Shown one piece after another: positions 1 to 64,000 of a stretch of DNA of 64,000 nucleotides. The notes under the pieces were generated by a model that saw nothing but the letters and a program-made list of their open reading frames with translations, did no database searches and was not told the origin of the DNA. The number at the start of each line of letters is the position of its first letter. Positions within the stretch are counted from its first letter, which is position 1. The DNA is taken from positions 249,612,001-249,676,000 of the forward strand of contig JBNRSN020000007.1 in assembly GCA_051313645.2 (NCBI GenBank), written 5' to 3'. Origin of the DNA: Centroscyllium fabricii (lineage: Eukaryota). The position numbers were made by a program, and so were the translations under genes.

Positions 1-1790
1 TTCAGGCAAAAAGGAAGACATGTCGGAAGCACTAGTATGAAAGGTGGCACCATCAGAGCAGATGCGGCGGAAGCGGAGAACCTGGGAGAATGGAATAGAG
101 CCCTTACAGGAAGCAGCGTGAGAAGGAATTGTAGTTCAGGTAGCTGTGGGAGTCAGTAGGCTTGTAGTGAATGTTTGTCAATAACCTACCCCAGAGATGG
201 AGGCGGAGAAGTCGAGGAAGGGAAGGGAAGATTCAGAGATGGACCATGTGAAGGTGAGGGAAGGGTGGAAATTGGAAGCAAAGTGAATGAAATTATTTAG
301 TTCAGGGCGAGAGCAGGAAACGCACCGATACAGTCATCAATGTGCTGGAGAAAGAGGGAGGGGACCTGAGTAGGACTGGAACAAAGAGTGTTCCACATAT
401 CCCACGAAAAGGCAGGCATAGCTAGGACCCATGCGGGTTCCCATAGCAACACCTTTGATTTGGAGGAAGTGAGTGGAGCCAAAGGAGAGGTTGTTCAATG
501 TGAGAACAAGTTCAGCCAGGTGGAGGAGGGTGGTGGTGGATGGGGACTGGTTGGGCCTCTGTTCAAGGAAGAAGCGGAGCATCCTTAGGCTATCCTGGTG
601 GGGGATGGAGGTGTAGAGGGATTGTACGCCCATAGCGAAAAGGAAATGGTTGGAGCCGGGGAACTGTTAAAGTGACGGAGGGCATCGTAAGAGTTGCGCA
701 TGTAGGTGGGAAGAGACTGGACAAGGGGAGAAAAAATAGAGTCGAGATAGGAAGAGATAAGTTCCGTGGGGCAAGAACAGGCTGAAATAATGGGTCTACC
801 AGGGCAGTCCTGTTTGTGGATCTTGAGAAGGTGATAGAAGTGGGCTGTGTGGGGTTGGGGAACTATGAGGTTGGTGGCCACGGGGGGAAGATCTCCAGAG
901 GAGACAAGGTCAGTGACAGCCTTGGAAACAGTGGCTTGATGTTCAGTAGTGGGTTCATGGTCCAGGCGGAGGTAGGAGGAGGTGTCGGAGAGTTGCCATT
1001 CAGCTTCCATTAGGTAGAGGTCGGTTCACCGAACAACAACAGCATCACTCTTGTCAGCAGGTTTAATGACAATGTCAGAGTTGGATATGAGAGAATGGAG
1101 TGCTGCAAGTTCAGAGGGAGGTAGGTTGGAGTGAGTGAGGGGAGCAGAGAAATGGAGATGGCTGATGTCACGCAGTTTGCAATGAAAAGATCTAGAGAGG
1201 TTAAAATGCCAGAGGGAGGGGTCCAGGTAGAATGAGAATTCTGAAAGTGGGAAAAAGGGTCAGGCGTGCGGGGGGAAGACTCCTGGCCAAAGAAGTGGGC
1301 ACGGAGATGAAAGCGATGGAAAAAGAGCTCAGCATCGTGCCGAGCTCGAAATGAATTGAGGTAGGGACATATGGGGATGAAGCTCAGGCCTTTGTTAAGG
1401 GCTGATCGTTCAGGGTCAGAAAGGGAATGGTCAGAGGAGATAGTGAAAACTCAGCAGGGGGCGAGATTGGGAGAAGGGATGAGCTCAGAGGAAAGTGAAG
1501 GGGAAGAAGGTTCCGGCGGGGCGTTAGTGTCCAAGAGTTGTTGAAGCTTACGATCCTAGACACCTGAAAGGAAGAAAAAATGTTTTTTGTTAAAGCGCCA
1601 GATGAGGCGAAGGATGAAATGAAACTGCGGACTAGGGCAGCTTTGAGATAGAGTGAGTCAGTGCTGCTGAAGAGAGAGGTCGAGAGTGTTCATGTGGCGG
1701 CGCATGGCTTTCAGTGTGGATCTCAGGATATGGCGAGAGCAGTGGTTCAAGGAATGCTGAATGTTTTGGAGATATCTGTCGTCCTGGGTG
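1..1790 (-). mobile_element. Penelope-like retroelement (Poseidon-type RT), decayed, runs off the left edge
   Basis: ORFs 585-1010 and 337-633 encode KIHKQDCPGRPIISAC, VQSLYTSIPH and QIKGVAMGTRMGPSYACLFVG, typical PLE RT motifs. Frameshifted; homologous to 12130-14030 and 26310-27700. Confidence 0.9.
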
Positions 1791-2879
1791 GATCCAATAC
1801 ACGAAGAGTGGAATTTCAATTGGAATCCACGTGGAGTAAATGGAAAACGAGGAATTGTGAAATTACAAACTCAATCGATAGCTTCTTTAGACACTAATCT
1901 GAAGTTAAAAGAAAGAAAGAGATTTGTCCATTATTTTGCTGGTCCTTTGTTTAGTGACTGGAATCAATATTGGGCAGTCGACTTTTCATTGGTATGAACG
2001 AGTGGTTGCTGAAGATAGTCAACAACTGAGAAATGAATGCATATTAAATTCATTTAATTTGCCTTGTAATAATCTTTTATATTGTGTATAATGAACCAGG
2101 GTTCCGTCCCCTGATAGCTTCTGGGAGTATGCTTGTGGGCATCAATCAGGGCAGAATCAGGATTGGTTTGATGCCGCCCCTAGTAACTGAGCATGCCATG
2201 TACGAGAGGACAACCAGTGCCTGTGAAATCATAACCTAGCAACAAATCAAAGCCTACAACAAAGGGAGGAGGAAATTGGCTTCAAAAACGGGAAAAAAAA
2301 CAAGGAAGTGTGAAACAACAAACTCAATCGATAGCTTCTATTCTTACCTTTGTGTAATAAACTGGTGAATGTTGTCCTGTCAGTGGAGCATGTAGTGTAA
2401 ACAGGTGGATATATTCTTGAAATGCAATGACACGCGTATTCAAGGCATTAAAACATGAAGCAGCTGAGGGCTAAAGCAGCCCTTCTTGCCCTATTTAAAT
2501 TAGCTCATCAAAGCTACATTTAATTAAATAACCAATTTAGAGGCACTCATAATACAAGAGTGAAAGTTACTGGGGAGACGAGGTAGTGTAGCGGATCAAT
2601 ACTTTATCATTTCACCTCTGAGAAATGGAAATGTCATACTGGTGCTGCAAGGGGCATGTTTCTGAAATTAGAGCAGAGTGTGACGAGCATTCCTCTGCTT
2701 CTAGCCCATACAAGACATGACCTGGGAGCCGTGCAGCTTATGCTGCATGCCTGCAATAGGAAGTGTTCTATTTTCCAGCTTTAACATACATTTCTTTTGT
2801 GCTCCTCAAGGAAAAGTGTCACTAAATCACAGTTATTGATTTACCACAATAATTAGGAGACCAGAGAATAAGCATATGA

Positions 2880-3530
2880 GCATAGAGTCATAGACTGGAA
2901 CTTATTGGAAGGGAGAATGAAGAATGATATGATGGAGATATTCAAATTAGTACAGTTTAGCGATGTAGAGGCTCAGTCACAGATACTGCATTTTGCACAA
3001 GATAGAAGAACAAGGGGACCTGAATAAGAGCTAAAAAGAAGCGGATCAAGGTAGGATGTAAAAAAAGATTACTTCACTGAAAAGGTGGCTCATGTTTGGA
3101 ATAACTTACCAAAGGTGTTTGATGGGGCAAGTGATGTACCATCAATAAGGCCAAAGACGAAGAGTTAACCTTAACTATACAGCTTCTATTCACTGAAGAA
3201 TGGAGCGTGTCTCGGCTGAGCTCAGAGATATACTGACCGGGGGAGGGTGAGTGATCACCTAAGTACCTGAGCCCGGAGGAGGGGTCAGAGGCGGGGTCAG
3301 CCGGGGCAAGCTCCTGCAAGCATTAACATACAGGTATATACAGATATATACATAGTCAGCAGCAAGGTATTTACAGATACAGTACGGTAGTACGACAGTG
3401 GTATAGCATTACTGCTAATGGTTTACCACAGCAAGTAGCTTAGATAATGATTCAAATTGGACAGATATCTCAAAGAGAAACACGTCATCAATTGCAACTG
3501 CTGTGAAAGCAGGAAAGTGGACTAGATTAA
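2880..3530 (+). mobile_element. Highly decayed CR1 3' end, interrupted by a solo LTR
   Basis: Degenerate match to the CR1 ORF2 C-terminus (gatagaagaacaagggga...ttacttcactgaaaaggtggct...tggaataacttacca). Confidence 0.6.
3132..3430 (-). mobile_element. Solo LTR (short Gypsy-type, TGTGGTAAACC..CATCA)
   Basis: TG..CA ends; 5-bp TSD GCAAG at 3127-3131 and 3431-3435; same terminus as the LTRs of the 31531-36716 provirus. Confidence 0.85.
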
Positions 3531-3535
3531 CCTAA

Positions 3536-4300
3536 TGGGCCAGAACCTCGGGTACCCACGGGTGAGTATGCGCTGGGTACTCACCCATGGGCCCAACAAA
3601 AGTGCCAGTTTCGTGCATTCACTGCACATGCACGGGAAACGGGAACTTCTGTTCCCTTAAAGGAAGGGGTTCACAGGTCGAACGCATGTGCCGGAGAGAC
3701 GCGTCTACGTCTGGAACATCTGTTTTTTTTGCAGGTTTCTCCCCGGGAGGGTAAGCCTCCAGCAGCTACGGTTATAAAAAGCAGTTGCAAGGCCTGCTTT
3801 TAACAAGGTAAATGGTGAATTAAGTAAAATTAAAACATTTTTTCCACAGGTTTATTATTTTTAAATATTTTAAAGAAAGGTAAGTTTATTTTTAGCCCTG
3901 TTAGAAACTGTAATTAATTTTTTCAAAAAGTTAAATTATTGTTTAAAATAGTTATTTTATGTAATTTATAGTTATTTTAAAAATGAGATTTTAAAAAAAT
4001 ATATTTGAAGTTTTATTTATGTTTTTGGGCTGAACTGAATTCATTGATTTGACAGGCCTTCCTATCAAATCTATGAATACAGATTCCCTGCTACCATTGG
4101 CTCTCCATGGCCCACACAATTCCAGGGGACGTTTCGAACAAACTGTGCCCCTGGGATATGCAAGCACTGCGCTCCAGCAGTTGGAGCAGGCCCAGGATCA
4201 GAATCCCACGCGGGCCTACGGCACAATGGCCGGCGCGCTAAGTAAGTGCAGGTCGGGGGCTTGCAACGGTGGGAAGCCCCCGACCCGAATTTCTGGGCCA
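3536..4300. mobile_element. Non-autonomous DNA transposon (Harbinger-type MITE, family A)
   Basis: Imperfect TIRs tgggccagaacctcggg / cccgaatttctgggcca; further copies at 4335-6185 and 58085-58475. Confidence 0.75.
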
Positions 4301-5104
4301 TGGCCTTTTCAGGTTTTAGAGATTTATACACAAGTGCCTTGAAATTGGGATCTCCACGGGTGAGTACACACGGGGTACTCACCTGTAGGCCCCGCGAAAG
4401 TGTAGGTTTCGTACATGCCCTGTGCAAGCGCGGGAAACTGGCATTTCCGTTCCCCTGAACTAAGGGGTTAAGAGGTGAAGCGTATGCGTGGGAGCAGCAG
4501 CGTGTGCGCGTTGTACTTACTTTTCTTTTACAGGTTTTTCTGTCCGGGTAAGTGAATATTTTACACATTAAAAAAGCAGACGTAAGGCCTGCTTTTAACA
4601 AGGTAAGTGGTGAATTAATTAAAATTAAAACATTTTTCCACAGGTTTATTATTTTTAAATACTTTAAAGAAAAATAAGTTTATTTTTAGCCCCATTAGAA
4701 AATATAATTAATATTTTCAAAAATTTTAATTATTGTTTAAAGTAAGTGCTTCATGTTATTTATAGTTATTTTAAAAATGTGATTTAAAAAAAAATGTATT
4801 TGAAGTTTTAGTGATATTTTGGGGCTTATAGTATTCATAGGGCGCAAAATTCGTGAGCGCATGTTTTCTGGCGCTAAAATGAACGCAGCGCTAAAATTAA
4901 CGCCGGCAGTAAATTAGCGTCGAGGCGCCCGATATTGGTGTTAGCACCGGCCTTGCAGATTTCAGCGCTAATTCAGGTCTTGCAGGCGGCCAATTCTTTG
5001 CTGCTAATTGCCGTTCCCGGGCGCAGCGCTCCCTCACCAACTGCTTGCTTCCCCATGACCTCTGCAGCCGAATAGGTCTTAAAGGGGATGCAGGGCAGCA
5101 TCTT

Positions 5105-5440
5105 TTCCTCCCCGCTCTCTGATCAATTGGCTGATCGGGGGCCACCCAACCCCCCACCCACTCTCTGATCAGTTGCCGATCGGGGGCCGCCCAAACCCCC
5201 TCCCCGCTCTCTGATCAGTTGCCGATCGGGGGCCGCCAGACCGCCCTTCCCGCTCTTTGATCAGTTGCTGATAGGGGGCCGCCCTCCCCCCCTCCCCCTC
5301 TCTCTGATCAGTTGCTGAATCGGGGGTTGGGCGGCCCCTGAGCGGCAACTGATCAGAGAGCGGGGAGGGGGGTCGGGCGGCCCCCCTCCCCGCTCTCTCA
5401 TCAATTGGCCGCTCGGGCCAACTCCCCCCATCAGCTGGCC
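5105..5440. repeat. GC-rich minisatellite, unit about 42-47 bp (ccccgctctctgatcagttgccgatcggggg...)
   Basis: About six imperfect copies visible; one unit near 5340-5385 is inverted. Confidence 0.8.
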
Positions 5441-5604
5441 ACTCAGACCGAATAGGGAGGGTGGCCCTTTTAGCAGCGCTGCAGCGGCCACTCAAACCCG
5501 CTGCAGCGTTTGCCGAAGCTGGCGCTGACAGCGCGGGGCGGGGTGGACTGGCACAAAAGCAAATTTTGGGCGCAGCCCAGCTGGCGGGCGTTGCACACAT
5601 ATTT

Positions 5605-5768
5605 CCACGATGTGCGGGTTAGGTTGATTGGCCAGGATAAATTGACCATTAGTGTTAGAGGGATTAAATATGTGGGGTTACGGGGATAGGGTGGGATATG
5701 TGTCGGTGCAGGCTCGATGGGCCAAAATGGCCTCTATCTGCAGTGTAGGGATTCTATGATTCTATGAC
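5605..5768 (+). mobile_element. 5'-truncated SINE (V-SINE/HE1-like 3' part) with (attctatg)n tail
   Basis: gatgtgcgggttaggttgattggccaggataaattgacc matches the SINE at 27745-28155. Confidence 0.75.
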
Positions 5769-6917
5769 TGCTGATCGCTGATTAGCATGCGCAAACGTTT
5801 AGTGCTGGCGCTAATCACTATGACAATTTAGCGACCAGCGCTAACTTTGGCGCTAATTCGGCACCGGACCATTAGCGGCGATTTTAGCCGCTAATGGGCC
5901 GGCGCTAAGACGCCAATTTCGCGCCCATAGTTTTGACATCACTTCTTGTCAAACTTATGAATGGAGCATTCTCTGCTCTGATTGGCTCTCCATGGCCCAC
6001 ATGATCCCAGGGGACGCATCGCACTAACTGCACCCCTGAGACACGCAAGCACTGCGCGCCGGCAGTTGGAGGAGGCCCAGGAATGGAATTCCACACGGGC
6101 CAGCAGCTCAATGGCCGGCGCGCAAGGTAAGTGCAGGTTGGAGGCTTACACCCGCGGGAAGCCTCCGACCTGAATTTCTGTGCCAATATTTTTCCGTGTA
6201 TAAGTAACAGTGTTCATTGCAGTAATATAACTGCAGTCGTGTTTTGTTCATGAAATTGGCTGCATATATTTGTGTTGAAAAAATGTTCAAACTATATCAA
6301 CTTAAATCAAACACATATTAACAGCCATAACTTTGTAAATGTATTTGAGAAGTTACTTTTACATGTCCAAAAATCAGAACTGTTGTTCAAGTATAATTTT
6401 GGTACTGAAAACACAACTGCAATGCATAAAGCATGCAATAAGTAGCATGTTCTTAAACCTTTCAATTGATTTTTTTTCTCATACTCTAATTAAATGTGGA
6501 TAATATTGATTAAGTCTAATGCCATCCAATACTTAGAATGTAGTTCACTTATTAAGTGTTACATCTAGCCCTCTCCTTAAGCATGGTGAATTGAATACTG
6601 TAATTACTTCACTTGTGTATGTATCTGGGAACACAGTTGCAAAATGGAGTTTATTCCAAAACAAAGACAGGTGATTCTTAATTTTCCAACTAGAACATTT
6701 CTGCTGTGATTTTTATATCGTGCATACATATTTGTCAGCATGCAGTAGGCAAACAATGTGTATTATCCATACAGATGTAAAACCATGTGTGAGTTAAAGC
6801 ATTCAAGTTAATCCTGAGACAAATGCAAATGAAACAGAATCAGAATGAGACATAAATAAAACTGGCCAAAATGTCCTCACCACACCGAATACCCACAGGG
6901 TAACATTTGTAGATAAT

Positions 6918-9900
6918 GGGGGCAAAATTCAGATCAGTAGCGCACATTTTCTGGGTTCTACGAGTGCCCTTAGAGGACCAAAATGGCGGCCGTGGTGCCT
7001 CCGAACACTTCTGAGGAGTGTCGCACCGGACACCATATTGATGAGGGCGATAGCATCCATGCAGTGAGCGTCCGCCGGAAGTATGCAGAGTAAACAGATC
7101 ATGACATCAATTAGCATGCAATGCTGATTTGACACCAGAGCTGCCATTTTGGAGCTCAACCCTTCTGCTGACACATTCTCTTAAGCTTGCACTGCTGAAC
7201 ATGCATTCAGCAGCAGGAATGGGAGGGTTTAAACTAAAGTGGCAGGGGGTTGGAAACCTGAGCAGGGAGACACGGGAAAGGGAAACAAGGATAAAAGCAA
7301 AAGACAGGAAGGAGAAAAACAAAATTAGAAGGCAAAGAACTCAACGGTTTAAATCAAACATGGTCACAGTAAGTAATAATTCATGTAGGTATGAGAGCAT
7401 TAAAAAAACAAGCCTGAAGGCTTTGTGCCATAATGCAAGGAGCATTCGGAACAAGGTGGATGAATTAGCTGCGGAAATAGAGGTAAACGAATATGATTTG
7501 ATTGGGATTACAGAAACATGGCTCCAGGGTGGCCAAGGCTGGGAACTCAACATTCAGGGGTATTCAATATTTAGGAAGGATAGGCAAAAAAGAAAGGGAG
7601 GTGGGGTAGCATTGCTGGTTAAAGAGGGGATTAACATAATGGAAAGGAAGGATATTAACTCTGATTATGCGGAATCTGTATGGGTAGAACTGAGAAATAT
7701 CAAGGGGCAGAAAACATTAGTGGGAGTAGTATATAGATCTCCAAACAGTAGTATGGAGGTTGGGGACGGCATTAAAAGGGAAATTAGAGAAGCATGCAGT
7801 AAGGGCGCAGCAATCATCATGGGCAACTTTAATTTACATATAGATTGGGCTAACCAAATTTGTAAAAATACTGTGGAGGAGGAATTCCTAGAAGGTTTAC
7901 GGGATGGTTTTCTGGAACAATATGTTGAGAAACCAACCAGAGATCAGGACATCTTAGACTGGGTATTATGTAATGAGAAAGGATTAATTAGCAATCTTGT
8001 TGTACGAGGCCCCTTGGGTCAGAGCAATCATATGATAAAATTCTTCATTAGGATGGAGAGTGAAGTAGTTGATTCAGAGACTTGAGTCCTAAATTTAAAT
8101 AAAGGAAACTACGATGGTATGAGGCGCGAATTACGTAGGATTGATTGGGGAATGTAACTCAAAGGGTTGACCGTGGATAGGCAATGGCAAACATTCAAAT
8201 ATCGCATGGATGAACTACAGAATTTGTTCATCCCAGTTTGGCATAAGAATAAAACAAAAAGGGAGACTCAACCGTGGCTAACAAGGGAAATTAGGGATAG
8301 CATAAGATCCAAGGAGAGGGCATATAAATTGGCCTGAAAAAGTGGTAACCTTGAGGATTGGGAGCAGTTTAGGATTCAACAAAGGAGGACAAAGGGATTA
8401 ATTTAGAATGGGAAAATAGAATATGAAAGTAAGCTTGCAGGGAATATAAAAACTGACTGTAAGAACTTTTATAGATATGTGAAGAGAAAAAGATTAGTGA
8501 AATCAAGTGTAGGTCCCTTGCATTCAGAAGCAGGGGCAGTTATAATGGTGAACAAAGAAGTAGCTGACCAATTAACTGCATATTTTGGTTCTGTCTTCAC
8601 AAACAGGTTACAAATAACCTCCCAGAGATGTTGTAGAACATAGGGTCTGATGAAAGGGAGGAACTGAAAGAAATCAGTATTTGTAGGGAAATAGTGTTAG
8701 GGAAATTGATGGGATTGAAGGCCAATAAATCCACAGGGCCTGATAATCTACATCCTAGGGTACTTAAGGAAGTGGCCCTAGAAATAGTAGATACATTGAT
8801 GATCATCTTCCAACATTCGCTGGAATCTGGAACTGTACCTATGGATTGGAGGGTAGCTAATGTTACCCCACTATTCAAAAAAGGTGGTAGAGAGAAAGCA
8901 GGGAATTACAAACTGGTAAGCGTGACATTGGTAGTGGGGAAAATGCTAGAGTCCATTATAAACGATGTAATAGCAGAGCACTTGGAAAACAGTGACCGGA
9001 TCAGACAAAGTCAACATGGATTTACAAAAGGTAAATTGTGCTTGACTAATCTACTGGAATATTTTGAGGATGTAACTGGGAAAATAGATAAGGGAGAACC
9101 AGTAGATTTGGACTTTCAAAAGGCTTTTGATAAGGTCCCGCATAAGAGATTAGTGTGTATAGTTAAGGCACATGGGATTGGGGGCAAGGTATTGACTTGG
9201 ATAGAGAACTGGTTGGCAGACAGAAAGCAAAGAGTTGGAATAAACGGGTCTTTTTCCGAGTGGCAGGCAGTGACCAGTGGGGTACTGCAGGGATCGGTCC
9301 TTGGACCCCAGCTATTCACAATATACATTTTTGATCTAGATAAGGGAACTAGATGTAATATCTCCAAGTTTGCAGACAACACAAAGCTGGGTGGGCGTGT
9401 GTGCTGCGAGGAGGATGCCGAGAAACTCCAGGATGATTTGGACAGGTTGAGTGATTGGGCAAAAGCGTAGCAGATGCAATATAACGTAGATAAATGCGAG
9501 GTTATCCACTTTGGTGTCAAAAACAGAAAGGCAGACTAATATCTGAATGGCAGTAGATTGGGAGAAGGGGAAGTGCAATGAGACCTGGGTGTCCTTGTGC
9601 ACCAGTCGCTGAAGGTAAGCACGCAGGTGTAGTTGGCGGTGAAGAAGGCAAATGGTAGGTTGGCCTTTATAGCGAAAGGGTTTGAGTACAGGAACAAAGA
9701 TGTCCTTCTGCAGTTGTACAGGGCCTTGGTGAGACCACACCTTGAGTACTGTGTGCAGTTCTGGTCACCTTATCTGAATAAGGATGTTCTTGCCATGGAA
9801 GGAGTTCAGCGAAGATTCACAAGGCTGATACCTGGGATGGCAGGGATGATGTATGAGGAGAGATTGGGTTGATTGGGCTTATACTCGCTGGAGTTTAGAA

Positions 9901-10778
9901 GAATCAGAGGGGATCTCATCGAAACTTCTAAAATTCTGACAGAGATGTACAAACTAGACGCAGGAAGAATGTTCCCGATGGTCGGAGAGTGCAGAACCAG
10001 GGGTCATAGTCTAAGGATAAGGGGTAAGCCATTTAGGACAGAGATGAGGAAGAGTTTCTTCACCCAGAGAGTGGTGAACCTGTGCAATTCTCTCCCACAG
10101 AATGTAGTGGAGGCTAATTCATTAAATATATTCAAGAAGGAGATATAATTCTTAGAGCTAAAGGTATCAAGGAATATGGGGAGAAGGCAGGTACGGGGTA
10201 CTGAGTTTGGATGATCAGCCATGATCTCATCGAATGGCAGAGCAGGCTCGAGGGGCCGAATGGCCTACTCCTGCTCCTATTTTCTATGTTTCTAGAAAGG
10301 ACTCCCCACCAGCGCTGTTGAAAGGCATCATCACCTACTTACAGGTTAGTTGCTGATTGATTTCTATTGTTGCAACAATTTTACAGGTGTTTGGTGCTGT
10401 CCATAGTTGTTTAAAGTTGCTAAAGTCTACAGGGAGTGGTGTGGAACGTGCTGAAATAATTTTTCCTGACTTCAAGGCTTCTGCACAAACTACTTGCTGA
10501 CAGACATGAGTGCAGTAGTAGCAGAAATTTTCCTTGGAATACAGCTTGACGTGCGGAATGAACAGAGGTCATGCAGGGCAGGCCAAGCTGCTGGAATAGG
10601 AAGGAGGACGGGGGGAGGGAAGGGTTCACAGCACTAGGCCATATCCGTCCAAGATGTTCAGGGAACAATCCTTCTCCATGAACCTCAGCGAGGCACGAAG
10701 TTGGGGTGCTGCCTGCATCACAATGAATGGGCGCGGGTTAATCATGCCTGTTTTTATGGACTATTGAATTTAGCCTCC
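6918..10778. mobile_element. MITE (Harbinger-type) split by a CR1 insertion
   Basis: Imperfect TIRs gggggcaaaattca (6918) / tgaatttagcctcc (ends 10778); pieces 6918-7215 and 10295-10778. TSD not clean. Confidence 0.55.
7220..10294 (+). mobile_element. CR1 LINE (HER1-like), nearly complete ORF2 (APE endonuclease + RT) with stops and frameshifts
   Basis: ORF 7129-8085: NARSIRNKVDEL..IGITETWL..GGGVALLVKE (APE). ORF 8694-9470: QHGFTKGK..LDFQKAFDKVPH..SGVLQGSVLGP..FADN. 3' UTR ggccgaatggcctactcctgctcc with a ttctatg tail. Confidence 0.95.
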
Positions 10779-11303
10779 AAAATCTGTAAGCACTCCACAA
10801 TGTCAGTACGAGATTACTTTTATTGAGACACGGGGTGGGTGTTGTTCCTGGAGAGATCCTCTTAACATCCCATGGGGATGTTTGGAACCTCAATGTACAT
10901 GTTTACCACTCCAGGGCCCAGGAAGGAATTGCTCCGAACCACCAATAATAGTGCCGCGTTCACCATAAAGACTTGAAAGAGCTGAAGAACATTATTCAGT
11001 GAAAGTGAGTTAGCACATGCTCAAAAACAAGCAGCTTGCAAACGATTGTCGCTGCACAACAAAAGGATAGCCAACCTTTCAGGAATTGTTGATGTTGCTA
11101 AAGAGGAAGGCCTCTAAATTCTTAAACAGCAGGGTTATATGGGGGGATTTTAACTCTCGCTGCCTGGTGGAAACCAGGTGGAAAGGGAGTTACAATCCAA
11201 GCAGTACATTTACCGCTCATTTCTTGCCCCGTGGATATTTTAACAGCACTGTTTCCTTGGGCTGCTGAGGTACCTATAAATATAAATATATGTAAATCAG
11301 CAT

Positions 11304-11650
11304 CACAGAAACACAGAAGATAGGAGCAGGAGTAGGCCATTCCAGCCTTCGAGCCTGCTCCGGCATTTTGATGAGATCATGGCTGATCATCCAAACCCAG
11401 TACCCCCCTCCTACCCTCTCCCCATATCCCCCGCCACCCCCAACTCTAAGAACTATGTCTCACACACATACTCATGGGCAATTTTTTAGTATCTCCAATT
11501 CACCTAACCTGCATGTCTTTGGGTGGTGGGAGGAAACCGGAGTACCCGGAGGAAACCCACATGAACACGGGGAGAACATGCAAACTCCACGCAGAGGTGT
11601 CCCGGGCCAAGCAGGATTCGAACCCAGGAGCTCCTTATTGCGAGATAAGA
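11304..11650 (-). mobile_element. tRNA-derived V-SINE (HE1-like) with CR1 3' tail
   Basis: Reverse complement contains B-box gggttcgaatcc, the V-domain gtggagtttgcatgttctccccgtg..gggtttcctccggg, and a CR1-type tail; near-identical to 18806-19170. Confidence 0.85.
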
Positions 11651-11789
11651 CCACAATGCAATTTTAACTACCTACTGAGCAGGGTGCCTGCTGTGGACAC
11701 CTCACTCAGTAAAACTGGGCGGAAACCTGCCAGCTTTTGCACACAGACCCAAAGGAGCGCATGGACTTCTTTGTCGCTAAGAATGAAAC

Positions 11790-12060
11790 CATACATTCAG
11801 CTGCCTCTGTCGCATCCACCCTTTTCCGGCCCACCAAGTCAAACTTTCTCCAAGGCTCCTCCATGCACTAGCCCTAAATCTGTGTCTTGCTATAACTTTT
11901 CTCCTGTTTTCCCCCATGCCTTCTCTAAGTTCATCTTGTCCTTGAGACCTACCTCCTGCTCTCTTGACCCCATTCCGACTAATCTACTGAGCATCCAACT
12001 TTCCTTCTTGGCCCCCCATGCTAGCTGATATTGTAAATGGTTCCCTCTCCTCAGGTACCA
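11790..12060 (+). mobile_element. L2 LINE fragment (pre-RT region)
   Basis: Encodes TSCSLDPIPTNLL followed by LADIVNGSLSSG, characteristic of L2 ORF2. Confidence 0.7.
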
Positions 12061-12129
12061 TGCACGGCGTAAGTGCTGATTGTTATTTCCGGGTCTTGAG
12101 CAGTCTAACCAGTTGTCCTTAAAAAGACC

Positions 12130-14030
12130 AAAGCAAAATACTGCAGACGCTGGAAATCTGAAATTTAAAAAAAAAATCTGGAAATACTCAGCAGGTCAGG
12201 CAGCATCTGTGGAGAGAGAAACAGAGTTAACAGTTCAGGTCGATGACCCTTCGTCAGAACTGGAAAAAGCTGGAGATGGAACACGTTTTTAAGCAAGTGT
12301 AGGGGCAGGGAAAGGGCGGGGGGAGGAAAGAACAAAATGGAAGGTCTGTGATAGGGTGGAAGGCAGGAGAGATTAAGAGACAAAAGGGATGATGGTGCAA
12401 GGCAAAGGGAGATGGTAATGGGACAAGTTAAGAAATAAAAGATGGCTCTAAATAAAGTGTAAATGGCACTGGCAGAATGAAAGACAGCTGCCATGTGAGA
12501 GAGAGAAAAAAATTGAAAAAAAAGATAGGGGCAGAGGTTAAGGGCTGAAATTGTTGAACTCGATGTGGAATCCAGAAGGCTGTAAAGTGCCTAATCGAAA
12601 GATGAGATGTTGTTCCTCGAGCTTACGTTGAGCTTCATTGGAACAGTGCAAGAGGCCGAGGACAGAGAGGTCAGTTTAGGAGTGGAGCAGAGAATTAAAG
12701 TGACAGGCGACTGGAAGCTTGGGGTCACCCTTACGGACTGAACAGAGGTGTTCCGCAAAACGGTCACCCAATCTGCATTTGGTCTCCCCAATGTAGAGGA
12801 GACTGCATCATGAGCAGTGAATACAGTATACTAGATTGCAAGAAGTACAAGTAAATCGCTGTTTCACCTGGAAGGAGTGTTTGGGGCCCTGGACAGTGGG
12901 AAGGGAGGAGGTAAAAGGGCATGTGTTGCATCTCCTGCACTTACACTTGAATGTGCCGGGCGAAGGGGTGTTGGGGGTGATAAACAAGTGAACCAGGGTG
13001 TCGCGGAGGGAGCAGTCCCTTTGGAATGCTGAAAAGGGAGGGGAAGATGTGTTTGGTGGTGGGATCATTTTGGAGGTGGTGGAAATGGTGGAGGATGATC
13101 TATTGAATGTGGAGGCTGGTGGGGTGAAAGGTGAGGACAAGGGGAACCCTATCCCTTCCCCTACCCAGGAGGGAGGGGAAGGGGTGAGAGCAGAAGTGCG
13201 GGAAATAGAGTGGACACAGTCAAGGGCCATGTTAACCACAGTAAAGGGGAATCCTCAGTTGAGGAAAAAAGGAAGACATGTCGGAAGCACTGGTATGGAA
13301 GGTGGCATCATCAGAGACAGAGAAACTGGGAGAATGGAATAGAGTCCTTACAGGAAGCGGGGTGGGAGCAAATATAATCCAGGTAGCTTAGGGAGTCAGT
13401 AGGCTTATAGTGAATGTTAGTCAATAGGTTATCCCCAGAGATGGAGACAGAGAAGTCGAGGAAGGGAAGGGGAGAGTCAACAATTAACCATGTGAAGGTG
13501 AGGAAAGGGTGGAAATTGGAAGCAAAGTGAATGAAATGTTCTAGTTGTGGGTGAGAACACTGTTCCTGGGACTAGGGACAGGGTCACTGGCAAGGCTTGG
13601 AAGCTAGCAGGGCCAGGCCTGGTTAGTAGTTGGATGGGTGACCACCAGGGAATACCAGGTGCAGAAGGTCACGAAAGGAGCCCCAGGGAGGAGTGGTTGG
13701 CTGAAGATTGTCGGAATGATGGAAAGATGGAATGGCGGCGCGCACAGACGCAGCGGCTTTGCTGGACTCTTGGGAGCTTGCAAGATCACATTTTGTTGTT
13801 CATGTACTTGTACATTGAATAATGACAATAAAAGTTGAATTATTATTACTATTAACAGGAACCAGCACCAATATAGTCATCAATGTATCAGAAAAAGAGG
13901 TGAGGGAGGGGACCTTAGTAGGACTGGAACAAAGAATGTTTCACATATCCCACAAAAAGGCAGGAATAGCTAAGACCCATGCGAGTTCCCTTAGCAACAC
14001 CTTTATTTTGGAGGAAGTGAGTGGAGTAGG
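12130..14030 (-). mobile_element. Penelope-like element: RT C-terminus, GIY-YIG endonuclease and terminal repeat
   Basis: CKCRRCNTC..FTCTSCNLVYCIHC followed by YIGET..RFAEH (GIY-YIG); 3' terminal repeat at 12130-12280. Interrupted at 13547-13854. Confidence 0.9.
13547..13854 (+). mobile_element. 5S rRNA-derived SINE (SINE3-like) with a Rex1/Babar-type 3' tail
   Basis: 13599-13668 (gaagctagcagggccaggcctggttagtagttggatgggtgaccaccagggaataccaggtgc) matches the 3' half of 5S rRNA. Tail aatgacaataaaagttgaat(tat)n. Confidence 0.75.
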
Positions 14031-14034
14031 GATG

Positions 14035-15185
14035 CTGCCCGCATGCAGCAAGACCTGGATGATATTCAGGCTTGGGCTAATCAGTGGCAAGTAACATTCG
14101 CGCCACACAAGTGTCAGGCAATGACTACCTCCAACAAAAGAGAGTCTAACCTGTCACAGGGGGCCTGTTCCTTTAAGAATGAAAAACAGTTTTTTGCTGT
14201 GCTTCACAGCTGTTTTGAGGACTGGGTTCCCCTGTTATGTCATTAATTATTCTATTATCTGTCTATTGCTAGTTGTGTCCTGCTCTCATTGCCTCCAAGT
14301 TATTGGCTATCACCAAATGGTTTGCTGGCTGGTTTTAGTTCATAAACTGGAGGTAGGCATGAGAGCAGCGCGGGATCATTGTATTGTATTGTATTGTAAT
14401 GTGTTACTGAACTGGACTTCTACCACACATTCTTCAGGCCACTGGACTAAGTGGTTACTGCTGCTGTGCTGAGCTGCCGTCAGAGGCAAGGAGGTTTGGA
14501 GATCGTCTGACTCAGCCTTTACTTTGCACTCTGCTATTTCTGGTGCTCAGGCTGTGTTGCTCGACAGAGGCATTGAGGTGGAGATCATATCACTCTGCCT
14601 TGACAGTGCGCTCTGCTATCGGGAACCCAGCAATGGACAACTCATATGTGGAGTAAGGGCGTTCCCCTGCTTGTGGATCTGAATCCACTACTTGGACATT
14701 CGTTTCTTCATCCGAATCCAGGTTTGGACATTTGATACCTGTATGCAGAAGCTGTTCCCAAATCCTCTATGAAGTATTTGGATTGTGATGTCCTACTCGC
14801 AGAGGAGGACTTGTTCGTTTCTCTTTAAGTATTTGGATTGGGATGTCCTGCTTCTAGAGGAGAGCTCGTTTAAGTTGGACAGTTATGCCTGGACTTGTAT
14901 TCCTCGGGAGAAGGACGCGCTTGGTTGCGTGGCACCCCTCTATCCATTACTCACTATTTTGGGAAGTCTGTGCCAGTCTTTAGATAAGACTTGTGTTCAA
15001 TATGTTTCTTATATAATTGTATGTTTATGCTATTTTATGGGGTTGTGTAATAAAGGAGTTTAGTTATATAAGACGTTTCAGTGTCTCTGCATTTGGGCCC
15101 CGCCCTCATTCCATTTACACCCATCCGTTACACTAACCACTTCTTGACATTCAATGGCATTACCAGAACAGAATCCCCCACCACC
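14035..15185 (+). mobile_element. CR1-clade LINE fragment (same family as 43869-45470) split by a solo LTR
   Basis: MQQDLDDIQAWANQWQVTFAPHKCQAM..NKRESN continues after the LTR as HFLTFNGI. Confidence 0.8.
14152..15132 (+). mobile_element. Long solo LTR (981 bp) with 6-bp TSD
   Basis: TGTCACA..GTTACA ends; TSD CTAACC at 14146-14151 and 15133-15138; AATAAA near 15049; no coding capacity. Confidence 0.85.
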
Positions 15186-16925
15186 AAAACTGCACATCGT
15201 ACTCCAGGTGTGGTCTCACCAAGGCCCTGTATAACTGCAGTAAGACATCCTTGCTCCTGTACTCAAATCCTCTTGCAATGAAGGCCAACAGACCATTTAC
15301 CTTCCTAACTGCTTGCTGCATCTGTATGTTTGCTTTCAGTGACTGGTGTACAGGAACACCCAGGTCCCTTTTTACATCAACATTTCCTAATCTATCACCA
15401 TTTAAATAATACTCTGCCATTCTGTTTTTCCTACCAAAGTGGATAAAGTGGATAATGTAAGATTCTCAAAATTCACAGATCCCCAAAACTCAGAGAAAAA
15501 ACCTAAAGAAAAGAACTTTGGACTCTTTTCTAACCACTTCAGGGTGATAAAATGGCCTAACAGAGGGAGATTCAATGTCAAAAACCAAGATTTGGTATTT
15601 TAAAAAGGCATGTTTGGACTTGTAAAGGAAAAGGCTGCAACAAAGAAATGGGATCAACCTCTGTAATAGACAGTTTGAGTATTGGAGTTAATCAAATTGT
15701 CTGGGGAACTGTGTAACCTCAATTCATCCACTATCAGACATTTACATTCTAACAATAGACCCATGGAAGAACAGCCCCCACCCAAATTACAAACCCATCC
15801 AAAACATGCATAATACAAATCACCTCACCAACCTACATAGAAATCTCAGGCCCAGACAGGAAACTCGAAACCTGAGTATAATTACTACAATCAAACAGCT
15901 CATGGAACCATCTCAAAACCACTTCACACATTCATAAACAAGTTACCTTAACGAGCCCGCCCAAATCTTACAATAAACCAGAACTGATTTGGCACACAGA
16001 TAGGAGGCCCCAATTAGTATAATTGAAAGCCTGTTTTCTAAAGACAGAGAAGTCAAGAAGTTTGAAAGACTGCAGAAGTTCGAGGCAACTCAAGAAGTTC
16101 TCTCTCAGAAAGGTCGCACCAGAAGCAACACACAAGAAAAACCGAAGCATCAAAACAAGGCAGCATTCTACCGTACACCCAAGTTCAACAGCTTCAGTGA
16201 CCCAAGACATTGGCGGACACCTCGTGGCAACAAGGGCCTTACGAAATTACCACCAACCAACCGGGTAATATTGGGCCAGCGCGACCATAGAAAACCAACT
16301 CGGGAGAAAACAGACGTTTTCCACTCTGCAATCTATTCCTGACTTACCCCAGGGTAAGATTTTTACTTAAAAGACTCTAAACCCTATCTCTAACAGAAGA
16401 AAAGTGGGTACTCACCCGATAAATCCAATACGCACCCTAACGCATCAGCGGACTCGCGAAGACTGACCAAACATGCAGTCGGCGTCCTCTATCGCATCCG
16501 GGGTATGGTAGGCCCCAACCAACACAACCAGTGAGCCCTGAAAGCACGAACCAGCTCAACTGTCAAGGATTCATTTGGTGAGCATTATCCCTGATCCTCT
16601 AGAGCCCAACTTAGCTAGTAAAGTGGGATTGGGAGGGGTGAGGTATTTTTCTACTGTAATTTCCCTCATGTGTATCGAAGTGTACCCCATTTTATTAGTG
16701 TGTTAAAGTTGTTGTTATATTTTCTCTCTTGAATAAAGATCAAAGTTTCTTGCACCAAAACCAGTTGTCTGCTGCACTTTTGTCACAACCCCCAAATAAG
16801 TCCAAGGTCTAGAACCAAGGGAGTGGGAGTGATTCGAACCGCTCAGAAGCCAGAGGGGAAGCTGACACACACCACCACCCCCTACAATAACTTCACATTT
16901 ATTCACGTTATACTGCATCTGACAG
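15186..16925 (-). mobile_element. CR1 RT C-terminal fragment split by a long solo LTR
   Basis: ORF 15160-15420 YYLNG..RDLGV..LYRALVRPHLEY; the upstream part resumes at 16887 (MQYNVNKCEVI). Confidence 0.8.
15456..16886 (+). mobile_element. Very long solo LTR (1431 bp) with 4-bp TSD
   Basis: TGTAAG..CCTACA ends; TSD ATAA at 15452-15455 and 16887-16890; AATAAA near 16732; the flanks rejoin into contiguous CR1 sequence. Confidence 0.8.
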
Positions 16926-17020
16926 GGAACCATACACTCTCCACAATTTTCTATCAATTATGGAAGGAGATCATGGGGAGTGCATGCTTATCTGCTAATG
17001 TTGACAACAGTCATTTCTAG

Positions 17021-17148
17021 GCATTTGTTGCCAATGCTTTACCTCAAGACCAGAATCTTTACATAGTGATGAAGACCCACACTAGATTGCTTATAAAACC
17101 AGTGAACATGTGGAAACATATAAAAGAATTAATGAAAAATGTCATGGG
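17021..17148 (+). CDS. Candidate host-gene exon (phase 0 to 2): AFVANALPQDQNLYIVMKTHTRLLIKPVNMWKHIKELMKNVM(G)
   Basis: catttctag acceptor, gtatta donor; only this frame is open; phase-compatible with the exon at 28452. Confidence 0.45.
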
Positions 17149-17334
17149 GTATTAATGCTTGATGAATCCATCATATTAGTTAATAGATAATTTAATGGAC
17201 AATAACTTTTTCAATATATTAATAAAAAGTGTTTGTTACAAGATTAATAAGTAGATAAGAGATCATTATTAATATCAATAAACAATTTATCTGATGAAGA
17301 TATTTGAATAAATAAATTATCCACCAAATTAAAA

Positions 17335-17670
17335 ACCTTGTCGCAGTTTAATAGAACTGAGTGGCTTGTTAGGCCAATTCAGAGGGAAGTTAAGTCTGGT
17401 GCTTGAGTCACATATATAGGCCAGACTGGATAAGGACAGCAGGTTTCCTTCCCTAAAGAACTTTAGTGAACCATTTGGATTTTTACAACAATCCAACAGC
17501 TTCCTGGTCAATTTTACTGGCACCAGCTTTTTTTTCCAGGTTTAAAAAAAAGCTGAATTCAACTTCTCAAACTATGGTGGGATTTGAACTTCTGTTCCAT
17601 GGATTATTTGTCTTCTGCATTACTATTCTAGTAACGTAAACCCTGCACTACCGTAACCTATACCACTGCC
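17335..17670 (-). mobile_element. Old tRNA-derived SINE
   Basis: Reverse complement starts with a degenerate tRNA-like head (ggtagtgcagggtt..gaagttcaaatcccacca). Family not assigned. Confidence 0.55.
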
Positions 17671-18228
17671 AGATACTAAGACCGGAATTTTTTGCCGACA
17701 GTGTGGGCACAATTGGAGGCGGGTTGGGTGGGAAATTTGAAATAAGTTGGAGCGGGTCGAGAACCTGCTGTCATCCTGCCCCCAGCCACCTTTCTCTTGG
17801 GCGGGTTTGCCAGCGCGGCAGCGACCCGAACGGCAGAGGCGGCCAAGGTAATTTCGCTTATTATGATGTACTTGTCAGGCCTTTAAGAGTCTTTTTAACC
17901 CTACCTTTCAAATTTCTGTGGATGAGCATGGGAATCACACAGCTCAGGAACTATATCTGTGAACCTGAGGCGGATGTTGAGTGGCCATTGATCCAGTTCA
18001 TTAGTCCACAGCATGAAAAGTACAATAAAAACTCTCACCTGATGCCTTGTTACTCTCCTAAAGCAGATGCTGTTGCTGACTGCATTGCCAGCACAGATTT
18101 AGCTTTCTAGAGGTTGCAAGTCTTTTCAGCAAAGTCGAGATCCACTGCCACTTCATTGGTATCACCTATCACACCATTGACAGATTGCTTCTGTCATCAC
18201 TACTTGACCTCCCATCTATTACATCAGC

Positions 18229-19845
18229 ATGGGTGCCATTTATACAGTCTCACCTTGATCCTTAGAATCAGACTACGATGAGCCCCAACACCTGCAGCAC
18301 CAGCCCCAACACCTGCAGCACCAGCACCAACACCACCACCAACCACCTTCTCCTCAACCACCTGATGCTCCACAGTACAGAGGGCATCAGCGCAGGGTTG
18401 CACTGCGCCGGAGGCAATACCCCCAACACAGGGTATACAGGCAGAGGATGAGCTTCCTCAACATGACTGAGCAGCAGTGCCAAAGGAGGCTCAAGCTATC
18501 GTGCCAGGTCATCACAGATATTTGCACATTGCTGGAGGAAGACTTGCTGCCCCGAGGAACGGGCGGACACGTCTTACCAGTGGCTGTCAAAATCACCAGC
18601 GCCCTCAACCTCTTCATCTCAGGCTCCTTCCAGGGATCTGCAGCAAACATTTGCGGCATTTCGCAGTCGGCCACCAACAGATGCATCACACAGGTCACTG
18701 ATGCCCTCTTTGACAAGTCAGCCAATTATATCAACTTTGCCACTGGCGAAGCCAGTGTTACTGAGCGGACGCTGGCCTTTGCTGCTCTGGTTAGCATCCC
18801 ATGGGTCACAGAACACAGAAGATAGGAGCAGGAGTAGGCCATTCGGCCCTTTGAGCCTGCTCCGCCATTTTTGATGAGATCATGGCTGATCATCCAAACC
18901 CAGCACCCCCCTCCTACCTTCTCCCCATATCCCCCGACACCCTCAACTCTAAGAACACTCTCTCACACATACTCATGGGCAATTTTTCGTATCTCCAATT
19001 CACCTAACCTGCATGTCTTTGGGTGGTGGGAGGAAACCGGAGTACCCGGAGGAAACCCACACAAACACGGGGAGAACATGCAAACTCCACGCAGAGAGGT
19101 CCCGGGCCAAGCAGGATTCGAAACCAGGAGCTCCTTATTGCGAGGCAGCAGTGCTAACCACTGCGCCACCATGTCGTCCACTGCACACATGTGGCCATCA
19201 GGGCATTCCATCATCACCCAGGAGTCTTTGTCAACCACAAGGGCTTCCAATGTGCAGCTCGTCTGCAACCACAGGAAGACCATTATGCATGTGTTCACCA
19301 AATTCCCTGGCAGCTGCCATGACTCTTTTATCCTGCACCAGTCCACCCTCCCTCAGCTCTTCGCTCCTCCAAACAGGCTATCCAGCTAGCTGCTTGGAGA
19401 CAAGGGCTATCCACTGAAGACGTGGCTCATGACACCCTTGGAGGAGGTCAAGTACTGAAGCCCAGGAGAGATATAATGAAAGCCACATTTCCACCAGATA
19501 TGTCAAAGAGCAGACAATAGGCATGCTGAAAATGCACTTCAGATGCCTTGACAGATCTGGAGGAGCCCTTAGTACACATCAGCCAGGGTTTCCAGAATCA
19601 TCGTGGTCTGCTGCACCCTGCACAACATTGCGCAGCAGCGAGGCTTAGTGCTGCATGAGGACCAAGGCACTGAGCGGACAACCTCTTCCAAGAAGGAGGA
19701 GGAGGATGAGAAGCAGGAGGGCCATCAGCTGAAAGGCAAGGAGGAGGAGGATGAGGAGGAACCTGCGGTCCACATCCCACCAGCACCCGAGCACATTGCT
19801 GCCCGGGAGGCCAAGGATGACCTCACCATGGCCAAATTTACTTAA
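18229..19845 (+). pseudogene. Harbinger DDE transposase (HARBI1-like), disrupted
   Basis: [25 protein letters not shown]; after the SINE: [58 protein letters not shown]. Stops and frameshifts present. Confidence 0.9.
18806..19170 (-). mobile_element. V-SINE (HE1-like), full length, inserted in the Harbinger transposase
   Basis: A-box gtggcgcagtggttagc, B-box-like ggtttcgaatcc, V-domain, CR1 tail. Confidence 0.9.
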
Positions 19846-20119
19846 CTTTATGCATTACACCCATACAGCTGCCACATGCTGCACCAGGTTCCCTCCACCC
19901 CACCACAACATCATAAAAATCCCTACAATGACCAAGCCATTCCTTTCACACTGACCACCAGTGCTGGAGGTAATGTTATGTCTCACCATTCACTCCAACT
20001 CACTAAGCTACTTCCAAAGTTGCACAAAAATTTGTCCATGACTGGCGAGTGGTGAAAAATATTTTTACCACTGACATCACAGTAACGGAAACTTTACACA
20101 AACATTTATTAAAACACCC

Positions 20120-23100
20120 TTGTGCATCTAATTGTGTTTCATCTTTCTCTTCTGTGTTTTTCTACGAGGTGCTACCCCTATGGCTCAGGCAAAGGTAGAG
20201 ACATCATGCTCACTTCCCTACTGCAACTGCACAGACACTTTTGGCGGACATCCTCTGGGTTTTGGAGCCTGTGAGGGCCCTGCCAAAGTCTGCTCCTCCT
20301 GTGACTATGCAGGGGCGCACTCAGCCATCGTGATTCGAGACAGCATGTGGGGCTCTGACTGAGGAGGGGGGCAACAGGGGAGAAGTGTAAGTGCTTTGAG
20401 AGGAGCCCACACTTCCCTCTCCCTTCACCGTCATCCCTCTCATGGGCCAGCTGCACTTCCCTGCTAGAAAAGAGCTAGCGAGCACCATGCTGCCCATCAG
20501 TGGGGCCATGAGGACCCATGTTTACATTGTCAACCCTTCTAGACAGGAGGTATAGGAGCATCTGCCATCTATTCTCTGTAGATAGCCATCTATTCTCCAT
20601 GTGCTCCTGTGAGTGCTGCATTAGCTGCTCCATGCAGGTGGCCATCCTATCTATGGAAGAGCCTAAAGTCACCATCACCTGCGACACGGTGGTGCTCATG
20701 TTGAAGACGGACTCCTCCATTTTCTGCACATTTGCAGACATTGGGGTCGCAAAACCTGTCAAAGCCACCTGCACTTCTTTCTGCACCTCCAGGATCACTC
20801 TCTTTCAGGATGGCCCCCGAGGCTCAGCATCTGTATGCAGCTGAGCAGAGCTGGGAGCCTCCTGCACCCTCTGGCAAGGAGTCTCCACTGCTGTCCCATT
20901 CTCTCCTATCTGCTCTTGCTCACTTGTGACTTGTGAGACACCAGGTGACAAAACTACTCTCTCGCTTGGCACCCACTGAGGTGTGCGCATCTGCGCTGGT
21001 GCTGGGTGCGCTTATGTCTGCTGACGGTGCACCCTCAGAGGCTGGAGGCTCTTCTGAGGAGTCATAGAACATAGAACATAGAACATACAGCACTGTACAG
21101 GCCCTTGGGCCCTCAATTTAGTGCCGCGCTTAGTCCGTCTCTGATTTTTTCTGTCCCCCCTACTCTTCCTTCCCCTCCCTGAACCTATCTATCATCCTTT
21201 TAAAAGCACCCAGACTGTCCACATCCACTATTTCAGATGGTAGCCTATTCCATTCCCCGACCACTCTCTGCGTAAAGAACTTGCCCCTGCCATCCCTTCT
21301 GAATCTTCCTCCTTGAATCTTGTGCTCGTGCCCTCTTGTTGTCGTTCTTCCCACCCGGGGAAACAGTCTCTGCACGTTTACTCTATCGATCCCCTTCATC
21401 ATTTTAAACATCTCTATTAAGTCCCCCCTCTTCCTTCTCCGTTCCAGGGAGAAGAGTCCCAGCTCCCTCAACCTCTCCTCGTACGACTTTCCCCCCATTC
21501 CCGGCAGCATCCTGGTGAATCTCCTCTGCACCCTCTCCAGCGCCTCCACATCCCTCCTGTAGTACGGTGCCCAGAACTGCACACAGTACTCCAAGTGTGG
21601 TCTCACCAGTGACCTGTACAGCTGTAGCATGACCTCCCGGTTCTTAAACTCTATTCCCCTGTTGATGAAGGCCAATATACCATAGGCCTTTTTTACTGCC
21701 TTGTCCACCTGGGTGGCAGCCTTCAATGATCTGTGTACATATACTCCCAGATCCCTTTGATCCTCTGCTTCACTCAGGACCCTGCCGTTGACCCTATATT
21801 CCCTCTTCCTATTTGCCCTACCGAAGTGCATCACCTCGCATTTCCCCGTGTTGAACTCCATTTGCCATTCTTCAGCCCAGCTCTGCATCCTATCTATATC
21901 CCTCTGAATCTTTCTACTTCCTTCCTCCTCATCCACTACTCCCCCAATCTTTGTGTCATCCGCAAATTTGCTGACCCACCCCTCAGTCCCCTCCTCCAAG
22001 TCATTGATAAAGATTACAAATAGTAGTGGCCCCAACACCGACCCCTGTGGTACCCCACTGGTGACTGGTCTCCAACCCGAGTATTGGCCCTCTACCACTA
22101 CCCTCTGCTTCCTCTGAGCCAGCCAGTTCTCAATCCATCCCACCACTTCGTTGTTTACCCCGCAACTCCTTACTTTCTTCATGAGTCGACCGTGCGGGAC
22201 CTTGTCGAACGCCTTGCTGAAGTCTATATATATGACATCAACCGCCTTTCCCTCGTCCACACACTTGGTCACCTCTTCAAAGAATTCTATCAGGTTGGTC
22301 AGGCACGATTTGCCCTTAACGAATCCGTGCTGGCTGCTCCTGATTAATTTGCCCCTTTCTAGATGGTCGTAGATCCTGTCCCTCAGGACCCTTTCCATCA
22401 CCTTTCCGACCACCGAGGTAAGGCTCACTGGTCTGTAGTTCCCTGGCACGTCCCTGCTCCCCTTTTTAAATATGGGAACCACATTCGCCTCTCTCCAGTC
22501 CTCAGGGACTATCCCCGAGGATAGCGAGGAACTAAAGATAGAGGTCAGTGGCTCTTCGATTTCGTTCCTCGCTTCCCAGAGAATCCTTGGATATATCCCG
22601 TCCGGCCCAGGAGATTTGTCTACCTTCAGTTTCTCCAAAATATCTAATACCTCCCCCCTCTGAATATTTACTTCCCCCATCCTTTCCCCATGTATCTTGA
22701 ACTCCCCCTCTACTTTTAGTTCCCTCTCCCTTGTGAACACGGACGCAAAATATTCATTTAGTGCTTCCCCAATTTCCTCTGACTCCATGCACATTTCTCC
22801 CTTGCCGTCTTTGATCGGCCCTACTCTTATCCTAGTCATCCTTTCATTTCTTACGTAAGCATAGAAAGCCTTAGGGTTCTCCTTTATCCTTCCCGCTAAT
22901 GCCTTCTCATGCCCTCCCTTTGCCTTCCTTAGCCCATTCTTCAGTTTTTTCCTTGCTTCTTTGTACTCCTTTCCCGCCCCTGCTGTACACTGCTTCCTCA
23001 TTCTATCATATGCCTCCTTCTTCTTCTTTACTAATTGTTCTACCTCTTTCGTGATCCACGGTTCTCTCATCTTTCCCTTGTTTCCCATCCTACTCGGGAC

Positions 23101-24245
23101 ATGCTTATCCAGGGCTTTCATAATTTGCTCCCTGAACACTCTCCATTTTTCTTCCATTCCTCTCCCAGCAAGTTCCCGTTCCCAATTGGTGTTAGCTAAA
23201 TCGTGCCTAACCCTGTCGTAATTTCCCCTCCCCCAGCTGTATACCTTACCCTGCCTCATGCTCCTATCCTTCTCCATTACTATTGTGAACGTCACCGAGT
23301 TGTGGTCACTGTCCCCAAAGTGCTCCCTTACCCCCAGTTCTACCACTTGGCCTGGTTCATTTCCCAGAACCAGGTCCAACGTTGCCCCCCCCCCTTGTTG
23401 GTTCCTCCACGTATTGTGTCAGGAAACCTTCCTGCATCTTTCTCTTCCTCCTGGACAGTGGTGGACATTCACTGGCTGCTGACATCAGTCCCCATATGAA
23501 CGACGGCTGTATTCCATGTGGCTATATGAGATGTAATTCTGTCACCAGGTTGTTGAGATGTCGCCTTCTCTCTGTCTCCCACTTCCAGCTGCTCTGCGAC
23601 TTCGGACACTTCCAAGGTCTCTGCTGCTGTTAAGGTGGTGAAGGATGGAGGGCCATCTCTGGTCCTCTCCCTCTTATTGTGGGCTCTCTATTCCTGCAAG
23701 GACGGCAAGAAGAGAAGATTGAGTGAGAGTGATGGCCGAGTGTAAGGAACGGATGGGTTACATCTTTAGAGGGTGACTATGAGGGAGTGGGGTGGCAATG
23801 ATTAGTGGTCTCCTTGTGTGTTGTTAGTTGACATGATTGCATTAGGATGAGGGTGAGTGTGAGGGGTGGTTAGTCAGATGGGGAAGTGATAATATAGATG
23901 GAGAGAGGGATGGGTGGATGTACAAGGTATGTTGGTGTGATGAGAGTTACTGCAGGATAAAGTTGAGTGTGGCTTTGCACTCACCTTTCACGATCTAATA
24001 AGATAATTGAAAAATTTCCAGCACTGAACCCAGGTCCTCCAAACAACATCCCTGTTGTTGACTGCCTCTGCTATTTGGAGCCAGGCTCCTTTGGTCAGCT
24101 GGGGAGGTCTCTGCCACCCATTGAAAGGAAAGAGGACCTCCCTGCATGCTCTTACTCCCTCCACAAGAATATGGAGGGAGTCATCTGAAAACCTGGGTGC
24201 AGCCCTCTGTCTCTGTGCAGTCATGTCTGGCACTGTTTGGAACAA
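20120..24245 (-). pseudogene. Harbinger second gene (Myb/SANT-like DNA-binding protein), multi-exon, disrupted
   Basis: ORF 23988-24245 RAAPRFSDDSLHILVEGV..W.QIAEAVN..RTWVQCWKFFNYL. Downstream coiled-coil-like ORF 20475-20798. Split by the CR1 at 21063-23438; exon structure inferred. Confidence 0.75.
21063..23438 (-). mobile_element. Young 5'-truncated CR1 LINE; uninterrupted 739-aa ORF2 portion (21160-23379)
   Basis: GNYRPVSLTS, QHGFVKGKSCLTNL, SGVPQGSVLGP, FADD motifs; (gttctat)n tail at about 21063-21087. Confidence 0.95.
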
Positions 24246-24343
24246 TTCAATGGTGCAGTATAGTGCCTGCGCAATCCTAGATGAACCTTCAAATGCAATG
24301 TGGCCATGGTCCCTCTAAATACCCCGGTGAAAACGCGTCATCA

Positions 24344-25116
24344 ATTCAATTCAAATTTTATTGTCATTGCAGAGTACTAGTACAATACAACGAGACGAAG
24401 ACTCGACTCTCCCGAGAGTAGTGCAAATAAAATAAATAAATTACATGCAAAATGCATACAGTAGAGTACATTATCAGGCGTGCAGGTACCGGAGTTTCTT
24501 TTTAGAGTTCAGGAGGCTGACAGCCCTGGGGAAGAAGCTGTTCTGAAATCTAGTCGTGCGGGTGCAAATTGCTCTGTAGCGTCTCCCGGAGGGCAGGGGG
24601 GCGAACAGACTGTGGCTGGGGTGTGTGGGGTCTTTAATAATGTTCATAGACCTCCGTAAGCAGCGTTTGAGGTAGATGCTTTCCATTGACGGTAGCTGTG
24701 TACCGGTAATTCGTTGGGCAGTTTTGACTACCCGCTGCAGGGTTTTCCGGTCCGAGATAGTACAATTACCATACCAGACAGTGATGCAGCTTGTCAGTAT
24801 GCTTTCTATTGTGCAGCGGTAGAAGTTGGAGAGGATGCCGGATGACAGCCTGGCTTTCTTCAGCTTCCTTAGGAAGTACAGGCGCTGTTGGGCCTTCTTA
24901 ACCAGAGAGGAGGTGTTTAGTGACCAGGAGAGATCTTCCGAGATGTGGAGCCCGAGGAACTTGAAGCTGGACACCCTTTCCACCTCAGCCCCTTGGATGA
25001 AGATGGGGGTGTGTCTTCTGCTTCCAGTCCTCCGGAATTCCACTATGATCTCCTTGGTTTTCTTGGTGTTCAGTGCCAGGTTGTTGTCGGCGCACCAACC
25101 CACAAGGCGCTGGATC
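24344..25116 (-). mobile_element. Rex1/Babar LINE, 5'-truncated
   Basis: WCADNNLALNTKKTKEIIV..FKFLG..KKAQQRLYFLRKL..FYRCTIESILTSCITVWYG; tail aatgacaataaaatttgaattgaatt; possible TSD TCATCA at 24338-24343 and 25117-25122. Confidence 0.9.
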
Positions 25117-25779
25117 TCATCAGGCTTGCACCATTTAATAGGGCCGGGTAACACGCAGGGCGGCCTTAAAAATCACCATTAACAGAAAGTCGATCTCAGC
25201 AGCAGGATGGAGTGAAGAACGGGTTTGCGCCCGCCACAGCGACTGCCTGCACCTGACCTGCCCAGTTACAGAAAATTACAGCCTAAATATTATTTTTTAA
25301 ATAAATTTGAAAATGGAGCAGAAGGTGGCTGAAAATTGGCACCGCTTCCACATCGCTAAAAGTGAGATCAACTCATTTAGTATTTTTTGATTAGCCTCGC
25401 ATCTGATGTGCTCAGACACCCATCACCGTGCTTAAGATTCTCCAAAACAAATTTGTGAAAACTCCACATGAGTGAGTTTCCATTTACCTGATGTGGAGTG
25501 CCGACTCTCTACCTAAGCCCAAAGACCTCACAATGTGTTTAAGGAACTACTGAAGCTTAATCAGCCAGAATTGCAATTTACCAGAAGACAGCAATAGTAA
25601 GCTTCTGGTGCTTGTTTAACTAGGACCACTCTACATGTTATGGCATTGACTTGCAGGGTTATCTGGAATTGAGAGTGAAGAATCCTGTCCCGAGTGACAG
25701 ATCAACCATTCTGAATCCCTTCAATGAGTCAAGCTCAATGGTCAATCATCAATAGTCTTAGAGCACCGTTAAACGCCCC

Positions 25780-26203
25780 CAGCCCCAATATTTACAGGGA
25801 GGTGGGAGGGTGCAGGTGAGGTCAAAAACAACAGAGGTCAGACCTCATGAGCATCTTGTAGCTCTGTGTCCCATCCAGCAGCTGGCCAAATCGATAGCCT
25901 GGCTGGCGGGCAGGAGGAAACACCAGTGACAAGAGGATGATCCCCGGCAGTTGGGAGTGGGGTGAGGTCGGGGCTGGTTGCGGGAGAAACCCATGCAACA
26001 GTAAATTTCAAATCAGGCTCCCATTTGCACTGTGGGAACCTGATTTAAATATGTTAATTAAGCGCTCCGTCTCTCCATGGTGGGACACTCGGGTATCTCA
26101 ATCAGCCGCCGTGAAATTTGCGACTGACGCGTTCTGAGCATTTCAGTTTTTAAGCCCCGACCCGACCCTCTCTTGCCCGTTATGAGGGGGTTAATATTGA
26201 GGA
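25780..26203. mobile_element. Decayed MITE
   Basis: Degenerate inverted ends (ccccaatattta / ttaatattgagg) and GC-rich body like neighbouring MITEs. Confidence 0.4.
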
Positions 26204-26309
26204 TCAGAATCTGCCATGAAGTATTGATTCAACTTTAATGTCTTGTTGCCAGGCATGCCAATTTAGAGCTAATTTCATTCCAAAGAGACAGTGTTTGTTA
26301 CCAAGAAAT

Positions 26310-27700
26310 ACAGACACTCCCAGTCCCCATCCACCATCACCCTCCTCTGCCTGGCTGAACTTGTCTCACATTGAACAACTTCTCCTTTGACTCCATTCAT
26401 TTCCTCCAAATCAAAGGAGTTGCTATGGGTACCCCCATGGGTCCTAGCTATGCCTGCCTTTTTGCGGGATATGTGGAATACTCTTTGCTTCAGTCCTACT
26501 CGGGTCCCCGCCCTCACCTCTTTTTCCAGTACATTGATGAATGTATCGGTGCCGTTTCCTGCTCTTGCCCTGAACTAGACAATTTCATTCACTTTGCCTC
26601 CAATTTCCACCCTTCCCTCACCGTCACATGGTCTATCTCCGACTTTTCCCTCCCTCACCTCTTTTTCTGATACATTGATGACTGTATTCGTGCTGTTTCC
26701 TGTTCTCACCCATAACTAGAAAATGTCATTCACTTTGCTTCCAATTTCCACCCTTCCCTCACCTTCACATGGTCTATCTCCGACTCTTCCCTTCCCTTCC
26801 CTTCCTCGACTTCTCCATCTCCATCTCTGAGGATAGGTTATTGACCAACATTCACTACAAGCCCACTGACTCCCACAGCTACCTGGATTACACTTCCGCC
26901 CAACCCGCCTCCTGTAAGGACTCTATTCTATTCTTCCAATTTCTCCGTCTCCACCGCATCTGCTCAGACGATGCCATCTTCCACACCAGTGCTTCCGATA
27001 TGTCTTCCTTTTTCCTCAACCGAGGATCCCCTCTACTGTGGTTGACACGGCCCTTGACCATGTCCATTCTACCTCCCACACTTCTGCCCTCACCCGTGCC
27101 CCTCCCTCCCGGAACCACGATAAGGATCCCCTTGTCCTCAACTTTCACCCCACCAGCCTCCACATTCAACGGATCATCCTCCGCCATTTCCGCCACCTCC
27201 AACGTGATCCCACCACCAAATGCATCTTCCCCTCCCCTTTCAACATTCTGTAGGGCCCGCTCCCTCAGAGACACCCTAGTCCACTTCTCCATCACCCCCA
27301 GCACCCCTTCCGCTTCGCCCGGCACCTTCCCGTGCAAGCGCAAGGGGTTTACTTGTACTTCTTGCAATCTAGCATACTGTATTCGCTGCTCATGATGTGG
27401 TCTCCTCTACATTGGAGAGACCAAACGCAGATTGGGTGACCGCTTTGCGGAACACCTCCTTTCAGTCCGTAAGGGTGACCCTGAGCTTCCGGTCGCCTGT
27501 CACTTTAATTCTCCGCTTCACTCCCACTCTGATTTCTCTGTCCTTGGCCTCTTACATTGTTCCACGGAAACTCAGCAAAAGCTCGAGGAACAACACCTCA
27601 TCTTCCAATTAGGCAACTTACAGCCTTCCCAACTCAATATCGAGTTCAACAATTTCAGATCATAACCTCGGCCCCCATTATATATTTACTTATTTTTTAT
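26310..27700 (+). mobile_element. Penelope-like element (RT + GIY-YIG) with an internal ~140-bp tandem duplication
   Basis: QIKGVAMGTPMGPSYACLF, YIDE, HYKPTDSHSYLDY, LAYCIRC..GDRFAEH..EEQHLIF; 26510-26650 repeated at about 26651-26790. Confidence 0.9.
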
Positions 27701-27744
27701 CCACACCTTTGCTTTGGCTCTCCCACATGGCAGCTGTCTCCCGT

Positions 27745-28155
27745 TATGCCAGCACAGTGGCACAGTGGTTAGCATTGCTGCCTCACAGCACTGGAGACCC
27801 GGGTTCAAATCCAGCCTCGGGTACTATCTGTGTGGAGTTTGCACATTCTCCCCGTGTCTGCGTGGGTTTCCTCCGGGTGCTCTGGTTTCCTCTCACAGTC
27901 CAAAGATGTGCGGGTTAGGTTGATTGGCCAGGATAAATTGACCCTTAGTGTTAGGGGGATTGAATAGGTGGGGTTACGGGGATAGGGTGGGATATGTGTT
28001 GATGCAGGCTCGATAGTGATTGAGGGATATGGGGAGAGGGCAGGGGCGGGATACTAGGTTTGGATGTTCAGCCATGATCTCATTGAATGGCGGAGCAGGC
28101 TCGAAGGGCCGAATGGCCTACTCCTGCTCCTATCTTCTATGTTTCTATGTTTCTA
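27745..28155 (+). mobile_element. V-SINE (HE1-like) with CR1 tail
   Basis: gtggcacagtggttagc A-box, gggttcaaatcc B-box, V-domain, ggccgaatggcctactcctgctcc(tatgtttc)n tail. Confidence 0.9.
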
Positions 28156-28299
28156 TTTCACACCTAATCTACAATCATCTTCTGTCTCCACTTATCCTAT
28201 CACCATCTCATTTCGGTTTGAATACCGCTTAATTTCTCTTCTCTTCACTTTGTTCTCTCCCAGCCCGCTACTGGCCTTCTAATCTGATTCATTTCCTTG

Positions 28300-28410
28300 C
28301 TTCTTCAGTCTCGACAAAGGGTCCCAACCCAAAATGTTGACTCTATTTCTCTCTTCACGGATGTTGCCTGGCCTGCTGAGTTTTTCCAGCATTTTCTGGT
28401 GTTTTTACTG
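28300..28410 (+). mobile_element. Penelope terminal-repeat fragment
   Basis: Homologous to 12130-12280 and 29555-29655 (gcctggcctgctgagtttttccagc). Confidence 0.7.
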
Positions 28411-28451
28411 ACACTTGTCTGAACTCATTTCACACAAGATCTTTACCACAG

Positions 28452-28508
28452 AGTAAGGAGGCTTTCAGCACAGCAGTCTGATGTGAATCAAGATCTAGAA
28501 AGCAAAAG
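28452..28508 (+). CDS. Candidate host exon (phase 2-2): VRRLSAQQSDVNQDLESK
   Basis: tttaccacag acceptor, AG|gtattg donor; 57 nt; open only in phase 2. Confidence 0.5.
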
Positions 28509-28709
28509 GTATTGTGATAACCTACTGCACCATTCAATTGCCTTCTTCATTTTCTATTTTAATCTATGCCCCTGTGGAGAGATGTTCAAACACAGAACCC
28601 TGTTCTCAAAAATACATTGCTTCACAGTACACAGTCTGCTTTTGATTTTCTGTTCTCTCTTCATATCTACAGATAAACATAATTTCTTATTTTAAAGCTA
28701 ACACTATAG

Positions 28710-28757
28710 GGTTAGCTCACCAATCCTGAGTTCCCAGCGAGAAGCTGATATCAAAGG
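28710..28757 (+). CDS. Candidate host exon (phase 2-2): VSSPILSSQREADIK
   Basis: ctaacactatag acceptor, GG|gtatgg donor; 48 nt; open only in phase 2. Confidence 0.5.
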
Positions 28758-29095
28758 GTATGGGTCAGAGATCAACACTATAGTGTCAAATCTCCAATCT
28801 GCAATCTCCTTGAGTACAGCTCACTGTTGGGAAGATGAGGTTGACATTTACTTTGAAAAAAAAAATTCTTGGAGGACTTTGTTATCCTTTTCTTTCCTCT
28901 TGCCAATTTTAAGTACACTGTACACACATTTAAATCTTAATTTATTTAATTCAGCCACTTCTCATTTTATTTATAATCCACTGAATTAATTTTTGCTACC
29001 TTCCAACTTATACATTAACTTCATCTACTATATCTAACTTCTCATTGACATAACTACAGAAAGTGTTTATTTTCAAATTATATTTTATTTCACAG

Positions 29096-29164
29096 ATCAA
29101 TAGAGCCACAGTCAAACATATACGTCTATAATATATTTAAAAATCTTATGTGCTGTCTACTTAT
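29096..29164 (+). CDS. Candidate host exon (phase 2-2): SIEPQSNIYVYNIFKNLMCCLL
   Basis: Strong acceptor ttttatttcacag; open only in phase 2; donor gtgtgc is weak, so the 3' boundary is uncertain. Confidence 0.4.
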
Positions 29165-29554
29165 GTGTGCTAACTTTTCCCATTATAATTTCTTATGTCC
29201 ATATTTATAATGGAAACTGTCTATACAAACTAGTTAGACCATAATCAACCCTCCCACCTTGTTGTAGTGCTCTGGTGCCCCAGTTTTTCCATCTCCCAGC
29301 TCCTCAGTCTGAACTGGAGAGAAACTCCGATGCTTCAACCAATTCTACTTTGCTGATTGTCAAACTGGCGTTAGGATTTTCTACTTAATTATCAAATAAA
29401 ATCAAAGTATTATATAAAATATGGACAGAATATAAGATTTTAAATGGGGATTGGTGCTTGTGTGCCCTTGCTCAAATATCCCTTGCCCTTTAATCCTGTT
29501 TGTTAATTGAAGATACACTTGAGCTGCGTAATCTGTTTCATTTCCTGTGCTTTT

Positions 29555-29655
29555 TCGGTCCTGACGAAGGGTTTCGACCGAAAACGTTGACTCTATTTCT
29601 CTTTCGACGGATGTTGCCTGGCCTGCTGAGTTTTTCCAGCACTTTCTGTTGTTAT
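29555..29655 (+). mobile_element. Penelope terminal-repeat fragment with a minimal hammerhead-like core
   Basis: gtc-CTGACGA-agggtttcgacc-GAAAacgtt-gac at 29558-29591. Confidence 0.65.
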
Positions 29656-29837
29656 TTTATGAAAGTAGGGAACACACCAATCAGCATTTAGCAAGCAGGA
29701 ATGGAAACCACCATTGATGAAGTTTAAAACACTGCAGAGCAAAAGATCAACAATCAGCAAACAGTTACCAGGTGGAAGGAATGAAGTGGGACTCAAATTA
29801 ATTGTTTCAAATTATTTTAAAACTCATTTAAGTTATT

Positions 29838-30599
29838 GGCCCAGAAATTGCAGTGGAGCCTTCATGCGGGTGCAGTACCTGCTTAACGCACTTGAACTGC
29901 CCATATTCAGTTTTGCTTTTTTGCACTCAGAAATTGCAGTTAGCCCAGCTTGTCAGAGCTCCATGCGAGCTTCATGGGCAACTGAACGGTGTAATTAGTG
30001 CGAGATGGCTTTTGAGACCACCTGATTGACAGGGAGCCAATCAGTGGAACCAATTCTCCGTTCAAAACTTCCACAAAAAATCTGTACGAGTTCTGAAAGG
30101 AGAGATTGCCCAAAAGACATCTAAACTCAAAAATAAAATTTTACAACACCACATTTTTTTAACATTACCCCAACTAACACAAATAACCTATTTTAAAGAA
30201 AAAATAAAAATTTACAGAAACATTTTTCAACTTCCAACAGGTATAAAAAAATATTTACCTGTCTTTAAAGTTATCAACAATTAAAAATCTGAAAAAACAA
30301 CAATTAAAATCAATAAAATACACACTTACCAGCTAAAAACGGCTACTTACGACTGCTTTTTCCCAGCGTAGAAAATCCTGGTCTTGGTCCGTAGAAAAAC
30401 TTTTTAAAAATATCGGAATGACTGGATGCTCCCGTAGTTCGATGCTTCCTGCGCTGGACCTCGCAGGAACCCCAACCTTCCCGCTGGCCGGCATAGGAAA
30501 ACCCGAAGCTGCGCTACCGGCTGCTTCCTGCAGGTTTAAGCTCTGGTGCGCTCGCACCAGAGCTTAAACCCGATATGCGCAGACTGCAATTTCTGGCCC
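29838..30599. mobile_element. MITE family C (Harbinger-type)
   Basis: 17-bp TIR ggcccagaaattgcagt / actgcaatttctggccc; TSD ATT on both sides; inverted sister copy at 41980-42742. Confidence 0.9.
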
Positions 30600-31889
30600 A
30601 TTATCTTGTTTTCTCGCCAAGCTGATGAATTACTACAGGCTGTACTATAAATAAGATTTGTTACATAATAAAAAAAAATTGAAGTTACGAAGCTTACAAG
30701 AAAATGAGTACCTCTACTGATACAATATCAATTTCTGTTTGAAATGTCTCCAATAATATTTTCTGTTGAAGCCAGTGAGTATCCGAGAGCCTCTCAGGTC
30801 ATCACTCCCAGTTCAATAGACTCAGCAACCTGGCAGACTACAGCCCCCATCATACATTTTCGCCTACACCTCATAGAAATTGTTTTATGATTGAGAGCAA
30901 GATTAGCCATTCACAGAGTACACCAGGACTTGCTGTGTGTAAACCCCACCCACTTCTGCGCACCTATGGATGAATAAAAATGGCTGCAGATGAAAACCCT
31001 CAAAAGCCATTTTTACATAGAAACATAGAAACATAGAAGATAGGGGCAAGAGTAGGCCATTCAGCCCCTCGAACCTGCTCCGCCATTCGATGCGATCATG
31101 GCTGACCATCCAAATTCAGTACCCTGTCCCTGCATTCTCCCCATATCCTTTTAGCCTTAAGAAATATATCCAACTCCTTCTTGAATATATTTAATGATTT
31201 GGCCTCAACTGCCTTCTGTGGTAAAGAATTCCACAGGTTCACCACTCTCTGGGTGAAGAAATTCCTCCTCATCTCTGTCCTAAAGGACTTAACTCTTATC
31301 CTTAGACTATGACCCCTGGTTTTGGACTCCACCACCATTGGGAACATCCTTCCTGCATCTAGTCGGTCCAGTCCTGATAGAATTTTATAAGTTTCAATGA
31401 GATCCCCTCTCATTCTTCTAAGCTCCAGCGAGTACAAGCCTAAGTGGCCCAATCTCTCTTCATACGTCATTGCTGCCATCACAGGTATCAGTCTGGTGAA
31501 TCTTTCCTGCACTCCTTCCATGGAAAGAACTGTGACCGAAATAACGACCTCGTGGATGAGTAGTTAGAAGGGTGAAACAATACGGCTTTTATTCGCTAAA
31601 TGGTGGACATGCACCAGCTAGTCGACCGTCCCCAGGAATGGCCGGGGGATGGGAGACGGCCGCTTATGTACCTCCTCCTGGGAGGGAGGAGTCGCGGGTG
31701 GAGCCAGCATGGGCATGTCCAGGTAATCGCACACAATAGGCTATGGTACAACATGGAGAATAGTACGATTACAGTAATACAGATATATACATAACAGGGT
31801 GGATATATACAGGAACCAGTGGTTTACCACATTCACCCCTTCTTTAAAACAAAAGTCCGGCGGGGTGAACGCGACAGTTCTTTTTAAAA

Positions 31890-34800
31890 TTACAAATTAA
31901 GTCGTTCAGGCGGCCTGGTGATCCTGGTTGAGCGTCGCACCGCTGGTGGTGTCCGCGGTCGTGGAGTGGCTGGTCGGGTTGGTTGCACCGTTGGTGATGA
32001 TGCCGGTTGGCGAGCGATGGTCTTGTTGGTGCCCTTGCGGTGACAGTAGGTGGCACGCTCTCTCCCTCGTCGTCTGAATCTAGGGGGTGTGTACTGTGGA
32101 GCCATGCTGGAGGCCATGCCGTGCTGCCCATGAAAAGTTCCCCGAATACTCACTATTGGTTGATCAGTCGACAATAATCGATGCAGACACTGTTGTATAG
32201 TAAAAAGTCTTTTTCCTTTATTACGAGCTCAGAGAAAAGTTACTCGAGCCAGCACTGATCCCCAAGGGATTCTGGGGTAGGCGGGTTAACAAGTCTGCCT
32301 TCCCCCTTGTAAGTGCCTTCTTTTATTGTTACAAACTATAATCAATCAACCGAGTGACAATAAACAAGAATACTATATGTTCCAATCAGCTTACTTTCCC
32401 CATCTATGACGTTGATCAAAGGTGTTTCTTCTGCTGTAGTTTCTTATCTGATGATCTTATCTGATCTGCTATGTAGCTTATACTAAGGTTGTCTCTTTTG
32501 ATGTAGTTTCTTCGGAGACTCTGATTTATTGGTTCCTGCCTGTGATCAGCTCCAATTACTGGCCTAACTTTCTTCTATCTTTATAGCACACCAAGTTTGA
32601 AACATTAAGCAGCACTAAGCAGTTTTCACATTCCACACCCACAGGTGCCGGGTAGACGTACCGGGGTGCTGGGTTCTCGTGCCGGGGAGCGTACCTTGGC
32701 GCCGGTGGCCCGGGTGGAGTGGCTGGCCGTCTTGGGAGCGTGGGCTGCTGGGCGGGGCTGGTTTTGGGGGCTCCCGCTGGCGCCAGGTCCTTGATGGACA
32801 CGGTGTCCTCCCTCCCATCAGGGTACGCCACGTAGGCGTACTGGGGATTGGCGTGCAGGAGGTGAACCCGTTCGACCAGAGGATCTGCCTTGTGGCCCCT
32901 CACGTGCTTCCGTAGTAGGACTGGTCCCGGGGATAGCAGCCATGATGGTAGCGAGGTCCCGGAAGCCGACTTCCTGGGGAAGGCAAAAAGTCGCTCGTGA
33001 GGGGTGGCATTAGTGGCTGTACACAGGAGGGACCGGATGGAGTGGAGCGCTTCAGGGAGGACGTCCTGCCAGCGGGAGACTGGGAGGCCTTTAGACCGTA
33101 GGGCTAATAGGATGGCCTTCCAGACAGTGGCGTTCTCCCTCTCTACCTGTCCGTTCCCCCGGGGGTTATAGCTGGTAGTCCTGCTAGTGGCGATGCCTTT
33201 GGCTAGCAGGAACTGACGTAGCTCGTCACTCATAAAAGAGGCCCCCCGGTCGCTATGGATGTAGCTGGGGTAGCCGAACAGAGAGAAGATGCTGTGGAGG
33301 GCTTTGATCCCAGTGGCTGAGGTCATGTCCGGGCAGGGGATGGCAAAAGGGAAGCGGGAGTACTCGTCAATGACGTTGAGGAAGTACACGTTCCTGTTGG
33401 TGGAGGGAAGGGGCCCTTTGAAATCGACGCTGAGTCGTTCAAAGGGGCGGGTGGCCTTGATCAGATGCGCCCGGTCTGGCCGATAGAAGTGCGGCTTGCA
33501 CTCCGCACAGACCTGGCAGTTGCTGGTCATGGTCTTGACCTCCTCGATGGAGTAGGGGAGGTTGCGGGACTTCACAAAGTGAACCAACCTGGTAACCCCC
33601 GGGTGGCAGAGGTCGTTGTGCAGGGTTTGGAGGCGGTCTGTCTGTGCGCTGGCACAGGTACCGCGGGATAGGGCGTCTGGGGGTTCGTTAAATTTCCCGG
33701 GCCGGTACAAGATATCGTAATTGAATGCGGAGAGCTCAATTCTCCACCTTAATATCTTGTCGTTCTTGATTTTACCCCGCTCTTTGTTGTTGAACATAAA
33801 AGCGACTGAGCGTTGGTCAGTCAGCAGGGTAAATCGCTTGCCGGCCAGGTAGTGCTTCCAGTGACGCACTGCTTCAACGATGGCCTGGGCCTCCTTCTCG
33901 ACTGAGGAGTGACGGGTCTCGGGGCCCTGGAGGGTACGTGAGAAGAAGGCCACGGGTCTGCCCGCCTGGTTAAGGGTGGCGGCCAGGGCAAAGTCCGATG
34001 CATCGCTCTCTACCTGGAATGGGACGGACTCGTCCACGGCGTGCATCGTTGCCTTTGCAATGTCGTCCTTAATGCCGCAGAATGCCGCGCGGGCATCTGC
34101 GGACAGGGGAAATGAGGTTGATTTAAGTAGTGGGCGAGCTTTGTCCGCATAGTTGGGGACCCACTGGGCATAATAGGCAAAGAAACCCAAGCACCGTTTA
34201 AGGGCCTTGGGGGAGTGGGGGAGGGGAAGCTCCAGGAGGGGGCGCATGCGGTTCGGGTCGGACCGATGACCCCATTCTCCACAACACTGCCGAGGATGGC
34301 GAGGCGGGTGGTACTGAACACACATTTTTCAGAGTTATACGTCAGATTGAGTGTTTTGGCAGTGTGGAGACATTTCTGGAGGTTGGCGTCATGGTCCTGC
34401 TGATCGTGGCCGCAGATGGTCACATTATCGAGGTACGGGAAAGTGGCTCGCAGCCCGTACTGATCGACCTTTCGGTCCATCTCCCTTTGGAAGACCGAGA
34501 CCCCATTCGTGATGCCAAACGGGACCCTGAGGAAGTGGTAGAGGCGACCGTCAGCCTCGAAGGCAGTATAGAGACGGTCCTCTGGGCGAATGGGGAGCTG
34601 GTGATACGCGGACTTCAGATCTATGGTTGAGAACACCCGGAACTGCGCGATCTGATTCACCATGTCCGCTATCCGGGGGAGGGGGTATGCGTCTAACTGG
34701 GTGAACCGGTTGATGGTCTGACTATAGTCCACTACCATCCGGTTCTTAGCTCCGGTCTTCACCACCACTACCTGCGCCCTCCAGGGGCTATTACTGGCCT

Positions 34801-36334
34801 CGATAACCCCCTCCTTCAGGAGGCGCTGCACCTCGGACTTGATAAAGTCCATGTCCCCAGCACTGTAGCGCCTACTTTTGGTGGCGACGGGCTTGCAGTC
34901 TGGGGTGAGGTTGGCAAAGAGCGAGGGAGGGGCGACCTTAAGGGTCGAGAGGCCACAGGTAGCGCGCCGAGGGTGCTGCGCCGCACGCCGGTTGCTGACT
35001 GTGAGCGGGGGAAGGGGCCCACCGTACGCCATGGTAACGCTTTGGAGATGGCACAGGAAGTCCAGACCCAATAGTAGTGGAGCACAGAGCTGCGGCAGCA
35101 CGAAAAAGCTAAAGTTACTAAAGTGCACGCCCCGCACCGTTAGAGCCACTGCGCAACGCCCGGAGACGTCCGCAGATTCTGATTTGGAAGCCATTGAGAT
35201 CTTTTGGCTCGCTGGCATAACCTTAAGGGAGAGGCGCCTTACTGTTTCAGGATGAACAAAACTCACCGTGCTCCCGCTTTCGAAAAGGCACTCAACGTCC
35301 TGTCCGTTCACTCCCACCGGCATCATCGACTTCCCGAGTGATTGAGCCTTGTTCTGGTCCAGGGTCACCGATGCTAATATTGGATTAGACGATTCCTCTT
35401 GATCCGGCGAGAAGTCCTCCGGGGCCTGGTCCCAAGATGGCTGCCGCCATGTGGTGTACTGCGGAGGGGGTGGCTGGGTCCAATATGGCGTCTGCTGCCA
35501 CGTGATGTGCTGAGTGGGGGGTGGCTGAGTCCAATATGGCTGTCCCCATGTTCCACACGCGGCACTGCCCGGTTTCGGTTTTGGGGCTGCAGTCGCCTTA
35601 CAGACTTTAGCGTAATGTCCCTTCTTTCCACATTTTGAGCAGGCCGCGTCTCTTGCCGGGCAGCTGCATCTCGGATGCTGAGACTGCCCGCAGAAGTAGC
35701 ATTTTGCCGTCTTAGCGTGGGCGGCTGCGATCATTTCTTCCGCCGGACGTTGTGCCGGCGCTGTCCAAGTTGTCGGGGCTGGGCCCGTATAGTTACCGGA
35801 GTATGTCGATAAGTTTAACGATGCCACATCCAGCGCGTTGCCCAGGTCCGCTGTTGCCTGCAGGTCAAGGCCGTTCTGTTCTAACAGCCTTTGTCTGATA
35901 TAGTCCGACCTGAGGCCTGTAACATATGCGTCTCTGATTAAACAGTCCACATGGACCTGGGCCGATTGCGCTCTGCAGTCACAGGCCCGTGATAGCACTC
36001 TCAGCGCTCGTAAAAATTCCACGCTGGACTCACCGGGTTGCTGCTTTCTGGTGGCTAGGATGTGTCTGGCGTGGACGATATTGGGTGCCCGGTTGTACTC
36101 CGCCTTGAGGATCCTGATAGCATCCAAGAATGATGATGCGTCCACGATCATGGAGTACACCTGAGGGCCCACCCGGGCGTTGAGGAGCCGCCGTTTGTCC
36201 TCTTCGGTCCTGACGACCCCTGCGTTCGCTCTCATGTACGCATCGAAACAGTCATACCAGTGCGAGAATGTGTTTGATGCGCCTGGTGTCCGGGGATCCA
36301 ATTCGAACGTTGCTGGCTTGAGCATTGCGTCCAT
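31890..36334 (-). pseudogene. Gag-Pol polyprotein with one frameshift near 34260, PR motif LFESGS, and the INT tail split by a nested LTR
   Basis: Zn knuckles CYFCGQSQH..C and CSKCGKKGHYAKVC; RT IDLKSAYHQ..VPFGI..YLDN; RH ESDASD..EKEA..TDQ; INT H..HPG..C..C, DFKGP..SDRG..GQVER; C-terminus RRSTRITRPPERLNL. Confidence 0.92.
32131..32637 (-). mobile_element. Solo LTR (507 bp, 4-bp TSD, possibly ERV class I) nested in the Gypsy integrase tail
   Basis: TG..CA ends; TSD CCCA at 32127-32130 and 32638-32641; AT-rich inside GC-rich coding DNA; minus-strand AATAAA near 32217-32222. Confidence 0.85.
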
Positions 36335-36571
36335 CTTCAAAATTTAGCGAATAAAATTGTGACCGAAATAACGACCTCGTGGACGAGTAGTTAGAAGGGT
36401 GAAACAATACGGCTTTTATTCGCTAAATGGTGGACATGCACCAGCTAGTCGACCGTCCCCAGGAATGGCCGGGGGATGGGAGACGGCCGCTTATGTACCT
36501 CCTCCTGGGAGGGAGGAGTCGCGGGTGGAGCCAGCATGGGCATGTCCAGGTAATCGCACACAATAGGCTAT

Positions 36572-36624
36572 AGAAGATAGGATCATAGAAGATAGGAGCA
36601 GGAGTAGGCCATTCAGCCCTTTGA
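36572..36624 (-). mobile_element. 53-bp CR1/SINE 3'-tail insertion in the 5' LTR
   Basis: Absent from the other LTR; GCTAT duplicated at 36567-36571 and 36625-36629; sequence is the CR1 tail. Confidence 0.9.
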
Positions 36625-36771
36625 GCTATGGTACAACATGGAGAATAGTACGATTACAGTAATACAGATATATACATAACAGGGTGGATATATACAGGAA
36701 CCAGTGGTTTACCACAAGAACATCCTTCCTCAGATAAGGTGACCAAAACTGCACACATTACTCAAGATTAT

Positions 36772-37528
36772 GGGTGCAAAATTCACGTTCTAGCGCTGGT
36801 CCATTAGCGCCAACCGGGCAGCGCCAAATTAGTGCTAAAAATAGCGCCCAGCGCTAAATTCTGCTGGCCACTAAGTTGGGGGCTAACTGGTAGCGCCCGA
36901 ATGAATTTAGCACCCAGCTGGACGTCGGTAATGACGTCATCAGGCCGCGCAGCGCCTGGGAGGCGCCCACGGCCAAAATTGGGCAGCACCCGCCGCCTTG
37001 CCCCTGGGCGCTGCCCGCGCCAGCTTTCCCTGGCCGAAAAAGCAGAGCGTTGCTTAAAGGGAAGTGCGACGGTCGGCCATTTTTATTGCTGGTCGACCGC
37101 CAGCACCTTCCCCCTCAGCCTCCCCCGGCTTCCCCCGCAACTCCCCCAGCGGGGTCAGGCCTCCCTCAGCTGAGCCAGGCACTTCCCTCCAGTGCCGGGC
37201 TCGTTCTCCGGCTCCTGATCCCTCGGCGGCCCCATGGGGCTCTGGCCGCAGCCGTACTAGGCCCCTCCCCTTTAATGGGGGAGGAAGGCCTGCGGTCACG
37301 CGGGCCGCTGCTATGGCCTTATTCACGCAGTGCAGCGTGGCGCCCAAGCCACGGTATTCGGCCGCCTTGCACTAACAGTGAGGCGGCCCGCCCAATTCTG
37401 CACCCGTCCACCCGTAACGGGCGATGCAGCCAATATCGGCATTTTTAGCGGCAGCTCATCGCTGGTGCTAAAATTAGCACATCGCCCAGGTCAGCGCCAC
37501 AAAACATGGGCTGACCAATTTCTCCCCC
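36772..37528. mobile_element. MITE related to family B
   Basis: gggtgcaaaatt / aatttctccccc ends; repeated ttagcgcc motifs; interrupts the CR1. Confidence 0.7.
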
Positions 37529-38734
37529 ATGGTTTCACCAAGGCCCTGTACAACTGCAGCAAGACATCCTTGTTCCTGTACTCTCGCTACGAATGCCAAC
37601 ATACCATTTACCTTCTTCACCGCCTGCTGCACCTGCATGCTTACCTTCAGTGACTGGTATACAAAGACGCCCAGGTCTCATTGCACTTCCCCTTCACCCA
37701 ATCTATTGCCATTCAGATAATAATCTGCCTTCCTGTTTTTGACACCAAAGTGGATAACCTCGCATTTATCCACATAATATTGCATCTGCCATTTTTCTGC
37801 CCAATCACCCAACCTGTCCAAATCATACTAGAGCTTCTCGGCATCCTCCTCACAGCATACATGCCCACCCAGCTTTGTGTCATCTGCAAACTTGGAGATA
37901 TTACATCTAGTCCCCTTGTCCAGATCATTAATATATATTGTGAATAACTGGGGTCCAAGGACCAATCCCTGCAGTACCGCACTAGTCACTGTCTGCCACT
38001 CGGAAAAAGAGCCGTTTATTCTAACTCTTTGCTTTCTGTCTGCCAACCAGTTCTCTATCCAAGTCAATACCTTGCCCCCAATCCCATGTGCCTTAACTTT
38101 ACACTCTAATCTCTTATGCGGGACCTTGTTGAAAGCCTTTCGAAAGGCCAAGTACACCACATCCACTGGTTCTCCCTTATCTATTTTACCAGTTACATCC
38201 TCAAAAAATTCCAGAAGATTAGTCAAGCATGATTTACCTTTTGTAAATCCATGTTGACTTTGTCTGATCCAGTCACTATTTTCCAAGTACTCTGCTATTA
38301 CATCTTTTATAATGGGCTCTAGCATTTTCACCACTACTGATGTCAGGCCTACCGGTCTATAATTCCCCGTTTTCTCTCTACCACCTTTTTTGAACAGTGG
38401 GGTAACATTACCTACCCTCCAATCCATGGGTACTGTTCCAGAGTCTATCGAGTTTTGGAAGATGACCAGCAAAGCATCCACTATTTGTGGGGCCACTTCC
38501 TTAATTACCCTATGATGTAGATTATCAGGCCATGGGGATTTATCGGCCTTCAATCCCGTCAATTTCTCTAACACCATTTCCCTACAAATGCTGATTTCAT
38601 TAGACCCCTTGTTCATCGACATCTCCAGGAGGTTGTTTGTGTCCTCCTTTGTGAAGACAGAACCAAAGTATGTATTTAATTGGTCTTCCATTTCTTTGTT
38701 CCCCATTATAAATTCCCCTGATTCTGACTGCAAG

Positions 38735-40140
38735 AGACAATAGACAATAGACAATAGACATTTACGGCACTTGAACAGGCCAGCCGGCCTACAAGTCGTG
38801 CCGCCCGATCCCTCCAGCTTCCCTTCTAATACCCTTCTCTCCCCATGTGGATATCCAGTTTCCTCTTGAACGCCTCCAGGCTGCCTGCCTCTACAATCCG
38901 TGCCGGCAGCCTATTCCAATCTCCCACAACCCTCTGCGTGAAGAACCCCCCTCTTCCTTCCCTTCTGAACTTTCCTCCCTGTATTTTATACTTGTGACCT
39001 CTCGTACCTATCTCCCCCATCCTTGGAAACAGTCTTTGTATGTCCACCTGGTCAATGCCCTTCATCATTTTGAATACCTCTATCAGGTCTCCCCTTGCCC
39101 TTCTTCTCTCCAGAGTGAACAGCCCCAGTTGCCCCAGCCTCTCCTCGTACGTCTTCCCTCCCATCCCCGGCAGCATCCTTGTGAATCTCCTCTGCACCCT
39201 CTCCAGAGTCTCCACGTCCTTCTTGTACCTCGGTGCCCAGAACTGAACGCAGTACTCCAAGTGCGGTCGTACCAGCGTTGTATACAGCCTCATCAACACC
39301 TCTCTGTCCCTAAACTCCAGGCCCCTATTGATGAATGCCAGTATCCCATAGGCCTTCTTTGCTGCCCTGTCCACCTGTGCGGCCGCCTTCAGTGACCTAT
39401 GCACATACACCCCCAGATCTCTCTGCTCCTCCGTTTCCTTTAACACTTTTCCGTTTAGTCTGTATTCCCTCCTTCCGTTCTTGCTGCCAAAATGCATCAC
39501 CTCACATTTCCCAGCATTGAACTCCATCTGCCATCTCTCAGCCCATCCCTGCATTCTTTCTATATCCCTCTGCAGTCTCTCCCCTCCTTCTTCCTCATCC
39601 ACTTCCCCTCCAATTTTAGTATCGTCCGCAAACTTACTGACCCACCCCTCTGTTCCTTCCTCCAAGTCATTTATGAAGATAGCGAACAGTAGTGGACCCA
39701 GCACTGATCCCTGCGGGACCCCGCTGGTGACCGGTCTCCAACTGGAGTAACATCCATCCACTACCACTCTCTGTCTCCTTTGCGCCAGCCAGTTCTCTAT
39801 CCAGTTAGCTATTCCCTCATTTACCCCACATCCCCTTACTTTCCTCATCAGTCTTCCATGTGGAACTTTATCAAAGGCCTTGCTGAAATCCATATAGATT
39901 ACATCAACCGCCTTCCCTTCATCCACACTCCTGGTCACTTCCTCAAAGAACTCTATCAGATTTGTCAGGCACGATTTGCCCTTCACAAATCCGTGCTGAC
40001 TGCTCCTAATGAATTTAACCTCTTCTAAGTGCCTATACACCCTATCCCTCAGTACCCTCTCCATTACTTTTCCCACCACTGAGGTCAGGCTGACCGGTCT
40101 GTAGTTTCCCGGTTCCTCCCTGGACCCTTTCTTAAAAGAC
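38735..40140 (-). mobile_element. Young 5'-truncated CR1 (uninterrupted RT ORF, about 440 aa) nested in the older CR1
   Basis: ORF 38826-40163 with all RT motifs; (gtctatt)n tail at 38735-38760. Confidence 0.95.
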
Positions 40141-40393
40141 CTACACTTAACTTCACCAATCATTTTCTCTTCACATATCTATAAAAGCTTTTACTGTCAG
40201 TTTATATGTTCACTGCAAAATTACTCTCATACTCTATTTTGCCGCTCTTAATTAATCCCTTTGTCCTCCTTTGTTGAATCCTAAACTGCTCCCAATCCTC
40301 AGATTTACTGCTTTTTCTGGCCAATTTATATGTCCTCTCCTTGTACCTTATGCTATCTCTAATTCCCCTTGTTAGCCACAGTTGAGTCACCTT

Positions 40394-40611
40394 TGATGTA
40401 ATAAACGAGTCTGATACATCAATAACTTTTAAGTAAAGTTTTAATCCACTATATTGTCACTATTTACAAAGGTGGGTTTTACCATGCTTCCGGATGAAGC
40501 ATCTACCCCATACTGAGCAATTCTAGTATTTATACTATCTGGGCACAGGAAGTGACATGTACAGAGTTCACCATTCAACCTTCCCCCGGAAGTTTGCTCA
40601 ATATCACCAGA
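40394..40611 (-). mobile_element. Short solo LTR (218 bp)
   Basis: TSD ACCTT at 40389-40393 and 40612-40616; tgatgta..atatcaccaga ends (one terminal base changed); interrupts the CR1. Confidence 0.7.
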
Positions 40612-41503
40612 ACCTTTTTGGTTTTATTTTTATGCCAAACTGGGATGAACAAATTCTGTCATTCATCCATGCGAACTTTGAATGTTTGCCATTGTCTATC
40701 CACCGTCAACCCTTTGAGTGACATTCCCCAATCAATCATACCCAACTCGCACCTCATACCATTGTAGTTTCCTTTATTTCAATTCAGGACCCTAGTCTCT
40801 GAGTCAACTCCTTCACTCTCCATCTTAATGAAGAATTTTATCACATTATGATCGCTCCGACCCAAGGGGCCTCGCACAACAAGATTGCTAATGAATCCTT
40901 TCTCATTACATAATACCCAGTCTAAAATTGCCTGATCTCTTGTTGGTTCCTTGACATATTGTTCCAAGAAACTATCCCGTATACACTTCAGGAATTCCTC
41001 CTCCACAGTATTGTTACTAATTTGGTTAGCCCAGTCTATATGTAGATTAAAGTCTCCCATGATAACTGTTGTGCCCTTATTGCATGCTTCTCTAATTTCC
41101 CTTTTAATGCCATCCCCAACCTTAGCATTACTGTTTGGAGGGCTATATACCACTCCCACTAACATTTTCTGCCCCTTGGTATTTCTCAGTTCTACCCATA
41201 CAGATTCCACATCATCAGAGCTAACATCCTTCCTTATTATTGTGTTAATCCCCTCTTTAACCAGCAATGCTACCCTGCCTCCTTTACCTTTTTGCCTGTC
41301 TTTCCTGAATATTGAATACCCCTGGATGTTTTGTTCCCAGCCTTGGCCATCCTGGAGCCATGTTTCCATAATCCCAATCATATCAAACTTTAAGGAAAAT
41401 ATTAAAGGACACAAAAGACACAATTGGTAAATGCAATATTAATTTGAAATATGTAATTACTTATTTTGTAGTTTCATTTAAAACCTTATCTTGGACATTA
41501 ACA

Positions 41504-41961
41504 GGGTCATTTTAACCCCTGTAAAATTAGGAGCTGTGAAAGTCATTAGGAACATAGGAATGTGAACATAGGAACAGGAGTAGGCCATGAAGGACCCATT
41601 GATGCACTCCTGCTCCTGCTGGCCCACTAACAGTGCCAGAAAAGCACTTACCTGCTCAATATGGCAGCTTCCGCCTCCCTATAGCTGCCGGGTTTCCTGT
41701 GTCCTGGGAAATCTGGCCCGCAGCCGTTAAATTCAAATGGCTCCCAAAGGCTGAGGCACGGAGCTTCATTTAAATATTATAATTACCAGCCTACCTCTCT
41801 AGAGTGGCTAACTTGGCCAATCCCAAACCCACCATGGTTAAATTAGAGGCAGGGGCGTTCGTGGCAGGTTGGGGTCGGGTTTCACATTTTTCAAATTTAA
41901 CCCACCTCCCCCCCCCACCTCCGCCCCTTTTCAGCCCATCTTACTGGGGTTAAAATGACCC
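41504..41961. mobile_element. MITE with 16-bp TIR gggtcattttaacccc
   Basis: Perfect TIR pair; contains a short CR1-tail fragment at about 41545-41588. Confidence 0.8.
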
Positions 41962-41979
41962 ATTAATGTCCAAGATAAT

Positions 41980-42742
41980 GGGCCAGAAATTCCAGTCTGC
42001 CCATATCGGGTTTAAGCTCTGGTGCGAGCGCACCAGAGCTTAAACCCGCAGGAAGCAGCCGGTAGCGCTGCTTCGGGTTTTCCTATGGCGGCCAGCGGGG
42101 GGGTTGGAGTTCCTGCGAGGTCCAGCGCAGGAAGCAGCAAACTACGGGTGCATCCAGGCATTCCGATTTTTAAAAAAGTTTTTCTACGGACCAAGACCAG
42201 TATTTTCTATGCTGGGAAAAAGCAGTCGTAAGTAGCCGTTTTTATCTGGTAAGTGTGTATTTTATTGATTTTAATTGTTGTTTTTTCAGGTTTTTAATTG
42301 TTGATAACTTTAAAGACAGGTAAGTATTTTTTTAGACCTGTGGAAAGTTGAAAAAAAATTCTGTAAATTTTAATTTTTTCTTTAAAATAGGTTATTTGTG
42401 TTAGTTGGGGTAATGTTAAAAAAATGTGGTGTTTGTAAAATTTTATTTTTGTGTTTAGATGTCTTTTGGGCAATCTCTCCTTTCAGAACTTGCACAGATT
42501 TCTCAGTGGAAGTTTTGAACGGAGAATTGGTTCCACTGATTGGCTCCCTGCCAATCAGGTGGTCTCAAAAGCCATCTCGCACTAATTACGCCCTTCAGAT
42601 GCCCATGAAACTCGCACAGAGCTCTGACAAGCTGGGCTAACTGCAATTTCTGAGTGCAAAAAAGCAAACCTGATTATGGGCAGTTCAAGTGCGTTAAGCA
42701 GGTACTGCACCCGCACGAAGGCTCCACTGCAATTTCTGGGCC
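41980..42742. mobile_element. MITE family C, inverted relative to 29838-30599
   Basis: TIRs gggccagaaatt / aatttctgggcc; TSD AAT at 41977-41979 and 42743-42745. Confidence 0.9.
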
Positions 42743-42856
42743 AATGTTTGAAATAAAACTATAAAATAAGTAATTACATATTTCACAATAATGTTGCATT
42801 TACCAATTGTGTCTTCTGTGTCTTTTAATATTTTCCTTAAAGATTTTGCTTTACAG

Positions 42857-42916
42857 TCTGGGGGTCTCTCAACAGGCTATGTTTGGCTTGACATTTTTAT
42901 CTAGAGCAGTGACTCT
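42857..42916 (+). CDS. Candidate host exon (phase 2-2): LGVSQQAMFGLTFLSRAVT
   Basis: ttttgctttacag acceptor, gtaagc donor; 60 nt; open only in phase 2. Confidence 0.55.
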
Positions 42917-43868
42917 GTAAGCTAAAGGCAGATCCTGCAGTGTGCACAGTTTCTGAGCATAGATCAGCGTGAGCCAAACAACAGAATGCTCCTCTCTCAA
43001 TGTCTAACAAAACCTATTTGATAATTTTTCAAAATTATTTAAAGAAAAAGTAGAGGTCAAATTTCAAAAGCTTTATTCAGGTAACATTTATAGAATAGGG
43101 AAGGTATATGTGTGAGAGAGAAAGAGCAACATTACAAATTATACTCATTACATACCTGTTACAGCTTTAGCTTGTTTTGAATTATAAATACTCATTAACC
43201 TTCAGAAGATTTATTTAGCTGCAAGAAAATTAAGGAGACAAAGAAATTGCCATTTCTTATCCTAATTTGAATTTATTTTTAAAAAAACAAATAAATTGGA
43301 TTTTAAAAGCAAACATAGGGGATGGAAATGCTCAAAAATCTGGCAGAATGGGAACCCAACTCCACTGTTAGCCTCTGGTCCTCACCCTGCCAGAATATCC
43401 AGGTTTAGGGTCAGATCATCTATTTAAAATATTTATGATAGGTGTCCATGCTGTTTGGGCAGAATTTGGGTATCCACTAAAGAGTGGGGAGGGGAGCGGG
43501 GAAGGAGGGACCTCAGAGCCACATGGGAATGCTACTAAAGGACCATGCTCCCAGCTTAGATTCCCTATAAATCCAACTTTCACAGTACAAGGACCCAAAT
43601 GATAGTTTCTTTTCAGTGTCACAATCTCTGAATACATATCAGGTGAAAACTGTGGGAAATGTGGTGGGGAATGCCTTCCCACTGAATCTACCTCCTTGTG
43701 ACGTCATGGGCCTTATTGGGTGGACACATCCGCCCACTCACCGAGATCCCAGAGAAACTGCTTCTGGGTCCTCTTCTAGGTCCTGACTGATTGCCCTCTT
43801 ACTCTGCTGCACTCACACGCCATTTTGTATTATAGAGTGGATTTTCCTCCTGAGCCTCCAAGCAGAAT

Positions 43869-45470
43869 TTTTTTTTTTTAATTCATTGATGGGATGTGGG
43901 CGTCGCTGGCTGGCTAAGCCTGCATTTAGTGCCCATCCCTAATTGCCCTTGAGAAGATGGTGGTGAGCCGCCATGTTGAACCGCTGCAGTCCATATGGTG
44001 TAGGTACACCCACAATGTTGTTAGGAAGGGAGTTCCAGGACTTTGGCCCAGTGACAGTGAAGGAGCGGCGATACAGGTCCAAGTCAGGATGGTGTGTGGC
44101 TTGGAGGGAAAATTGTAGGTGGTGCTGTTCCCATGCATCTGCTGCCCTTGTCCTTCTAAGTGGGAGAGGTCGCGGGTTTGGAAGGTGCTGTTGAAGGAGC
44201 TATGGCGAGTTGCTGCAGTGCATCTTGTAGATGGTACACACTGCAGCCACAGTGCGCCGGTGGTGGAGGGAGTGAATGTTGAAGGTGGTGGATGGAGAGC
44301 CAATCAAGCGGCCTGCTTTACCCTGAATGGTGTTGAGCTTCTTGAGTGTTGTTGGAGTTGCACTCATCCAGGCAAGTGGAGGGTATTCCATCACACTCCT
44401 GACTTGTGCCTTGTAGATGGTGGAAAGGCTTTGGGGAGTCAGGAGGTGAGACACTCGCCACAGAATTCCCAGCCTCTGGCCTGCTCTTGTAGCCACAGTA
44501 TTTATATGGCTGGTCCAGTTCAGTTTCCGATCAATGGTAACCCGCAGGATGTTGATAGTGGGGGATTCAGCGATGATAATGCCATTGAATGTCAAGGGGA
44601 GATGGTTAGAGTCTCGCTTGTTGGAGATGGTCATTGCCTGGCACTTGTGTGGTGCGAATGTTACTTGCCACTTGTCAGCCCAAGTCTGAATGTTGTCCAG
44701 ATCTTGCTGCATATGGACACAGACTGCGTCAGTATCTGATGAGTCTCGAATGGTGCTGAACAGTATGCAATCATCAGCAAACATCCCCACTTCTGACCTT
44801 ATGATGGAGGGAAGGTCATTGATGAAACAGCTGAAGATGGTTGGGCCTAGGACACTGCCCTGAGGAACTCCTGCAGTGATGTCCTGTGGTTGAGATGAAT
44901 GACCTCCAACAACCACAACTAACTTCCTTTGTGCTAGGTATGATTCCAACCAATGGAGAGTTTTCCCCTTGATTCCCATTGACTTCAGCTTTGCCAGGGC
45001 TCCTTGATGCCACACTCGATCAAATGCTGCCTTGATGTCAAGGGCAGTCACTCTCACCTCACCTCTTGAGTTCAGCTCTTTTGTCCATGTTTGGACCAAG
45101 GCTGTAATGAGGTCAGGAGCTGAGTGGCCCTGGCGGAACCCAAACTGGGCGTCAGTTAGCAGGTTATTGCTGAGTAAGTGCCGCTTGATAGCACTGTCGA
45201 CGACACCTTCCATCACTTTGCTGATGATTGAGAGTAGACTGATGGTACGGTAATTGGCCGGGTTGGATTTGTCCTGCTTTTTGTAGACAGGACATACTTG
45301 GGCAATTTTTCACATTGCTGGTTAGATGCCAGTGTTGTAGCTGTACTGGAACAGCTTGGCTAGGCTTGCAGCTAGTTCTGGAGCACAAGTCTTCAGTACT
45401 ATTGCCGGAATGTTGTCAGGGCCCATAGCCTTTGCAGTATCCAGTGTCTTCAGCCATTTCTTGACATCAC
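43869..45470 (-). mobile_element. CR1-clade LINE (second lineage), 5'-truncated, with poly(A) tail
   Basis: ORF 44200-45216 AQFGFRQGHS..ALDIKAAFDRVWH..AGVPQGSVLGP..FADD; T-run at about 43869-43879. Confidence 0.92.
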
Positions 45471-45924
45471 TCAATAAATTTCCCAGTAGTCCCGAGGCTG
45501 TAGAAGAACTCCTGCTCCTCCCAGCCCCACACAATTGAAGAGAAACTCGCCTGCAGTATGATCTTTGGCCGCACGCTCCACCTAGCCCTGTCCAAAAATG
45601 GTAATCAGGGTCCATTGTACATCATAAGACCCCGATTAGCATTTCAAATGGGCCCACTACCAGACTCAGGTCACCACCATGGTCGTCCAATGGTAGGTCC
45701 TGGTGAACATCGCCGCGCCTACAGCGACAGTGGCAACAGGGTGGCAGGTCATTGCCTCGTTTCTAGCATATGATATGCCTCAAAATATACTTCCATGAGT
45801 GTGCTCCAGGCTCCAAGGAAATTCTGGGCCAAAGCTTCTAATTATCATCTGACTATCTCCTGTGTGTTGATAGTTAGAAAAAGTAGGCATTCTAATTATT
45901 GACACCTGTGACACACATAAACAG

Positions 45925-46025
45925 ACATTGGGAGAGATAAAGATAGACAGACAGATAGAGAGAGAGGCAGACAGAGTGGGAGGGAGGGGACAGACAGAGA
46001 GAAACAGAGAGACAGGCACAGACAT
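45925..46025. repeat. Degenerate (AG/AGAC)n microsatellite
   Basis: agatagacagacagatagagagagaggcagacagag.. Confidence 0.7.
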
Positions 46026-46643
46026 ACACTTCCAAGAAGCAATCACGAAATACCAAATTTAATGTATGCAGAGATCTCTTAGAAACGTATAAACTTTCTA
46101 CATGCTGTCAAACTAAGTACACCCTAACCCCCACCCACTGCTGTCTGGCCCATGCCCTCCCCTCCCCTCACTGCTGACAGATATCAGGGGGTCATTTTCA
46201 ACTTCACCACACGGGAAGTCATCTTATTTCAATAGAATGAAAATTGGGGAAGATCTATAATGGGCAGGACATGAAGGTGAAAATTACCCCCCTAGAATCT
46301 ACCAGTGAGCCAAAGCCGGTCTTCCAACTCCAGTTTTGCCAAATTGAAGATCCATCCCCTGTACTACCAAAGTGCAGGACTTCCTCTAGTGCAGCTAAAC
46401 CCCAAACCCCAAACACTGCTAAATATCTAACCCCAATCTTGCTAAGTATTCTCTGTTTTAAAACTGGTAAAGGATTAAATTAAATATATTGGCAAATAAA
46501 TATTTAGATACAGACTGAGGTAGAATAGTAAAAATTGAGCATATAGAGGGCAAGTATCAAGGTTTAGTTGTAGGAAAGGCAGATCTATAGTAGATACGCT
46601 CACAAAGGGTTAACATACTAACAACCTTTTGTTTGTCTTACAG

Positions 46644-46730
46644 AGCAGAGGAAACAAAACTTACAGGCTTTGACGAGTTTCTGAAGAAACTAAACTTAAT
46701 AGACAAAGAGGTTGAGAGCATGAGATCATT
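46644..46730 (+). CDS. Candidate host exon (phase 2-2): AEETKLTGFDEFLKKLNLIDKEVESMRS
   Basis: Strong acceptor ttttgtttgtcttacag, gtatgt donor; 87 nt; open only in phase 2; amphipathic/coiled-coil-like. Confidence 0.6.
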
Positions 46731-47459
46731 GTATGTTATCTATAATGTGTCATAAGCCACACCCAAGTAAAAGAAATATGTGTAACTCTTTAAAATGGCT
46801 GGATCCTCAAGGAGGTGGTGTAGTTATTTTGTGTATAAATGTATGTGTTTTCCAATGGCTAATCAGAGTTGGCTTCACATAGGGATGTGAGGTGACTCTC
46901 CAGGCCTGTAATAAACCATTTTGACTTCAATCATTAGGTCTGTCTCTCTTTCAACAAGCCAGTGGCGTCGACCTCGTATATCACTTAGTCCGCACTTTGG
47001 GGGCTTACTTCACAGACCACTCATTATTCATAGAGAGTTGTAAACTTCAAACCCTAAAGCATCAATAAAAATTGCAGAATACCATTTTGAATGATATAAA
47101 ACAGTATACCTACCAACCCACTTTTAATAATCTCATGGGCAATCTGCAGGTAAATAGAAAATAGAAAAGCAAGGAGCATTTTGGGTCAGACTTCTTGGCT
47201 TGAAAGCGTGCAGCAATAGCATTATTATTTAATGAGCCTGTTGCTTTATTGATTGCAATTCAGCTCTTGAACGAAAGCCAGTGTGTAACAATTATTTATT
47301 ATGTTGACAGAGAGCTGCAGATAACAGCAATGAATCTATTTATTAGAATATGAAATGGACCAGACTCCTCCAGAACTCACTGAAATGACAACATATATGC
47401 CATTTATGAATTCATTTTCCCTCTGAGTACCTAGCTCTGTTCATGTGTTTTACTAGTAT

Positions 47460-47788
47460 TTATATACTGTGCAGTATTGTGCTCCACACCATAGAGAGGA
47501 GATTGAGGTTTTAGAGAGTGTACAATGGAAATTCACTAGGATGCTAACTGGCATGAGGAAATACTAATAAGAAGGAAGACTTGAACAATGCAGATATAAT
47601 AGAAGAGTTTAAAATTATGAAAGGATGGAACAAGGCAGATACAAGCAAATTGTTTCCAGCAGTTGTGAGGTCAAGAACAAGAGGCTATAGATGCAAGGAA
47701 AAATGTAAGAGATTTAGAGCTAAAGGCATCAAAATATCACATTTATGAGGCTGTGGTAATTCACATCCAAGGTTAGTAGTTGAGGCAG
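47460..47788 (+). mobile_element. Decayed CR1 3' end
   Basis: tactgtgcagtattgtgctccacacc..aaattcactaggatgct..agaacaagaggctatag. Confidence 0.65.
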
Positions 47789-48128
47789 TGATGGGCAATC
47801 AATTACTGAGAAACAGCGAAGTTTAGCAACTGAGGCTTTTATTAACCTAAAACTGAAGTGTAGGTTGTATCATCATCTAGTCCTGGAATGCCACGAAGTC
47901 AGCAGGGTTGCTGCCTTTATACTGGTATCAAATGGGCGGCGCCCGGAGGCGGAGCCGGCTGTGGCATCCCAGATATCTTAAGGTGGCCACTTAAGGTGGC
48001 CAAGAGGCAACTATGTACAGAGACATGGATACAGGAATACAGAGTGTTGTCATGGTAACTATATACAATACAGGTACAGGGATACAGAGTGTCGTCATGG
48101 TAACTATGTACAATACTGGTTTACCACA
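47789..48128 (-). mobile_element. Solo LTR (340 bp) with an internal ~45-bp tandem duplication
   Basis: tgatggg..ggtttaccaca; TSD GGCAG at 47784-47788 and 48129-48133. Confidence 0.88.
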
Positions 48129-48307
48129 GGCAGTAACTACGGCCTTGATATTAACCCCCATACGTCGGGCGGGAGAGGGTCGGACAGGGTTAAAAAAAAT
48201 TAAACGGGGAACACCTTCAAAACTTGCCACGTACACGTCCATTGCCATTTTTACGGCGCTGGATTATTTTGTGTCATGCAACTGTCCCGCCGTCGAAAGG
48301 TGGGGCA

Positions 48308-48574
48308 TGTGGTAAACCACTATGTATATATATCTGTATCATATCCATGGCCTGTAACATTGTATATAGTTCTCTGTGTACTGCTTGTCTGGGCATGCCC
48401 ATGCTGACCCCGCCTGTGACTCCTCCTCCCAGGACAGGTATAAAGGTGACTGTCTCCCTCCCCCCATTCATTCCGGGAGCAATCGACTAGCTGGTGCATG
48501 CCCAAGCTTTAGTGAATAAAAGCCTTTTATTCACCACATAACTTCTCGTCTCCGAGGTTATTGATAAGGTATCA
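48308..48574 (+). mobile_element. Solo LTR (267 bp)
   Basis: tgtggtaaacc..gtatca; TSD GGGCA at 48303-48307 and 48575-48579; TATAAA and AATAAA present; similar to the LTR at 60653-60919. Confidence 0.9.
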
Positions 48575-48945
48575 GGGCATTTCATTAACATATTTAATCG
48601 GGCTCCCACAGTGCAATTGAGAGTCTGATTTAAATTTAACAGTTGCCGTGTGGGTTTTTCAGGGCTCGGGATACCCAGCGCATGAAGATAAGTGACTTTT
48701 ACAGCACACCTTGTGGACCAGAAAGAGCATGAGTGCTCCCCCAAATCCTCAAGGAAGCCTTCGGCCTCCCCTCTGTCGATCTCACCCTCTCTCTCCGTCC
48801 TGCCAAGATCACCAACCTCACCCCTCCACAATCCCCGATCTCTCGCTTCCTCCCTTCTCCCAAGGGTCTTCCCACCCAGCAGCTGACCAGCCTGTCAATT
48901 AAGCCATCGGGTGGGAAACAGAAGAAAAAAATTATAATGACGTGC

Positions 48946-51295
48946 TAAGCTTGAATAAAGGAGACTATCAAGGTATGAGAGACGAATTGTTTAGAGTGGA
49001 TTGGGAAAACAGATTAAAGGGTAAGACGATACATGATCACGGTGTACATTTAAGGAGTTACTTTACAACTTCCAAAAAATATATATTCCACTGAGAAGAA
49101 AAGGGTGTAAAAGAAAAGACAGCCACCCATGGCTAAGCAAAAAAATTAAGGATAGTATTCGACAAAAAACAAGGGCATATAAGGTAGCCAAATCTAGTGG
49201 GAGGATAGAGGATTGGGAAAATTTTAAAAGACAGCAAAAAACAACAAAAAGATTGATTAAGAAAGGGAAGATAGATTATGAAAGTAAATTAGCAAAAAAT
49301 ATAAAAACAGATAGTAAGAGTTTCTATAGTTATATAAAAAGAAAAAGGGTGGCTAAAGTAAATGTAGGTCCCTTAGAGGATGAGACTGGGAAATTAATGG
49401 TGGGAAATATGGAGATGGCAAAAACACTGAATGAATATTTTGTATCAGTCTTTACAGTAGAGGACACTAAGAATATCCCAACACTGGACAAACAGGGGAC
49501 TATAGCGGGGAGGAGATAACCACGATCAAAATCACTGAGGAAGTGGTACTTGGTAAAATAATGGGGCTCAAGGCGGATAAATCACCTGGACCTGATGGCT
49601 TACACCCTAGGGTCTTGAGGGAAGTGGCGGTAGGGATTGTGGATGCATTGGTAATAATTTTCCAAAACTCCCTTGACTCAGCAAAGGTCCCGGCAGACTG
49701 GAAAACTGCTAATGTAACACCCTTATTTAAAAAGGGCAGTAGACAGAAGGCTGGAAACTATAGACCGGTTAGCTTAACACCTGTCGTAGGTAAAATTTTG
49801 GAGTCCATTATTAAGGAGACAGTAACAGGACATTTGGATAAACATAATTTAATAGGACAAAGTCAGCATGGTTTTATGAAGGGGAAATCTTGTTTGACAA
49901 ATTTGTTGGAGTTCTTTGAGGAAGTAACATATAGGGTAGATAAAGGGGAACCAGTGGACGTAGTGTATTTAGACTTTCAAAAGGCATTTGACAAGGTGCC
50001 ACACAAAAGATTATTGCGTAAAATAAAAAATCACAGAATTGGGGGTAATATTCTGGCATGGATAGAGGATTGGCTATCTAACAGAAGGCAGAGAGTTGGG
50101 ATAAATGGTTCATTCTCAGACTGGCAATCGGTAACTAGTGGTGTTCCGCAGGGGTCAGTGCTGGGTCCCCAACTCTTTACAACCTATATTAATGATTTGG
50201 AGGAGGGAACCAAGTGTAACATATCAAAGTTTGCAGATTACACTAAGATGGGAGGGAAAGTAATGAATGAGGAGGACATAAAAAACCTGCAAGGGAACAT
50301 AGACAGGCTAAGTAAGTGGGCAGAGATTTGGCAGATGGAATACAATACTGGAAAGTGTGAGGTTATGCACTTTGGCAGAAAAAATCATAGAGCAAGTTAT
50401 TATCTTAATGGCAAGAAACTGGAAAGTACTGTAGTACAAAGGGATCTGGGGGTCCTGGTGCACGAAACTCAAAAGGTTAGTATGCAGGTGCAGCAAGTGA
50501 TCAAGAAGGCCAATGGAATGTTGGCTTTCATTGCTAGGGGGATAGAATATAAAAATAGGGAGGTATTGCTTCAGTTGTACAAGGTATTCGTGAGACCGCA
50601 CCTGGAATACTGCATACAGTTTTGGTGTCCATACTTAAGAAAGGACATACTCACTCTCGAGTCAGTACAAAGAAGGTTCACTCGGTTAATCTCAGGGATG
50701 AGGGGTTGGACATATGAGGAGAGGTTGAGTAGATTGGGACTCTACTCATTGGAGTTCAGAAGAATGAGGGGCGATCTTATTGAAACATATAAGATTGTGA
50801 AGGGGTTGGATCGGGTGGTCGCGGGGATGATGTTCCCAATGATGGGTGAAACTAGAACTAGGGGGCATAATCTTAGAATAAGAGTCTGCTCTTTCAAAAC
50901 TGAGATGAGGAGAAACTACTTCACTCAGAGGGTAGTAGGTCCATGGAACATGCTGCCCCAAAAAGCTGTAGAAACTACATCATTACATACTTTTAAAACA
51001 GAAATAGACAGTTTCCTAGAAGTTAAAGGGATTAAGGGTTACGGGGAGTGGGCAGAAATTTGGACATGAGTCTAGGTTCAGATCGGTCATAGCCCTGTGG
51101 GTAGTGGAGCGGGCCCAGGGACCATGTAGCCTGACCCTGCTCCTATTTCGTCCGTCTAATTCTGTTAGATTCAGGAGATGGTTCTGTGTTAGTAGATTGG
51201 TGGTTAGGATCAGATCAGCCATGATCTTATTGAATGGGCTCGAGGGGCCAGTTGGCCTAGTCCTGCTCCTATTTCTTATGTTCTTATGTTCTTAT
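48946..51295 (+). mobile_element. CR1 LINE, 5'-truncated; 508-aa RT ORF 49543-51069
   Basis: All RT motifs (FADY instead of FADD); duplicated 3' UTR segment and (ttcttatg)n tail. Confidence 0.95.
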
Positions 51296-52271
51296 AGGTC
51301 CTGCTGTTAAATTTGGCAGGACCTCCATGTCCCCAGCCTTGGCAGGTTTTCCCCACGCTACGGCGCTCCCCCGCACCAGTAAATGTCGGGGCCTACAGCT
51401 CCGACTTTAGCCCAGGGCAGGAATTGGGCAGACAGGCAGGCACTAAGCTCAGCAACTTGAGGCCTGGGAGATTTAAACTCACGGGCTTCACCTCTCTGCC
51501 TCTGATCAGTTTCCTGCCCAAACTGCAGTGGGAAGTGACAGCTGGTTGACTGGCGGGAGCGCAATCTCGGGCAGCAAGAGGCCCAGGACTCAGGTAAGTT
51601 GATCGGAGTGGGGTCTGGAGCAGGGGAGGTCTAAACCCTACTTGTTGGGCCTGGAGCAGCTTTCCTGCTCCTCCTGGCCGCAAAAGGAAACTAAAAGAAA
51701 ATTTAAAATGATTTATCATTTTGAGCCTCTTCTCGCCCTGACTCGTCTTCCCACTAGGTTGGCCTGGCGGGAATGCCGCGATCCCTTTCCCGCACAGGCC
51801 AATGGTTAAGATAGCAATTGGACGTGTATATTTGAAGAGCGACTACAGCAGTTTCTGCCGGATGTCCTTCTCACCTGCGCAGGAGTAGTTTAAAATTGTA
51901 GCGTTGGACGTCGGCGGGTTAGTCCCACTGGCTCTTTAACTGCCTGCCCGCCCTGTTTCTGCCAGGTGGGCAGGGTTAAAATCGCCTCTATGTCAACATT
52001 GGATAGGTGGATGAAGAAAAAGGGGCATAGGAACAGGGTGGGTAAATGTGATTAAAACTATTTGCTTGCATGGAGAGTAAACACTAACACAAACTAGTTG
52101 AGCCAAATGGCTTGTTTCCATTCTGTAACTTCTATGTATTTTTATCGATTTCATTGCAAAAGGTACAAAGATTACAAAAGGGGTAAGGGTTAGGGAGGGT
52201 CGCAGCAGAGCTGGGGGCCTGGCTTAGGAGAAATCTCTTTTTAAATTTCATTAAGGCAAAGTTTTCAACAT

Positions 52272-52517
52272 TATGGTAACCGTAATTACCAGTGTATATA
52301 TATGGATGTGCTCACCTTCAACTCTGTACATTGCGTGCAAGGCCAGGTCAGCCACACCTCTAACTCCTCCCCTCAGATGGGAGCATATAGGTGAGGGCCG
52401 CCCTGCCCCCGCTCATTCTCGCCTTGAACTCGACAGGAGACTAGCTCCATTGTAAGTGAATAAAAGCCTATAGTTTGGGTAACTACTCGTCTTTTGTGTT
52501 TGATTGACGATACGTCA
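52272..52517 (+). mobile_element. Solo LTR (246 bp)
   Basis: tatggtaacc..tacgtca; TSD AACAT at 52267-52271 and 52518-52522; gtgaataaaagcc motif shared with the other short LTRs. Confidence 0.82.
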
Positions 52518-53074
52518 AACATCTAAATTCACCTGGTATAAGGAATACATTTATTTCAATGGTTTCTCTTGTTGCAGGTTCTCCTAGATCCTGGCCTCTT
52601 TGCTAGCTCTATATTTAGATCCAAATTTAGATGCAGTGCCTCTTATATTTCCTAGTATTTGTGTTGTATTTTAGATTTTTTTTGGTAGTTTCTATATATA
52701 GTTGGAGGCACACCCCTGGTTCTCAGTTATAGTGCAAAATGTTTATTTGAACCCATTCTCTGTTTAAATTTTTACACCTGGGTCCAATTGCTCCACTCCT
52801 TCCCGGTGACGCTGAACTTCACTTCAATGTCCTGGTTATCATGCAATAGTTCAAATCATTCCAGTTTGCTTTAAATCCCATCGAACCAGAGAAAAACATC
52901 CCCAAATAACAGATAAAAACCTGGAAAACTGGGTATTTGCGATCCGGTTCAAATTGAAAATTAATAACTCGGACTGTCTGGCTGAAAAACCGGTTAAGTG
53001 TCAACCCTAACGGGGGTCCTGTCCTACATAGACAGAAGCGGGGAGATCGTAAGCAGTTAGCTTCTACTGATGAG

Positions 53075-53310
53075 ATAAAGCAAGAAAACTGTGAATGTTG
53101 GAAATCTGAAGCGAAAGTAGAAAATACACAGCACATCAGTCAGCATCTGCATGGGAAAGAGAAGGTTAATATTTAGAGTATGACCTTTTATCCACAGAGG
53201 TTCTCATTAAGGGTTTTATCTAAGACATTAACCTTTCTTTCTCTTGCATATGCTGATTGACCTGCTGTACATTTCCAGAATGTTCTGCTTTTACTTCTGC
53301 TTATTCCGAT
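53075..53310. repeat. Two Penelope terminal-repeat fragments in inverted orientation
   Basis: cacatcagtcagcatctgcatgggaaagagaaggttaat / attaacctttctttctcttgcatatgctgattgacctgctg. Confidence 0.65.
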
Positions 53311-53511
53311 GATTTTGGAATTGCAATTAAGCCCACTGACCAGTTCCAACCCAAATCCTTCCAAGACAATAAACAGAAATTCTGCACTATACCTGGTCAA
53401 AAGCCTTTTTGCCACCCAGAGACCTTTGGACTAAAATCATAGAAATTATAGCACAGAAGAAAGCTTTTTAGCTCGCCATGATTGAGCTGGAATTAACTGT
53501 TCTTTCCACAG

Positions 53512-53546
53512 AGGCTCTTGGCTTTGTTTCCGAGTGCAGACAATTG
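53512..53546 (+). CDS. Candidate host exon (phase 2-1): GSWLCFRVQTI; alternatively terminal, reading to TGA at 53578
   Basis: tgttctttccacag acceptor; gtatat donor at 53547; AATAAA near 53955 supports the terminal alternative. All three frames are open to the donor, so the frame is inferred from neighbours. Confidence 0.4.
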
Positions 53547-54071
53547 GTATATATCATCATGATGATGATAATGTTTGAAAACTTCTGAAGGAATACTTGA
53601 TGACATCAATGTCAATCATGCATCTCTATAGTTGTTTCAATCCCAAGTTGCCTGCACTTATCGTTTAGGCATGATAATAACTTGTTTTTCTACCCACTTT
53701 TAACTGAGCTTTAATTTCTAAAGCATGTCTTGCATTTTGCCCTATAGCTAACCCACATTTACTGTTGGTGCTTTGCAGATTAAATTGTACTATATTTTAA
53801 TTATATTGTATGTATACTGTAAGAATATACAGTATACAGACTTTCTATTCTGAACTGTATCGATGAATTTTTTAAGCAATTCTATATGTCATATGGTTTG
53901 TTTATTTTTGTACTCTTGCCCTTTAGATAGCAGTATAGAAAAGTTTTTTGTAACAAATAAAGTAAGAGCCAGAAATACAAAATTTATATTAAATTACTTT
54001 TGACTTTAGATGTTTGGCTGAGTGATTTGATGAGTCACATTTTTAGATTGATATCCAATTTTATTTTGAAG

Positions 54072-54132
54072 CGGATATCATCAATGGCGAAAAGATGATG
54101 GGCAAAAGAGCGACATGCCAATATAGACATAA
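54072..54132 (+). CDS. Candidate host exon (phase 1-2): DIINGEKMMGKRATCQYRH
   Basis: ttttattttgaag acceptor, gtaagc donor; only phase 1 is open. Confidence 0.4.
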
Positions 54133-54637
54133 GTAAGCATTATAACTTGGATTGTGAGCACAAAATTGAATGATATGAGTGTGGACAAAGAGGATCAATT
54201 GTTCTGGTGAGACCATGGAAATCAATTGGTCAGGATTGAATAATACATATTATTAGGTTAGATTCATGTGCTGGAGCTGTGATTGATTACCTTTGGGATC
54301 AGGGAGAAATCGTATCGAACTTTCCCTCTGCAGATTATATAGATTGGATAACTCATCCAAGCAATGCATCCTAACACTCTATTTGCTTTTGCTGTAGCCT
54401 CGCAGCACTGATTGTTAACTTTTAGATATTCCAAGGTATCTTTTCCTCTCAGCAGTCTTTAGTTCATAACTTGCATGCGATATTATTATGTATATATGAT
54501 TGTTTTGGCATTGGCCCTACCCACGTGTGTAACACTACAATTATTTACATTAAATGTCATCTGTCAGACATGTGTCTATTGCCCCATCATATCTAGCTCT
54601 GATTATAGTTTTTTTCTCATCCAAAGTTCTAACTATT

Positions 54638-56670
54638 GGCCGGAATTTTCCGAGGGTCAGCGGGTGGGATTGGTGGCGTGTCAGGTGGGAAATTTGATTT
54701 ATTTGACAGCTGGCATCCCGGCGCAATGCAACGCGCCTTTCTCAATGGTGCGTCTGTGATTTGCAGAGGCGGGCGACCCAATTACAGCAATTATTGGCTT
54801 GTTGACAGACCCTCAATAATGGTTTTAACCTTACCTTTTAACTGCTTACCTATGGGGTCCACGCTGCTCATGAACCACGTCTGTTAACCTGAGCTGGGAG
54901 TTGATTGGTTGATTAGTTGACAGCTTGAAATGTACTATAAAAGCTGTTCACTTTCCTAGCTCAGAAACTGTTGCTTACTCCATTTGGAACACAGATTGAG
55001 CTTTATGCAGGCTGCAAGTGTTTGGAGCAAACTCTCCATCTGGTATTACCTCATTGGAACAACCGCTCTCACCATTGACAGATTGCTTCTGTCATCTCAA
55101 CTACACCTGCCAGCTATGTCATCAGCATGGCTACCGTTTATACTGTTTCACCTTGGTCCTCAGAATCTGACCCTGAGCAGCCCCAACACCAGCAGCACCA
55201 GACACACCACCAATACCAACAACAACAACAACCTTCTCCGCAATCACCTGAAGCTGCACAGAACAGAGGGCATCAGCACCTGAGCACATTGCCACTTGGG
55301 AGGCCAGGGGTGGCCTCACCATGGTCAGATTTACTTCACTTGACACTGTACACTGTACACCCTGCTTGCCACATGATGCGCCAGGTTGGCAGCACCCCAC
55401 ACCAACAACATAAAGCATCTCTACAATGTCCAAGTCATTCCTTTCACACTCATCACCATTGGTGGGGTGATGGTGGGGGCGGCAGGATGTGGGGGGCGGG
55501 TAGCGTTATGTCTCATTATTCACTGCAACTCACTAAGCCACTTCCAAAGGTGCACACAAATCTGTCCAAGAATGCAAAGTGTTTGTGGTAAACCACAATA
55601 CGGTTTACCACCATATATCCGCTGTTGTATATAGTTACTTGCAATACCATTCACCACCACTGTTTGTAACCTCGGTTCTCGGAGGACTCGGTCAGTGCTG
55701 GCTCCACCCACATTCCGAGTATAAAGCCAGCGGCTGCTGAGTTTTCTCCATTTTCCCCTGGACTCGACTGTGGAAGGAGCCAGGCTCAAATCACTGCTAA
55801 TAAAAGCCTTAGTTGAACCTCAACCAGTCTTTGAGTTTAATTGATCATGCATCAGTGTTGAAAATAAAGATTTCAATGTTTGACAGCACATTAACAGAAA
55901 CTTTACATAAACATTGGATAAAATACCCAAATGGCAACCCTTGCGTGTTGTTAGTTGGTATGATTGCACTTGGATGAGGGTGAGTGTGAGGGGTGGCTCA
56001 TGAGATGGGGATGTGATAATGTAGATAAAGAAAGAGGGATGGGTGGAGGTACAAGGTATGTTGGTGTGAATAAGGATGTGCAGGTGTAGGGTAGGGAAGG
56101 CAGAGCGATGGGGATATGATATGGGACACAGGAGTGTGGCTTTGTACTCATGTTTCCTGATCTAATAAGATAATTGAAAGGTTTGCGCCACTGCACTCAG
56201 GTCCTCCTGATGACATCCCTGCTTGTGCCCTCCTGTGTAATGTGCAACCAGGCTGTGTTCGTCTCCAGTGGAGGTCTCTTCCGCCCATCGAAAAGGAAGA
56301 GGACCTGCCTGTGTGCTCTGACTCCCTCCATAAGCATATGGAGGGAATCATGGGAGAACTGGGTGCAGCCCAGCACTTCTGTGCAGTGATTGTCAGTGTT
56401 TGCAGCACATCAATGCTGTAGAACACTGAAAGCACAAACTTCAAAAGTAAGGTGGCCATGGTCCCTTTAAGGAAACCAGCTGAAAACATGTCATGAATTA
56501 CATCACCATACCCACTCCATCTAATTAGGCCAAGAAACGCACTGGGCAGGCTTAACAAGCCCCATTGAGGTAAGTTCATCTTAGGCAACAGGATGGAGCC
56601 AGCAGCGGGGCAGTGTCCCGCCACCAACATCAGCTGCACCAGACCCGCCAAGGTGAGCATAGTCTTGGCC
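54638..56670 (+). mobile_element. Internally deleted Harbinger related to 17680-25283
   Basis: ggccggaattttc left TIR; keeps the Q/H-rich transposase start (55127-55280) and the Myb first exon (about 56150-56400, minus); the middle is missing. Confidence 0.8.
55584..55854 (+). mobile_element. Solo LTR (271 bp)
   Basis: tgtggtaaacc..gcatca; TSD GTGTT at 55579-55583 and 55855-55859; TATAAA and AATAAA. Confidence 0.9.
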
Positions 56671-56864
56671 AGAGGAACTTGTGAACAGTTCCTCCAACAC
56701 CTTCATCCAGATCATTAGTATGGATAGCGAAGAGCAATGGTTTTAAAACTATCCCTGTGGGACTGGACTTGTAACCAGTCTCCAGGCAGAACCACTACAA
56801 TTAATGACAAAGCTATGAGAATGTAACCAATTCTTTATCCAACCAGAGGCTGGGTACTCTTCAG

Positions 56865-58084
56865 TGAGTGTTTGCTAGTGCTGTTGGGGAGGGTTTAAAC
56901 TAAAATGGCAGGGGGTTGGGAACCTGTGCAGGGAGACAGGGAAGCAAAGATAGAAACAAAAGACAGGAAGGAGAAAAACAAAAGTGGAAGGCAAAGAAAT
57001 CAAGTGTATAAATCAAACAGGGCCACAGTAAATAATAATTCTAAAAGGACTAAGAGTGTTAAAAAAACAAGCCTGAAGGCATTGTGTCTTAATGCAAGGA
57101 GCATTTGTAATAAGGTGGATGAATTAGCTGCGCAAATAGGTGTAAACTGATATGATATTATTGGGATTACGGAGACATGGTTCCAGGGTGATCAAGGCTG
57201 GGAATTCAACATCCAGAGGTATTCAATATTCAGGAAGGACAGGCAAAAAGGAAAAGGAGGTGGGGCAGCATTGCTGGTTAAAGAGGAGATTAACACAATC
57301 GTAAGGAAGGATATTAGCTCTGATGATGTGGAATCTGCATGGGTAGAGCTGAGAAATACCAAGGGGCACAAAAGGATAGTGGGAGTTGTATACAGACCCA
57401 CAACAGTAATGCTGAGTTTGGGGATGGCATTAAACAGGAAATTAGAGATGCGTGCAATAAGGGCACAGGAGTTTACATGGGTGACTTTAATCTACATATA
57501 GATTGGGCTAAACAAATTAGTAATAATACTGCAGTTGGAGGAATTCCTAGAGTGTATACCGGATGGTTTCCTAGATCAATATGTCGAGGAAACAATTATA
57601 GATGAGGCCATCTTAGACTGGGTATTATGTAATGAGAAAGGATTGATTAACAATCTTGTTGTGTGAGGCCCCTTGGGGAGGAGCAATCATGATATGATAG
57701 AGTGGCAATAGATTGGGAGAAAGGGTAGTGCAACTAGACCTGGGTGTCCTTGTTTACCAGTCGCTGAAGGTAAGCATGCAAGTGCAGCAGGCGCTTAAGA
57801 AGGTAAATGGTATGTTGGCCTTCACAGCGAGGAGACTCGAGTACAGGAGCAAGGATGTCTTGCAGCAGTTGTACAGAGCCTTGGTGAGACCACACCTTGA
57901 GTATTGTGTGCAGATTGGTCACCTTATCTGAGGAAGGTTGTTCTTGTCATGGCAGGAGTGCAGCGAAGATTCACCAGACTGATACCTGGGATGGCAGGAA
58001 TGACGTATGAGGAGAGATTGGGTCAATTGGGCTTATATTCACTGGAGTGCAGAAGAATGAGAGGGGATCCCATTGAAACTTATT
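56865..58084 (+). mobile_element. CR1 with a large internal deletion (APE region joined at about 57700 to the RT C-terminus)
   Basis: CLNARSICNKVDEL..ESAWVELRN, then directly DLGVLV..LYRALVRPHLEYCVQ. Confidence 0.85.
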
Positions 58085-58475
58085 GGGCCAGAAATTCGGG
58101 TCCCCACGGGTGAGTACACGCTGTGTACACACTGGGTACTCACGCGTAGAGCCAACAAAAGTGTCAGTTTCGTGCATGCACTGCGCATGCGCTGGAAACC
58201 GGAACTTCTGTTCCCTTGAAGGAAGGGATTCACAGGTCAAACGCCTGAGTACGCCTGGACCTTCTGATTTCTTTTACATGTTTCTCCATGTGGGTATGTC
58301 CCTAGCAGCTGCGCATGAGAAAAGCAGTCGCAGGGCCTGCTTTTAAGAAGGTACGAGGTTAATTAAGTAAAATTTAAACATTTTTTCCACAGGTTTATCA
58401 TTTTAAAATACTTCAAAGGAACGTAAGTTTATTTTTAGCCCCGTTAAGTACTTTAATTAATTTTTTCAAAAATGT
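58085..58475. mobile_element. Family A MITE, 3'-truncated
   Basis: gggccagaaattcgggtccccacgggtgagtacac matches 3536. Confidence 0.8.
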
Positions 58476-59190
58476 AGTTCCCTCGTCTAGATCATTGATA
58501 TATATTGTGAATAGCTGGGGTCCTAGCACCAACCCCTGTGGTACCCCTCTAGTCAATGCCCATCACTCAGAAAAAGAGCCGTTTATTCCAACCAGTTCTC
58601 TATCCAAGTCAGTACCTTACCCCCAATCCCATGTGCTTTAACTTTACACACTAATCTCTTATGTGGGACCTTATTGAAAGCCTTCTGAAAGGAATATTCT
58701 CTGCTTGCCTGGATGGGTGCAACTGCAACAACACTCAAGAAGATCGACTTCATCCACCATGACAAAGTAATCCGTCAACCACCTTAAACATGCACTCTTT
58801 CCACCACCAGCATATCGTGTCTGCAGTCTGTACTATACACAGGATGTACAGCAGCAACTCGCCAAGGCTTCTTCAACAGCACCCCCAAGATCCTTAACTT
58901 CCACCACCTAGAAGGATAAGGAAAGCAAGTGCATATGAACACCATCACCTCCAAGTCCCCTCCAAGTCACACACCATCCCGACATGGACATTTATCGCCG
59001 TTCCTTCATGGTTGCTGAGTCATATTCCTGGAACTCCTTACCTAACAGCACTGCAGTAGTACTTTCACCACATGGACTGCAGTGGTTCAAGAAGAAAGCT
59101 CACCATCACCATCTTAGGAGAACTAAAGTTTGACAATGAATGCAAGCCTTGCTACAAACACCCATATCGCCAGAATGAAAAAAGAAGGAA
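58476..59190. mobile_element. CR1 RT fragment (minus, 58476-58690) and a 3' fragment of the second CR1-clade lineage (plus, 58695-59190)
   Basis: FQKAFNKVPHKRL..WIENWL; the plus part matches the reverse complement of 43900-44390. Confidence 0.75.
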
Positions 59191-59459
59191 AGACTGCAGA
59201 GAAACTGGCAATGTTTCCATTGGAGAAAAAGGAGGCTCCTGTGAGAACTTAAAGTTTTCACATTTCTAAAGGGTACAGAAATGCTGAACCTGAATAATTA
59301 ACCAGAAACTCTGCAACCAGAGGTACAGATTCAAGTTCAGAAGAGAGATGGTGAACTGTTTAGATTTATCTGCTTCACATAAAGGATGGTGAATCTGAAA
59401 AACAGACATTCAGGAGGCATTTGAGGCAGAGAGTGTCAGCATATTCAAGATGGAGTGAG

Positions 59460-61265
59460 CACTGTTGCCTCACAGTACTAGAGACCCGGGTGTGGACTGA
59501 GGTGGAGACTTGAGCTCTCCGCTTTCAATTACAATATCTTGTACCGGCCCGGGAAATTCAATGAGCCCCCAGATGCCCTATCACGCGGTACATGTGCCAG
59601 CGTACAAGTAGACCGTCTCCAAACCCTGCACAACGACCTCTGCCACCCGGGGGTCACCAGGTTGGTCCACTTCGTTAAGTCCCGCAACCTCCCCTACTCC
59701 ATCAAGGAGTCAAGACCATGACCAGGAACTGCCAGGTCTGTGCGGAGTGCAAGCCGCACTTCTTTCGGCCAGACCGGGCGCACCTGATCAAGGCCACCCG
59801 CCCCTTTGAGCAACTCAGTGTCGATTTTAAAGGGCCCCTCCCCTCGTCCAACCGAAACGTGTACTTTCTGAACGTCATCGACGAGTACTCGTGTTTCCCC
59901 TTCGCCATCCCCTGCCCGGACATGACCTCCGCCACCATCATCAGGGCACTCCACAGCATTTTCTCCCTGTTCGGCTACCCCAGCTACATCCATAGCGACC
60001 GGGGGGCCTCTTTCATGAGTGACGAGCTGCGTCAGTTCCTGCTAGCCAAGGGCATCGCTACTAGCAGGACTACCAGCTATAACCCCCGGGGGAACAGACA
60101 GGTAGAGAGGGAGAACTCCACCATCTGGAAGGCCATCCTGTTAGCCCTACGGTCTAAAGGCCTCCCAGTCTCCCGCTGGCAGGACGTCTTCCCCGAAGCG
60201 CTCCACTCCATCCGGTCACTCCTCTGTACGGCCACCAACGCCACCCCTCACGAGCGACTTTTTGCCTTCCCTAGGAAGTCGGCTTCCGGGACCTCGCTGC
60301 CGTCATGGCTATCGTCCCCAGGACCAGTCCTACTCCGGAAGCACGTGAGAGGCCACAAGTCGGACCCCCTGGTCGAACGGGTCCACCTCCTGCACGCCAA
60401 CCCCCAGTACGCCTACGTGGCGTACCCCGACGGGAGGGCACCACAAGGGCACCGCAAGGGCACCAACGAGGGACCGAACGCCCACTGCTACCGACTCAAC
60501 AGCCAACGGTGCGCCCGCCGACTCCACCACCAGCGGTGCGCCGATCAACCAGAGAAACCAGGCCGCCCGACAGGCTGGACTTAAAAATAAAATTAAAAAA
60601 TTTAAACTGTCGCATTCGCCCCGCCGGACTTTTGTTTTAAAGAAGTGGTAAATATGGTAAACCACTTTGTAATATATATATGTATATATCTCTGTAACCA
60701 TGCTGTACATAGTTCACTGTGTATTGATACCTGGGCATGCCCATGCTGGCCCCGCCTGTGACTCCTCCTCCCCAGGACCAGGTACATAAGCGGCCGTCTC
60801 CCTTCCCCCAGCGATTCCTGGGGACGGTAGACTAGCTGGTGCATGCCCAGCTTTAGCTAATAAAAGCCGATTGTTTCACCTCTTAATATCTCGTCTCCGA
60901 GGTCGTTAATTCGGTAACACCGGGTTCAAATCCAGCCTCGGGTACTATCTGTGTGGAGTTTGCACATTCTCCCCGTGTCTGCGTGGGTTTCCTCCGGGTG
61001 CTCCGGTTTCCTCCCACAGTCCAAAGATGTGCGGGTTAGTTTGACTGGCCATGATAAATTGACCCTTAGTGTTAGGGGGATTGAATGTGTGGGGTTATGG
61101 GAATAGGGTGGGATATGTGTCGGTGCAGGCTCGATAGGGATCGAGGGATATGGGGAGAAGGCAGGGACAGGGTTTGGATGATCAGCCATGATCTCATTGA
61201 ATGGCAGAGCAGGCTCGAAGGGCCGAATGGCCTACTCCTGCTCCTATCTTCTATGTTTCTATGGA
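59460..61265 (+). mobile_element. V-SINE (HE1-like) split in its tRNA head by a Gypsy insertion
   Basis: gcctcacagtactagagacccggg [Gypsy] ccgggttcaaatccagcctcgg.. followed by V-domain and CR1 tail. Confidence 0.85.
59491..60919 (+). mobile_element. Deleted Gypsy provirus (integrase + 3' LTR 60653-60919)
   Basis: TSD CCGGG at 59486-59490 and 60920-60924; INT ORF 59718-60584 nearly identical in protein to 32556-34325; PPT aaagaagtggtaaa. Confidence 0.92.
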
Positions 61266-61484
61266 TAATTTTCTTTTGTCCAAAATAGCAACTGAAAATT
61301 ATAAGAATATAGGATGATATTTCTGAACTTTCGGACTGGTCTTTTCTAATCCTGTACATCCCTATGTTCCGATATAAAATCTCACATGTAATTTCAAAAG
61401 GCATAGTGGTGAGGAATAAAGTTGCTAATTTTGATTTGAAAACAATTTCACATGTGCAGTTGTTTTTCTATTATCTAATCTCAG

Positions 61485-61560
61485 CACCGAGGACCCTGAA
61501 GCACTGTTGACTGTGATGGAGCTCAATTATTACTACTTGAGTTGCAGTGATAAATGTTAT
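61485..61560 (+). CDS. Weak candidate host exon (phase 2 start): TEDPEALLTVMELNYYYLSCSDK..
   Basis: ttatctaatctcag acceptor and an open phase-2 frame; 3' end undefined and runs into an L2-like tail. Confidence 0.25.
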
Positions 61561-61770
61561 GAATTAGAAAGATGCCAACTTGCATTTAGATAGCAACTTT
61601 AACATAAAGAATGTCCAAAGTGTTTCACAGATAGGTGTAAAGAAAGAGTTGGGAAGGGGAGAGCTGTTCCAAAGCTTGGCCAAAGAGATGGATTTTGAGA
61701 AAGTCTTTAAAGCAGATAGGGAAGATTAGGTCAATAGGCAAAGATAAGCAGACAGGGTTCATTACACTAT

Positions 61771-62282
61771 GGGGGAGAAATTCGGTATCGCCCCGTTTGG
61801 GGTGCAATTATCGGCCGGGAGCAAAGTTTAGCACCTGGCGCTAATTATTGCCTCTGACTGCAAACTTGGCTTCTATCACCCCTGGAAGAGATTGGAGCAC
61901 TAAATCAGGTGCTACACACCTCTCTTAAGGCGCTAACGCCGAGGAGCGAGGCGCTAACTCAGAGTGCTGGCGAAGCTCAGGTGATGTCAGTTGGCAGTGC
62001 AACACTGCGTTGACCAATTCTTAAAGGGGAGGGTCGATCTTGCTCTCCAGCCACACCCTGCTCATTGCAGCCTTGAATCTCGGCCTGCACAGACATCAAC
62101 ATGAATACTGCTGCAAATAACAATGGAGAGGCCCAGGGAACGAGCTCAGTGCTTCAGCAACCAGGCTTTGGTGGATCCGGTTGGCGCAGTGGAGCGCCAA
62201 ACCTCAGTATTCTACCCACAGAATGGCAGGAGGCCATTGCCACGTCAGTACAGAAGAGTGTGGAGGGTGGTGGCTCAGCACG
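61771..62282. mobile_element. Left part of a Harbinger-type non-autonomous element
   Basis: gggggagaaattcgg terminus and gcgctaa motifs as in family B. Confidence 0.55.
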
Positions 62283-63838
62283 TCTCCTCAAAGCCCAAGA
62301 TGGCCAGACGGGTGGTGGAGAAGGAGCATTTGTCCCGGTCATAGGTGAGATTCAACCGTTCCGCTGCCCGGAGGAATCTCTGCAGGTTCACGTCGTGATC
62401 TTGCTGATCGTGGCCGCAGATCGTGACATTGTCAAGGTAGGGAAAAGTAGCTGTGAGGGCGAACTTATCGACCATCCGGTCCATTGTACGCTGGAACACC
62501 GACACCCCGTTCGTAACACCAAATGGAACCCGGAGGAAGTGATATAGCCGGCCTGCCACCTCAAAGGCGGTGTATTGGTGGTCTGCCTTCCTCATGGGCA
62601 ACTGGTGGTACGCCGATTTTAGGTCGATGGTTGAGACGACCCGGTATTGGGCGATCTGCGTGACCATATCGGCTATACGTGGAAGGGGGTAGGCATCCAG
62701 GAACATGAACCGGTTAATCGTTTGGCTATAGTCAATGACCATGCGCGGTTTGGCACCGGTCCTGACTACAACCACTTGCGCTCGCCAGGGGCTGTTGCTG
62801 GCGGCAATGATGCCTTCATGCAACAGCCACTCTACCTCGGATTTAATGAAGGCCCGGTCTGATGCGCTGTACCGCCTGCTTTTGGTTGCTATCGGCCTGC
62901 ACTCCTGCGCGAGGTTGGCAAAAAGAGAGGGGGCTCAACCTTGAGAGCCGACAAGTCACAGGTTTTCATGTGGCTCTGAAAATCGAGCCCTAACAACACC
63001 GGAGCGCAGAGTTGTGGAAGGGTGTATAGGTGGAAATCCCGGAACTGGGCCCCATTGACTCTAAGGGCGACCGTGCAGTACCCTATGGCGTCCGCCGTTT
63101 GAGTTTTGGAAGCCAGGGAGATCTGGCACCGAGAGGGCCGCATTACCAGCGACATGCGTCGCGCGGTGTCAGGGTGTACAAAACTCACGGTGCTGCCGGT
63201 GTCGAACAAACAGTCAACGGGGTGCTCATTGATCTCGATGGGCGCAGTGGACAGCGCGAGCGAGCGGGGCCTCGACTGGTCGAGTGATGAGGCCGCGACG
63301 GTATGGGGGTGTTGGATGGGACAGCTGGAACCCCGAGCCGATCGACCGGAGTCAGTGGATGCGGGCGTACAAGATGGCGGCATCCGTTGCATCCCCAAAC
63401 GCATGCGCCCTCTCCAAGAGCTGCCCCTGCCAGCTAACTCGAAAGCCCTGAAAAGGTGTTTAGGGTTCTTTTCGTATTACGCCCAGTGGGTGCCCCAATA
63501 TGCAGACAAGGCCCGGCCACTCCTCAAAGCCACCAGCTTCCCACTCCCGGCCGAAGCCCACACGGCATTCGCGTCCATCAAACGCGACATCGCCAAGGCG
63601 GCTATGCAGGCCATTGACGAGTCACTACCCTTCCAGGTGGAGAGCGACGCATCCGACTTCGCCGTGTCCGCCACCCTTAACCAGGCAGGCCGGCCCGTCG
63701 CCTTCTTCTCTCGCACCCTCCAAGGCCCCGAAACCCGACACTCTTCCGTCGAGAAGGAGGCCCAAGCCATTGTGGAGGCCGTCCGGTACTGGCGCCACTA
63801 CCTGGCCAGGAAGCGTTTTACCCTGCTCACCGACCAAT
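62283..63838. mobile_element. Rearranged Gypsy pol fragment: PR-RT on minus (62283-63390), RNase H on plus (63393-63838)
   Basis: LFDTGS, SNSPWRAQVVVV, IDLKSAYHQ, YLDN (minus); PKRMRPLQELP..ESDASD..EKEA..TDQ (plus); no LTRs. Confidence 0.9.
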
Positions 63839-64000
63839 CCCCGCCAAGTTCCTGCTCGTCCCGCAAAATCCCCCCGGTTGTGTGTGTTTCTATTTGTTTG
63901 TCCTGAATAAGTGACACATACAGAGTTTGTTAAATAAAAAAGTTGTTGTATTCAAAATATACATGTTTGGCCTTTGGAATCATTGCAGTTTTGGCCAGCT

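Follow-up and report, generated by a model that had tools for sequence, protein, structure and literature searches.

A shark Ty3/gypsy element and its clade most likely prime reverse transcription from their own RNA

We found that a Ty3/gypsy element of Centroscyllium fabricii, encoded on the minus strand of the 64,000-nt stretch of DNA analysed here (the window), has a primer-binding site (PBS) that is complementary to its own LTR. The clade of this element most likely self-primes, and the helix between PBS and LTR is very likely real and clade-wide. For the shark lineages, comparison of genomic sequences suggests that the primer is probably a 5' fragment of the element's own transcript, about 53 nt long and paired to the PBS only by its last 14-15 bases. 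The cut that would free this fragment, the enzyme that would make it and the masking of the 5' poly(A) signal are parts of the model that we infer.

Results

An element whose PBS matches its own LTR

A Pfam scan of the window element recovered the Ty3/gypsy domain order of protease (PR), RT, RNase H and integrase. The other hallmarks of the group are also present, namely TG...CA LTRs, a polypurine tract (31836-31845, 4 nt ahead of the 3' LTR) and a target-site duplication, here the 5-bp GTTCT. Gag, with two CCHC knuckles, is followed by protease and RT (motif YLDN) at 34010-36334, where the reading frame of the window copy breaks late in RT. A further frame (32556-34328) encodes RNase H and an integrase without a chromodomain, and foreign sequence interrupts its 3' end (about 32640-32130). 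Neither the Pfam scan of the window element nor the domain annotation precomputed for 120 homologs contains a Chromo family. In minus sense, the LTR pair 36716-36358 (5' LTR, 359 nt, TG...CA) and 31831-31531 (3' LTR, 301 nt) differs by one substitution and a 58-nt insertion in the 5' LTR. The later insertion, at 36572-36624, is a 53-nt piece of the tail of a common host repeat and is flanked by a 5-nt duplication. Elsewhere in the window, on the plus strand, a sister lineage is represented by a 5'-truncated copy that has a 3' LTR (59500-60920), and a related family by what is probably a solo LTR (about 55580-55855). A long inverted pair (29826-30608 and 41971-42754, 92-96% alike and about 11.4-12.4 kb apart) flanks the element on both sides and probably represents two copies of another repeat.

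The PBS (36342-36356) lies one spacer base, A (36357), behind the 5' LTR. It lacks TGG and is the reverse complement, at 15 of 15 positions, of the LTR segment 36414-36428; no further Watson-Crick pair extends the match. A 57-nt loop (36357-36413), made up of the remaining R, U5 and the spacer, separates the two strands and would be the template for minus-strand strong-stop DNA. The gag ATG follows 23 nt beyond the LTR end. A preceding sequence-only reading had reported this 15-nt complement, the loop length, the gag distance and the lack of a tRNA-type PBS; the recomputed coordinates agreed exactly, and TGG is indeed absent at the PBS position. When the LTR was shuffled 5000 times with its dinucleotides preserved, the longest PBS-type match was 11 nt and 0 of 5000 shuffles reached 15. 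The conserved helix comprises 14 bp, with the 15th pair confined to one subfamily. Among the 14 distinct host Lys and Cys tRNAs compared, the best match to the PBS was 4 nt. In contigs of two sequencing runs, at low depth, the 87-nt hairpin is skipped exactly (joint 36341/36429).

The helix covaries within the host and between families

Protein hits place the clade in sharks, rays, cnidarians, crustaceans and nematodes, and the nearest named proteins come from sharks and rays (78-83% identical). Homologs share a single compact gag-pol ORF of about 1,100-1,550 aa, a 5-bp duplication and marine animal hosts. Of 63 near-full-length homologs (over 1,090 aa), 57 have two CCHC knuckles, and the RT motif is YxDN instead of YxDD in 81 of 98 motif hits. 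A search of a viral contig collection returned no relative, and Rfam, searched for a ribozyme or known RNA family, returned three matches, all far below the cut-off.

The 7.2-Gb host genome contains 48,662 exact PBS/LTR junctions by a pattern that leaves two bases free on each side; the reversed-pattern control gave 0. Among 100 junctions listed, 91 rows were readable, with the other 9 left out of the count, and both free bases were compensated in 82 of them (counted by eye). Four of the nine uncompensated rows carry CpG-type mismatches. Six dinucleotide pairs occupy the two free positions, and five of these occur inside one U5 lineage, where several of the switches arose repeatedly. Thirty close host copies preserve the PBS/LTR arrangement amid scattered changes, many at CpG. 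Across 17 hand-picked representatives of the shark lineages, 99.2% of the cells of the 14-bp helix are paired, with 19 double changes (0/500 shuffles), and RNAalifold of the shark alignment predicted no helix within the loop.

Does the pairing extend beyond the host? From metagenome contigs we retained 79 loci; 34 have a gag start and upstream DNA, and one, L040, has the junction at its 3' end. We tested 19 family representatives, taking L065 in place of L063 and excluding L036, whose gag start does not stand behind an LTR. The same helix, written in different letters, beat all 30 shuffles in 15 of the 19; L071 and L074 are paired only in part, and L045 and L082, neither with a verified LTR upstream, gave no helix signal. 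The layout is nearly constant: the LTR ends in CA and is followed by one spacer base and then by 11-19 nt complementary to an LTR segment that mostly ends in TAAA and precedes RCC, across a loop of mostly 35-66 nt. In most families a helix of 2-7 bp begins directly after the primer. Over 18 families (that of the window and 17 from metagenomes, with L045 and L082 left out), positions 5-11 pair in 123 of 126 cases, against 61.5 with shuffled partners. Positions 12-14, which were unused for anchoring, pair in 41 of 54 (shuffled 24.2, maximum 36). The near-identical metagenome copies L064 and L065 are set apart by one compensated pair. In an integrase tree without outgroup, helix-bearing families fall on both sides of the midpoint. 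Two metagenome contigs, L062 and L104, begin exactly with the first base of the paired segment, a coincidence that may reflect an assembly break.

The pairing site keeps a fixed register to the LTR end, as would be required of a primer site, and no set of tRNAs should be able to track its letter changes across families. The sequence-only reading had proposed that the element primes from its own RNA and had suggested looking for covariation of PBS and LTR segment in relatives. Covariation was found in the host lineages and in most metagenome families, and self-priming gains further support from genomic primer copies joined to LTR ends.

Genomic primer copies mark a start site upstream of the helix

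A TATA box common to the shark lineages lies about 70 nt ahead of the helix, and an initiator-like CA stands about 31 nt beyond this box. In the window the TATA-like box is TACATAA (36491-36497), and its distance is the same in 16 of the 17 lineage representatives that were aligned. The initiator A at 36466, 31 nt past the TATA T, is the putative transcription start and 5' end of the primer, as judged from the endpoints of primer copies; the 53-nt primer would then span 36414-36466, with 36414-36428 as its paired 3' part. If a primer longer than the helix is copied by the plus strand, some LTRs should run into the PBS and then into the reverse complement of upstream R. In the host genome 1,310 LTR+PBS junctions, a few of them ordinary gag leaders, run on in this way, and the control gave 0.

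We examined 90 of the first 100 listed copies, skipping 3 gag-leader rows and with the last 7 outside the sample, and set aside 12 (11 without an upstream segment of their own and 1 ordinary PBS). Of the 78 scored, 74 had a located TATA box. Among these listed copies, 20 of 74 end at TATA +30/+31, two of which have a common downstream flank and may be one event, and 24 of 74 end at +29 to +32 (the last base is the initiator A in 11 and the C preceding it in 9, and 4 are one base short). For the +30/+31 peak, p is about 2e-12 under a uniform null limited to +21..+57; the value is slightly conservative, as it was computed with 16 long copies where the actual number is 18. At this place an RNA has an end and a DNA template has none. 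The putative start site, placed in the shark lineages by where these copies stop, agrees with the sequence-only reading, which had put it about 38 nt upstream of the paired segment (TACATAA..CCATTCC). A C of the kind that a cap would template follows the stop in 4 of the 11 copies that end at the initiator A, which is no clear signal.

The 18 long copies among the 74 extend 195-244 nt, nearly all as far as the LTR 5' end, and the remaining copies have scattered endpoints and are mostly shorter. Six of the 18 have two U3 ends and a 5-bp duplication, as expected when a plus strand folds back on its own R and then integrates. These palindromic solo insertions of about 460-530 bp (L243, L267, L270, L294, L309 and L327) are a distinct class of LTR fossil. 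A polypurine tract stands in front of only 3 of the 78 scored copies. In one lineage 355 junctions diverge from the gag leader immediately past the PBS. One hundred of these non-gag junctions were listed, with a pattern that lets through about a third of random flanks: 98 are primer copies, 1 stops after 3 nt and 1 is a mutated normal leader; none shows a clean 14-nt stop followed by unrelated DNA. The stray copies look like integrated first plus strands that had copied the primer. They could also come from a plus strand ending in the PBS that switched onto uncut RNA.

Searches for fossils of the cut site gave 7 matches and then 19, of which 7 were indels of intact LTRs. In this small sample 8 of 12 truncated U5 pieces begin at GCC with 0-4 As. 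At L249, L256 and L264, U5 pieces run directly into internal pol sequence. In L249 and L256 the joint coincides with a short AGCC match at the putative cut site, and all three loci look like mis-transferred minus-strand strong-stop DNA.

The helix and the poly(A) signal

The paired part of the primer holds the AATAAA of the 5' LTR (36415-36420). Folding predicts an unpaired probability for AAUAAA of 0.00-0.04 in the leader and 0.64-0.86 in the 3' LTR, where the hexamer (31588-31593) is predicted to be unpaired. The hexamer is invariant across the 17 shark sequences while adjoining positions change, which points to a second constraint. Just ahead of it ends a covarying U3:R helix (U3 arm 36540-36548, R arm 36431-36439) that can form in RNA only in the 3' LTR copy. 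UGUA motifs stand at the base of this helix in several lineages, and its arms also read as what we take to be p53-type half-sites.

The sequence-only reading had suggested that the helix could mask the 5' poly(A) signal. Folding favours this idea, and differences between families weaken it: in 17 correctly anchored families the hexamer is AATAAA (6), ATTAAA (5), GTTAAA (4), TTTAAA (1) or GATAAA (1), and L078 (120-200) forms a 12-bp helix without TAAA and without RCC after it. We hold masking, as the folding model predicts it, to be only a little better than an even bet. A search for poly(A)-tailed retrocopies that would map the 3' end found 0, and contigs of four sequencing runs, genomic-looking, showed no transcript start or end.

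A model of priming and its alternatives

We propose that Pol II transcription of the window element would start at 36466 and that nt 39-53 of the transcript, ending in AAUAAAA, would pair with the PBS. The RNA would be cut directly after AAUAAAA, between 36414 and 36413 as the PBS register implies, likely by the RNase H of RT as in Tf1, and a 3'-OH would result. RT would then copy the 57-nt loop into about 57 nt of minus-strand strong-stop DNA, which would jump to the 3' R downstream of AAUAAA. A primer of 53 nt would give the plus strand an unpaired tail, a problem that a displacement cycle like that of Ty3 would avoid. In such a cycle the first plus strand would copy the whole primer and be displaced, and a later plus strand would make the transfer. 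Displaced first strands, unchanged or folded back on their own R, would be the stray genomic copies, so the cycle would account for both normal replication and these copies. In the same helix the 5' AAUAAA would be hidden, and the 3' AAUAAA would remain accessible.

Could the productive primer be shorter? In a scheme of the Tf1 type, productive RNAs would start at, or be trimmed to, the paired 11-14 nt, and the 53-nt copies would be side products, made from longer transcripts or after a switch to uncut RNA. We regard this as unlikely, even though an A at -11 (12 of 18 families) and a G at -10 (15 of 18) are conserved, two families pair across exactly 11 nt with A as the first base, and TTAGT presumably resembles an initiator. 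The stray copies are failures, a bias that also speaks for a short primer, and a productive primer trimmed to 14 nt would go unrecorded in the genome. However, positions 12-14 covary, the listed non-gag junctions of the one lineage lack a clean 14-nt stop, and the shark helix begins with a pyrimidine, with the sole conserved TATA/initiator pair about 40 nt upstream. A primer made from the 3' copy of the segment, in which the 3' end of the RNA with U3 still attached pairs with the PBS in cis or across a dimer, seems highly improbable to us. It would suit the 18 of 74 copies that continue through U3, several loci without their own U3-R that have an inverted copy into U3, and the predicted single-strandedness of the 3' copy. 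But the main stop is the initiator, a point at which no 3' copy terminates; the LTR 5' TG is the usual endpoint of the long copies, six of which have target-site duplications, as expected from fold-back of plus-strand DNA; and the local 57-nt hairpin should win kinetically.

We give the least credence to a helix that is regulatory only, acting in poly(A) masking or translation while a tRNA, a tRNA fragment or another host RNA primes. The helix does cover AAUAAA, in shark lineages 7-9 nt separate its end from the gag ATG, and the tRNA comparison covers Lys and Cys tRNAs only. Yet TGG is missing, the site tracks the LTR letter for letter in 18 families at a fixed register to the LTR end, and the element's own leader is joined to LTR ends in those 98 of 100 listed cases from one lineage. 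A primer built by splicing was considered as well, given a donor-like TATA region and an acceptor-like TTTAG; we rejected it, since the PBS pairs with the unspliced letters and the contigs of the four sequencing runs contain no such joint.

Returning to the long self-primer, its broadest formulation is that a widespread animal Gypsy clade uses a third type of minus-strand primer. This would be a capped leader of about 53 nt with the poly(A) hexamer at its 3' terminus, and only that end would dock, as in a tRNA. A single helix would turn the poly(A) site of the 5' LTR into a site of priming. We see this formulation as evenly balanced between right and wrong.

Discussion

How often have LTR elements given up tRNA priming, and how does RT make and remove RNA primers? 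The window case bears on both questions, as it would be self-priming in a non-chromovirus animal clade with tens of thousands of copies in the host genome. In this clade the primer would also be longer, would pair only in part and would be tied to the poly(A) signal. Annotation that relies on the PBS, and silencing by tRNA fragments, would miss such elements. Integrated first plus strands would make primer identity and start sites readable from genome sequence alone; if so, over a thousand integrated primer copies map the primer 5' end in this genome without RNA data.

Repbase notes are said to include self-primed Gypsy families in zebrafish and sea urchin. Our literature search, with subscription journals, GyDB, Repbase and bioRxiv supplements outside its range, returned no paper on self-priming in the clade of the window element. 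In the portions of the literature surveyed, Tf1/sushi and two plant lineages are the groups associated with self-priming, and their primer is located at the mRNA 5' end. The accessible parts of PMC6934838, PMC6238403, PMC2864245, PMC554778, PMC3601003 and bioRxiv 10.1101/2023.10.26.564294 do not describe the present case. PMC554778 also reports YVDN in Cer7-12, with an activity that it describes as untested.

Where does the clade belong among known elements? The sequence-only reading had called the element Mag-like. Two CCHC knuckles in Gag are a feature of the Mag lineage, and their presence here suggests possible membership. The compact gag-pol ORF, the 5-bp duplication and the marine hosts would likewise be shared with Mag and Cigr-1, and the ORF and LTR sizes presumably resemble those of Cigr-1. 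Described Mag-lineage elements are tRNA-primed and have YxDD, whereas the window group has YxDN and a self-complementary PBS. Unlike tRNA-primed LTR elements in general, the window element has no TGG-initial PBS complementary to a tRNA 3' end. Half-tRNA priming of the copia type finds an internal tRNA match of at best 4 nt among the 14 Lys and Cys tRNAs, and covariation argues against it. The HIV-1 poly(A) hairpin is a helix that hides the 5' AAUAAA, local and separate from the PBS. The window element is similar in that a predicted helix hides this signal, but here the PBS itself would be the masking strand.

The closest parallels in priming lie in Tf1/Tf2 of Schizosaccharomyces pombe, Tj1, Tosmo1-3 and the Tf1/sushi chromoviruses. 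These have no tRNA site; their PBS is complementary to their own R, and a primer cut from the transcript is extended over U5 (PMC4600332, PMC5341516, PMC10085805). Their primers are located at the mRNA 5' end (PMC10085805, PMC4600332), and the RNase H of RT is modelled as cutting the Tf2 primer (PMC5341516). The window element likewise has a PBS complementary to its own LTR and no tRNA site. Unlike these elements, it would pair only the last 14-15 of about 53 primer bases, with a primer that ends at the poly(A) hexamer. In the shark genome the main endpoint of the primer copies, TATA+30/31, falls about 38 nt ahead of the helix, which suggests a primer that is not paired from the very mRNA 5' end. 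The three-duplex pretzel structure of the Tf1/sushi group may be compared with the 2-7 bp helix behind the primer in most families and with the shark alignment, for which RNAalifold gave no helix inside the loop. The element has no chromodomain at the integrase C-terminus, and since its paired segment also appears to lie away from the 5' end, it is not a Tf1/sushi element.

Self-priming is further listed in PMC6317226, as predicted from PBS-LTR complementarity, for plant Tcn1 (gypsy) and TAR (copia) beside Tf1/sushi, so the trait arose more than once. Tcn1 and TAR differ from the window clade in lineage and host, and the part of the source consulted gives no primer length or overlap with a poly(A) signal (PMC6317226). 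In Ty3, tRNAiMet is the primer and 12 nt of it are copied; the first plus strand extends into this primer and is displaced, and transfer is left to a later one (PMC5371799). In the window clade, unlike Ty3, the copy can reach the primer 5' end and is self-complementary. Displacement of the first plus strand, as described for Ty3, would account for the stray copies that remain in the shark genome.
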